Positions 1 to 64,000 of a stretch of 64,000 nucleotides of DNA are shown here, piece after piece (position 1 is the stretch's first letter; every line of letters begins with the position of its first letter). The translations under genes and the position numbers were made by a program. The notes below the pieces were generated by a model. The model was not told where the DNA came from, did no database searches, and saw nothing but the letters and a program-made list of their open reading frames with translations. The stretch is from Oikopleura dioica (taxonomy: Eukaryota > Animalia > Chordata). The stretch spans positions 10,168,001 to 10,232,000 of the forward strand of contig OU015566.1 of NCBI GenBank assembly GCA_907165135.1. Reading direction: 5' to 3'.

Positions 1-368
1 CTCTATCTGTCATCCCTTTTTTCGCTTATTAATTATTTCTTTCTGTACATTTTTCTTTAATTTTGATCTTTTATTTTATTTTTGATTTTTGGGAATTTTT
101 TCCAAGCTTTTTCTTTTCGGCGCAAGGGATTATTCGTCAAATCCTGGAGTGGTGACGCAGCTCAAAAATGAAGCAAATCAATTGTCGCCCGCCTGGGACC
201 ATTTTTGACTTTTCGGCCCTTTTTCCCTCATTGTTGACACAACATCCAAACATAATTAGATAGACATGTTAATTTTATAAATAATGACAGTTGAACCAGA
301 AAAAGGCTGGCTGTTCTTTTCAACTTTCTTCAGCTTTTGAACTGACCATTTTTCGTTTTTAGAAGAGA

Positions 369-1726
369 ATGCAGCACGACGAATTGATCTGGTCGAATAT
401 TGGAAACAAAGTAAATTTAAAGATATATGATTCACATGAGAACGTCTCTTTCAGAATTTTTGTGCGTTCAAAGCGTCTGCAAGAACCCAAGGGACGTCCA
501 AGTTCTGTAGAAATGAATACAATCTTACTGGTAAGCTATTTTAGGGCATTTTTCTAAAGATAAAATGGGCCTTTTTGTTCTTATTCTCCCCCAAATGAAC
601 CCATACGATATTTTTCGACGAGTGGAATTTCCTTTTTCGACGTATTTTGTCAAAATTCTTGTCGACTTTTTATAGACTTGATCTTTAACTTTATTGTTTT
701 TCACTCCTCCTGAGCGATTTTTGTTTCTAGGTATCTGCGCCCGACAGACCTGTCCTTTGGCGAACAGCCAGTACGCAACGATCAAGGAAGAGAATGGCGT
801 CTGCTATCTTTACCAGAAGACGATTGAGGTAATTTTGTTGCGGTGGACCGATTGAACGGGATTCTAGCGCGCCGCGTTTCCAGCCAGATTGTGGGAGAAG
901 ACCAAATTGAGCCGCAACTACAAAACAGGTACAGACGAACCGACCCCTAACCTCGGCCTTGTTGGACCAGTTATGTATATAATCAATTGTTTCATATTCG
1001 ACCCACATTTATCTGGAAAATTCTAGCGCTCGAGCAAATCGACGAAAAGCTAATCTACTGGCCTTGGTTCTTGCGCCACAAGTGCAAGCAGCGATTCACG
1101 AAAATCTTTCAATACCTGATCCGAATGCGAAAACTGGTGTTGAAGGGAGACAAGGAAATCGTACCGCTAAGTCGGAAACAAGAGAAGAGAGACACGAGGT
1201 TATTGCTGAGCACGATCCTCATTTACAGCTCCCCTTTGGGAGTTTTGACTTTTTATCACACAGATGATTTTCAATTTTTTAAATAAACAATTCAGACGAG
1301 AGAAGAAAGCGCTGGTTGCAGCTCAGCTCGAGACTGCAATCGAAAAGGAACTGCTTGATCGACTGAAGAAAGGAACGTACAACGATATTTACAACTTCAA
1401 CAATGCCAGCTTCGATAAAATATTGAAAGAAGGCGAAGAGAAAGAAGATGAAGACGAGAGCGAGGACGATTCAGACGTCGGCGAGACGACTTTTGTTGAA
1501 GACTTTTCCGACTTTGAAAGTGTTAGTAAATGAGTATTGTTTTCCAACAAACTTAGAATATTTTCCTTACTGTTGAATTCAGGACGAAGAGCAAGATATT
1601 GAAGATTTGGAGCTAGAGCAAGAAACAGAAATCGAAGCACCAGCCAGAAAACGAAAGCATTTGAAGATCATGAAGGAGAAAGAAATCGAATTAGCTGGAC
1701 CAAGCAAGAGAAAACTCAAAAATTGA
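369..1726 (+). CDS. MAK16: MAK16 ribosome biogenesis protein (multi-exon)
   Basis: Spliced exons read [108 protein letters not shown], then an acidic tail. This matches the MAK16 family. GT-AG introns keep frame; stop TGA at 1724-1726. Confidence 0.95.
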
Positions 1727-1812
1727 CTGTGAAAAGACTGAAAGATTGTGGACTACTTTTTTGATCATTTAATCATGAACAAGCCATCTTAGAGGAAAAA
1801 ATTGAACGGAAA

Positions 1813-1823
1813 TTTTTATTTAG
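1813..1823 (+). promoter_or_regulatory. putative trans-splice acceptor before p38 ATG
   Basis: TTTTTATTTAG lies 5 nt upstream of ATG 1829 and only ~100 nt after the MAK16 stop. Similar AGs occur at 4455-4457 and 6133-6138. Confidence 0.5.
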
Positions 1824-1828
1824 AAAAA

Positions 1829-3920
<2,092 letters not shown>

Positions 3921-4475
3921 GCACGCAGAGAATAGACTTCCTACAGTTGCTCCTATTTTCTTTTTATGCAATTTCAGATCAGGTCTCAGGTAATTTTTGT
4001 TTGTCTTCCTTTTTAGTTTTCAGTTCCCAGACCTGATTGTACCTTGTCTTTATTTTCCATGTAAATAACTATTAGTTCCTACTACAACTATTATTGATAA
4101 TCAAATTCAGTTCTGCCTTGAAAAATTGAGTAATTCAGTTTTATGATCTTATCATTTTGCTTCTATCTTTATTTATGAAACAATCTTCACTTCACCTGAA
4201 TACATGCATTGTGAGCTTTTTATTTATACACATTACTTATCCACTTTGATTCTGCAAAAAGTACCCTCCCCGAACCTGGAGCCTGAAATCCTTCTTTTTT
4301 CAACTTCTCAAAAAGATTACCTCTATTATCCTATTAACATAGTAGGATCATTCATTTGGCTTCCGTTTTTTTTTCTTTTCTGTTTGTCCTTATTTTTCGA
4401 ATTTTGAGCGTAAATTCTGAAATTCTTCTTTTTAAATTTACTCCTTGTTGTTTTCAGAGAGATATAAACTTGCTG

Positions 4476-5934
4476 ATGGAGCTGGATCTCAATCAGGTTC
4501 AAGAAGCTCTCAAATTAGACAATAATGATGAGGATGCCTCGATGAGTGCCTACGAGACCCACCATGTGAAATACGGCCTGTGGACAGTGCCACAGAGATA
4601 CCGCGATTTAAAACAGCTCGGCTGTGGGGCTTACGCGCAAGTCTGCTCGGCTTTCGACCGGAAATACAACAAAGTAAGCATCAGACTGTAAGCTTACGAT
4701 GTCGAGCATTGATTTATTAGTGTGTGGCGATGAAAAAGCTGACAAGGCCATTGAAAACGGTTGATTATGCCCGCAGAGCCCTACGAGAGCTGAAATTAAT
4801 GAAGCACTTTTGCCATGAGAATATAATTTCAATAATTGATGTCTTTACGCCACTTGCTTATGGACCAGAAGACATGGAAGAGGAAAGGTCCTTATTTATA
4901 TTTTTACAAAAAATGATACGAAAAGATTCAAGTTTGAGTTTCAGGAGCTAATTGCCTCATTCAAATTAATAATTTTCTCCAGGATTTTAATTGAAATAAA
5001 AAATGACCCAATCAAAGATATACTTCGTGGTGAAAAAAGCCGACGGAACCCTGGACCAAGCGATCAAAACTGCAAATCAAAACAACACAAAGTTCGACGA
5101 GGAAACGATACAGTTCCTAGTTTACCAAATGGTGCGCGCTCTGAAGCATATCCACTCAGCCAATGTCATGCATCGTGACTTGAAACCGGACAATATTGGT
5201 GTGTTAGAGAAGGACGGCATAATTCAGATTCTCGATTTTGGGTAACCGCTTTGTATGAATTTTAGATTTGGATCCTTTCAGATTGGCGCGCCATGTAGAT
5301 GATTATATGTCCGGCTATGTGATGGCTAGGTGGTACAGAGCACCAGAGATAATCCTGAGATGGATGCGCTACAACGAAAAAGCGGACATCTGGAGCCTCG
5401 CATGCATCTTCTCGGAGATGATGACCGGCAAACCGCTCTTTCCGGTCGACTGTTGGCAAAAGCTCTTAGATGAGATAATAAACCTGTGTGGGACGCCGAA
5501 CGATAAGTTTATTGACAAAATAGAAGGCGAAAATATAAGGAAATGCATTCGTGGCTTCACAAAAGTAGAGAAGAAGGATTTAAGAATCATACACACTGGT
5601 TTCTCCGACCAAGTAAGCCCCCCCTTTGAAGCCCGTTTTTCTATTCATGTTCTTTCAGGCAATAGACTTGATCGAGAAAATGTTGAAAATTGACCCCGAC
5701 GAACGAATTTCTGTAGAAGAAGCAATCAAGCACCCGTTCTTTGGGGACCTGCGCGATCCACCAAACGAGCCCACCGCCACTCCCTTCGTAGACAATTCAG
5801 AAGGCCACAATCTTACCATCGCTGATCTTCGCAATCAAATCTGGACGGAAATCCACACCTTTGAACCTCGACCTCTTCAAAGCATTTACCCCGAAGATTT
5901 CTACTCATCCGATGACGAGGAAATAGAACAATAA
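4476..5934 (+). CDS. divergent p38-like MAP kinase with SGY activation motif (5 exons)
   Basis: [67 protein letters not shown]. Shares three intron positions with the upstream p38 (subdomain I/II boundary, inside DFG, before AIDL). Confidence 0.88.
4883..5017 (+). other. non-canonical GA-AG intron in p38-like gene
   Basis: GAG|GAAAGG...AAG|ATA TAC is the junction that joins ..PEDMEE to IYFVV in frame. The nearby GT at 4888 gives no in-frame join. Confidence 0.75.
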
Positions 5935-6139
5935 CATCAAGAAATCGACGGATCCCTTTCGCAACGTTTGAAAATTTTCAATATTTCGCTCAATTTTTAA
6001 CTGATACGATGATTCTTTATTATTATACTTACTTTTAATCGTGTAATTTATTACCTTAAGATAGCTACTGTGAAATTATTCCGAACCTAACAGATAACGA
6101 GCCACATATGAGGGAGGTTGTAATATATGACGCTTTAGA

Positions 6140-9100
6140 ATGCCGGTGAAAAGGGATGACGCCGAGGCTGCTCTGGCAATCCTGAACCGGCTTCAGACTG
6201 AATCTGAAAAGGGTAAACATCTGGATTCGTCCTGTCTTTCTTCAATTACGTTTCAGACTCTCCTGTAGCACTAGCTGCTACTCGTGTTGCAAATATCTTC
6301 CAGTCACGCCTTTACAATGCCTTGCTAGATATTCAGGAGTACTACGAACTCCATCTGAACAACAAAGACACCCCACAACAGGTAGTTATCTCCCCATCGC
6401 TCGTTCAGGCAATTTTTCAGGACCCCGAATTCGACATCTTCAGAATAACGCTGGAAAAGAGCGAATCTGGCTTAGGATTTTCTATTACAGGCGGTATCGA
6501 CTCTCCAGTTGACACTGGCGACATTCATATTTATATTTCTAAAATCATTCCCGGCGGAGCTGCTGAACAACGTAAGTACCGCTTCCTCAATTGTACGGTA
6601 GCGCTAATCCACTTTATTTAGAAGGACAACTAAGACCTGGCGATGCTGTGCTGGCTATCAACAACATTGATTGCCGTACGGTTACTCACGGAACATGTGT
6701 TGGTGAGTAAATACAACCGCTTTTTGAAGTGGTGCTATTTTTACATCTCGCCAATTAGGCAACATCTTACGCCCCGTATTTATCCAATTTTAGACATTCT
6801 ACGGAGCTCAGGATCATCAGTAGAACTTTCAATCGGCCGCAGAAGGCCACAACTAAGCTCAACTCTGCTCCCCAAACCAGAGCTCCTTCAATCGTCCTCT
6901 GAGAACATCCTGGCAAGCTCAAACTCAACGATTAACGATGCTACGACGGAGCTGATAACAGTCAAGCTCCAAAGAGCAAGACAGGCCTTGGCTTCTCGAT
7001 CGCTGGCGGCGTGGGAAACCAACATATCGAAGGAAATGACGGGATTTTCATCACCAAGATCATCCCCGGCGGCGCTGCCGCTCAAGAAGGCAGGCTGCAA
7101 GCGGGCGATCGAATTATGTTCGTAGGAAAGGTCAGAAAATTTAGACGAGACATACAGAGGGACATTTTTTATATGCACCGCTGTCTTTCAAAGTTTTTTG
7201 GTAAATGAATGATAATTGATTTATTGCACAAGAAAAATTGCACGAAAATATTGCACATATGGAGTAAAGCATTGCATCTTGGTTTGATTGCACATGTTCT
7301 TTCTTCATTAGTATTGCACTTCAAAATTACGGAAATTCAATAACTGCACTATAATTGATATTGCACATTTAATTTTCTTAAAAGGCTCTAAGCACGAGTA
7401 ATTATTTTATAGAATATGTCACTAGTCACGCTTATGATCCTTCCCTGATGCATCATTATCAACGGGCACAGAGATAGAAGATCTTTTCAGTCGAATGATC
7501 CAACATTTCGCGAAAGCCAGAGGACTCATCAACTCGGAGCATTCTGAATAAAATAAACATTACATTAACTGAAAGCTCTCTTTTCTTAATGATCTGCATT
7601 CCGATTTGCCTGGGTAAGGGCAAAAAGTGCCACGTGGCATTGTCGAGAGGAGGAAGTCGAAAACACGGTCTAGAATGATTCATAAATTCTGACCTCGATA
7701 AAGACAACAATTCGCTAGCGCGTGTCTCTCACGAACAAGCGGTTGCCTTTCTGACCAATACCGGACCAACGGTTTTGATCAAACTTATCAGGGAAACACC
7801 CGTACAAGTCGAATCCTCAGACGATCACGTTCTTCCAAGTGCTACCTCAAGTTCCATCTCGTTGACGGAAAACCTCGCCTCGAGTAAAGGGAACATTCTC
7901 GACGTTTCGCGAGTGTCCGACTTTGGAATCCCTGCTGGATCAGCTGCTGATTCCGCAATCAAACATGGCTGTGCCGTCTATGACGGAACACAGGGTAGAA
8001 ATCACATGCCCAGAACAGGTAAAAATCTCGCAAAACGCGAAAATTTTTCATCTGGCAATCATCGATCCTGAAAAGGAGGCTATCAAGTGCGCTTCTTTGA
8101 TATTTTTAAGTGACACTAAAACGAGGAAAAAGTGGTTTTGGCTTCAACATCGTCGGCGGAGAAGCGGAAATCGATCCCGAGTGGAACGACTCTCCACCAG
8201 GAATCTTTGTTTCTTTTGGTAAGAGCGCGATGTTTTGTTGTATCGGCCGTGTCAACTTTTGTTTCAGTCCTCGCAGGAGGTCCAGCTGACAGCTCCAAGT
8301 CGTTACAAAAGGGAGATCGAATTCTCACGGTCAACAGTAACAGCATAGAATACGCGTCGCATCAGGAAGCTGCACTTATTCTGCGCAATTCTGGTGATAC
8401 TGTGGAACTTGTTGTTCAACATGAGGTAAAGATCTCTTTCTAAAGCAAGACTCGAATTAATTAAAGCAAAAGAAGGTCGCATTCCATTTTGTAGCTCCAG
8501 AAAGCCTAACCCTAACTCTCCGAATGAATATCTATTTATGTCTTTTTCAAGCCCGAGAACTTCGCTAAATTCGAGCACCGAATGCATGACTTGAGGCAAC
8601 AGATGCTGAGCGCCAGTATAGGCGGAGGGCTACAGACTTCCTCGAAGAAAGAAATGACAGTGCGCGCATTGTTCGACTACACAGCTGTTCGCGACTCTGG
8701 GCTGCCTTCCAAAGGGCTCAGCTTTCGCTTCGGAGATATTATCCATGTCACGAATGCGTCTGACAAAGAGTGGTGGCAGGCAAAGTGAGTATAACTATGG
8801 CAGCAAGACCACTACAGTCAGCATTTTCTTTTGAACCTATTGAGATTTTCAAGGAAGCAATAAAACAACGTTAACAATTTCCCTTCAGTCTGATGGGAAA
8901 GCCAGCTGAGCAGGGCTGTATACCGTCAAAGGCGCGCGTTGAAAGAAAAGAAAAACTACGAATGAAGCAAGTCAAATTTCGTCGCCCAGGTCAGCCAAAC
9001 GGCGAAGTTAGAAAAAGTCGCGGCCGGCTGAATGTTCGAGTCAATGCTCTTTCCTCGAAGTTGAATCTGATGAAGTCAAAGGAGAACATCTGTAGGGAGG

Positions 9101-10246
9101 AAACTCACAGCAGTTCTAGCGATGATGAATTCGAAATGGGCGATGACTGGGTCCTATCATATGAGCCGGTGAAGCAAGTTGAAGTTGAATATCCAAGGCC
9201 AATCGTGATCTTTGGCCCGTTGAAGGAAAAAATGTCCGACGAGCTAATAAAGCTTGACGCATCGAAATACCAACAAGGTTTTTATTTTTTATCAAATGGG
9301 ATTATGGGAATTATCCAAATTTTAGCGATTCCGCATACGACCCGTCCAAAACGAAATTGCGAAGTGGAAGGTCGAGATTACTACTTTATCTCAAAAGCAG
9401 ATATGACCACTCAAATCGAGAACCGCGAATTCATCGAGGCTGGTCAATTCAGCGATAACCTCTACGGAACGAGTATAAAGGCCGTGATGGATGTTGCTCA
9501 AACGAATAAGCACTGTATCTTGGATGTTTCCGGTATGTAACATGCTATATTGATCCTTGCTTGAGAAAACGTCGTAAACATGAAATTAGGCGGCGCTTTG
9601 CGGCGGCTCTCCGATGCACAACTTCCGGCAATTGCAATCTACATCAAACCACGCTCTGTTGAAACTTTAATGGAGTCTAACAAAAGATTATCCGAACAGG
9701 CGGCGCTTCAAATAATCCAACAGTGTCAGCGACTCGAAGCGGATTACGCCGAACAATTCACTGCCGTGATTCAAGCCGAAGGTAATCGTTTGCCCTTCAG
9801 AAGCGTTCGGATTTCCGTAATGATAACCCAAGGGATCAGTCTGTCGAACGTGGCTCTAGAACTCTGATAAACTCTCGTAATTTCCGAATTTGATGAAAAA
9901 TTTTTGATTAATTCGGTTTATTCGGAAGCTATAAGCTTTTGAGATTAATAAGGGTACCCTCTTAAAATGAACGATATAAGGGCTAGCCTGCTGAGGTCAT
10001 TAATTATGAGCTCGCTCGATATTCTGTAACCCCTCATTGAGAATCTCTTTTACTAAGCCGGGGTGCTAAGCGCCCATCGAGTTAACACGAGAACGCGAAT
10101 TTACAGTATTGAAAGAAACTGTCGTTGAATGCTGCTGATAATGCTCAATTTTAGACGGAGAAGAGCACGTTCGCGAGCAGGTGCTCGAAATCGTCGAATC
10201 CTTGAGCGGTACCTCGCACTGGCTGCCGACAGGCGATAAGCTCTGA
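6140..10246 (+). CDS. DLG1: Discs large 1 / SAP97 MAGUK (L27, 3 PDZ, SH3, HOOK, GK)
   Basis: L27 start [35 protein letters not shown]; [35 protein letters not shown]; SH3 [26 protein letters not shown]; [22 protein letters not shown]; C-terminus HWLPTGDKL*. One apparent 1-nt deletion near 6976. Confidence 0.95.
7126..7703 (+). other. non-canonical GA-AG intron in DLG1 PDZ2
   Basis: GTA G|GAAAGG...AAAG|AC AAC gives [20 protein letters not shown], the expected PDZ continuation. The GT at 7122 is in the wrong phase. Confidence 0.75.
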
Positions 10247-12819
10247 CCCTCTGCTGCGTACTAAGAAAACTTTTAATTTGAACAGCAAAAATCTAAACTC
10301 TATCATTGCCTTCCAATGCCTCTTAATTCTCTACTTCCACATACTTCCTTAATCCTCGTTTTTAAACAAGCTGTACATATGTTTATTTTCTTCTTCGTTC
10401 TTTCAATGATTTCAAACCTAGTTTACTAAGAATCGCAATATCAAAAAGAAAACTTCGTTCCAACTTCTATCGCTCGAGTTCAACTTGTATCTTTTACTTT
10501 TGACCTATTGAAAAATCCGGACGCCCAAAACAAGAATCAATTTATACCATATCAACGATCAAATAAAACTCTTATCAAAACGAGCTTATATTTCCAAAAC
10601 GAAAGCTCATCAGGCCGACCACTCTGACGTTATTCCTTTTTCTAGTAGGAAATTCTACAGTAGCACTAAACTTCAGAAAAGAGAAGGTCCTGGAGCAAGG
10701 TGTCTTTGTTGAGCGCCTCTCTTGGGATTGAATTTATTTCTTTCTTGGCACGTTTTTGATCCTAGTCGAGACTCTTTTCAAGACTTCAAGTGCTCTCCAA
10801 AGCCGTATTGTTAACAGGGCTCAGAATACTACGAATGCAGGCAAACTGGCAACAGTTTTTTAAACTAGAACTATCTTGATGATCCTATTAGATACAAATT
10901 GTCGAAATCCTTAATCAAAATCCAAGCTTATTAGTAATAAGTTATTACCTTTCAAACAACAAAAAATACTGCAAGATGACTTCCGCACTGTACCTTGTAT
11001 CCCTCAAACATGACCAATGGGTTGGAAAAGAACCCTGCAACAAAATATAATCCTGACGATGCCGGTGATCATCCCCTTTTCACGCGAGAGTGATCCTTTC
11101 TCGCGGGAAATAAATATTCCCCGGGAACATCTGATCGTCACGGGCATCTGACGGTGCACCTGTCTATGTCTGGTGCAAGAAATATTTGTTTACGAGTGCT
11201 TCTTCTTTGTATAATTCGCAGGCGAGCTCACTAAAATCGTTTATTAGCAATTTTTGGCCTGGAAACAGGTGCATTTGTCATTTTGTGATTATCTGGGAAC
11301 GGATTCATTATCCGCGGGGCTCAGCAATATTCATAACTGTCAGCTAATTCATCTTCAAAATTACCGCAGCCTTTAGATTTTTAGGGCGTTAATTTGGCAA
11401 GTTATTTTGGCTTCGACGCTTTTTAGGAAAGTTTAAAATGTCCAATTACTGTAGCAAGATTGAAACTAAAGGAGCAAGTTATTGTGTTGAAGTTCCACTT
11501 TAAAAACTTGCCTAATGCTAGTGCCAACAAAGCGCCAATACGTTTTTTTGTGTTGTTATTGTTTGATGAAGAATCAAGCACAATGGGGTGCCTGACATTG
11601 TCAAACTACAGTCAGATTTGCACCCAGGATTTGAGCGCACTTCCAAGGCATTTTCCGCATGGGTGCCCTTTGACCTGTATCGAGGGCGATTTTACGCGAG
11701 ACTCGGATTTGATCTTGTTATTCCGAGATCTGGGTCGCGCGAGGGGCCGGGCTGAACCTGTTAGCCGATCGATGGTGCCGCTGATGAAGGGCCTAAGCCT
11801 ATTTGACTTCCGTTTGAAAAGCAAAGACGGTCGATATTCAACGGACATTCCGTATGGAGATCGAGAGATTTAAATATGCAATTATTTCGCCCCTTGTTTG
11901 AACCTCTTCAAAATTTGAAAAAGATCTTTCGTAGCTGATTTTTATGAGCGAAATCAAAATTTCGAATCCTATTGCATCCAAGAAATTGTCATAAAGTCGA
12001 TAAAATCAGTTTTTGAGTACCAAGAAATAAGTTAAAAATTATCGATTCTGCCAGACGCTGTCATTTAAATCTGTCGGTTGTGTTTTCACGGGGCAGAGTG
12101 CGAGACAATTGAACTCAAGAATTGGAGCTTGAATCACACAGCTCGAGTGTGTAGTGATTTTGGAAAGCTGGAGAACAGAGACCCTTGAACTTGACTGAGC
12201 AACAACAAAAAAGCTAACGAGAGCCCAGCATGTTGTAGCAGCATTAGCAGTCGTCGTTTCGGAGCGCCCTCTGGCGCCCGTTTGTTGCATTTGACGGTTT
12301 ACTACGTCGCCTGGTCTTCAAGGCAGCCTTTTCTTTGAATCTTCTGAAGTCGGTCTGTTCTAGTGGAAGTTTGATTGAGAGTAACAGACAGAGAAGAAGT
12401 GGCGCAACACTCGGCGCGCTAGGAGCAGCGGGCGCGTGGTTCAACGCGTTACACTTGGACGAAAAGGTTGAAGAGCGCGCGCGCACCACGCAAAAACTCA
12501 CAACAGTGAGCGCTACTGCCACTGCTTGAGATAGAGATTCGACGCCCTGCGGCTGCGCACGGAGCCTTATTGCACAAAACAGCGGTGACCTCCCCTCAAG
12601 TCAAAATTCGAATATCGCAGTCACTCCGAGTCACTCTATCATTGCGTCTTACCAAACCGAGTAGTGAATAGGCCCTGCCGAGCGATAAGGACCCCCACTA
12701 ATCGAGAAAGAGAGAAGACAACCCAGTGACAAAAACCCTAGACAAGAGACACGAAGAATAGAGATTTTCCTGAACGAAGACGCCCAGTACATTTCTGACG
12801 AAGACAGACCGGCACGAAA

Positions 12820-15800
12820 ATGGGCTGGAAAAGTATAGCCTTATGGCTACATTTAGCGAACAGTTGGACCTTGACGACCGAGAAAATCAGCGAAAACGAA
12901 CTCTACGACCAGTAAGTTGATGAATTGGGAGGGGATGAGTCGGTTAGATTTACGATTAATCGGAAATGCGGTTTGATTCCTCGCGACATATAAAATGATA
13001 GTTACTTAGAATCCTGTTTCCGGGCCCGCCTTCCTTTCCGGGGAAATAGTTATAGAAAAACAGATGATCGATAAAATACGAATCGATCAGTGGTCCGTCA
13101 GCTTTCGGGGTAGGGCTCCTCACACCCGAGCATAGTTTTTGATGTGCGATTTTGTCACCCCGACCCCCTGCCATGTGCGGATGGATTTGCGGCTTTCTGA
13201 AGGTGATTTGGGCGGCGTTTTGGTGACGATTCTGATTGAAAATTTTGACCGAGACATTTTTCGGGGAGGAAACTCGAGCTTGATCGAGAAGTAGCTAGGT
13301 CAAGCGTGGCGAATTCAGTTCCAACCGGTTGCCCGCCCAGACCGAAGCAAGTTGAAGGCCAGTCATCCGGAACGACCTTCCAAGTGTTCGCTCTTTTCGT
13401 GATAGCGATCTTTAATCGCGCCCAATTATTTCAAAAAAGTATTAGCTACAGTGAATTCCTTTGTTGAGAGCTTTAATAGGGCTATCATTAGTTCCATTAT
13501 ATACTCGATGTCATTAGTTATTTATTGAAAAATATGTGATGTCGGAAAACGAAACGCGTAGGAAAAAAAGTTTGCTTGAAATCCCGGACAGGAAATAAAC
13601 AAAATCGACACTTCAAAGTACCCAAATATGTTGTTTACCGGGCGGCACTTCAACCCCAAAGTGGTTTGCCTTTCCTTTTTCCTAAATCATAGTTGCCGCG
13701 TTTTGCAATTCTAAATGCAATACAGCTTCATAACATCGCTTTTAGGGACTCTGGCGAATACATAAAAATCTTCTCGTCGAAAGGTGCTGATCAATACAAA
13801 ATTTCTGGAGTCGATTCTGGACCGTTCTATGTCGAATCAAGGAGAGATGAAACTTTGTGCAGTGACAATGTCTGCGGAATCCTGTGGCTCAAACGAGGAA
13901 TCAGGCTGGATAGAGAAGAGAAAGACTCGTATAAAGTAACATGTGAGTTAATTACGAGTTTATTGCTGTCTTTAGCGCTATAATTTGCTCCTGCAGGAGT
14001 AATTGCAAGACTTGATTTTTGCTTTTTCAAGTTTGAAAAAGGCAGGATTCTCGTCGCCTGTAAAATGATAAGCGTTTTTCTATTGCCCCTCACGCTTTTG
14101 ATGAATAAAAATCAATCGTCAAGCAAGCGATAACGCTTCAATTTAGTGACGGCATTAGACAGAAACGGCAACCAGGTAGAAGAGGACACCCTTACTATCG
14201 AAGTTCTTGATGAAAACGACAACGCTCCAATCTTTACCGCTGCATCTTCCAAACTTCAATGCGATGAAAGCACTCGAACTGGCGGCAGCTGTGGAAAAGT
14301 CGAAGCAATCGATGCTGACGCTGGAAACGCTGGCGAAGTCGAATACAGACTTCTGCCCAACCAGGAGACATGGAAAAGACGAGGCGGCGATCTGGAGACC
14401 AAGAGCATGGGAATCTTCAACATCAACAGTGAAACTGGTGAGATCACGCTGAACAATCCCGGCCCTTCTTATTGGGACGCTGAATCGTACGAATTCGTCG
14501 AGATCGAAGTAACTGCTCAGGAATGGCTCACAAATTGGCAACTTTGATCGATCGTTTGTGTTTTATATATCGTGACAAATTTAATGCAATCGGAGCGTGG
14601 CCATCGCCGCCCGTGGAACCCTTCATCCCCTTAATTTTGGATCTGAGATCGATGACACGATCTTATTTCCCAAGCTCTCTAAGCTGGGACAGTAGGCATA
14701 TTTTTAAGGCCGAGCTTAGACAGCTGTCCATGTCTTGTAATCCCCTACGCGGCCTGTTGTCCATTCTCACCTATGATTTGAAACTTCAGTTTACTCATTA
14801 CACTTAGTGAGCCAAATTAGGATGCACCTGGTAAATCAGCGCGAAATCCTCCAGTCACCGAAAAGATCACCATCTACATCAAAGACGTCAACGATAACCC
14901 TCCTCGAATCGTTGACTATGAAAAGGTCATCAAAGTCGGCGAGCTGAAACCAGTCGGTTCGGCGATTGGAACCGAAAATTTCGGCGGCAAGTACTCTTTC
15001 CGAGCTACTGATGCGGTAAGATATACAAGCAGTCGAATTTCAGGCTAACATAGAATTAAGGATGTCGACCCAGAAAACAACCGTGTTACCTTCCGGCTCA
15101 AGTCTGAATCTAGCCCCTTTGAGATTGTGAACAAAGATGATAACACAGCCTTTCTCCAAATCGCGAAACCCGGTCTCGACTTCGAAACCCAGAAGCGATG
15201 GACCATCGAGGTCGTCGCTGAGAACGAAGACGCTGCTGATCGGGGCAAAGATGCCAACTTTGCTATCACGATTGATGTTTTGGATGAAAACGAGCCCCCA
15301 ATTTGGGACGATACTAACATCATCTTCAAAGAAGGAGACACGAACGGAGCCAAATCGCTGCGAGACAACCCACGAGCGAAGGATTTAGACTTTGGTGGAA
15401 AATCTCCTGTTACTTATCGAATCACCAAGGACCCTCTTGGATTCTTCGATGTTGATCGCAACTCTGGGACTCTTACATATGTCCACGTAAGTTCAAAACA
15501 AAAGGGTCAGTTATAATACTTTGCTTCAGGCTGCTCCACTAGATCGAGAATGTGAATCGCCAGCTTGCAACTACAGGAATGGAACCTACGCTCTCGAGCT
15601 CGAAGCCTGCGATGATGAGAACCTCTGTGCCAAGAAAACCCACTACATCTTCATCGAAGACATCAACGACGAGGGACCACGAATCGAATACAACGAACCC
15701 GTCTGCAACATCCTCGATTCTGGCTCCTATGTCGTTATCAAGGGCTCCACCGACGTAAGTCTAACTACAGTATTAACGGAAACAAGATCGCACTACTTGA

Positions 15801-18328
15801 GTAGTTTCGATCGCGTCCAGTTTTATATTTCATCCAAGTTTGTTTTTTTATCTGGAAATCTGACTAGTAAATAGACCAATTTAAATCTTACAAAAACTCA
15901 CATTCTGCTTTTAGCTGAAAGCTATCGACCGTGATGACTGCAAAAAGGACCACTGTGGTCCTTTCAATATCAAAATCGTTGGCCAGTATAGCAAGAAGTT
16001 CGACTTGTACAAAAAGGACGATGACACTTATCAACTTCGGTAGGACACGTTCAGTGGTTTTCTTATAATAAATGTGGTTTACAGATACATTCCGCAAAAG
16101 TCCCTCCCTGTGGGAGAAACGATGCACATCCAAGTAAGCGGCACCGACCACGAAGGAAACAAGCAAGACTCCGTCATCACTCTCAACGTCTGCAGGTGAG
16201 CCTTTATACAAATTGGGTTAGTCCCTACTGGACAGGGGTGGACTTTCATTTATTTTTTGTTCGGCCATGCATAAATTTCTCCCGCCAGGTCCGTGGTGGT
16301 GTCGGTGTAGTAAGGGGGAAAGATCACCGAAGCGTGACTCAACGGGCGGTAATCTGCGGTCTTATTCACCACCACATGATGAGGCTTGTTTCGGAAATAG
16401 CACCCTTCGAAATGCGATTTAGATAGTTTTTTCTACCAACAAATAATTGAATTTTGCTCTTTCCATTGATTTAATTTCCGATAGCGTGTTAATTTTGGCA
16501 AGTAGCAATGCTTTCTTTCTGAATATCGCCACCCCATCGCGCTCAATAATTCATTTTATCACTGAGACTCGCTGAAACTTGCCAATTAGGATTATAGCTT
16601 GAGGAAATCAGGCCTAGAAGCTTATCCGGATAGACGCTTGGCGAAAGCAACAGGGTGTAAAATCGGTGAAATTTGAGTCCGCCTAAATTTAGAAAGCTAA
16701 TCTCATTGCCGTTGATTCCTTGACACATCTCTCCCTGCTGTTCTCAGGGGAGCTGACTGAGCTGGATCGCACCGATATCGGAGCTAATCTTTAGATCTGT
16801 CAACCTGTCGGGGGCATATGGCCCTTCTTGTCGATAGAAACCAACGTCTCTCCAAAAAAAATTCCCCATTTTTTCCGTATCAATTTTTAACCAGCTCAAT
16901 GTCGATAAATTCCATGGTTTATTATTACCAGTCACGGTTGAATATTTTCTGTAAGGATTTTAATAACAATTAGAGTCACAAGCTCTGACAGGGCTGTTTT
17001 CAATTCGCCACAAAAGGGCAACCCGCTGTGTTAGACAAATGAATCCCTGACAGTGATCCCATCGAGTTTATCTTGTCTTGGTGCGGAAAGGGGTTATAAT
17101 AAATTAAAATATTTCACCCCAATTTCTTTCAACAAAGGCGGAATGCCTCCCTTTTACCAAATCCGGATGAGAGCTCAAAGGCGTTTTCTCACGGGCGCAT
17201 AATTTGGGTGGCTTTGAGGAATGTCTATAGCTTTTCCTCTAAAAATATGAACGTTCTAATAAACTATCGTAGTTGTCAAAAATCGAGTGACTCGCCAACC
17301 GTGGCTTGCCCTGTCGTTGCGACGTCGGGCTTTCCATGGTGGTGGTTCTTTGTTATGGCCGCGCTTCTTATCATTTTGGGTAAAAACCAGTTTTGCTTTT
17401 TGCATTTTAGTTCCTTTACTAACCTCTCAATCGAGTGCTTGCTGTGATTCACTAACTAACCCTAATCCTAGATGCAAATCTGCTTTCGACGAAGCTGATT
17501 GTGGCTTTGACGAGGCCATCGCTGCAGGAGGAGGGGTTGTCGGCCCCTTCTTGGCCATTGTTATGGCAGTTATCGTCATTACCTGTGAGTGTGATTACTA
17601 AAATCTCTTAGCTTTTTACTAAACAAAGGCTTTGCATGATTTATTCTTTTACTTTGAAACCAGTTCTCCTTGTTCATTATAATTTTAGCAATCGTCGTTT
17701 TGCTCATCTTCATCAAAATGAGACGACAGCCTGAAAAGGCTGATGCTCTTATCGATGACGTCGATGATGAACGTGCCAACATCATGGCTTACCACCACGA
17801 AGGTGGTGGAGAAGAGGACCAGGTAAAGATTAATTACTTTAACTTTCCTTTGTTTCGCGACTTTTCATGTCTAACATCAAAAATTAGACCGATTATGATC
17901 CTGAATCCCTCGTTCGCGCCAAGCACCAGAAGAACTCGTTAATGAAGACTCGTCCCGTCAAACCCAGCCTCCTCGGCCCTGGAATTCCTCCAGAAGACAT
18001 TGGTCAATACATCAACGCGGTTAGTTGGCCCCTTGACCCGCATTTATTTGACACATGTTTTAGGCAAAGGGTCAAGCAGATGAAGATCCAAGTTCACCTC
18101 CATATGACTCGCTGCTCACCTTTGACTACGAAGGAGGCAACTCCATCTGTGGCGATTTATCCGAAATTGCTTCGAATGCTTCTGATTACGACGATGTAAG
18201 ATAGAATCACCAAAACTGATTCAAACTTTATTACTTAGGACATGAACCTGGACAACTGGAGCTCGCCGAAATTCCGCAAATTGGCAGATCTTTACGCCGG
18301 CCGTGAAAATGATGCCTACGATGGATGA
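12820..18328 (+). CDS. classical cadherin (5 EC domains, TM, p120- and beta-catenin-binding tail)
   Basis: Signal exon [16 protein letters not shown]; EC motifs [33 protein letters not shown]; cytoplasmic [34 protein letters not shown]; stop TGA at 18326-18328. Confidence 0.92.
14521..14820 (+). other. non-canonical GA-AG intron in cadherin EC2
   Basis: GCT CAG|GAATGG...TTAG|GAT GCA joins EIEVTAQ to [18 protein letters not shown] in frame. Confidence 0.8.
17273..17379 (+). other. cadherin alternative juxtamembrane/TM exon A
   Basis: AG|t..g|GT boundaries, 107 nt, phase 2 to phase 1. Encodes [35 protein letters not shown]. Confidence 0.8.
17472..17584 (+). other. cadherin alternative juxtamembrane/TM exon B
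   Basis: AG|a..t|GT boundaries, 113 nt, phase 2 to phase 1. Encodes [37 protein letters not shown]. Confidence 0.85.
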
Positions 18329-18982
18329 ATACCCTATCCGCCCAAAAACCTAATTAAATGAATATAAAGCTGAACCGGTCGAATACCTGATTACCAGTGT
18401 GCCTTCAAAATCGTCAAAAACAACGACCGCAACAATCCAACAACCACAATGCGCCAGAAACAAACAAAAACGTTTCATTGTGATTGCATAATCTATTATA
18501 TTGTGAATAGCCAGTCGTTACCTTTCATTGTTCAAAAAACTTCTACCCCACAATATCGTACCCCCACTCGAACCAACCAAAAGCTCCTTCTGAATTCCGA
18601 TCCACAAAATCTGCTTTCCTCATGCTCAGAAAACGAGCGAAATGAGGCCTTTCAAATAACAAAATTCTGCTTTCCGTATTTTTTTCAATTACCAATAATA
18701 CTTCTGCTATTTGGAGCATCATTTTGCATCCAAAATGGTGCCAAAATATTTTTTCCTTACTACGCTGAGTTCAAGCCACCTGATATTTTGTAAGCTTTAC
18801 TTGCTTGAAGGTAGATTTTTAATTGAATATATTGACGAGCAAGTCGAGTTTTATTTTTAGAAATAATTCTCTGTACAAAGCATTAAAGTCCTTTATTTCT
18901 GCGAATTTCGCATAAACAGTCTTTCAAATAAATTGAATAAACAGCATAAAGAAAACATTGTCGTCGTATTTTATTCGTTTGC

Positions 18983-19883
18983 TTATCGCGCCATTCGTCG
19001 GCCAATAACTGCTCCAGCGAGAGCATTGTCGTTTCTAGCACCGATAGCTGCGCCCAGAAGAGCACCACGGTTAGATCTTTGAGCTTCGGCGGCTTCAAGC
19101 TCAGCTTGACTTGGCCCTGTTTGGACGATGACTTTGTTGGGTTAACGAAAATTCACGAAGAAATATAATTTCAATTGCTTTTATTTTAACCCTTTTCTAT
19201 GTCGCCAGCTTGCTGAGGAGGCGCAGGCTGTGGCGGAGGAACTTGTTGGTAAGTCTGCTGGTAACCTGGGTGTGGTGGGTAGCCAGGATAAGGTTGGGCA
19301 GGAGGTTGTTGATATCCAGGATGAGGAGGATAGCCTGGCTGAGCTGGTGGATAACCTGGGTAGCCAGGTTGCTGAGGAGGATAACCTGGTTGCTGAGGAG
19401 GATAGCCAGCATGCTGAGGTGGGTAGGGTGCTGGAGCAGCCTGTGGAGGAGTCTGTTGCTGAATAACTGGGGCACAGACAATCACGTTGGGCTCCGCAGG
19501 TGGAGCAGATGCAACTTCAGCTTCTTGAGCTTCAATTTGTGAGGCTTCGAGGGCCTTTCTAGTGTCCTCTTCGAATTGACGATCGGCTTCTTCCTGGGCC
19601 TTTCGCCGTTCTTCTTGCTCTTAGAATTTTATGGGTTGAAGTTTCAAAATAATAGAAAACCTTGAGCCTCCTTTTCCTCTTGTTCCTTTCTTGCTTGTTC
19701 CTCGGCCTCTTTCTGCGCTTGTTCTTCTGCTTCCTTCTGAGCCTGCTCTTCGGCTTCAGCTTTCTCCTGCTCTTCACAAGCAGCCTCGTCTTTCGCAGCT
19801 TTCTTTTTCTCTTTCTTGTCTTTTCGTTTATCAAAAACAGCCTTGGCGGCACCGCCGACAGCTAATGCACCGAGAAGACCCAT
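18983..19883 (-). CDS. orphan protein: Gly-rich N-terminus, charged coiled coil, UIM-like motif, PGYP repeats, Gly-zipper-like C-terminus (3 exons)
   Basis: MGLLGALAVGGAAKA..EEQAQKEAEEQ, 41-nt GT-AG intron (19620-19660), EEDTRKALEASQIE..(PPQQPGY)n..DIEK, ~59-nt intron, VIVQTGP..GALLGAAIGA..ALAGAVIGRRMAR*. TTTAG lies just upstream of the ATG. Confidence 0.75.
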
Positions 19884-20182
19884 TTTTCCTAAAGTGTATG
19901 TGTTAGATTTGAATGAAAGATCATGCGATGGGACGTGGTATTTATACAAAATTGTTAGCAAATTTGCATAGAATGATTACTGACTGTCACAAGAATGCAT
20001 TAAAGGAATTAGTCATTATTTTTATGTCGTAGGACGAGTCTCGTTTGTTTTCTGACATTGAAAAATGCTCGACTCAGATTTGTGCCTTACTCAGAGATTT
20101 TCCGTTATGAAATATATATTTATTGTACTTAGTAGACATAGTGAAGTAGTTTTGCAGGTTAGGTTTGGATAAAATACGGTAT

Positions 20183-21986
20183 CTATCGGTAATCAGAGTC
20201 ATCATCCTCATCTTCAGAATCTTCATCACTGTTTTGGTCGGAAAAGTCGTTTAGGTTATTTGACGGATATCCTTGGGAGATCTTCCACTGGTAAACTCGA
20301 CATTGAGGCAAAATCTCATTTTTCAAAAGCTGAGGAAAGTTAATTTAGTCAGTAGATAATGACGTTTTACCGATCCAAAAGTGCCATAAGGGCATGCCCC
20401 TCCAGCATCAGCCATGTATTTGGCGAACTTTGGCCAGTCGATATCATTTGGCCAGTATTTTCTGTCATCTTTGCCACTGTAAGTGAACCGAGTCTTATCC
20501 GCTTGGTTGATACACTCTTTGATATTTTCTTTCTTGTCACAATAAGATCGGATTATTTTTAATCTAAAGTCAGCATTAGATTTGTCTACTGCTAAGAAAG
20601 TGTTACCTTCGAGTATCGATTTCCATATTTTCTTTCCATAAAGTTTTTCAACTTGCTCGTCAAAAGAGCTGTTGAAATGGTGATACATTTCCATGTCGTA
20701 ATTATTGAACTGGTAGAATCGTGCTTTCTGTTTTGTCGAAAATTGAACTTCGTCGTGTGTTTTTACTTTTTTGGCTGGACGTAGAGATCCATGAAGTCCA
20801 TGCAGAGTAATTTTCGCATAACCAGAATACTCTCTGCGAATTTTTCCGTTATCATGACGAAATCCATCGCCTTTGTAAACTGATCAAGGTCAGAGTTGAA
20901 GTTCGGCCCAGCATCGAGTCCCATTTCGAAGGTCTGAAAGTTTCGTGCTCGGAAGCTCCAGGGAAGTGAAGCGTTGTAGCATTCTATAAAAATGACATCA
21001 TCATTGGTTCCTGAAACACGTGTAAGTCCCACCTGGTATACAATCCATGTACTTTTCGAAATGCTCGCCGGCTTTTCCTAGCATCGCGAGAAATGGCTGA
21101 CCTTCACAGGCCAAGTTACAAGCATGATCAACCATTCCACTTTCTCTCTTGTACGATCCGTAAAAGAAGTCGAATACAGATTTGTAATGACTAAGAGGCT
21201 CGCGAATCGAGGTCAGGAAAATTGTATCATCGTGCGTTACTGATCGAACTGCAGACTCATCCCAGCGGAAATGGTTGAAAATGATGTCGTATTTGTCGGT
21301 CTGAAAGAATATTTAAGGTCAGACGATTAGCTAACCGGATAATGCTAATAGCAATTGAATCCTATTAGCATCAGAATATCTCATCGTTTCTAAAACTTTA
21401 CCTGTGGTGGAGCAACAAACTCAGGCTTAAACTTTCCAGGATATCCTCCAACAAAGGATGCGAGAGGCTTTGATGCGGCATAAAGTTTATGCTTCTTCTT
21501 GAATCGATTGAGGATTTCAAAGATAGTTGAGCTCGCACATTTGTGCTTTTTGAGAAAGACAATATGACGATGTGGCCTGCATGTTCGCGCTGATTCTTCG
21601 TGGGTTATTCCGAGGTTGGAAAGAAGCTCTGGGATTGTATTGAAAAACGATGAAAATGATTATGTCTGACCTTGAATAGAGCTAGCATCTAACAACAGGT
21701 CTTCAATAGACCGGCTGTACCAAGCTGGATAGCCTTCAGAATCAACTTCGCCTTCTACAGCTACTGGAATCGGATCATTCAGAAAATACTTATTCTTTCC
21801 ATTGTCTAGTCTAAGAATATCAGGGTCAAAGTTTGGATCATCTTCTACTGCTCTTTGAAGGTTCCCGATCAAAAGAAGCTAAATATTTTTGACTGGAAAT
21901 TCTAGCGCAAGGTAACAAACCATAAAAAGCACCAAAAGCAGGACATAATTTAGAACTGGCCGTTTCTCTACGTTTTCCATCAGCAT
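20183..21986 (-). CDS. galactose-3-O-sulfotransferase family, type II membrane protein
   Basis: N-terminal TM (VLNYVLLLVLFM|LLLIG); PAPS motif IVFLKKHKCASSTI; HFRWDE; FLTSIREPLSHYKSVF; FRARNFQTFEMG; MDFVMITEKFAESILVMRKLLC. These are GAL3ST family hallmarks. Confidence 0.85.
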
Positions 21987-22375
21987 AAAAATGTTTTTCT
22001 GAACTTATTCCAGCTCTTGTAACGAGTGAGTCAATATGCGTATCGGGTTCTCATTTAGCGGTCTTTTGCAAAATCCACCGGTCGTTTAGTGTTTCCCCGC
22101 TGATCGCAACAGTGTGACGCTCCCCCTGGCTGTTTAGTGGGAAAGTGCGCAAGCAGAAGGATGAAAATTTTCCCTTCTGTGTCGTTTCAGATATCCGAGC
22201 GTATTAGATGTCCTTATATTAAGACTTAGGGCTCGTCTGTTTTTAATTTGGGTATTTTATTTACAGTTCGAAAAAATAGCTGTATAAAAATCTTCAGTAA
22301 ATAAATCAGCACAGAAATTTAAGTTATTACATGATATATTATTGCCAATAAATTATTGGGATGTGAAGCCCATTA

Positions 22376-25300
22376 TTAATTTTCATCTGAGAAGTATATT
22401 CCAATAAAGTCTTCTGATCCTTCATGGTCGGTAACCCAGCCCGCTTCGTCAGACGGGTCCATGTCTTTGTTGCAGTTGTTTGTATGACAGCATTGATGAC
22501 AAGTGGACGTGGTTCGCAAAGATGGGAAACATTGTTGGGCTGCTCGAACGAGGAAGTTCTGCTTTTTATTATTGTAGCAAGCAACAGCAGCCTTGCAACC
22601 CATATTGATTGTGACGACCTTAAATAATTCGTAAAAATGCAATGACTGGAGGTAAATTAACCTGGAAAGCTGGGTTATCTGGATCTGGTTTAAGGTTATC
22701 TGGGCCGGAATAAACATTTCCGTCGAGATAAACTTCGTCTTCGAAGGCAGACATATTCATAAAGTTCTTTTGCGTAGTGATGAAGCATGAGTCCTGTTCC
22801 TTGGCGCAGAATTGTTCCTTACCCTGAGATCTGCATTCTTCGTAAGTTTTGGCATTGACACACTAAACATTTTTTTTGCTGGATGAAACTGACTAAAAAG
22901 ACTTACGCTCCAGCAGCTTGTCTGTGGCTCGCCAGTTCGCTCAGCAAAACGCGGGAAGGCCCATTTATGCTGAGATGGTTCGAGCTCATCGATAATGATC
23001 TTGCCAGTATCTGGGTCTCGCTCGTAGAATGTTCCACGGTCTAAAACACTCATAGCATCAGCAACTAGAGAGTACAACTAACCATATTCCATATCGTCAT
23101 CGTCCATGAGAATAACAGCTCGTTGCTTGCCCCAGTTTGCTCGGACATTGTGTTCAGACTCAACTCCAAGAGCTTGCTTGAGCAAAGCATACTTAGCCTG
23201 AGGCGTGAGATATTTGACCAGTTGAGGGGGGCACACCCTCGAATGGTTTGATCGATGTGACCCATTCTGGCGAGTCGAAAGCCTCAGTTCGATCTTCGTT
23301 GAAGTCAAATCCGGTTCCGCGGAAGTCATCGTCAGATGTCTCAAATGCTGGTCGATTTTCAGAGAACGAGGATGAGAATGAAGAGTCAAATTCAGGAGCG
23401 TTGTTGACGTAATTGTCGGTGAAGAATGACACAGCATCCTTGTGAATAGGCGAAACAGATCCTTTCACGAGTTTTATTTTCAAATATTTGGGCAAAAAAG
23501 CCAAAATGTAAGAAAAAGTCGTTTTGTATCAATTTATGAATAAAAAACTCATTCCTGTATTGAAGTCTTCTTCCTCTGCAACTGGCATCATCTGCTTCCA
23601 CTTCTGATCAAAGTCTTCATAAGTGAAATAGAACTCAGTGTACCACTGCTCGACTTCCTGTGCCATAGCGCTCAAGTAATTTCCATATTGAAGTGCGGCT
23701 TCAATCGGTGCAATATCTCGGATAACTGGCATGGACGGGAAATTGATCTGCTCTGGTTTAATAGGAACAAATCTATCCTCTGTCTTTGCAAGCTCATCGT
23801 TGATCATGTAAGAGACTTTCTCTGCAACGAGATCGTAGATTCCTTGCGCTTGAGCCTTGATATCCTCCTTCCATGCTTGGATGGCGCCATAGTTGTAGTG
23901 AATTTGTTGGAAATCGGGTTGTTTTGGAAGTTTTTCGAATTTGATATCGCCGATAGGTTTGCGGGTTGTTGTAGTTGTCGTTGTAGTCGTCGTTGTAGTT
24001 GTAGTCGTTGTGTATGGTACTCGAGTGGTGAAGATCTGATATCCTCTGGAATTCTTGTATTCGGTTGGATTGAAATCGATCTGCACGCCATGATCTCGCT
24101 CGTAATCGAGAACTGCTCTGAGATAAATATCCATAGTAGCATCGATTCGTTGCTGCTGGATTTTCAAACGGTTGTTGAAAAGCATTTTGTAATGCTCGTA
24201 TTGATAATGTGGTTCGTTAGGTCTCTGAGGGCGCATTTGGAATTTAGGTGGGAGGAATGGCGGCTGAAGGTCATCAGGAGGAGCGATGATTCCCGTATCA
24301 AATTCAAACACGAATGATTCCTTTTCGTCTGGTCTTTTGGACGAGTGGTTGGAGCTTTAGTTGTCTTCGAGTTCTGGTACTCGATCTGTGCATGATAGTA
24401 AACCTGCATATCTTCTTGGTATTTGAGCTCAGCTTCTTGCTTTGCCGCCATCCATTGTTGAAGTTTTTGAGAAAACTCATTCAAATAAGAGCTGTATCGG
24501 CTCGGAGATTCTCCAGCATACTTTGGTCTTCTTGTCGGCTGCGGTGGAAGGTTCAGTGTTGGCATTGGCATTGTAAATGGCTCTCGAGTTGTTGTAGCGT
24601 AACCTTCAGTTGTCGTGTAATCGACTGTAGGCGAGAGATTAGTTGTGTAGTCCCCTGTTGTTGTGATAATAGTCGTTTCAAAAGCAATGGTAGTCGCAAT
24701 AGTCGTTGTCGTATAATCTGGGAACTCAAAGTTCATCTCTTGGAGAAGCTCTCTCCATCTACTGAGCATCTCTCGGTATTTCTCAAGGTATTCTCTGTAT
24801 TCTTTACGAGATTCAGATTTCTTCTTTCCACGGCGGACTGGTCGAGGAGGAAGAACAGATACAGCATCATCATCAAGTCCCGAAACAAGCTCGTCAAGTT
24901 CACCGAGCTCAAGGTCGATCAAATTATCAAGCCAGTCATCGGAGGCATCTTCAGAGTTAGCACTTGAGATCTTGTCGAAGTCTTCAGTTCGCTCAGCTTC
25001 GTCAGTTGGATCATAACATGAAAGAATCTGCTTTTCGTCAACCTCGACAAAGCTCTCTTCAAGGCCTTCTCGGCACTGACATGTGTAGGAGCCAGGAATA
25101 TTGACGCACAGCACTTGATAGATGTCATCATGCCGGCAATCATCATCAAGAGCAAGTGCGCATTCGTCGATATCCACACATTTGCCACCAAACATCTCGT
25201 AGCCTTCCTCGCATTGGCACTGGTACGATCCAGGCAAGTTGACGCAAATTTGATTGTCTCCCAAACATGAAGTCGTGAGATCACATTCGTTGATATCTTC

Positions 25301-28300
25301 ACAATTGAGACCATCTCCCTCAAAGCCATCTGGACACAGGCACGAGTAAGAGCCGATAGTATTCGTGCAAATAGCATATTGATGGCACTCATGATCGAAA
25401 GATTGACATTCATCAAGATCTTCGCATCTTCCATTCTTAAATTCCTGACCTTCTCCACAATCGCAAATATAAGAACCAGGGCTGTTGACACAAACAGAGT
25501 CGAAACTGCACTCGTCGTAGCCAATCTCACATTCATTTAGGTCTGAACAGGTCACACCATCGCCATAGAATCCTTCGATGCAAGAGCACGTAAAGCTTCC
25601 GTCAGTATTTCTGCAAATAGATCCTTCAGAAGCGCAGTTATGAGTTCCAGTAGAGCATTCGTCAATATCAGCACAGTTAACACCGTTGCCTTCGTAGCCA
25701 GCGTCACAGCTGCACTCATAGCTTCCATCTGTGTTCGAACATGTTGCTCGATAATGGCAGCTTGCAATGCCATAAGCACACTCATCAATATCTTCACAAG
25801 TCATTGCTTTTCCAAGTTTGTATCCTGAGCTGCAGACGCATTTATAGCTGCTGATGGTGTTTAGGCAAATTTCATTGTCACCGGTGCATTTGTTTCCACC
25901 AAGGCATTCGTCAATGTCTTCACATTGATCACCAGCAAAACCACTCAAACAATCACATGTAAATGAGCCTTCAGTATTTCTACAGACACCATTCGATGGA
26001 CAGATTGTTTCTGTCGTCATACACTCGTTGATATCAGAGCAATGAGTTCCTGAACCAGAGAAGCCGCTGTTGCAAGAGCAGGAATAAGAGCCGAAAGTGT
26101 TCGTACAAGTCGCATCCGCATGGCATTCGTTAATTCCGGAACATTCATCAATATCGACACAGTCACCATTCTTGCTTTCGAAGCCAGTGTTACAGATGCA
26201 GTTGTATCCTCCTTTAGTATTCTGGCACCTCTCAGTAGCAAGATCGCATTCATGTGTGTCCTTCTTGCACTCGTTGATATCTTGGCAATAAGTTCCAGAG
26301 CCCTCGAATCCGTCAGAGCATTCGCACTTGAAGGATCCAGGAAGGTTAACGCAAGTTGCATCAGAGTCGCAATTGTCGATTCCAACAGCACATTCATCGT
26401 TATCAACGCAATCTCCATCAGAATTTTTGACGAAGCCGTGTTTACAAGTGCACTTGTAGGTACCAACTCGATTAAAGCAATCAGAATTGTCGCCACAGAT
26501 AGATGCATCTTCACATTCATTGATGTCAACACATATACCATCATTGTCAACGAAGCCATCATCACAGCCACAGACAAAGGAACCATCTGTATTTGTACAT
26601 CCAGCGTTAATATCACAATAATGTATGCCACTGATGCACTCGTCGATATCCTCGCATGACTTGCCGCTGTCGCCAAAGAATCCAGGTTTGCACTGGCAGG
26701 TGAAGCTTCCGTCAGTATTCTCACAAGAGGCATTTTCAGAGCAGTCATGGGCATCATTAGCACACTCGTCAATATCAACACACTCTCCATCATTCATTTT
26801 GTAACCGTTGTCGCAGAGACACTCGAAAGTTGATGGCAGATTGTTACAAGTCGATTGAGCAGGGCATCCGTGAGTACCATCTCGGCACTCGTCGATATCG
26901 AAACATTTCTTGCCGTTTCCGAATGAACCATCAGGGCACGTACACTTGAATCCTCCTTCAGAATTGACACAATCAGCTGTTGAATCGCATGGGTTGTCAG
27001 TAGCACATTCATCAATGTCTACACAGACTCCATCAACCATTTCAAAGCCAGATTTACAGTCGCAGATCTCATCACTGCCTTTCTTGTAGCAATAAGCGTT
27101 ATCACCACAGTCCGTCTTTTTGCACTTCTTTTAGGTGCACAGTAAAATCCGTTTCCTTTGTGTCCGGCGAAACAGTCACACTGATAAGCTCCTTTGTTAT
27201 TGGAACAGTAACCGAGGTCGCTGCATTTATGAGCTCCGAGCATACATTCGTCTTCATCCATACAGTTGAATCCGTCACCAGTGAACCCCTCATTGCAGAA
27301 GCACTTATAGCTGCCTTGAGTGTTCAAGCATCGGCTATTTTTATGACAGCTATCGATTTTCTCCGCGCACTCGTTGATATCAACACACATGAATCCATCG
27401 CCAGAGTAGCCAGATTTACATTCGCACTCATAGCTGCCGTCAGTATTGAGGCATTTAGAGTCTTGCGAGCATTGATGAGTTCCAAGAGCGCACTCGTTGA
27501 TATCGGAACAGGTGAATCCGTCTCCAGTGTAGCCACTGCCGCAGCGACAGTCAAATCCTCCGTTGTTATTGACACAGTCTGCTGACGGGGCGCAGAAATC
27601 AATGCCGACAGAGCACTCGTTCACATCAACACAAGATCGCCCATCACCAACGTATCCGTTAGTGCAGCTGCATGAAAATCCTCCAAATTCATTCAGGCAT
27701 CGGCTACCAATCACAGCGCAATTATGAATACCAAGAGCACACTCATCAATATCCTGGCATGAATAACCATTTCCTCGAAGGCCTCGTTTGCAGTTACAGA
27801 TGTAGTTGCCAACAGTATTTATGCATTCTGCTTCAGGGTGGCATTTATGCTGAGACGTGCTGCACTCATCTTGATCTTTGCATTTACCATCAACCATAAT
27901 GTATCCGGAGACGCAAATGCACGCGTAGCTACCGTCAGTGTTTTTGCAAATGCTATTTTTGCCACAGATATTTTTATCTTGTGAGCACTCATTAATATCC
28001 ATGCATTCGCCTGAAACAGACTCGTATCCCGCAGAACACGAGCATTCATAAGATCCAGGAGTGTTGGTACAGTCTGAATTGTCGCCACATGGATTGTTAG
28101 CGCACTCATCAATGTCATCACAATTTTTAAACCCATCACCTTCGTATCCGTCTGGACACTTGCATTTATAATATCCGTCTCTATTTTTGCACTGAGCAAG
28201 TTTATGACACGAATCTTCTTCTTCGCATTCATCGATGTCAACACATTTCGAGTCGACAAGCTCATGACCTTCTTCGCAAGTGAGTTCAAATCCTCCGAGT

Positions 28301-31300
28301 CTATTTTCACAACTTCCACCTTTTGAATGACAAGATCGTCCGCCTGACATTCGTTGAAATCAGCGCAAACGAACCCGTTTCCGACAAATCCATCTTTGCA
28401 GGCGCAAGAAAAGCTTCCTTCTGTATTCTCGCAAGAAGCATTTTCGTGACAAGAGTTAACAAGTGAGCACTCATTGATATCGGCACAAGTGAAACCCGAG
28501 CCCTCAAAGCCTTCATTGCACATGCAGTCGTAAGATCCATCTGTATTAGCGCAAGAAGCGTTCTTATCACACTCATGGCTTCCATCAGAGCATTCATTAT
28601 TATCGACACAGATTTGACCGTTTCCTTGGAATCCTTGTTCGCACTTGCACTTAAACGATCCTTCAGTATTTTTGCACTTCGCATTCTCGTCACAATTGTG
28701 AGAGCCATTTTTGCATTCGTCGACGTCGCGACATTTACCCTTCTTGTCCATTTCAAGACCGTCAACGCATCTGCATTCGAAATCCTTATCGTTCAAATCG
28801 ACGCAATATGCGGATTTATGACAATCAGCCTTTTTGGTCGCACACTTTCCAGTTGGTTTGCACTTGGTTACTCCATCGCCAGAGTATCCGACGAGACAAG
28901 AGCAAGAATAAGAACCGATGGTATTAGTACACTGAGCAAACTCAGCGCATGGATTTTCATCGCATTCATTGACATCAACGCAGAAATCACCATCATTTCC
29001 ACTGTCGGCAAAGCCGTCTTTACACGTGCACTTGAAGGAGCCTTCAGTATTTGTACAGATAGATTGGCCAGAACAAGCATCTTCAAGGCATTCGTTGACG
29101 TCGACACAGCTAAAGCCATCACCACTGTAACCAGTATCGCACTCGCATCTGTAATTTCCAGAAGTGTTGATACAGTTTGCATTAGCAGAGCATTCATTAT
29201 CACCGGAAACACACTCGTCGATGTCAGCGCAGTCAATACCGTTACCGGCGAAACCATCCGAGCAAGAGCAAATGAAAGAGCCGCTTGTATTCTCACAATT
29301 TGCATTGTTGCCACATGGATGAGAGTCACACTCGTCGATGTCAATGCATTCTCCGCTAATCATTGAGAAGCCCTCAGAGCAACTGCACGAGAAACCGCCA
29401 AAGAGGTTCGTACATTCCTGGTTGTTTCCACATACAAATGGCATTAAACATTCGTTGATGTCGTCACAGGATTTTCCATCGCCTGAAAGGCCAGAATCGC
29501 ACGTGCATTTGAAAGAACCGAAAGTGTTAACACAATCAGCATTTCCGTCACATAAATTAGAGATGTCACATTCATTGATATCCGTGCAAGAACCGTCAAT
29601 CATCTCGAATCCAGCTTCACACGTGCATTCGTAAGATCCCTCGGTATTTCGGCAGTTTGCAAAGAGACCACAAACATCAGCATCTTCAACACACTCGTTG
29701 ATATCATCGCAGTTAGCTCCAGCGTATCCAGCAAGGCATTCACAGTTGTACGATCCTTCGCTATTAATACATCTCTCACGATTAGAGCAAGTATTAACAT
29801 CAATACATTCGTTGATGTCATTGCATTGTTGACCATCTCCGGCGTAACCATCTTTGCACCTGCATTTAAAGCTACCGTATTTTTCATCTTGCAATCAGCG
29901 TTAGAATCGCAGTCATGATTGCCAGTGTTGCAAAGATCTTCAAGCTCACATCCGCTTCCAAAGTCTCGGAATCCGTCGACACAGTCGCACTCGAAAGAGC
30001 CTTCAACGTTCGAACACATACTGTCATTGCCGCAGACATTGTCGATCGCGCATTCATCGATATCAACACAAGCGTTGTCTTGTTTCTCGAATCCAGGAGG
30101 GCAGAAACATTCGAATGAGCCAATATTGTTGACACAGTAAGCTTTGTAACCACACTGAGAGTTTTCACATTCGTTGATATCCTGGCAATATCCGTTGTTG
30201 TCCTCGTAACCGATGACACACGCACAAGTGTAGCTTCCTGGGGTGTTTTTGCACACGCTATTGACACCGCAGAAGAGCTCAGACTTAGCACACTCATCAA
30301 CATCCTCGCAAGAACCGTCATTGTTTTCGATAAATCCTTGGGCACAGACACAATCGTAGCTTCCGAAAGTATCAGCGCAAACTTCGTTATCGCCACAAAC
30401 ACTATCATTTTCTCTACATTCATCGACATTATAACAATTGAATCCGTCTCCGGTAAAACCGTCGGTGCAAGTGCAATCGTAGCTTCCGGCAACGTTGGAG
30501 CAATCCGCATATTTGCTGCAAATGTTTTCACCGGCACATTCATTGATGTCCTTGCATTTCTCACCATCACTTTCGAATCCGGTTTTGCAAGTGCAGTCAA
30601 AGGATCCGATTGAATTAGAGCAGACTGCGTGTGCTTGGCAAGCATTCTCTTCAGAGCATTCGTCAACATCTTCGCAGGTAACTCCGTCACCCGAATAACC
30701 CTTTTTACAGACGCATTTGAAACTTCCTTCAGTATTCTCGCATTTCGCGTTTTCATCACAGTTGTCTGTTTGAGCATTACATTCATCAATGTCAAAGCAC
30801 TGTAGTCCATTACCGCCATAGCCATCAGAACAAGAGCAAACAAACGAGCCGACTGTATTTTTACAAGAAGCATTGCTGTCGCAAGGATCTTCAGAACACT
30901 CATCGACATCTTCGCAGTTTTCACCGCCATAGCCAGGATGGCAATTGCAATTATAAGATCCGGAATTATTCTCGCAACTGGCGTTTTCTGTGCAGGAGTC
31001 AAGTCCAAGTGCACATTCGTCGATATCTGCACATGAGCTGCCTTCTTTTCTAAATCCAGATGGACAGACGCATGTAAATCCTCCGTCAGTATTACTGCAA
31101 ACTAAATCACCGGTGCAGTTATCCTCTTGAGTTGAACACTCGTCGATATCATCACATTCATCGCCTGCGTATCCATTTCTGCAGGAGCAGACAAATGATC
31201 CTTGGATATTTTCACAATCTGCATGCATGGGGCAACTGCTATCAACTGCGCATTCATCGATATCTTCGCAAGCGTATCCGTCGCCAGTAAAACCAGCATT

Positions 31301-34300
31301 ACAGGAACAAGAGTAACCACCAGACGTATTTGAACAAGCTCCATTAGACGAGCATTTATGAGTACCATCATCACACTCATTAACATCCACGCAATCACTA
31401 TTTGAAAGAGTGTAGCCATCGTGACAAATGCACTCGATATTTCCATCGATTTCGGAGGCATCCGAATGTGTTGGACACTCAAGAACAGCTCTGTTGGAAG
31501 CAGCGGGATTAACACAGGAGCCGTCGATTTTCTGCCAGTAGTCCTTGCAGACACACTTTGACCCACCTGCGAAATTTACACATTTTTCGCCAGATGCGCA
31601 TTCCGATAGACCAAGAGCGCACTCATCGATGTCGATGCAGATTTCTCCGTCTTTTCTGAATCCTGGGATGCACTCACATGAAAAGATCCGATTGTATTTG
31701 AACAGACTGATTGGGGAACGAGAGAACATGGCTGATCGACAATGCATTCGTTAATATCAGCGCAGATGCCGTTCACTCTCTTGAAGCCAGCTTTACAGCT
31801 GCAAGAAAAGCTGCCAACTGTATTTTCACAGTTTTCTCGAACCTTGCAGTCAGCAAAACCTTCGTCACACTCATTGATATCTTGACATACTCCAGCGATC
31901 ATTTCGAAGCCAGCATCACAGCTGCAGTCGAAGGATCCAACAGTATTAGTACACACGCTATTATCTGGGCAAGCATCAGCTAGAGAGCACTCGTCAATAT
32001 CTGAACATGTCAATCCATTTCCAGTGAACCCTGGTTTACAAGCACACTCAAATCCAGGGCTTGTATTTTTACAAATAGCCTTGGCGTCACATGGATTCTC
32101 TTCGCACTCATTGATGTCGACACATTCTATTCCATTTCCAATAGTTCCATCGGGGCAAATGCAGTCATGTGATCCAGGAGTATTGAAACAATCATTCCCG
32201 TTGCAGATATTTTCGATCTTGCATTCGTCAATATCGGTACATTTTCCATCGACGAGCTCGTATCCGTCAACGCAGGAGCACTCGTAGGATCCAACCGTAT
32301 CGGAACAGATGCTATTTGATCCACAGATATTTTTTGGAGAGCACACTCGTTAACGTTGTCACAAGATTGTCCATTGCCAATGAAACCACTCATGCAGGTG
32401 CAAGAGAAAGAACCTGGAGAATTGTTACAGACAGCGTTTGGACTACAGTCACTTTGTGCTTCGTCACACTCATCAATGTCGATACACTGAAGAGCGCCAA
32501 GTTTTTGGTATCCATCATCGCACTGGCAGTCATATCCACCAGCAGTATTGACACACTGAGAATTCTCGCCACATTTGTTTTGCCCGTTCTCACACTCGTT
32601 TATGTCCTCGCAGTAAACGCCATTACCGGAGAATCCATCATCACAAAGACACGAATATGAACCCGCGGAATTCGTGCAGCTAGCATGAGCCGAGCAGGGG
32701 TTGTTCTCACACTCATTGATGTCGTTACATTTTCCGTCATCGAGGACAAAACCATCTTTGCAGATGCACTCATAACTACCGGGCATGTTCAAGCAATTAG
32801 AGTTATCTTGGCATGTTGATGAATCCGTACACTCGTCAATATCCGAGCAAGAAACGCCATCTCCTTGATAGCCATCGTTACATTTGCACGAGTATGATCC
32901 ATTATCGTTAATGCAGTTTGCATTTTCATGACAGTTGTTGACTCCCTTGCATTCATCAATGTCATTGCAGACTCCGTCAATTTCTTCAAATCCTTTCGCA
33001 CATTGGCAGAAATAGCTACCTTTTGTGTTTTGGCAGTCGAAGTTTTTGCCGCAGTCACTTGTTTTAGTCGAGCATTCATCGATATCATTGCAGAAAAAGC
33101 CGTCACCTTCAAGTCCTGGAAGACAAGAACATTCATATCCTCCCTGAAGATTATTGCAAGAAGCCATTTGGGAGCATGAGTTTTCTCCAGATTCACATTC
33201 GTCAATATCAGTACATATTTCGCCTGAACCGGCATAGCCTGATCTGCAGTTACATTCGTATCCACCGTTAGTATTCACACAGGCAGCATTGACATCACAT
33301 CGATGATCGCCGTTACTACATTCGTCAATATCTCTGCACTGATCACCAGTTTCCATGAATCCAGGTTTGCAGTGACAAATGTACGAGCCGAAAGTATTAT
33401 GGCAGTCTCTCTGGCCACAGATACTACCGTTGCCACATTCATTGATGTCGGTGCAGTGTTGCCCGTCACCGGTAAAACCATCTCTGCAGGTACACGAATA
33501 TGAACCAACTGAATTTGTGCAAGAAGCGTTTTCATCACAAGGATCAAACGTGCATTCGTCGACATCGAGGCAATTTTTACCATCGCCATCGAATCCAGAT
33601 TTGCATTGGCAGCTGTAAGATCCGTCAAAGTTCTGGCACTCCGCATTTTTATGACAAGAATTTTTTCCAGTAGCACACTCGTTTATATCGGTACAGAAAG
33701 TTCCGTCACCAGAGTAGCCATCTTTGCAGGTGCACTTATGACCACCGAAAGTATTCTCGCAGTCAGCATTGAAATCGCAACTGTGAGTGTCAAGCAGGCA
33801 CTCATTCTGGTCCATGCAGACAAACCCGTCGCCACTGAATCCATCTTTGCAGATGCAATCATATGTTCCAGCGGTATTGAAGCAATCAGATTTTTCGTGA
33901 CAATTGTGTCTGTTGGATTCGCACTCGTTAACATCTTGACAAACTTTTCCATCGCCAGAGTATCCCAATTTACATTGACATGCATACGAGCCAAGGGTAT
34001 TTAGACAGTTGGCATTTTTGTCGCAGCTGTCAGTTCCTGCTTGGCATTCGTCAATGTCGATACATTTTCCGGAAGAAGACATTCTGAAGCCAGAATCGCA
34101 AATGCACTCATGACTTCCGATAGTGTTTTTGCATGTCGCATGCGATCCACAAGTCGATGGAGAAGCGCATTCATTAATATCAACGCAAGAAAGCCCGTTT
34201 CCAGAGTATCCAGAATTGCACTTGCAGCTAAAAGAGCCTTCCAAATCGGTGCACTTCGCATTCGTATGACAGTCGTCTAAGTTCAAAGCGCATTCGTTGA

Positions 34301-37300
34301 CATTGTCGCAGCTCTTTCCGTCACCGACAAAGCCAGATTTGCAAGTACAGGTGAATGATCCCTGAGAATTGTCGCAGGTAGCGTGCTCGGAACAATCATG
34401 TAGACCCATTTTGCACTCATCTTTGTCATCGCAACTGTACGAGCCAAAAGTATTGAAACACGCAACATCGCAATCATGGGTGCCGCTGCTACATTCATCA
34501 ACATCTCTGCAATTTTCAGGATTTCCGAAGAATCCCTCAGAACATTCGCATTTAAATGATCCATCTGTGTTGACACAAGATGTAAGTTTCTGACAGTTAT
34601 GTGAGCCCTGAAGACATTCATCATCATCAAAACAGCTGAGTCCACTTCCATCGTATCCTTCGTTACAGGAACAAGTGAAACTGCCTACGGTATTAGAACA
34701 GGATGCGTTTTCATCGCATAAATTAGCGTCGCATTCGTTGATATCCGAGCATTCGATTCCGTCTCCTTCAAAGCCGTCCATGCAGTCGCACTCAAACGAA
34801 CCGTGAATATTGATGCACTCTGCATTTGCCGCGCAATTATTTTCACCAGTAGCGCACTCATTGACGTCAGAGCACATGAATCCATTTCCTTCAAAGCCAG
34901 CTGAGCAAGAGCAGTAATATGATCCGATAGAGTTCTCACAAGAAGCGTCTGGGCTGCATTCGTGAGTTAGAGCTTCGCACTCATTTGTGTCTCTGCAAGT
35001 GAAACCGTCACCAGTGTAGCCGGATTTGCAAGTACAGGTATGAGACCCATCAGTATTATCACAATTTGCCTTGTCGCTGCATTCATGTGATCCAGTGGTG
35101 CATTCATTGATGTCAACGCATTTGCCGTTTTTCTTTTCGTAACCGCCAAGACAAGCGCATTCGTAAGACCCAACAGTATTGACGCAGTCAGAGTTTTTGG
35201 GACAGAAAAATGAATTGATGCTGCATTCGTCAATATCCGAGCAAACCTTTCCATCTCCTTTATAGCCAGCTTTGCAAGAACATGAGTAGGAACCAAAAGT
35301 ATTGAGGCACATAGCATCCTCGTGACAGACATCAACTTCAGTGTCACACTCGTTGACGTCCGAGCAACTCTGGCCATTCCCATCAAAGCCCGCGTTACAA
35401 GTACAGACGTACGACCCAGAAGTATCCGAGCACGTCGCATCAGCATGGCAATCGTGTTCGCCCGTGATACACTCGTTGATGTTGTTACAGATTTTGCCAC
35501 TTCCAGAATAACCGGCTTGACATTGGCAACTGTATGATCCTCCGTTGTTGATACAATCAGCGACTTCATCACATCTGTGTGTACCATCAGTACATTCGTT
35601 ATTATCAACGCAGGTCTTTCCATCGCCAGAATATCCATTTAAGCAAGAGCATGTAAAGCCTCCTTGTTATTAATACATCTGGCATTGTCGTCACAATTGT
35701 GTTTTCTAATATCAGTCTGAATACACTCATCGATATCCTTGCACTCGTATCCGTTGCCCATGTAACCAGAGTTGCAGTGGCAGAAATAAGAACCGTCTGT
35801 ATTGTCACAAGTTGCATCTGCAGAACATGGCGAAAACTGGCATTCATCAATATCTGAGCATGAGAAACCATCACCTTCATAGCCAGTGGGACAAGAACAG
35901 CTATAGCTTCCGATTGTGTTCGTAAATCTTGCGACGGCGTGGCAATTATCAAGTCCTTCGGAGCGCTCGTTAATGTCATCGCATTCAATTCCATCGCCTC
36001 TGAACCCAGTTTTGCAACTGCATTCAAAAGAACCAACAGTGTTTTTACAATCCGCTGAGGCATGGCAATTATCTGTATTCGCAGTGCATTCGTCAATATC
36101 TCGACAAGTTTTTCCATTTCCGCTGAAGCCTTCGTTACAAGAACACACAAATCCAGGAGAACTGTTAGTACAAGATGCGTTACTGTCACAATCATGATCG
36201 CCAGTATTACATTCGTTGATATCAGCACAGTTTTGACCATCTCCCTCGAAGCCATCATCGCAAGAGCAGCTGTAACTTCCATCAAGATCAGTGCAAATGG
36301 CATTATTGCCACAGACCTTTGCCTTCAAGCATTCATTGATGTTATTACAGGTTTCGCCGTCACCAGAATAACCGTTGTTACAGGTGCAGGTGAAGCCCCC
36401 GTAAGTATTCATGCAAGAAGCATTTTCATGACAATTATTAGTTCCTTCGAGACATTCATTGACATCGACGCACTTATCTCCATTCATCACAAATCCCTCA
36501 TTACAAATGCAGTCGTAAGAACCCTTTGTATTAACACAGGATGAATTTTCGTCGCAGTTATCTTGCTTGTACATACACTCGTCAATATCGAGGCAATCTC
36601 CTGCTGCACGAAGGAGTCCATATTTGAAGAAGCCAGGCTTACATTTGCAATTGTAGCCGCCTTTTTCATTCACACAGATTGAATTTCTTCCACAATTATG
36701 CATTGAACCAGCGCACTCGTCGACATCATCACAAGTCTCACCGTCGCCTTTGAACCCTGGAAGGCAAATGCATTCGTAAGAGCCAAGGGAGTTCATACAT
36801 CTAGCATTTTTATCACACGAATTTGTGTTTTGTGCACACTCGTCCACATCAGAACACGTTTTTCCGTCTCCAATGAAACCTGGTCGGCAGCTGCAAGAGT
36901 AGCTTCCAACTGTATTTTTACAGTTCGCGTTTCGACTGCAGACGTCAGATTTAGTGCACTCGTTTATATCCACACATGAAGAACTGGAACTATCGAATGA
37001 AAAGCCCTTGTTGCACTCGCAGTTAAAAGAACCGATTGTATTCAAGCAAGTACTGTTTTCCATGCAGTCATGCGATCCAGTGGAGCACTCATCAATGTCG
37101 GAGCATGTTTTGCCATTTCCAGTGAATCCATTTTTACAAGAGCAAGCATAGGAAAATATGCTGTTAGTGCAAAGAGCATTTTTGTCGCAGCTTGTAGAAG
37201 TCTGGCACTCGTCGATATCTTCACAGATGACACCGTTTCCTTGAGATCCAGCTCTGCAGCTACAAGTGTGACTTCCTTTAGTATTCTTGCAATTCGCATG

Positions 37301-40300
37301 TTCGTGACATTTGTGAGTTCCCATGGAACATTCGTTAATATCGACACAAGTTTGCCCGTCTCCACTAAAACCTGGCTTACAGGTGCACTTATAAGAAGCA
37401 TCATCGTTTGAACAAGTCGCATCCTGCGAGCAAGAATGAGTTCCGCGAGCGCATTCATTAATGTCGGTACATATTTCGCCATTCCCATCAAAACCAGCAA
37501 AACACTTGCAACTATAACTGCCATTGTTATTAATACATTCAGCATTTTTATGGCAAGTATGCGCTCCAGTGGAACACTCGTCAATATCGATGCAGGATTT
37601 TCCGTCACCCATATAACCTTCGTTACAATCACAGACGTAGCTGCCAATTGTGTTGGCACAAGATGCCATTTTCGAGCATGGACTTGAGGAGCACTCGTCA
37701 ATGTCACTGCATTCAAAACCGGTTTGACCATAGAAACCAGCGTTACACGAACATGTGTAAGATCCAATGGTATTGGAGCAAGATGCATTTTCGTCGCAGT
37801 TATGATTCTCATTCAAGCATTCATCGACATCCGTACATTGGCGTCCGTTTCCACTGTAGCCCTCGTTACAAGTGCAGGTGTAGCTGCCAACATTGTTGGA
37901 GCAGAATGCATTATCGCTGCACATATCGTTGTTTGTTGCACATTCGTTGATATCAACACAATTTTGTCCATTTCCAGCATAGCCTTGGTTGCAAGAGCAT
38001 GTGAAAGAGCCTTCGGAGTTGGAACAAGTTGCGTCTTTTGAGCATGGGTAGATTCTTCCTTCGCATTCGTTGATGTCAACACAGTATGAACCATCGCCTT
38101 CAAAACCGTTCTTACAAGTGCATTGATATCCGCCATCGAAGTTGTCGCATTTTGCATTAATATCGCACATATCAAGCTGACACTCATTTACATCTTTACA
38201 CAATTCGCCGTCGCCTGTGAATCCATCTTCACATCGGCAAACGTAAGATCCATCAGTATTCGTGCAGTAAGCGTTGTCACCGCAATCATTCTCTCCTTCG
38301 CATTCATCGACATCTTCGCATGTTTCGCCATCACCTGAGTAACCAGAATTGCAAGTACAAGAGTACGAGCCGGGAAGATTCTTGCACGTAGCGTCTTCTG
38401 AGCAAGTAAATTCGTCATCACACTCGTTGACGTCGTTGCACTGGACTCCATTTCCAATCCATCCGTCTTTGCAGATGCAATCAAAGGAGCCTTTAACATT
38501 GAGGCATTCGCCATTGATGCTACAATAGTGGTCGCCCGTCTCGCACTCGTTGAGGTCAACACATTTACCATTCTCGTCGAAAACATAGCCAATAAGACAC
38601 TCACATTCGTAAGAACCAATGGTATTTTCGCAAGCAGCGCTCTTACCGCATGGTTTGTCTTCACACTCATTGATATCATTACACTTATTGCCATCTTGAG
38701 TGAAGCCCTCTAAGCATGAACAAGTATATGATCCTTGAGTATCTGTACAGATTGATCCAACACTGCCGCAGGGTTTCGCGAGACACTCATTTATATTCGA
38801 GCAGACACCGTTATTGTCTTTAAATCCAGGTTTACAAGAGCAGCTGTATGAGCCGACGACATTTTCACATCTGGTATTAGCTCCACAAGGATTTTTCAAA
38901 CACTCGTTGATGTCCTCGCAGATTCCATTAGACTTTTCAAATCCTTCATTGCAACTGCATGAGAAAGAACCGATTGTATTGGTACAGAAGCTGTTCTCAG
39001 AACATGGCGAAGAAGCACATTCATCGATGTCTTCGCAGCTATATCCATTGCCTTCAAATCCGTCAAGACATGAGCAAGAGTAGGATCCTGGCTTGTTTTG
39101 GCATTGAGCATTTGCATGACAAGAGTCAATGCCAGCCAAGCATTCGTCAATATCCACGCATTGGCCGTTAACCTTTTTGTATCCAGAAAGACAGACGCAT
39201 TCATAAGAACCTTGCTTATTTGAGCAGCTGGAATTGACTCCGCAGATTCCAGCTTGAGCGCATTCATCAATATCTTGGCATGATTTTCCATCTCCTTCGA
39301 AACCATCATTACAGGAACAAACAAACGAGCCATAAGTATTCTTGCAAGAAGCTTTGGCATGACAGTTTTCATGCGTGAGACATTCATTCTCGTCCTCACA
39401 TGAGAAGCCGTCTCCGATGAAACCTTCGTTGCAACTGCAAGTGTAACTACCGACGGTGTTCTGGCAAGTTGACTCCAAGTGGCATGTATTCGCTCCCGTG
39501 GCGCACTCATTCACGTCATTGCAAAGGAAGCCGTTTCCGGTGAATCCATCATTACAGATGCAAGAAAATGATCCTATTGTGTTGACACATTTGCTATTCT
39601 CTGAACACTTTGCGCTCTGGTCTTGGCACTCATCAATGTCAGAACATTGAAGGCCATTGCCAATGAAACCTTCTTTGCAGGTGCATTCAAATGAACCTTC
39701 GGTGTTGATGCAGTTTCCATTGCTGGAGCAGTTATGCGTTCCAAGTGCGCACTCGTCTTCATCCCGACAGAAAAGACCAGTTCCGCTGTATCCGGTGTTA
39801 CATGTGCAGGAATATCCTCCTTCGACGTTATCGCAAGTGGCGTGTTTGTGGCAATTACTTGTTTCAAGAACACATTCGTTCACATCTACGCAATCAAATC
39901 CATCGCCAGTGAAGCCATCAAAGCACTCACAAGTGAATGAGCCCTGAGTATCCATACATTTAGCTCGAAGAGCGCATGGTTTTGGAGACATTCGTTAATA
40001 TTTGAACACGCAGTTCCATCTCCCTTGTATCCACTGTTACATGTACACTCAAAGCTTCCGACTGTATTTGAACAAGTTCCAAAGATGGAGCAGGTATGGC
40101 TCCCTGCCTGACATTCATCGACATCTTCGCATGTTTGACCATCGCCAGCGAATCCTGAATTACAGGTGCATTGAAATCCGCCCTCTGTATTGAAACAAGT
40201 TGCGTTTTCATCGCATCTGTCAGCATCTTCACATTCATTGATGTCAGTACAAGTGAACCCATCGCCGAAGAATCCTGATTTGCAGTCGCATTTATAATCG

Positions 40301-43300
40301 CCAGATTCAAAATGGCAGATAGCGTAAGCGTCGCATTCATTATTATCAAGGCAAGCTTCGCCACTGAGACAAGTTATTCCGTCACCAAGGAAATCTTCTC
40401 TACAGGTGCATTCAAAAGATCCTTCAGTGTTTGTACAGTCAGCATTTTCCGAGCAAGTGGAGATTCCAGCCTCACATTCATCAATGTCAACGAAATTAGC
40501 ACCAAGTTTCTTGAATCCCGCATTAGCAGTGCAGAAATACGATCCGATAGTGTCAGTACAGTATGAGTTCGCTCCACAAATGTCTACGATATCACATTCA
40601 TTGAGATTCACACAGTCGTATCCAATGTTTCCATCAGTTGAGACATCAACAAAACCAGTCAGACATTTGCACTCGTAATCACCGAATCGATTCATGCAAG
40701 TAGCGCTTACTGAGCATTCGTTTTCTTGCATGCACTCATTGATATCGTTGCAAGATTTTCCGTCGCCGAAAAAGCCAGATGGACATTCGCAGGTATAAGA
40801 TCCTTTTGTATTTGAGCAAGTTGCAATAGAATGGCAGTCGTTCTCTTCGTCACACTCGTTTATATCAAAGCATTTTCCTTGTGCGGTTTCTCGGAAGCCA
40901 ACTTTACAGGAACAACTGTACGATCCGAAACTATTCTGACAGTTGCTGTTTTCAGGACATGAATCGCTATTGAGACACTCATCAACATCAGAACAAGTGA
41001 ATCCGTTTCCATTGAACCCATCTCTACAAGTGCAATCATATGAGCCGTCAAGATTTGAACACTGAGCATTGGTATGACAACTATCTATGCCCATAATACA
41101 TTCGTCGATATCTTCACACTCGTACTCACTTTTCTTCGAGTATCCAGATTTGCAGTTGCAAACGTATGTTCCTGGCTGGTTGACACAATCAGCTGATGTC
41201 GGGCACTGTGATGATCCGTTTTCACACTCGTTGACATCATTGCATGTCATGCCGTCTCCAGAGTAACCGTCATTACAACTGCAGTTGTAGCTTCCATCGG
41301 TATTAGAACACTCTGCATTGCGGCTGCAAGGTTGCAAGAGGCATTCATTAATGTCTGAGCAGACGATTCCACTTCCACTGTAGCCACTGTTGCAAGAGCA
41401 AGAATACGATCCAATAGTATTCGCGCAAGACGCATTCTGATCGCAAGGATCATCTTGGCATTCATCAACATCGTTACAAGAAAATCCATCTCCGGTGTAT
41501 CCATTCAAGCAAGAACATTCGAATGAGCCAACTGTATCCTGACAACTTGCTCTCAAGTCGCAAGGAGATGCAAGACACTCATTGATATTGACGCAATTAC
41601 CGTTTTTCTTTTCATACCCGCTGTTGCAGTTACACAAATAAGAGCCCTCTGTGTCAATGCATTCTGAATTCGCCATGCATGGAGACGAAGAGCACTCATC
41701 AATATTTTCACAAGTGGATCCATCACCAGAGTAACCTTCTTTGCAAATGCAGGAGTAAGATCCGATAGTATTCGTGCATTGTGCATTTGACGAGCAGTTG
41801 TTTTCACCATTACATTCATTGACGTCCTGACAATTACCGTTCGAGTCAAAAGTGAAGCCATCTTTACAGACGCATCGAAAGCTTCCAATAACGTTGACAC
41901 AATTTTCATTTTCTGAACAAGTTGAAGTTCCGTCAGAACATTCATTAATGTCAGCACAGATTTCGCCTTCTTGAACGAAGCCTGGTTTGCAGTCACATCG
42001 GTATCCAATTGGCAGATCTATGCAATTTTGGCGGATTCCGCAGGTATTTTTGCTCGCATCTTTACATTCGTTGATCAAGACAAGTTCGCATTTTCTTCCA
42101 TTTCCCTTATAATTATCATCGCAAACACAAGTGTAGCCTCCGATCGTATTGTTGCAAGTGGCGTTTTCATCACACTGATTGGCGTTCTCATCAGCGCATT
42201 CGTCGATATCATCACAAACAGAACCGTCACCCTTGAATCCATTTTTGCAAGTGCATGAATATCCACCATTAGTGTTTTTGCAATTAGCATTCGCGTCACA
42301 TGTTCCAGGAAGTAGACATTCATCAATATCTTCGCAGATTTTGCCATCGCCGCGGAATCCCTCTTTGCACTTGCATTCATACGAGCCTTCTGTATTCATG
42401 CACCACGCGTTTCTTGAACATTGAGCCTTGCTTCTTCTTGATCTTGCTCCGAGGAAAAGATCCATCATAATTTCCATTGGGATTACTTCAAAGTTAGCGG
42501 CTTCACATTCATCGATGTCATTACATATTTGGCCGTCGCCTCTAAATCCTGGATTGCAATTGCATCTGAATCCACCGTTGGTGTCAGTGCAGGACGCATT
42601 TGCGTCACAAGGATCATCAAGGCACTCGTCGATGTTCTGACATTGACCATTTTCGTATTTGAAGCCTTCTTGGCAAATACAGTCAAATGAACCGATGGAA
42701 TTGATGCAGGTTGATTTCTTTGGGCAGATTTTGTTGAGAGAACATTCATTTACATCCTCACATGATTTTCCATCTCCGCTGTAGCCTGTATTACAATTGC
42801 ATTCAAAGGAGCCGACGAGATTTTGACAAGTTGCATTAGCATCGCAAGGGTCTTCAGCGCACTCGTCAACATCTTGACAAAGACCAGACTCGTTATATTC
42901 AAAGCCAGTCTTGCATGCGCATTCGTAGCTACCAACAGTGTTCGAGCAGTCTTCGTTCTCAATGCATGGATTTTGTTTGCATTCGTTTATATCCTCACAG
43001 ACTCCGTTTTTCTCTACATAGCCGGACATACATGAACAAATGAATGATCCGATTGTATTTCTACAATTTTGCATTGGCTTGCACGGATTACTAAGGCATT
43101 CGTTGATATCGGTGCACGTTTTGCCGTCTCCAGAATATCCATTCTTGCACGAGCAAATAAATGAGCCGATTGTATTGACGCAATCAGCGTTTTCACTGCA
43201 TAGCCCTTTCATACATTCGTTGATGTCCGTACAACTCTTCCCATCACCAGTAAATCCAGCGTTACAGGAACAGCTGGCGATTCCCGAGTCACCGTACATT

Positions 43301-45159
43301 TTGCGTTTGCATCACAGACATCTTTTGCTTCACATGGATCAACATCAGACGGTCCATAATCGTAGTCGTAAGCGGTATTGAATACATCAGGTGCGTCGTA
43401 ACTTTCCTGGACGTACTCGTCATATTCTGCCTTTTCTTTTGCCGTCATTGGTGTTGTGTGAGGCATATTACCACCAAAGTCAGCATCGTGTCCCTCATCA
43501 AAGCCAGCAAGTTTAGATTCCTCCTCAGGAGATCCGTAGTCATAATCATATGCCGAGTTAAAGACATCTGGCGCGTCATAGCTTTCTTGGACGTACGCGT
43601 CATATTCAGCCTTTTCTTTGGCAGTCATAGGGGTTGTATGTGGCATATTTCCGCCGAAATCAGCATGAGCACCCTCTTCGATTATAGAGTTACTAGCCTT
43701 TTGGCTTTAGTTGTTGTAGTTGTGGTTGTAGTTGTGGTAGTACTAGTAGTAGTAGAAGTTGTTGTAGTAGTTGTCGTGGTAGTACTTGTTGTAGTTGTTG
43801 TTGTTGTGGTTGTGGTACTTGTTGTAGTAGTGGTTGTCGATGTAGTAGTTGTCGATGTTGTTGCTGGAATTTCAGTCGTAGTTGGCTCTGGAGTTGTTGT
43901 AGTAGTTGTTGTTGTAGTTGTTGTTGTAGTTGTTGTAGTAGTTGTTGTAGGAGTTGTTGTCGTTGTTGTTGTCGTCGTTGTTGCCTTAGTTTTTGTTGTT
44001 TCTCTTTTTACATTTGATTCCATTTCCACGATATCCAGGATTACATTCACAAGCGAATTCATTTCCTTGTTTTATACAAGTAGCATTAGGACTGCAATTA
44101 TTTTCCCCTGAGTCACAAGGATGCTCTTTTTCAGCCTCAGTACAAGTGAAGCCATCTCCAGTGTAACCGTCTTTACAAGTGCATGAAAACGATCCTTCAG
44201 TATTCAAGCAATCTGCATTTCGATCGCAGGGTTTCTTTTTGCATTCATTTATATCTCTGCATTTCTTGCCCTCAAAGCCTTCTTTGCAGACACAAATATG
44301 ACCGCTGCCAGATTTCTCGCATTTCTCATTTTTCGGGTTGCAGTTATGGCTACCATCATCGCATGGATGAGCAGCTGGCTCAGAGGTATCGTATGATCCG
44401 TAATCGTTGTCGTAAGAATAATCGTAGTTGCCATACGAGGCAAAGTTCTCTTCATAATTTTCGTAATCATAATATGCAGCCATAACGGCATTGTACTCTT
44501 CATCAGTCTCTGGGTCAAATTCCACTGCGTAATCAGACATGTCAATTCCACTAACGTCGATTCCACCACCAAATTCACGTTTTGCAGCCTCCGTTGTTGT
44601 GGTATAAACAGTCGTGGTGCTAGTCGTGGTTGTTGTTGTAGTCGTTGTGGTCGTTGTAGTGGTCGTTGTAGTAGTTGTTGTGGTTGTAGTCGTTGTTGGA
44701 GCTTCTGTTGTTGTTGGCTCTGGGGTCGTTGTCCGTTGTGGAGCTTTGTTTTTCTTGTTCTTTCCCTTATTGCCGCCTTTATTCTTGTTTTTCTTTGACG
44801 GAGCGGGAGCGCTTTCCGGAGCAGAAGCAGGACTCTGAGGTCCGCCACTTCCCATTCCCCAAGCAGCTGCCCCCTTGAACTGATCACCAAGTTTCTCTTT
44901 CGCCATGGCCATCATCATCGCCATGAAATCGTCAGAGGGCTTGCTCATATCTTATAAGTGGTCTTTCTTTCCGTTTTAATAAATATTTAATAAAATAATA
45001 AAATTCATATTTTATTCACAGGAACTGTGTTTTGACCATTCCTGGTGTGAATGCATCAATTTTGTCTTTCGCTTTATCAGAGAAATCGCTGAGAATATCC
45101 TCTTGCGCATGGCTGAGCGCCGCCAGTAAAAGGATGATCCTGCTGGCTCTGGCCCTCAT
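22376..45159 (-). CDS. giant secreted EGF-array / mucin-like protein (~7,400 aa, ~150 mostly Ca-binding EGF modules, C-terminal Ly6/uPAR-like domain), interrupted by ~12 single-base frameshifts
   Basis: Signal peptide [18 protein letters not shown] at 45159. Successive ORFs (43986-44948, 39886-43299, 35639-39991, 32127-35312, 29600-31747, 27819-29894, 27019-28350, 24164-27040, 23529-24311) join mid-EGF with 1-nt shifts. DIDEC..C..C.NT.GSY.C.C..G consensus throughout; no TB domain and no TM seen. Module count is estimated from length (~41 aa per unit). Confidence 0.8.
22469..22925 (-). other. Ly6/uPAR (three-finger)-like cysteine domain at C-terminus of giant protein
   Basis: Spliced: SCWS|[69 protein letters not shown]. 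The terminal CCxxxxCN motif is present. Confidence 0.65.
23975..24022 (-). repeat. poly-Thr (ACN)n mucin-like tract
   Basis: About 16 consecutive Thr codons in ORF 23529-24311. Confidence 0.9.
43360..43680 (-). repeat. two-copy ~50-aa acidic/Tyr-rich tandem duplication
   Basis: [22 protein letters not shown](A/E)[13 protein letters not shown](S/T)AYDYDYG occurs twice. Confidence 0.9.
43705..43985 (-). repeat. Thr-rich mucin-like tract (~90 codons)
   Basis: (ACN)n with mixed third positions plus PEPTTTE, in ORF 43682-44062. Confidence 0.85.
44590..44735 (-). repeat. Thr-rich mucin-like tract
   Basis: [12 protein letters not shown](T)n in ORF 43986-44948. Confidence 0.9.
44951..45041 (-). 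other. non-canonical GA-AG intron after the signal-peptide exon of the giant gene
   Basis: CCA G|GAATGG...TAAG|AT ATG. The GT donors in this stretch give either the wrong phase or a stop. Confidence 0.7.
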
Positions 45160-45701
45160 GGCGTCAAGTCTTCTTCAGAAATAGCTCTCTACAGAAGAAA
45201 AAAGGTTGATTTTTCCTTCTAGCGCATCTAGTAAATCCCTAACAAGAGTATTCTCTACTCCCGTTGGCGCGAGAAAACACCAGCCAAGTTGACCAGAGAA
45301 GAAGACGAAAGTCGCTCAGTGCGCCAATTTAGCGAAAAGGTGTTTACGTGTTGATGGGAATTGTGGGTTTATGAATGCGACCACCGAATTTATCTTTCCA
45401 TTTGAGAGTCCTAAATAGAAGACTGACCTCGCGTGCAGAATTTTCGAGATTCACGTTTTTAAACAAACATTTATTGAACAGTTGATGCATTAAAACACAT
45501 CATCTGGCGGAAATAAACTTTCATTTTTTTCTTCAAAAATATGTTGTTTTCAGAAAATACCCGAACATGGGACCAGAAAGCTCCAGAAAAGACAATGAAG
45601 AAAAGAATAAGTGAGGTCATTATGTTCCGAAATCGCTTTACTAAATTATTAACACTCCTTTATACCTATTTTGCTCTTTTATTCTAGTCTAGGTGTTCAA
45701 G

Positions 45702-46289
45702 ATGATGATCTTTATTTCCTCCTTATTTGTTATGTTTTTGAAAGTCGTCTTTTTCATTTCTACCGCCGTTGCGAATCCAGCTGAAGATGCTTTCCGAATC
45801 ATTTATCCTGGAAACATGACTTGGTACAATGCAAGAGATTTATGCGAAAATCAAGAGGGAGCTAAACTTGCTATTTTCGATAATGAAGCTCTTACTTGCA
45901 AGTAAGAAAATAACTTCCTTTATTGGTGCTGGTTATTGCTGCTTTAGCATTTCAACGCCTTCAAAGACTACAAAGCCTGGACAGGCATTTATGATCAGAG
46001 CGAAAGTGACAACGCTGGACGAGTTTGGACATCATCGGATGGTCAATCTCCTGGCTACATCAAATGGGGAGATGGGCAGCCCAGAAGTCGACACAATTTC
46101 GTTTGCGTTTCTTACGAGTCTGGCATTGATTTTCAAGACCGCCACTGCGCTTCAAAATTCACTCCATTATGCAGATATTACAAGCATTACCCGAAATATG
46201 AAAGTATCAACAATTTCACGCCGTCTTATCACACTGGGCCAGCGATAGATGATTATAGCAGGAAAGGGATGAATATAAAAGAAAATTAA
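45702..46289 (+). CDS. secreted C-type lectin 1 (apparent 1-nt deletion near 45890)
   Basis: Hydrophobic leader; MTWYNARDLC..GAKLAIFD; AWTGIYD..WGDGQP..CVSY..FQDRHC..PLC. Confidence 0.75.
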
Positions 46290-46516
46290 TATTATATAAG
46301 AGAAACTCAATTGTCGTCATTGGAGAATGTCAGCAAAAGAACTATATTTTTTCTATTGACTTGATGAAAAATTAAAATTCTTATGTCACATAAGTTATGT
46401 GTCTATGGAATTTCTTCTTTTGAAATTTTAATGTTCTTCTACATCTGTACTTTTGTCTCGAGATAACCCGCTTGAAGAGATAAGTGAAGCTTCAAGAGAA
46501 TAAAAGTCAGATTAGA

Positions 46517-47959
46517 ATGATATTTTTCTTGTTTTTCTGAGATTCGTAGACTCAAATCAATCAGAAATTGTGTTCAAAGTTTTCGATGAGATTTCAAAAT
46601 TAAATTGGTTTGAAGCGAGAGATTTTTGCGTTGATTATGGAGCTGTACTCGCTACTTTTGATGATGCTCTTCAGTATCAAGCGGTAAAAGGATGAGATAC
46701 GATTAACGACATTAGTAGGAAATCACTAATAATTGAGCTTTTTTCTAGCTTAGTAGGGTGGGACTATAAACGTAGAATGAAGCTGGGGATTTTTGACTAT
46801 TGATAGTCGGGGTGAACAACCCTGAGGGCATTTAGATACCTCGAAGTCCCAAAATCTGCCAACTGAAATTGTAATTTTGAAGCCCAACTAAGCTTTTAGA
46901 GGCTGCCCACCAGTCTAGAGTAGCCCAGGCTCTGGCGGTTTGTGTGAGCCAAGAAAGTAGTGAGGGGATGATCTGGGGAGCTAGGAGCTCGAAGTTTGGG
47001 ATCTCGACCATTAGGTACTTTTTCACAAAAAGTACACGATGTGTATCAAAAATGCCTCCCAAAGACTTTCTGAGGATGTTTCTTCATTAAAAATGTTCTG
47101 AAATCATTTGAGGTCATCTGAGGTCAGATCGGGTCACTTATCACTTTTTTCAATTTATCACAATTTTTGACCTCGAATGACCTCAAATGACCCCAAATGA
47201 TTTCAGATACATTTTTTAATGAAGAAACATCCTTCTTTGGGAGGCATTTTGATCACATCGTGTACTTTTCTACACAATTGGTCGAGATCCCAAACTTCAA
47301 GAGCTCCTAGCTCCCCAGATGCATCTCACTTTTCTTGAGCTCAAATGAGCCAAATCTAGACTAGTGGGCAGCCTAAAAGCTTAGTTAGGGCTTCAAAATT
47401 ACAATTTCGAAGTTGGCCAGATTTTGGGACGTCGGAGGTATCTAAATGCCCTCAGGGTACGAGATCACCCCGACTATCAATAGTCAAAATGATCCCCAGC
47501 TTCTGGGGATTCTAAAACTGTATTATAGTCCCACCCTACTAAGCTAGAAAAAGCTCAATTATTAGTGATTTCCTAGACATTAGGTTTTTAGAAGCGAAGT
47601 ATTTTCGAAAATTATAATGTGTGGCTTGGGATTTATGACAAAAATGAAGGAAGCAACGCGAATCGTCTTTGGAGGGCCTCAGATGACACTGATCCTGGGT
47701 ATTTCAACTGGGGTGCAGGCCAACCATCAAGTCCTTATAATCAAGTTTGTGTGAGCCACGAGCCTGGTGAGACAATGATCATGCAGGATCGACCGTGTGG
47801 AGACCATGCTACTTTTTAAAAAAGTTTCCTCTTTGCCGTTTTCTTGGACATTATCCAGCTTATGATACTATTCAAGATTATGTGCCGGATCATTATCCTT
47901 ACACTTCTTTGTTTTCTAGCGAAGATTATTCTAGGACAGGGATGATAATGATTTTCTAG
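46517..47959 (+). CDS. secreted C-type lectin 2 (intron expanded by a MITE; apparent 1-nt deletions near 46525 and 47815)
   Basis: LNWFEARDFCVDYGAVLATFD|..VWLGIYD..FNWGAGQP..CVSH..MQDRPC..FPLC. The tail HYPAY..EDYSRTGM is homologous to lectin 1 HYPKY..DDYSRKGM. Confidence 0.75.
46716..47575. mobile_element. 860-bp foldback MITE, hAT-like (8-bp TSD GACATTAG)
   Basis: Termini TAGGAAATCACTAATAATTGAGC / GCTCAATTATTAGTGATTTCCTA. The arms are imperfect inverted repeats over nearly the whole length. GACATTAG occurs at 46708-46715 and 47576-47583; there is no transposase ORF. Confidence 0.92.
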
Positions 47960-48424
47960 CATTTTTAAAATTTTCAGACATTCACCAACTATTCTATTCA
48001 ATTAAAGAACACCAGGGGTGCATCTGTTTCTTGTCGCAAATAACAAGCTCAACAACAATGGAAATGAACTTTCAGTGTCTTTCAGAGGGATTCCTTCTTC
48101 TTTGTATTTCTGCTGACAAGTGGTATAAAAGGATGACTTGATAATAATGAAGACGGTAAGACGCGTGGGAACGCCATAAGACGAAGGTTTTGCTATCTGT
48201 TTTTGAGTTTGAACTTGAGTTTGCCTTTCCTTCGAATCGATAAATTTATTGGAGAGATTTTCGCAGAGACTAATACGAGTAAATATTGAACAGATTATTG
48301 GTGAGTGAGTGAGTCGACCTTCTGGCTAAAAACGCCCGCTTATTTTTACGAGAGGAGCTTTTGTTATTTTCAGAAGAGCCTTTTCTGTAAAGGAAAACGC
48401 TTCAGCATTCATTCAGAGGAAAAA

Positions 48425-49107
48425 ATGGGCTACAACGAGTTGATTAACGAGTGTTCTCCGCACGACGCCATGGGACAGCCGCCTGGTAACTAATTTAGTA
48501 AACTTTCAATGCTGACTTTTGTTCGTAAGCTTATCAAACAGCCCCTTCTACTCCTGAGTTCAATCCAGCTCCCGTGGTTCAAGTCACTCAACCGAGGTCT
48601 TTTGCGACCGACCAACAGTTGCTCGATGTTGGATCACCTCTGAAAAAGTTCAAAAGATTCTCTACTTTATTTGTAAAAATTTATCGAACACTTTTTGAAC
48701 TTGAAAAAGATGGGGAGCGGAAAGTGGAAAGTCGGATTGGTTGAATCCTGCTTCTCCTTGGAATGCTGCAAAGCTTACTGGTAAGCAAAGAAACATTCAC
48801 AGCTGAAACTAATTATTTATTCGAAAAGGTGTCCTTGCTGCAGCTTGGCAGATACCTCCCGCGAATTGGGACTCGATTACGATCGAACCTTCTGGTTTAC
48901 TTTCTTCTGCTGGCATGGTAAGATCCTTCATTTTCGGGAACTCGAAGATTGACTGCTTGTTTAGCCATGTTCCCAATCGCCTTCCAGCACCGAGAGTTGA
49001 TCCGCCAACGGCACGGAATCATCGGCTCTGGCTGTGATGACTTCTGCACCTTGTTATGGTGCGCACAGTGCGTCCTCGCTCAGCACCATCTCCACATGAA
49101 GAAATGA
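48425..49107 (+). CDS. PLAC8/cornifelin-family Cys-rich protein
   Basis: WKVGLVESCFSLECCKAYW|CPCCSLA..HRELIRQRHGIIGSGCDDFCTLLWCAQCVLAQ; stop at 49105-49107. One intron donor is uncertain. Confidence 0.85.
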
Positions 49108-50242
49108 AGAAGAGGGCAAACATGTTTTGACTGTTCTTTCCTGTTCTTTAGAAAGCAAATAGATATCCGAATACAGAACAAAGAGTAGATACCGAAATTT
49201 AAATTGATTTTCGTCTTTCAAAGGCAATATCCATTTCTGTAAACCAAAACGCGTATTTCACTTTAACGGCGCTAGAATTCCAAGTCGACAATAATCCAGG
49301 AAAGCGACTTAGAGCGAATCTGTGGTGGGACGAATTTAGATCTCGTCCAATCAGCGCGTCGCTTTTCTCTTTCGCTTCTCGCGTCGCGAAATAACGAAAT
49401 CTCACCGAAAACGAAATAGAGAAATTTTCCAAGTCCGGGCTGTTTTAACCACGGTAAGCATTCAGGCTCATGTTGAGCGGAGTATGAGCGAGTGGGAGGC
49501 GAATTTTTGAGTGGTCTCGGCTATTTTTGAGCTTTCGATGAAATTATATGGAAAATTCCCGAAAAAACGCAATACTCCGCGATTTTCCGATAACGTTTTA
49601 TAAAGAATCAGTTTTTACTAGTTATTAAGATTAATGCTAACGGTATTACTGTATTTTTCAAAGAAACAATCAGTCGAGCATACTTTACAAATTATCAATT
49701 CAATCATCATCGTTATTTCAGCTTGTTTATTTGACAAATATTTTAAAATTAACATGGAATTGACAGTTTTCTATGTTTCTAAATTCGAAAAATCTCATAG
49801 TAATTAGGATCAGCGCCTCCCACGTGCGGTTTTTTCATATCACATCATGTGATGCCCGTTTGTTGAAATTTTATCATCCTATTGTGAAATTCCTTTCTTC
49901 AGATAAGAACATGCGACGCGTTTACTGAACTAAAGAAGTACTGAAAATCAAGAATCCGGTCAAAACAGCCACGACTTCCCTTAATTCTTCAACATCGACT
50001 TTCTATCAACTCTCTCCTGTAATTTACCTTCCCTCCGACAAGCTCAACTTTAATAAGAAACAACAGACAACAAAAGAACCAACAACTGCTGCCCAACAAC
50101 TTTGCTTTTCTTCGTTTTTATTCAAATTTGCTGAAACATAATCAAACAACAAAACAACCCCGTGTATATTTGGACTCCCCAAATCAAAAAGCTCAACCCA
50201 AAAAACTACTAAAAAGGAAGAAGGCCCATCTAACCTTTCACC

Positions 50243-53200
50243 ATGGCTGACAAGGGCGAAATGACGAACCAGATCAAGGCAATGATCTTTGGAAATCGAG
50301 CTCCTGGCCCCGGCCAAGCCGATCTCAAGCCCAAAAAGCCAAGAACTATCGCTTACGATCGACATAGTCTCGTTGAAATCGGCAAAAACACCGCTAGGTA
50401 AGAAAAGTCGCAGTCTCTTACATAATATCTCTAGAATCTCCCATCCCTTCTGTTTTTTCTCCCTCTACTTTTGTAGTTCGGGAGATAAAGTCTTAGCGGC
50501 AGAGTTCTGTCGATGGGGGACCTCTTCGGATGGACGCAAAAGTTCGAATTCAACCCTTTTTCTAGCCACACCCGCCCAAGCTTTCTCGACGTCGAGTACG
50601 ACAACATCTCGCGCGTCGACGGCAGCAAGCGGTGGGATCCCGAGCGCTGGCACGCCGGAACCAAGGCCCAACATCTCAAAGCCCGGCGAGAAGCAGCGGC
50701 GAAGGAAATGTCCGCCAAGGCGAACAATGCTAGCAGCAACTCGTCGATCATTGGCGAGCCAAACTCGTGGCGCAAGTCGAAATCTGATAAACGATCTGGA
50801 TTGGCGATGGACGAAGAAGTGGAAAATGGAAAAAATGATGAAACTTTTGGCGTCTCAACTAGGCTTGGTCCTCAGCGGAGAAGGTACTTGTTATTCCTGT
50901 AAAAAAAGGTCATCTTCTCTTTTCTAGCTATAAAGAAGGCTGCAAGCCTGGCAACACCCGCGATGAGGGACCAAAAGGCGATCAAGGATCTTTGTCCAGT
51001 TCTGGCGCGAGTTGGCGTGACTCGCGCAAGAAGGAACCCTGGCGCCGCGGAGGAGACGACGACAAGTTCAGCGATTTCCGCAACGATGACGGCGGCCGTG
51101 ACGGTGGAAACAAATACGGCAACAATAACGCTCGCTCTGGTTACAACGATCGCAACAATCGCTTCAACAACAACCGTAGTGGTGGTCGCTATGGACGAGG
51201 AGATCGTTTCGGTCGCGATTCCCCTGACGAAGAGCCCGAATGGATGAACCCCGATGACGGAACCGAGGCGAACGAGATGACTTTCATGGCGCTTGAAGGA
51301 CTCCCAGGAGATATGCGAGGAAAGGAAACTTCCCAAGGTCGGGATAAAAACCGTGACTCGCCAGAACTCGTCGCGTTTGACGAGAGTGCTTTTATGGGCA
51401 CAACTGACGATGGCGGAGAAACGAAGCTTGGCGGCGCACTTGGCGCTGCTCTCGGCGAACTTGACGATCCTCTCCAAGGCGAGCTTGGCGGTGCCTTGGA
51501 GGACGATCCTCAAATGGACGGATTGATCAAATCCTCTTTCATGGATATTATGAAGGACGATGACACTGATCCCGCCCCTGGCGCATCCAAGTTTTCCGCA
51601 TTCTTCGACTCACCTGCAGAACCAGAACTCAACCTTCCGAGCAAAAAGAACGCGACAGCTGGATTCCCACCACCGCAGAATATTGGCGTTCCAGCAGGAT
51701 TAATTCCGCCCAATGCAGCTGGACTTGGATTAAAAAGCCAGCCCCAGCCTCCGTTGGGAATGAACCTCTGGAATATTCAGCAGGCGGGATCCGGCGCTTC
51801 TCATCCTACTCCCGAACAGCAGATGAAACAGCAATCCGCGCAGAATAGAGTCAACGATGTTTTCAGCCAGTTCAAGAATCCTCAAGGTAATGTCGAATAG
51901 TAGAACATGGAAATTTAATTGATTATTAGTCTCCCCAATCATGCCTTTGCGGCCTCCCGGTGTTGCTCCGATGCCAGCTGCTAGAAACTGGGACATTCTT
52001 CCAGGAACGAAAAACGAGCCGCCTCGACCACAACAGCCACCAGCAGGTCTTCCAGCTAGCCTCTTCGGTTTCGGAAACGGCCCATCTAATTCGCAACAGC
52101 AGCAGCAACGAGCAGGTCCACCGATGCCTCCAAGAGGATTCCCGATGACAGCCATGAGTGTAGAAGATCTGGAAGGCCCTCGCCGAAACATTTCGCCAAA
52201 CAATGATAACCAACCAGCTCCTGACGTTAAGCGAAAGCTCATGAACCTCCGCAACGAATTCGATCAGAAATCGAATGTTCAGCGAATGATGTTTCTTGGC
52301 GCCCAACAACCTCCAGGACAAGCCCCTCAAGGACTGCTTCAACATGCTATGCCTCAACGAATGCCGCATCAGATGCAGCATCAAGCTCCGCGGGCCCATC
52401 AGCACATGCAGCAACAACATCAGAAGCAGATGATGGATCAGCGAGACGTTCGAGCAGCTCAAGAGCAGCAGCGAATCCGCGTTGCGCAGTACTTGGCTAG
52501 CGAAGAGAAAAATAGAACTCTTACTCCAACTGAAGGTACTAACTCCGGTTTTTTTGTTCAATTCTAAATCTTCTTTTCAGCAACATTCATGAAGCAATTC
52601 CGCGCCGAGCAGAACGGCCTTTACGGTCCCGGGCCTCGAACAATGATAGACCAAAACTTGAACCAGCTCAATCTTGGCCGTGATAACCGTGACCATCCCC
52701 GCTCCAGCCAAAATCTCGATTTCAATCGACAAAAAGAGTCATTCGAAGAAAAGCTCCGCCAGCAATCGAGCATCGGCAGCAGCGGCCCTCCTCACCCAGA
52801 GCAAGTCCCGAAATTCAATCAATTTACTCCCACTTCTGTCATGCGAAAAATGGTTCATCGAAAAGGCGACGAGCCCGGCGATGGTCGACCGCATCGAAAT
52901 CCGAAAATAACACCACTCGAGCATACAGGCGTCGTCCGAGTTCCCAAGGGAGCTACTGAAAGAAAACTAAGCAACGGAGGAGTTTCTGGAAACAAAGGAA
53001 CAGCTCAAGGAGCGATGAGAAACATGACGAATGCCCCACCTGTGATCTACACCCAGCAGCAGCAACAGAGAGGCGCTCCGCCTCCTGTTATCAACAGTAG
53101 CGCGCCAAATAGCTCGAGCTCGACGCAAATGCTTTTCCACCAGCGAGGCCTCATCCCAAGCCAGATTCGCGCACCAGCAAGCCAACAAGCCAGCTCTGGA

Positions 53201-53281
53201 AACAACGAAGACAACACAATGATCCATCGCCTTCTCCAGCAACAGCCCCAAGCCAACCGAGCATTTCCCGAATTTGGCTGA
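50243..53281 (+). CDS. EIF4ENIF1: eIF4E transporter 4E-T
   Basis: eIF4E-binding YxxxxLphi motif YDRHSLV, RPSFL, WDPERWHA, GPQRRSYKEGC (cf. SPQRRSFGGGC), EEPEWM (cf. EEPEWF), then a long Q/P-rich disordered region. Confidence 0.85.
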
Positions 53282-55266
53282 ACGATAAAAGAGCGAAATC
53301 AACGAAGAAACAATGTTACTAGAAATGATTATCATAAAAGCATACTTTGAGTTACTTACATTGTATTCACCCTCTTCCCCCAAAAAAGCTTTGTATCATA
53401 TTTCTTAAATTTACTGACCCTCACAGAATTCCTCCCCCTAAAAAAAGCACTGAACCCTTTCAAAAAATGCAATTTCCACAAAAATATCGAACCTATTCTT
53501 TGTAAATCTTCCCCCTCCCTTCTTTTAGTGATGAAAGTCACTTTCCCCTTTAATCCCTCCCTTGTAAATTTAATTAAACAAAAGCAAACTTTCATGTAAA
53601 TACTTTTAAAATTTGCAATTTTCTTGATGAAAATTTGATTTTCATTTTGGAGATACAAGTCTGTGGAAGAGTGAATTTTACGATCCACAAGAAATACTAG
53701 ACAAAAATTTTGATTCCTGAAAATATGCTTCAAGTTCTGATCCTTGTCTCGTTTTTCTGCCTGAAAATGACGCAAGGGATGAAGCAAGCATATTTCCACG
53801 GAACCTTCGCTGATTTTCAAAGCCACATTCCCATTCCCCAAAACTCACCCTCCCCTGAAACAAAAAAACTGAACATCTTGCTTGCTGAGAATAACTCCCC
53901 GAAAGACAAAAAAATATCATTCACGCCCAATGAAAAAGACTATTAGTATTAACCAAGTGTGTACCCATATCAGCCCCATCTATATATTTTTCCTATTCTA
54001 CGTTTGTTTGTTTACTGCTCTCTCCTCTTGTGGTTCAAAACGGATTCGAGAGGTTAGGTTTAAATCTGTCCAACCCTCATTCAAAGTCCTCCAACTCACA
54101 GTTTCCTTTCACCGATGGCTTCAAAGTAGCCCTTGGATGATCAGAGGGTTAACGCACGAGATTGGTCAGTGAGTTAACTCCCTTGCACAGCCATGTCTTT
54201 TTTTAACCCATCGGTGTAAGGCCTAAACCTTCACTAACGATCCGTATTCGTTTATCCGCCAGAGCCGAGAGTGATTTTTATTTTCTTCTTTCTAGGCTTT
54301 TTATTTATTTACACTTTTTCACCAACCTGTGTTTCAACTCAAGTTCAACTCCTGTTAGTCAACGAAAATACTATTACATAAATCTTGTAAGCTGAATATT
54401 AAAAAACCCTATTAACCCTTGGATTTTATCTTCAAGGGATTACTCTTTGGACACAGAATATATGAATAAAATAGATATCAAATAAAACCAAATCTTCATG
54501 ACTTCGATTTCAAAACTTGGTATCCCCTCTTTTTGAAATCGAAAGATTTTTGTCGCGTGTATGAGAGACCTGATTCTTTAAGACAATTGTCTGTCGGACG
54601 GAAATTTCATTTCGGAAGAGGTTTTTTTCAAAGCAAAAGTCAGCAGTAGAGAGTGTCGGGAGATTACTTTTTATAATTGACGAGTGAGTAGAATTGGGTG
54701 ATTTATTAATTGTAGTAAGATAATCACTGATTATCTTTGCTCATAAATTTGGCTCCAAAAACTTGTGAAAAGATAAGAAAATTTCTTGCAAGATCTGAAA
54801 GTTGGTATTTTTCTTTAGTGAAATACAAATATTACACAGGAAAATTTCCTGAGGAAATGCTTATTCACAAATTTTGGTATTCGTTTTTACAAAAAAATTT
54901 TTATGGAAAAAATTCGAATAGCTTTCGATTCGTCACGAGGCAGATAGAAAAGAGGGTTCATTTCCGGAAGGAATAATCAAGAGCCGAAATCAACCCTCGT
55001 TTTTGTTCCATTTCCTTCGTGATTCATTTCGAGAACTGCCAGTCTTTGCGGAAAGAGCTCTCGATAACTCCTGATATCGAGGCGCTCGGCACAAATTTTC
55101 CGACGCCACCTACTCCGGCCATATTTAAACTCCTTCATTGGTCACTTTTTCACATTCGCATTTTTTGCTTCTCAGCTGAGACAACAACTCACAATTTAAT
55201 TTTTTGCGACCGGTTTACAAAACCTACAAGAGAGTTTTTCAGACAGGATAGAGATCGGTCTGTAAG

Positions 55267-58200
55267 ATGGGAGACGGCGAAAACCCAGATACCAGTAAAG
55301 GAGATGGTTTAATAGCTTTTACTAATCGCTTTGCTTTATGCTAATAATTTGAATGAAAATAATGAACCGCTAATAGACATGCTTGATTTGCACCCAGATG
55401 ATGACATTTCTGATGGTAAAAAGCCAATTTTCAAAAAAAGTAATTAAATTTACTTTCAGTCTTGTCGGAAATGGATGCGGGCGAGGAAATGCGGCTACTT
55501 GAGGAGAATCCGCCTTCACCGCAGCCTGGCTCTCCAGTTCCAGCAGAAGGACTTTCAAGCGACGACGAATTAATGGCGGGTGACGATGTCCTCGACAATG
55601 AAGCGCAAGAATTGCAGGAAAATCGGGATGAAATGGCGACGCCTCCGCTCTTGGACAATCCTGAAAGCTCCATGCAGCCCCCACGAGCTTCAGAAATTCC
55701 AAATGAGTCCAATCATCCTGGTAACTTGAGATTTTCTTGATAAAATTTACGACCTTCTCTAGATCAACCGGCAAACATGCTCAGCGATGGAGAACTTAGC
55801 TCCGAAGAAGAATTGCCAAGCAACAATCCTGTTGAGTCCTCTTCTGGATCGAAGATCGTTGGAACTATCGATCTTCTTTCCGACAGCCAGACAGATTCTT
55901 CCTTCGTACGAGAGAAATCGACGGTGTCTGCTAAAAATGCCGCTACCGTGGATCGCTTCAGGGCCCTTCGGATGCAGCGCCGACAAAGAGAACTAGCAAA
56001 GCGGTCTGAATCGCGATTGCCTGAAAGTCGAAGCATTGTGAAACCGCGAACGAAGCCTCCTTCGATTGCTGGTTCTGTTACCGGCGAGCTTCAGCAAGGA
56101 TTGCGCCAGCTTGATTTTTCAAGCCCTGGCCAGCGGCCACTACTTCAAACAAAAGTAAGCATCGAATTTTGTCTTCTTTTTAACACTTTTTTCTAGAGCC
56201 GAACGAGAATTCGACCGGCAACTCCAACGACCAGTCCCATGATAGCGACGACGGAATGACTGAGGTCGTCAATTTTCCCATCTCCACCCCGATGGAAGCG
56301 ACAACAAGCATGAATCGAGATGCCTATCGACCCTCGAACGCGCGAGAGAACCTCGTGGAGCGAGTGGAGTATGAGGAGCGGGAATCCCGGGTGAAGACAG
56401 AGCCGATGTCTCAGGATGACCAGGCAATGGCAGCTTTGAACGAGCACGAGAAGCTGCGCAAGTGCCGAAAACTCCTCCATCGGATCGAAGGTGTCCAGAA
56501 CTTTGGTAACTTTCAGTACTCGCAAGAGAATCTCCGCTACGTCGGGCTCATCCGTGACCGCTACGAAGATCAAGATCGCGTCAAGAAGGTGTACGACAAA
56601 GAAGTTGACTATCTGAAAACAGCGGTCAAAGAAAAGTTTGAGGAGCAGATCCAGAAGCTTAAATTGATGCGAGATCTGGAAATCAAGAAGTTGGATCAAA
56701 AGAAAGACCTTGCTCTCACTCAACTTCTTCACTCTTCTGGCCCGCTGGAAGCCTTCCACGCCCTTGACGAAGTTTTAAATCAGCAGAAGGAACTTTGCGA
56801 AGATGCGGAACGAGATCCGCTCAAACTTGATGAATTGATGGGCAAGTACCATTCCATGAAAAAGGTAGGAAAATCAATCGAAATTGAATCTCAAGAAATC
56901 GCTTTTAGTCGATCGATGATAGTCGAACAAAATACGTGGAGGGCGCTGGCTTGCTGCAGCGAAAGCTCACGGAAGTGGCGCAAGCAAAAGTGGTTCAGTC
57001 CAACAAAATCGTTATCGACGAGAAGGAGCCTCTTTTCGTCGTAGAGTACCCAACAGCTTCTAAGAAGGTGAATGACAAATAAGAAAATATGATTTCAGTA
57101 AATTCTAGCGCCGAAGCGAGGGATTCAGCCGAGAAGATTTCCAAGTTGTCATCAACCTGGATTCCGATGAAGAGCCAAGCTCAACTGATGCAGTTTCCTC
57201 CGGCACGATGCCTTTTCGACAGAACAAGCGGCCTCGATTGGGCGCTAGAACCAACACCTGGACCCACATGGATCGACAGCAAGAGATTGAGAAGAAACAA
57301 TCGAGATCCAGGTAAATTTGAATTCCTAAGATCATCCATTTACTTTTCTCTCAGATCTCGCGGAAACCGAAACGCTCGAAGAGGTCACACGATGACCCAC
57401 GACGCATCTACTGATGAGCAGGTAGCGAACTATTATTACTGAAATTCTTTCTCGTTAAATCTATCTTCCCTCTAAAACCCAGACCTTCTCTTCGCTCTTT
57501 CTTTTAAATTTAACGGTGCACTAAAACATAAATACGTATTGACCATTCCTACTGAAGAAAAAAGAATAAATCTTCCTGACATCTAAAAGTTGTGAAACAT
57601 TTTGAAAATGTTTTACTTTGACTTTCCTTTCTCTTGGCAATTTGCATATAAATATTCTGTTTAGGAGGAACCATGTCGACGAAAAGTGACTCTCAACAGA
57701 AACTTCCTCGATCGACTGGCGTCCGATTTCATGACGATCGAGCCACAGGTTTCAAAGCGATCGAAGAGCCATGATCGCGTTCGAGATCGAGAGCGCTCTC
57801 CCATTCGCAAACGAAGAAACTCCGCAGAAGAACACCCTTCTCCACGAAGCAGCAGATCACGACATCGATCTGGTCGCTCGTCTCGGGCTTTTGGTCGATC
57901 AGGAGGAGATCCGGAACCAGCTCATCTTGATTCCAAGGATGCAGTAACCCTTGTTGAATGCAGCAAGATTAATTCGGAAAAATCGACTTCCGAAACACGG
58001 AGAAGAATTTCTCCCGATACATGGGACTTTGTAAGATTCGGATTAAACAAAACAGGTATTTAAAAAATCTTCAGTCGCTGGCAAGGAGTACTACAAGCAA
58101 CTTCTCGTTGTTGACATCCGAGACGCCGATGTGCTCTACATAGATGTCCACCACAATTGCTCGGTACGAGTTTTCCGTGGCCTTGAAAAGCCAGATTCGC

Positions 58201-59183
58201 CTGCCTCTGCTTGCATCATCAAGGTCGACGATGGACCAGATATGATTGCCGTCCTTGCGTAAGTGGATATGCTCTCAAACAGTTCTTGACAGAAATTTTA
58301 GTCGAGATGGTATCCGAATTCTCAAGCAGCGCTACTCTAGAAGGAAGAACGCCGATCTTACTTTCGAAGAGGTTATCAAGTTCCCAATTGATTTCTCGCC
58401 AAATGAGCATCTTGGAAAGCACTCTTTCGCATACGTTGGATTGGAAACCTGCACTTTCGAAGGAGAAAAATGCTTGGTTACGTTCAACAAGAACAAATGC
58501 CAGGTGACTGGGCATAAAATAATCTTAATTATATCTATTCTTTAGCTCGAATATTTTGCTATTCCTGAGGACTTCAGTTCTATTGAAGATATTAGCGTCA
58601 AACTCGTCGAGCTCGCCCGCGACTACAAAAACACGTAAGCTATAGATTGAGTTATCCTCTCCGTACAATCATTTTTCTCAAGTTTGTACATGTCGAAGAC
58701 GTACGATGCTAACCACCTGTTCCTTTCCGTCAACGACATTGGGCGACCATTTGTAGCGCGTGTCAGCTTCAACGGAGAGCCCGACGTGTCCTGGCAGAAC
58801 CAAGGCATTGTTCATGTTCCCAAGGACTCGATTGACATGATGGCTGGAGTTTGTGAGACTCCGAATGGAACTCTTCTGATTTGCGATGGAAACGGATCGA
58901 AGGTAATTTTATTGAAGACAGATGTCGCCAATTTAAACGAATTATTTAGTACCCACAGTATGGCAATGTCTGGGCCGTACTCGAATCGAAGGAGTACGAC
59001 AAATCCGGCAAGTTCGTCCCTGTCAAACTTCAAGACAAAAACGGGCGAAATATCACCGTGCGACGCTCAGTCGACATCGTCTCCAATCATCGCAACATCT
59101 TTCTCTGCACCCACCCTCTTTCCGATCCAAAATGCCGAACCAAGGCCGAGATCTACGCCTTTGCCCGCCCAGATGATTTTTAA
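55267..59183 (+). CDS. unknown multi-exon protein: acidic disordered N-terminus, coiled coil, RS-like segment, C-terminal beta-propeller/NHL-like region
   Basis: A chain of GT-AG exons reads open from MGDGENPD to ..EIYAFARPDDF* (59181-59183). Coiled coil at 56400-56850; blade-like MAGVCETPNGTLLICDG. Family not recognised. Confidence 0.6.
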
Positions 59184-59520
59184 TGTGCTCCCCCAACTGT
59201 TCCTCCGCACTCTTCAATCCCAGTTAATCTTATCCGCTTATATTCCTCTTTTATAGATGCTATCTTGTTCCCCAAATTCAACCTCACTACTGCCTTTTAA
59301 ATTATCTGTAGGTTTGTAAAAAGCCTCTCCCATTAGCGATCACAATTATTTTCTGGCAAAGCATCTTTAAGCTGTCTGTTAACCCTGCCGTCTGGGATTC
59401 CCAGACTTGAAGTAATTTATATTTTAACTGCTAATGTTAATGACTCTTATATTGATACTTCTCAAATTGAAAAAACAAACCTGAGCCTCCCCTTATTAAT
59501 TTCTTTTCAAGAGCAAAAGC

Positions 59521-62159
59521 ATGGACAATTCGAAATCGGGCCCGGCGCAGAGGACTTCTTCGGATAGAAGATCCGCAAGCTCCAGTTCTACTCGGAATGA
59601 ACAACATCAACAAAATCAATTCAAAGGGAAGGTTTTCTACTTCGACAATGAGTGCCGAAGAGATCAACGCTTCGACAGTAAGATTTTCATAAAGATATTG
59701 TATCAAATATTCTTAGAACTGGTGAAACAAGTTCAATACGCTGGAGCTTCAGTCGAGCTGTTCCACACGAAAAAGATCACGCACTACATTTCCATCAGCG
59801 GGCGAAAGCCGCAAGCTCAACCTCCTGGCCCTTCAAGAAGATCAGGAGGGACAGCCAGACCACTGTCGAGAAAAGATCTAATGCTTGCAGCTGTGAAAGG
59901 AAGTCAAACTACCAGCAGGGTGGCTATTTTGGATTTGGGGGTTAGTTGGAATTGGATTGGATCCAATCCAATAAAGTTTGGATGGAATTTGGATGGCCAG
60001 GGTACCGGATTTTGTTGGGGAAAATTGGGCAATTGGGGGAAATTGGGGAAATTGGATCCAATAAAAAATATATCTCTAAACTATGCAAAGTAGGGTCATT
60101 TTCATGATAAAAATGAACAATCTCAGATAAAAAAATCATTGTTTTGGCTCTGTTGATCCTCCTTTCGGATAAAAACTTACTGTTTCATTTCTTTTCAAAG
60201 TACTAGAAGCCTTGGAAAAATTGGAAACCCAATTGGATCCAATTGGAATTGGGGATAATTGGGGAATTGGGTAAAATTGGATTGGATTGGATTTTGGATG
60301 GATAGCTTCGACTCAAAATTTATTGGATGGAAATTGGATGGCGAGACCCCGAAATTTTGTCCAAAATAGCCACCCTGACTACCAGCCCGCCAACCAGTTC
60401 AATAGAAGAAAATCGAGGAGTGCGCTATTACGCCTTTGACAGTTTACTGAGACTCGTGGCGAAGCAAGTCAGGGTAGAAAAAAGTCGAAGAGCGATGAGA
60501 CGGAGCAACGATGCAAACAAGTCGTTGGACTCTCCCGTCAAATCGCCAAAAGTCGCAAAACCAAAGAAGCCAACAACAGCGTATCCTCAGACAAGCAGGC
60601 GATCACTCTTCATCGAAACGAAGAGTCCCGAGAAGAAGACCAAAAAGATATACCTAAGAGACAACTTCACTAAAATCACCGATGTTTCTGAGCGATTCCG
60701 TCCAGTCTACAAAGATCAAATGACGGAGCAAATCGTTTCACTAGAACGAGTGGCCTACAATAAGTGTCCTTTTGTCGGTTTCTTGACTGACGAAGAACGA
60801 AAAGAAAAACGCGATTCGATGAACCTCCAAAAACAACAAAAGTATGAGCAAAAAGAGGGAACGAGCACATCTGCCAAGACAACCAGCGCCAACGCCACAA
60901 ATGCAAAAAGTGATGCGTCGAAAACGCTCGGAACAATGTGGAAGAACGGCGGAACTTGTGAGGTCTGCCAATACTTCAGATATGAAGATCCTGAAGAGCA
61001 CTTTGAATCGCAGACGCACAAGAAAAACGTCAAAAACTACGAGGAGCGCTTCAAGATTATTGACAACAAGAGTTTCAAACTTCAGAGCGGCTTGACAAAA
61101 CAACAAGAACAGAGTTTGTCGAAAATGGAGCGCCGTATCGCTATTATTAGCCATCGGAACAAGAAATATGCTGTTCGTAACGAATCGAGTTCGACTTTGG
61201 CCGAATTAGAAAGGATGAAGTCACCTATTCTTGCGGAAGAGACGCCTTTTACGGATAAGTCGAGCCAAAAGCTTCGACAAAAGAATCCCTCTTCTGACCA
61301 AAATGCCAGTGGAACTAACAAGTCGTCCGACAAAGCAGATGAGAAAGAAGTGAGTGCAGTTTTGTCGCCGGTGATTAAGGAAGTCGAAGAAGAAAATCAC
61401 GAAAATAAGAAAGTGCAAGAAGTTGTCCCGAAAATGGCTGTAGAAAATTATAACTACAACGAAGGGTCTTCTCAGAAGATTAAATTAGAGGAAAGTCAAG
61501 CGATCGAAAATGAGGAAGAAGTCGAAGAAAAGCATGTTGAAATTCCTGTAGAAGATATTGGTGAGCGGGTAGTCGCCGATCGCCAGATTCATACGGACAG
61601 TCAGGAAAGAGAGGATGAAGAAGAAGATAGTGATACTCAAACAACTTCAGATTCTTTGACCGAAGACGAAGATCCTATGATGATGGACGCGACCGAAGCT
61701 CTGAATGCGTTAAAAGATGAAGAAGCGACAGATGATAGCTGGGAAATCCCAAGTCGTATGAGCGAAGTATCAGCTGCCCAAGACAAGAGCACTCACTCAC
61801 AAAAGGCGATCCTTTGCAAACAGAAGACCATACAGCTTTATAATTTTGAAGACTCATCTGATGAAGAAGATGGTCACGTGCTTCTGAAGAAGAGCGCTCG
61901 AAAGAAAGCGACCGACAAGAGCTTCAATCTTGATACGACAAATGAAGAAGATGAAGACAATAAGACTACCTCCGTCAACCTTCCTCGTGAAAAGCCTCGA
62001 ATCATCCATCCAAAGAGGAAGCGAGGCGACGATTTCGCCCATCCAAATGACAGAGTTTGCCCGCCGAGTCCTGATAGTCGATCTCCAGCTAGGAAAAAAC
62101 CTGATGTGAATAATCGTTTTGATGGTTTTAACAGGCATGTGTTAAACAAATTTATTTGA
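59521..62159 (+). CDS. DBF4: DBF4 (DDK regulatory subunit), exon interrupted by a MITE; probably extends further 3'
   Basis: Motif N FKGKVFYFD..GASVELFHTKKITHYIS; SRKDLML; motif M FTKITDVSERFRPVY..KCPF; motif C zinc finger CEVCQYFRYEDPEEHFESQTH. Confidence 0.85.
59916..60377. mobile_element. 462-bp hAT-like MITE (18-bp TIR CAGGGTGGCTATTTTGGA, 8-bp TSD ACTACCAG) inside DBF4 coding sequence
   Basis: Perfect TIRs at 59916-59933 and 60360-60377; ACTACCAG at 59908-59915 and 60378-60385. Removing the element plus one TSD restores CAA ACT ACC AGC CCG CCA in frame. Confidence 0.93.
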
Positions 62160-62216
62160 CTTCGTCACTTGTAGATTTTTGTCTTTGTGGATATTTTTGC
62201 GTAACACTAATAACAG

Positions 62217-63810
62217 AACTAAATTGTCCATTGCTGATGAACATAATGAGAAGAATGCGCCCGAGTATGTGATTACTGATTCGCTCAAAGAAGCTTCCAG
62301 CCAAGAGCAAATGGATGTAGAAATAGCTCAATCTACAGAAAAGAGAGAAGAGGCTGCGGATGACCAAGAAAACGACGAAGAAGATACCGTTGAGCCACCA
62401 ACTGCTGTCGAGCCAGAAGCTGCGGAGCCTTCTACAAGGACGAGACACTCAAGTGGAGAGGTGGAGGAGCTCTATTACCGAAGCTCTGGTTGGGATAGAT
62501 TGCAAGAAGATGACTTCAATTGCTCTGACGAGAATAGGAACAGCTACAAAAATTTCAACTTGTACAAGTCATTTTTAAATAAAATATATAACCGTTAACC
62601 CATTGTTATTTGCACACTTTTTGAGCTTTAAAAAAGTTCCAAATCAGCACAACCTGACACTCGGGACCAAAGAGTGACCACAAAAATTGAGAAAGGCTGG
62701 ACTGATGTTTATTTCGATGACGACAGGGACAGTTAGAAGTTTTCTTTGCTACTTGAAGCACTACAGTTAATCTCATTAATTCAATAGTTCAAGGTGCAGC
62801 GACTGATTATTTCGCGTTAATAAAGCTTAAATCTCAATCTTCTAACCGCGGTCTCAGCAATACGAAAATGAGTTGCAGCGCGCTTGACAATGAAAACTTC
62901 GTTGAAACACTGCCGGATCCACACCATCGGCCTCGTCGCGCTCCTTTCCTAGTTTCACCGCCAAAAGCATCGGAACGAGGATTTACACCTCCGCCTCAGG
63001 AGGACGATAGAGTAAACGAAACCTTGCGAACAGTTGAGGATGATGCTAGCTTTGAGATTTCGCTCAACCACACAGCGCATCACGGTTCGATCAATCTGGA
63101 AAATGACGAGGAGTCGGAGGAACCTTGGAACGATCCTCACACTTTTCCGCCGAAAAGATTTGCTCAAATGGACGTTGCGCCCGAAACTCGCATTCAAATG
63201 ATCAACGAAGAAAATGAAAAGTTCGATCGTCTGCGGAAAGATTATAGCCCGCGGACTAGATACTATTCTTCTGGCTACGATGCCATGCGAACGACTGAAG
63301 TATTCGAACAACGGTTAGTACTTTTACTTGTGCTTACTGTAATTATGCATGCATCTGGGGTGGCTTCTTAGTTTCTTCCTTCCAACTGTCAATTAAACAA
63401 AAGTACCCACCCTAGGCATAATTACAAGAGATAATTATTCATGATTAAAATTTAATCATTTTGTTCATCTCAGAGAGAAGGAGGGGAAGGCCAGACCTGC
63501 GTGGCCTTTCAGAAGGACATCATCAGTGATTGCTGCTAACCGCACCAGCGCCTGCCTTTATCAGCAAAAGTAAATAAATAAACAGTTAAACCAAGAATTT
63601 GCATGCGCAAATTATCACGCTTATCCATCCCATTTAATTTCAATCCATTTTTCATGAAAAAGGTTAAACAATTATTTCTAGGAGCTCTTCTCCTGAGCCG
63701 AACGATTTCGAAGAAAATGCACAGAGCTCTTGGGGCCATTCTATGGACAAAAATGGCGTCCACACTCTTGAGCAGCGCTCTGAACTCGGAATCTCAGGTA
63801 CATTTGGCGA
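62217..63810 (+). CDS. probable further acidic, disordered exons (DBF4 3' extension or separate gene)
   Basis: A GC-AG intron at 62135-62216 would join ..DGFN-R-TKLSIADE in frame. Further open acidic segments lie at 62868-63312 and near 63680-63808. Exon structure is unresolved. Confidence 0.4.
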
Positions 63811-64000
63811 GATGGACATTGACTCCCGTCAGTGACGGGCCGTCACAGCGCTTCATATAATTCGATGATCTAACTGCCTGTTCATTTAACTGTAGCAGTT
63901 CATTCCGCTTATTCGCACTATTGAAACAATTATTTAAAATACACTTGTAAATATCCTAGTCGGTGTTAGCTTCATTTACATGATCACTTTCACAGGACAA

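Follow-up and report, generated by a model that had tools for sequence, protein, structure and literature searches.

A conserved, probably mutually exclusive pair of transmembrane exons in a classical cadherin gene of Oikopleura dioica

The closest described counterpart of the exon pair reported here is found in arthropod N-cadherin, which, like the Oikopleura gene, is a classical cadherin in which tandem, mutually exclusive exons (ME-18a and ME-18b) each encode a Cys-rich membrane-proximal piece together with a transmembrane (TM) segment. The ME-18 pair has been conserved over long times, and in S2 cells the homophilic adhesion of its two TM isoforms is graded (PMC2655722). Drosophila Dscam1 is comparable, being a homophilic adhesion receptor whose TM segment comes from one of two exclusive exons (17.1 and 17.2). 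It belongs to the Ig superfamily, unlike the Oikopleura cadherin; PMC2655722 cites its exon 17 variants as directing dendritic versus axonal targeting. What the cadherin TM segment does in cis-clustering and junction assembly is a matter of debate, and the usual probes have been artificial mutants.

Full-text literature searches returned no description of the Oikopleura pair, nor of mutually exclusive TM exons in chordate classical cadherins. This agrees with a preliminary description of the same DNA, whose author knew of no chordate parallel, although both isoforms were in fact already present, unremarked, in the public models of a neighbouring gene copy (g2711, discussed below); the searches found no publication discussing those models (g2711.t1 and g2711.t2). 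The pair, whose members we call exons A and B, is real, conserved and apparently unreported.

The stretch of DNA analysed (the window; 64,000 nucleotides) is a region of O. dioica OKI2018_I69 chromosome 1 (OU015566.1, approximately 10,168,001–10,232,000), in which the cadherin gene is g2721. The locus of the annotated protein CAG5106170.1 (g2721.t1), L017, agrees with the window at every base. The features of the gene are as follows, with positions counted from the first letter of the window.

12820–18328, forward strand: classical cadherin gene g2721, 13 coding exons (spliced mapping of P0157, which is CAG5106170.1)
12820–12911, 13746–13942, 14147–14508 (or –14520) and 14821–15015, forward strand: g2721 coding exons 1–4 (protein mapping)
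15061–15486, 15530–15754, 15915–16039 and 16085–16195, forward strand: g2721 coding exons 5–8 (protein mapping)
16085–16195, forward strand: constant exon 8, the end of EC5, which finishes with ..ITLNVC and a spare AG (two bases of the next codon)
16196–17272, forward strand: long intron, 1077 nt, the longest in the gene
17273–17379 or 17472–17584, forward strand: g2721 exon 9, either A or B
17273–17379, forward strand: alternative exon A, 107 nt, with borders ..cgtag/T and G/gtaaaa
17380–17471, forward strand: 92-nt intron separating A from B; a CTAAC-type branch site precedes exon B
17472–17584, forward strand: alternative exon B, 113 nt, with borders ..cctag/A and T/gtgagt
17689–17822, 17888–18019, 18064–18195 and 18239–18328, forward strand: g2721 exons 10–13 (protein mapping)
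17689–17822, forward strand: constant exon 10, encoding IVVLLIFI (inner third of the TM helix), KMRR (stop-transfer) and the juxtamembrane domain as far as EGGGEEDQ

A Pfam scan of the g2721 product found four Cadherin matches and CADH_Y-type_LIR, the ectodomain having Cadherin matches only and no EGF/LamG ‘primitive classic cadherin’ module, together with the cadherin cytoplasmic domain PF01049 (E = 5e-17). Residues 82–776 align in one piece to C-cadherin (1q55, chain 218–878), residues 636–777 match the E-cadherin cytoplasmic domain (1i7w_B), and the tail contains the juxtamembrane (p120-type) motif EGGGEEDQ. Among named relatives, vertebrate cadherin-8 comes closest to the ectodomain, and B-cadherin, cadherin-4 and cadherin-1 to the tail. 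Domain content, alignments and nearest relatives together bear out the label of chordate-type (5-EC, catenin-binding) classical cadherin that the preliminary description had attached to the gene. Five ECs, the V-C-x-C..C motif, EGGGEEDQ and a β-catenin-binding tail are held in common with vertebrate C- and E-cadherin and cadherin-8; unlike vertebrate classical cadherins, however, the Oikopleura protein appears, by sequence, to be without a recognisable prodomain or N-terminal Trp2. In the N-terminus of P0286 (MGWKS.., about 35 residues followed by EC1-like sequence), no R-x-K-R site or DW motif was recognised by eye. A protein search with an EC exon as query gave mostly giant cadherins and short fragments, the informative matches being P0001 and P0016.

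The differences from arthropod N-cadherin are considerable. That protein is of type III, with 16 ECs and EGF/LamG, has alternative TM exons of 68–70 amino acids and carries two further exclusive pairs in the ectodomain (7 and 13), whereas the Oikopleura gene encodes five ECs, has exons of 35 and 37 codons and is not orthologous to DN-cadherin. The Oikopleura pair therefore arose independently, and the case is one of convergent TM-exon switching in arthropod and chordate cadherins.

Exons A and B have AG/GT borders and the same phases, as described before: each consists of one base, 35 (A) or 37 (B) codons and one further base, both lengths being 3n+2, and exon 10 opens with the two bases that complete the codon split by either. 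Both encode x-C-(8–10 aa)-C, a short stalk and the outer two-thirds or so of the TM helix, and translation confirmed that each completes the V-C-x-C..C membrane-proximal motif and supplies the start of the TM segment. This matching layout is far beyond chance. When exon 8 is joined through A, or through B, to exon 10, the frame stays open through EGGGEEDQ and further. Because both exons are 3n+2, an mRNA with both of them, or with none, loses the frame, and translation of the joined exons runs into an early stop, leaving a truncated protein without anchor or tail; the frameshift on double inclusion, noted in the preliminary description, thus has its equal in the omission of both. Mutual exclusion requires no special device beyond the reading frame. 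We considered steric exclusion and rejected it: the gene splices introns of 43–45 nt, its usual size, which makes such a mechanism unlikely for an A–B intron of twice that length (92 nt). A possible third, hidden variant (a ‘PGPWW’ ORF fragment at about 16290) was also rejected, as it is not conserved in the Bergen type. The donors of the two exons differ in strength, GTAAAA after A being weak and GTGAGT after B strong.

In O. dioica transcripts, the exon seen is B. An RNA contig of metatranscriptome X1 joins it to exon 10 (17584^17689, one of the splice junctions that the preliminary description had proposed to count, and the one that was found), and a full-length Bergen-type mRNA contig (L009) uses its orthologue; every assembled O. 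dioica transcript that turned up contains B, which is spliced into one mRNA contig for each of the two lineages. No read or contig from O. dioica itself showed either exon A junction (16195^17273 or 17379^17689). The Bergen annotation likewise has the B form only, and g2721 in the window has a B model only (g2721.t1), so that the A isoform is missing from the g2721 models. Among the assembled contigs, B-like forms prevail, two further relatives (P0429 and P0304) show only B-like forms, and we rate B as the major form and default exon.

These observations raise the possibility that exon A is a duplicate in decay or out of use, that only B is spliced in O. dioica, and that a public model carrying A (g2711.t1) is a prediction artefact. 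Every inspected O. dioica transcript contig uses B, the Bergen annotation has B alone, and the A donor is the weaker of the two. Metatranscriptome X5 points the other way, as it contains 0.32 of the sampled words of 17200–17471 (exon A plus flanking intron pieces), which is the exon-only fraction: the word share expected for exon A without introns is 77/242 = 0.318. Three organism-A RNA runs (X12–X14), mapped to the window at 95% likeness, covered at that level (≥95%) only 15919–15982 and two intron blocks (16606–16689 and 16774–16857); they come from a diverged (Bergen-like) lineage, and for this reason, with mapping at 95% likeness, they are uninformative for exon A junctions.

The evolution of exon A also speaks against an unused duplicate. 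The lineage used for comparison was Bergen-type, represented by a 4.5-kb genomic contig (L002, GCA_977009715.1) whose protein falls into one cluster with CBY21939 and CBY43772, entries for Bergen O. dioica; a search with the constant-exon ORF matched only mini-ORFs derived from genomic DNA, and the key contigs were reached through these. In L002, too, A precedes B, the two measure exactly 107 and 113 nt, their borders are AG/GT, and the donors are again GTAAAA (A) and GTGAGT (B). Between the window and L002, Nei–Gojobori dN/dS amounts to 0.118 in exon A, 0.171 in exon B and 0.06 in the constant exon, at a dS of 0.7–1.8, where synonymous sites are near saturation. Exon A alone shows 32 differences and no indel (17 synonymous and 15 non-synonymous; dS about 1.8), which fall on codon positions 1, 2 and 3 in the proportion 10/2/20 (chi-square p = 0.0005), while the short flanking introns are gap-rich and merely 49–58% alignable. 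Both exons are thus under purifying selection between the two O. dioica lineages. Over a dS near 1 or more, A has kept its exact length, its splice sites and its open frame, with a dN/dS of 0.12 and a third-position bias, and it is therefore not behaving as an unused pseudo-exon. Annotation, the word-share coincidence and selection together provide indirect evidence that exon A is used in O. dioica, and we consider the unused-duplicate explanation very improbable.

Both exon types are used in a second appendicularian, which is known from mRNA alone (a 90% cluster around P0158, from Logan RNA assemblies and JGI metatranscriptomes) and whose cadherin is about 41% identical to the O. dioica protein. 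The cluster holds two kinds of otherwise identical proteins: mRNA contigs L012 and L013, compared with L014–L016, are 97–100% identical over every interval of 60 nt except for one swapped segment. This segment measures 110 versus 116 nt, again 3n+2 in both cases and again 6 nt apart, and begins directly after ..GTTTGCAG, at the same codon position as in O. dioica. The A-like form reads C-x9-C-P..A-G-L-P-W-W-I-W and the B-like form C-x10-C..A-G-P-G-L-A-M-S-S-L-M-A-I-I-A-A, so that ..AGLPWWIW.. in the one stands against ..AGPGLAMSSLMAIIAA.. in the other. The PWW peptide of this species scores 65–81 against O. dioica A and 19–20 against O. dioica B, a pattern which indicates that the exon pair predates the split of these species. 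The presence of an A-like form in its mRNAs is a further point against exon A being a dead duplicate. Conservation of both exons, which the preliminary description had proposed to check in related species, is seen in the L002 exons (dN/dS 0.12 for A and 0.17 for B) and in the type-specific motifs of the second appendicularian.

Two forms in mRNA might, in principle, come from two gene copies, one with A and the other with B, instead of from alternative splicing. The second species is known only from mRNA, and the O. dioica assembly does contain two copies, 98.9% identical and 39.5 kb apart. The upstream copy (L018, gene g2711) is of a whole block that includes a p38 kinase pair, a DLG-like gene, the cadherin and its downstream neighbours, and exon A is base-for-base identical in g2711 and g2721. 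In each O. dioica copy, however, as in the single Bergen-type contig L002, A and B lie in tandem within one gene, and g2711 alone is annotated with both forms: g2711.t1 (CAG5106150.1, P0285; 779 aa) carries exactly the exon A peptide and g2711.t2 (CAG5106151.1; 781 aa) the exon B peptide, the two differing only there. In the second species, allelic variants elsewhere in the protein (R/K, D/E) are common to both forms, so that both come from one gene. We regard an origin of the two forms from separate copies as very improbable.

The two g2711 models (Oidioi.mRNA.OKI2018_I69.chr1.g2711.t1 and.t2) are deposited as unannotated ‘cds’ entries. The OKI2018_I69 annotation is the output of AUGUSTUS guided by RNA-seq hints for introns and exons, and the number of isoforms per gene is only about 1.09 (PMC8008620); the same paper is silent on whether alternative AUGUSTUS models are strictly evidence-derived. 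Two further loci (L010 and L011) were rejected as informative, being a partial 3′ duplicate that carries no information on A or B.

Selection on both exons, the two mRNA forms of the second species and the g2711.t1 and g2711.t2 models all support the proposal, first made in the preliminary description, of mutually exclusive TM exons. Our reading, to which we give a probability of about 0.88, is that A and B form a conserved mutually exclusive pair in the Oikopleura classical cadherin, with one used per mRNA, B as the default and A probably regulated.

As to how such a choice might be controlled, the intron that precedes exon A (16196–17272) has many blocks of 12–50 nt that are identical or nearly so (few mismatches) in the Bergen type, and the other introns are without these. 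Examples are listed here.

16333–16376, 16484–16502, 16519–16556 and 16649–16673, forward strand: conserved intron blocks (pairwise alignment, identity profile)
16773–16822, 17056–17077 and 17160–17177, forward strand: further conserved intron blocks (pairwise alignment, identity profile)

The blocks are candidate splicing-control or other cis-regulatory elements. Reads of the diverged lineage matched two of the intron blocks at no less than 95%, a level below which most exons fell. Some conserved blocks are complementary, over 11 bp (16621–16631 with 17161–17171) and 9 bp (16904–16912 with 17064–17072), and CUCACGG at 17188–17194 can pair, over 7–8 bp, with the exon B donor at 17583–17589; in the Bergen type this last pairing shows one compensatory and one one-sided change, in a comparison of two lineages only. 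These pairings are a lead towards docking-site/selector control by RNA of the Dscam exon 6 kind, two lineages being too few for statistical support. RNAalifold gave conserved helices in the intron region with almost no covariation, again from two lineages. Rfam and tRNA scans of the 1077-nt intron found no family, no tRNA and no small RNA, and in a third species (L019, with an intron of more than 950 nt on a contig that ends before the A/B exons) matches to the intron blocks were no better than those of shuffled controls. In the mechanism that we propose, the long conserved intron before A would be the likely control region; B, with a good branch site and the GTGAGT donor, would be taken by default, and A, with its weak but conserved GTAAAA donor, would probably be included only when activated.

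The peptides encoded by the two exons are of distinct types. That of exon A has S-C-x10-C, a Pro/Ser/Thr stalk and then a Trp-belt TM start, and that of exon B has R-C-x8-C, an acidic stalk and then a ladder of small residues, G-x3-G-x3-A-x3-A. Across species, the A-type is recognisable by Cys then Pro and by G-[FL]-P-W-W, followed by aromatic or aliphatic residues of large size and no in-register small ones. The B-type has a small-residue (G/A/S) ladder of period 4, which direct reading of the peptides of four taxa places at G21-G25-A29-A33 (the two O. dioica lineages), G20-A24-A28-A32 (P0429) and G22-S26-A30-A34 (P0158). An aromatic TM segment against a small-residue one, the contrast to which the preliminary description had drawn attention, is thus kept across species, but the acidic stalk that it gave as a mark of B is not: stalk chemistry (acidic or Ser/Thr-rich) is not type-specific, and in the second species it is the A-like form that is acidic.

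The A and B proteins have the same EC1–5 and the same catenin-binding tail, differing in the last Cys loop, the stalk and the outer two-thirds of the TM helix. By analogy with what is generally known of GxxxG-type motifs and Trp belts, B-type helices may pack tightly side by side, making cis contacts in the membrane, and A-type helices may serve as bulky interfacial anchors. The two anchor types would then differ in packing behaviour, and the exon switch would tune lateral clustering or membrane-domain preference while adhesive specificity stayed unchanged; the earlier suggestion that the isoforms differ in cis-dimerisation, localisation or shedding might be entertained in the same conditional way.

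Both exons could, in principle, be in use with no functional consequence of the choice, the isoforms being neutral noise and each exon being kept as a working anchor. The localisation of Drosophila N-cadherin 18a and 18b, for instance, did not differ (PMC2655722). Against such neutrality, P-W-W and the small-residue ladder have each persisted across a species divergence that leaves the cadherins only about 41% identical, and the weak A donor and the intron blocks are conserved as well; type-specific motifs, the conserved weak donor and the conserved blocks together argue for a distinctness that is maintained and regulated, and we hold neutral noise to be unlikely.

Beyond a regulated, mutually exclusive pair, a fuller picture can be offered tentatively. 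Near-invariant RNA or DNA elements of the intron, including a U1-like CUCAC pairing with the B donor, might control a switch between TM helices (zipper-competent versus Trp-belt) in the principal classical cadherin, older than the split of O. dioica from another oikopleurid-like species, that sets clustering or junction type in tissues, for example in embryonic blastomeres versus the house-secreting epithelium; taken as a whole, this is possible but rather doubtful. Oikopleura has a life cycle of 4–5 days, and two natural TM variants on an otherwise identical chordate protein, encoded by a tiny gene in a tractable animal (DNAi and RNAi are available), would, if the switch reading is true, constitute a natural and genetically simple test of what the cadherin TM segment contributes to adherens junctions. 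The long intron adds to this, in a compact form, candidate splicing-control elements that are strongly conserved. Blastomeres are loosened when a maternal ‘cadherin-6-like’ gene is knocked down (PMC5345011); this may be g2721.

An origin of A and B by tandem duplication is likely rather than certain. Their global alignment scores higher than 99.95% of shuffles, a figure that is inflated by the common order of stalk then TM segment. Overall likeness between the two is weak, and they have one 10-mer in common, TTGTTATGGC, at an equivalent place in both exons.

The longest intron of the cadherin gene (16196–17272), which lies before exon A, contained many blocks of 12–50 nt that were invariant or near-invariant between O. 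dioica lineages, and these were conserved far more strongly than synonymous positions in the exons on either side. The set included blocks complementary to each other, and none matched a known RNA family. A short ‘CCGTGGTGGTG’ (P-W-W) stretch at 16287–16301 was similar to the PWW codons of exon A; because it was not kept in the Bergen type, this likeness is probably due to chance.

The exon structure could be refined at two points, the first being:

14509–14820, forward strand: border of cadherin exon 3 and intron 3

For exon 3, the probable end is 14520 (..EIEVTAQ), with a non-canonical GA..AG intron following it. The border, CAG|GAATGG, was kept in L002, a genomic contig of the diverged Bergen-type lineage, and VTAQ was present in a Bergen-type mRNA contig and in the models of g2711, the cadherin gene of the near-identical upstream copy. 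Model g2721.t1 instead takes a GT at 14509 as donor and thereby loses four residues; this donor choice is likely to be an artefact of annotation. At the other end of the gene, a 43-nt GT..AG intron (18196–18238) takes out an in-frame stop at 18202, and the last exon (18239–18328) encodes the true C-terminus; the joint across this intron was present in an RNA contig.

The cadherin locus lies in a block found twice on chr1, with 98.9% identity between copies 39.5 kb apart:

window 1–25509 (L017) and chr1 10131257–10156764 (L018): two p38-like kinases, a DLG-like MAGUK, the cadherin and genes downstream of the cadherin

Either the segment was recently duplicated in tandem, or the assembly contains an uncollapsed haplotype. 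Annotation was unequal between the copies, with two isoforms for g2711 and one for g2721.

Two marine-metagenome contigs from a close O. dioica relative carried the second half of cadherin exon 10 with exons 11–12 (L010, 1652–2212; L011, 2–343 and 2978–3316). Unrelated sequence lay 5′ of the cadherin piece and exon 11 occurred at both ends of L011; either the 3′ end of the cadherin gene was partially duplicated in tandem, or this arrangement is an assembly wrap-around.

Follow-up and report, generated by a model that had tools for sequence, protein, structure and literature searches.

Does a transposable element that interrupts a coding exon only break the gene, or can it be spliced out and so begin to act as an intron? 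This question is raised by a locus in a 64,000-nt stretch of Oikopleura dioica DNA (hereafter the window; chromosome 1 of the OKI2018_I69 assembly), in which a putative DBF4 homologue is interrupted in its second coding exon. The preliminary description saw here an element pre-configured to become a new intron, and hence intron birth in progress.

The interrupted gene has the following parts:

59521–59677, + strand: exon 1 of the putative DBF4 homologue with the start codon (ORF from ATG 59521)
59678–59716, + strand: predicted 39-nt GT-AG intron (GTAAGA...TTCTTAG), in frame, stop-free, and conforming to the local intron pattern
59717–59915, + strand: upstream part of the interrupted exon, which together with exon 1 holds the BRCT-like motif N region (approximately 59608–59802)
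60091–60093, + strand: TAG stop of the upstream frame when the element is retained (product of 190 aa)
60386–62159, + strand: downstream part of the interrupted exon, ending with TGA 62157–62159; zf-DBF (motif C) match at approximately 60945–61064

The layout of exon 1 was identical to that of the uninterrupted 721-aa ORF of metagenome contigs (P0001/P0003). The DBF4 identity proposed beforehand was upheld by the protein language-model features, which demonstrated overall likeness to known DBF4 proteins: the top two matches were DBF4-named clusters (0.91, 192–199 of 256 features), and the best ten named matches all belonged to the DBF4 family or clan. Matches to the N-terminal BRCT-like motif N and to the C-terminal CCHH zinc finger of DBF type (zf-DBF, motif C) also came in the right order, but the zf-DBF match (E = 0.001–0.003, 18–19 bits, covering positions 2–39 of the 45 in the model) stayed below the Pfam cut-off of 24.8 bits, and the BRCT match (residues 30–94, E = 0.08–0.3) was weak. 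Sequence searches with the DBF4-like protein gave no match in the PDB and only Oikopleura-like fragments in a representative library of 1.8 billion proteins; such a narrow range of HMMER relatives suggests that the gene is evolving very fast. We regard it as a plausible homologue of DBF4/Dfp1, the replication factor and regulatory subunit of the Cdc7 kinase, with weak support at the sequence level.

As claimed previously, the frame from ATG 59521 is closed by the TAG ending at 60093, which lies 176 nt inside the element. On the other side, an open frame extends from 60306 to the terminal TGA, and excision of the element with one copy of its target site duplication (TSD), 470 nt in total, creates a single ORF (...AAVKGSQTTS|PPTSSIEENRG...). 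The element itself consists of the following features, none of which is assigned to a strand:

59908–59915: left TSD ACTACCAG, a direct repeat, of which contigs L001 and L022 hold just one copy at their empty site
59916–60377: hAT-type non-autonomous MITE of 462 bp, with terminal inverted repeats (TIRs), a TSD, and no ORF longer than 65 aa
59916–59933: left TIR CAGGGTGGCTATTTTGGA, which holds the proposed GG (59919) and GT (59920) donors
60360–60377: right TIR, matching the left arm as an inverted repeat
60378–60385: right TSD ACTACCAG, ending in the AG that would serve as acceptor in the first proposed splice

When the repeats were searched for anew, the size of the element, its 18-bp TIRs, and its TSD were all recovered at the coordinates given in the preliminary description. 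The two arms were complementary at 18 of 18 positions. With up to 3 mismatches tolerated, the 18-mer still had no third site in the window (0.03 matches expected from shuffled sequences, with none of 100 shuffles reaching 2). The direct repeat is truly 9 nt long, as C follows both TSD copies. Assignment to hAT elements, the TIRs of which start with a YARNG-type consensus, is based on the 8-bp TSD found on each side and in one copy at the empty site, on the perfect 18-bp TIR beginning with CAGGG, and on the small size combined with the lack of a transposase ORF (the longest ORF, 65 aa, had no homologue). The interior was rich in short repeats such as AATTGG/TTGGGGAAA, and an Rfam search of the element gave no match. 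Its RNA fold was not more stable than that of shuffled sequences (z = −1.7), only the terminal stem being meaningful.

The family is present in multiple copies in the host. In the X25 DNA source the summed contig depth over the element reached 8,000–37,000 versus approximately 115 in the flanks, and the contig depth over it was 100–300 times that of the flanks; summed depth is a rough proxy of copy number. X25 also contained internally deleted derivatives of the MITE, and metatranscriptome X1 yielded a diverged copy flanked by other sequence. Altogether, these data indicate that the family numbers roughly a hundred copies or more. No second copy was found within the 64-kb window, also by a relaxed TIR scan. 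An ORF-based protein search revealed no further copies, and a metagenome scan for the 18-nt TIR returned 20 single-hit loci in unrelated contigs, which is consistent with chance.

The window carries the filled allele. The other four sources (X25, L001, L022, and L023) demonstrated solely the empty state. In X25 one DNA contig joined 59907 directly to 60378, skipping 470 nt, at a depth of 115 (flanks 110–123). Its genomic origin is evident from the retention of the 39-nt intron, kept in the L001 and L022 DNA contigs as well, and of the 5' intergenic DNA. The metagenome contigs L001 and L022, derived from two samples, were contiguous across the empty site and 98.3–98.9% identical to the window on both sides, and the exact empty site was also found in a lineage of 86–87% identity (L023). 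Neither of the two ORFs peculiar to the filled allele was recovered by exact look-up, and the public protein P0002 is absent from the contig index. A search for scar-bearing protein fragments across the junction returned only fragments of the empty type (P0006) and one fragment ending at the site (P0007). The share of words found in DNA runs was rejected as an allele test because other copies of the MITE supply such words, so that X25, with its empty allele, already scored 0.68. These findings make the insertion a presence/absence polymorphism. The uninterrupted exon is the ancestral state, and the element is a young hAT-type MITE that entered coding exon 2 of this gene in the Okinawa lineage of O. 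dioica.

Two splices had been proposed to restore the reading frame, and the arithmetic of both was correct: a GG-AG intron from 59919 to 60385 (467 nt) adds 3 nt, i.e., one Ser, and a GT-AG intron from 59920 to 60305 (386 nt) adds 84 nt, i.e., 28 codons. However, 41 of the 125 GN-AG pairs (33%) formed between 59890–59959 and 60300–60399 restored the frame, which corresponds to the chance rate. Excision of exactly 470 nt is possible in ten registers (AC-TG, CT-GA, TA-AC, AC-CT, CC-TA, CA-AC, AG-CC, GC-CA, CA-AG, and AG-GC), all of which lack GN-AG ends, so removal by the spliceosome must leave a scar. Further sites of interest are as follows:

59941–59946, + strand: GTTAGT, the best GT donor of the left arm
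60176–60206, + strand: internal region resembling a 3' splice site (CTTAC, a T-rich tract, AG at 60200 and 60206), non-productive if used
60304–60305, + strand: acceptor AG of the second proposed splice (GGATAG|), with a purine-rich tract upstream

The sites were scored with a weight matrix built on 21 hand-filtered short local GT-AG introns, as the naive search for ORF junctions was too noisy. Local introns scored 6.5–11.1 at their donors, values biased towards GT[AG]AG, on which the set was partly seeded, and 1.8–12.4 at their acceptors. In this matrix of canonical introns the GT donor at 59920 scored 0.9, the GG site at 59919 fell under the listing threshold, and the candidate acceptors at 60385 and 60305 scored 2.4 and 2.3, respectively. 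GTTAGT scored 3.8 and, among the nearby acceptors, was in frame solely with 60305 (+105 nt); of the introns annotated in this gene model, two have GTTAG donors. The top internal acceptor of the element was the AG at 60206 (4.0), after which the downstream frame stops at 60303–60305. Both proposed donors lie within the perfect 18-bp stem of the predicted RNA fold. Thus, of the claim of intron birth in progress, the coexistence of filled and empty alleles and the young transposon in a coding exon were borne out, but the intron configuration was left unsupported by chance-level frame restoration and weak splice sites.

We give about an even chance to the filled allele being rare, possibly heterozygous, and disruptive or hypomorphic. 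The reference animal was approximately 3.6% heterozygous, and its 99-Mb diploid draft was merged into a haploid assembly (PMC8008620). The reference would thus have been formed by collapsing both haplotypes of a single animal, the assembler happening to retain the filled allele, and such a collapse makes it most likely that the insertion is rare and possibly heterozygous. The transcript would most likely be truncated at the TAG at 60091–60093 or mis-spliced via the stronger internal sites of the element, so the outcome would be a null or hypomorphic allele rather than a working intron. The weakness of the candidate sites, the stronger non-productive acceptor inside the element, the location of the donors in the TIR stem, and the confinement of the filled state to the reference all fit this reading. 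So do the public OKI2018_I69 proteins g2730.t1/t2 (P0004/P0002), which are 100% identical to the window from Met 60495–60497 and both begin there, 3' of the element. The insertion shares with ordinary segregating exonic insertions (loss-of-function polymorphisms) the perfect TIRs and TSD, an empty allele elsewhere, a premature stop, and a truncated public model. It differs from them in its unusually permissive host spliceosome and in the CAG|G and CAG| contexts offered by the ends of the element, which make leaky rescue more plausible than in most animals. Against a disruptive allele speaks the tolerance of O. dioica for non-GT introns, which account for approximately 11% of introns in this genome (PMC8008620), with a GA-AG intron (62538–62636) annotated 2 kb downstream in the same gene model; the GG-AG option may hence be scored too low by a matrix derived from canonical introns. 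The diverged lineage L024, with a canonical-looking donor (AG|GTAAGA) at the homologous nucleotide, also speaks against it. Altogether, the findings are compatible with a filled allele occurring only as a rare heterozygous null, which they do not prove.

The tolerance for unusual introns and the L024 donor favour instead a nascent intron, a doubtful but serious contender. According to this explanation, the permissive spliceosome would remove most of the element from CAG|GGTGGC (intron start 59919) to the AG at 60385, leaving a scar of 3 nt (CAG) and one extra Ser. A TSD of 8 bp ending in AG would add 3 nt in any codon phase, so that such insertions would leave the frame intact and might become fixed as introns by drift. 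Besides the correct arithmetic of the GG-AG splice, the exon side of the donor (CAG|) and the acceptor (CAG|) are suitable, and the species has many GA-AG introns (PMC8008620, PMC7072748). The chance-level frame restoration, the low scores of both donor and acceptor next to a stronger internal competitor, and the burial of the donor in the stem weigh against it, as does the filled allele being unseen outside the reference. No junction read was obtained: two species-labelled RNA runs, probably derived from another cryptic lineage, gave one spurious 30-nt match (61919–61949) and no reads on the gene, and metatranscriptome X1 contained two small exon contigs, neither covering the junction, so that the RNA speaks neither for nor against splicing. 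The public models, built with RNA-seq hints, left the element unbridged, although they accepted the GA-AG intron. Inverted repeats with a GGCT/AGCC core were absent from the annotated GA-AG (62538–62636) and GC-AG (62135–62216) introns. It had been noted that both TSDs in the window end in AG, and this was confirmed for ACTACCAG and for that of a second element:

46716–47575: second element, TSD GACATTAG

This element appears to sit in an intron and not in an exon, hence the AG ends may reflect the choice of target rather than survival via splicing.

Precedents for a nascent intron exist in other systems. In PMC5432752, which cites Wessler 1991, maize Ds1 elements inserted in exons (Adh1-Fm335 and wx alleles) are described as spliced via sites within 35 bp of their ends. 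Ds1 (Ac/Ds, hAT) and the DBF4 MITE are both non-autonomous, approximately 400 bp long, and flanked by an 8-bp TSD, and their TIRs start with C/TAGGG (CAGGGTGGC in the DBF4 MITE and C/TAGGGATGAAA in Ac/Ds; PMC3260210). As in the Ds1 cases, the insertion site is in a coding exon and candidate donors and acceptors lie within tens of bases of the ends (PMC5432752). For Ds1, splicing was shown on RNA, with GT donors and several mostly imperfect isoforms, whereas the DBF4 MITE is known from DNA. It also differs in that its one near-scarless in-frame option needs a GG donor and in that the introns of its animal host are very short.

The introners of Micromonas, Aureococcus, and dinoflagellates and the MITE introns of the larvacean Fritillaria borealis are likewise short DNA transposons with TIRs and TSDs, and here, too, the element could supply one splice site and the TSD its partner (PMC11282704). 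Fritillaria shares with O. dioica the relaxed splice-site rules, but its introns are mostly AG-AC/AG-AT, ends that occurred in none of the ten exact-excision registers. Introner families are defined by many demonstrably spliced copies, whereas the DBF4 MITE was compared from one locus. The literature searched gave no account of introns built from MITEs in O. dioica; papers on introners mention the species solely for its near-identical introns (PMC3609843). A broader and rather unlikely proposal is that hAT MITEs with CAGGG TIRs are the introners of O. dioica, combining a GG donor 3 bases inside the TIR with the AG at the TSD end to leave a constant 3-nt scar in any phase. The DBF4 insertion would then be a newborn intron still segregating, and the L024 donor an older product of the same route.

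It is improbable, though less so than an assembly error, that the gene is split and the split tolerated. The element would then stay in the transcript and the downstream part with motifs M and C would be translated alone, motif N being dispensable for the essential function. Translation might start at Met 60327 or Met 60495–60497, by re-initiation or after spliced-leader trans-splicing at the unpaired acceptor 60305 or 60385. Yeast remains viable without motif N of Dbf4, and spliced-leader trans-splicing and operons are in wide use in O. dioica. The in-frame ATG at 60327 opens a 610-aa ORF, and both public models start exactly at Met 60495–60497. However, a gene predictor defaults to that start once the upstream exon cannot be joined, and the rarity of the filled allele also argues against a tolerated split. 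That mis-assembly or polishing misplaced a repeat that occupies this site in no real chromosome is hardly credible, since a perfect TSD of the local target around perfect TIRs, with exactly one copy where the site is empty, is what genuine transposition leaves behind and not what a collapsed repeat would show, even though the family is of high copy number and the filled state was seen in the reference only.

If no in-frame mRNA is made, the insertion is of the ordinary deleterious sort and owes its place in the haploid-collapsed reference to chance. Its main importance would then be as a warning for annotation, the public DBF4 model being truncated and fused to downstream genes. In either case, RNA of the empty allele mapped on the filled reference mimics a perfect 470-nt 'intron', so splicing can be claimed only from junctions that bear a scar or from reads of homozygous carriers. 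If carriers do make in-frame DBF4 mRNA, the locus would offer one of the rare natural examples of an intron arising in an animal. The alleles from before and after the insertion would both be available in a culturable species with a 4-day generation time, so that one could measure directly how efficient splicing is, what the insertion costs in fitness, and what part the permissive spliceosome plays. The non-GT introns of O. dioica would then be tied to transposon activity, as proposed for Fritillaria.

The MITE insertion in an exon of the DBF4 homologue is a presence/absence polymorphism, and its empty state is ancestral. The window lies on chromosome 1 of the Okinawan O. dioica assembly OKI2018_I69, and the public proteins g2730.t1 and g2730.t2 were 100% identical to it over 60495-62144 and further exons. 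The features of the locus are as follows.

Features of the DBF4-homologue locus (window coordinates)
59521, + strand: ATG, start of the DBF4-homologue ORF (translation)
59678-59716, + strand: typical GT-AG intron of 39 nt inside the upstream ORF
59916-60377: MITE, 462 bp, with perfect 18-bp terminal inverted repeats CAGGGTGGCTATTTTGGA
either side of 59916-60377: target-site duplication, 8-bp direct repeat ACTACCAG
60091-60093, + strand: TAG, stop of the upstream frame within the MITE (translation)
60306 to 62157-62159, + strand: downstream open frame, ending in TGA (translation)
62135-62216: GC-AG intron of 82 nt in the g2730 models, bypassing the DBF4 stop 62157-62159 and joining downstream ORFs
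62538-62636: GA-AG intron of 99 nt in the g2730 models, downstream of the GC-AG intron

The element, its inverted repeats and its duplication, recognized in the preliminary description, were all confirmed, as was the stop at 60093 of the upstream frame, which enters the MITE from ATG 59521. Deleting 470 nt (the MITE plus one duplication copy) fuses both frames (...AAVKGSQTTS|PPTSSIEENRG...), and removal of the 39-nt intron as well gives a 710-aa product. The assignment of this gene to DBF4 appears weak but consistent. The family likeness held, since the best language-model feature matches were DBF4 clusters (0.91) and all of the top ten named matches had a family or clan in common with DBF4. 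The domain scores of both motifs fell under the Pfam cut-offs (E=0.08-0.3 for a BRCT-like N-terminus, E=0.001-0.003 for a DBF zinc finger farther along the protein). No PDB relatives were found by HMMER, and 1.8 billion representative proteins gave matches to three Oikopleura-like fragments only. The homologue evolves very fast; we infer that DBF4 is essential and single-copy in O. dioica.

Both allelic states exist. In X25, a DNA run of another individual with the same species label and 1-2% divergence, one contig extended from 59401 to 59907 and then directly to 60378, the joint being ambiguous over 9 bases, which fits a 9-nt direct repeat. Its depth was 115 (flanks 110-123), and it represents genomic DNA rather than spliced RNA, because the 39-nt intron and 5' intergenic DNA are retained. 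L001 (a Tara scaffold) and L022, metagenome contigs of separate samples, matched the window at 98.3-98.9% identity on either side of the site, and each has exactly one ACTACCAG and a single 721-aa ORF. The metagenome contig L023, from an 86-87%-identical lineage, was also uninterrupted at the site (AGTACCAG|CCCACC); it carries GC-rich unrelated sequence from about position 330 (330-554) and is probably a chimeric assembly, and bases 1-330 alone were used. Neither exact look-ups of the filled-allele ORFs nor a protein-fragment search across the junction found a filled allele outside the reference.

A much more diverged lineage, represented by L024 (ENA ERZ27251157 k141_1017449; 52% protein identity over the N-terminal region), aligned without gaps through ...LSRKDLMLAAVKG. 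Five codons farther, at 690-722, it has a canonical-looking phase 2 donor (AG|GTAAGATTC) whose position corresponds exactly to that of the MITE insertion, right behind the closing AG of the duplication, and the contig ends 22 nt past it. This putative donor may have arisen by chance where AG|G makes a protosplice-like site, or it may belong to an intron that this target acquired earlier. At 450-505 the same contig has an apparent GC-AG intron (AAAG|GCAAGT...AAATAG|) where the window has the GT-AG intron 59678-59716.

The element is a young hAT MITE; its assignment as non-autonomous hAT is based on the 8-bp duplication, the repeat starting with CAGGG and the small size. Maize Ac/Ds likewise has an 8-bp duplication, with the terminal repeat C/TAGGGATGAAA (PMC3260210). 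The inverted repeat contains a GGCT/AGCC core and had no further occurrence within the window at ≤3 mismatches (chance expectation 0.03 matches). The interior consists of short repeats of the AATTGG/TTGGGGAAA type, and the MITE has no ORF >65 aa and no Rfam match. MITE-covering contigs in X25 reached a summed depth of 8,000-37,000, a crude measure of copy number, and included internally deleted copies (joint 59996->60355, 11-12 other letters between); the family thus has, by this measure, ~10^2 or more copies, with shortened versions of about 115 nt also in circulation. A 351-nt contig of the poly(A)-selected marine metatranscriptome X1 carries a different, ~7% diverged copy, which aligns with window positions 60063-60377 and extends beyond the right-hand repeat into unrelated sequence (TTCTGGCT...). 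Hence at least one copy is present unremoved, either in RNA or in carry-over DNA of that library.

The MITE had been proposed to be pre-configured as a new intron by a GG-AG splice (59919..60385) or a GT-AG splice (59920..60305). The arithmetic of both was correct, but neither stood out. Among pairs of GN donors (59890-59959) and AG acceptors (60300-60399), 41 of 125 restored a stop-free frame, chance being one-third. The ten exact-removal registers (AC-TG, CT-GA, TA-AC, AC-CT, CC-TA, CA-AC, AG-CC, GC-CA, CA-AG and AG-GC) include no GN-AG, so exact removal is impossible as a GN-AG event. Sites were scored with a weight matrix trained on 21 short local GT-AG introns (donors 6.5-11.1, acceptors 1.8-12.4); it is small, partly seeded on GT[AG]AG and says little on non-canonical introns, because the annotated GA-AG intron 62538-62636 would also score poorly. 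The GT donor 59920 (GTGGCT) scored 0.9, acceptors 60385 and 60305 scored 2.4 and 2.3, and the GG site 59919 fell under the listing threshold of this GT-AG-based matrix. The top left-arm donor was GTTAGT at 59941 (3.8); GTTAG donors also occur in two annotated introns of the same g2730 model. The top acceptor within the MITE, 60206 (4.0; CTTAC, a T-rich tract, AG at 60200 and 60206), is non-productive, being upstream of the in-frame stop 60303-60305. According to the RNA fold prediction, the inverted repeats base-pair with each other, which would bury both proposed donors. Altogether, these properties leave the two splices not remarkable.

Both duplications in the window do end in AG, as had been pointed out and suggested to favour the intron route; the second insertion, apparently non-exonic, points to target preference and not to selection for splicing. 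This 860-bp foldback element (46716-47575, ends TAGGAAATCAC..., arms almost fully self-complementary) is flanked by the 8-bp duplication GACATTAG at 46708-46715 and 47576-47583, and apparently lies in an intron belonging to a + strand C-type-lectin-like gene, where the acceptor TTTTTAG| at 47591 follows 8 nt downstream.

Two species-labelled raw RNA-seq runs gave zero reads at ≥90% identity anywhere on the gene, and X1 gave two exon fragments only, besides the different MITE copy. The public models used RNA-seq hints from culture (PMC8008620). Both begin at Met 60495-60497, past the MITE, and run the DBF4 C-terminal part into downstream ORFs, a fusion that may reflect either faulty annotation or read-through in an operon; at the ends of their introns 62135-62216 and 62538-62636, inverted repeats did not exceed 7-8 A/T bases, and repeats with the GGCT/AGCC core were lacking. 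Models accepting GC-AG and GA-AG introns yet starting past the MITE speak weakly against a GG-AG junction with good RNA support, because the RNA set is small and empty-allele reads would give non-GN-AG ends, which a predictor ignores. Messenger RNA from empty alleles mimics a perfect 470-nt intron on the filled reference, a trap for future tests; on that reference, only scar-bearing junctions or homozygous-carrier data inform on splicing.

We put at about even the chance that the filled allele is a rare disruptive or hypomorphic one, kept through haplotype collapse. The assembly derives from a single male with ~3.6% heterozygosity, and merging reduced the 99-Mb diploid draft to a haploid assembly (PMC8008620), so a heterozygous insertion had a roughly even chance of reaching the reference. 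A nascent GG-AG or other intron yielding in-frame mRNA is a tentative and rather unlikely reading, against which stand the start of the RNA-hinted models and the splice-site properties. In its favour, a donor three bases into the repeat with an acceptor closing the duplication always adds 3 nt, in any codon phase. The prior for splicing of the MITE is also raised by non-GT introns (~11% in the assembly; PMC8008620), numerous GA-AG introns (PMC7072748), near-identical introns noted early in O. dioica (PMC3609843) and the non-canonical introns of Fritillaria, presumed MITE derivatives that bear inverted repeats and duplications (PMC11282704). A tolerated gene split, with the part carrying motifs M and C expressed separately, is improbable, and an assembly artefact is scarcely credible.

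An insertion of this kind is already known from Ds1-type splicing, introners and the Fritillaria MITE introns, and the DBF4 case would be at most a new member. Its value lies in being a polymorphic case, directly testable, in a culturable animal.
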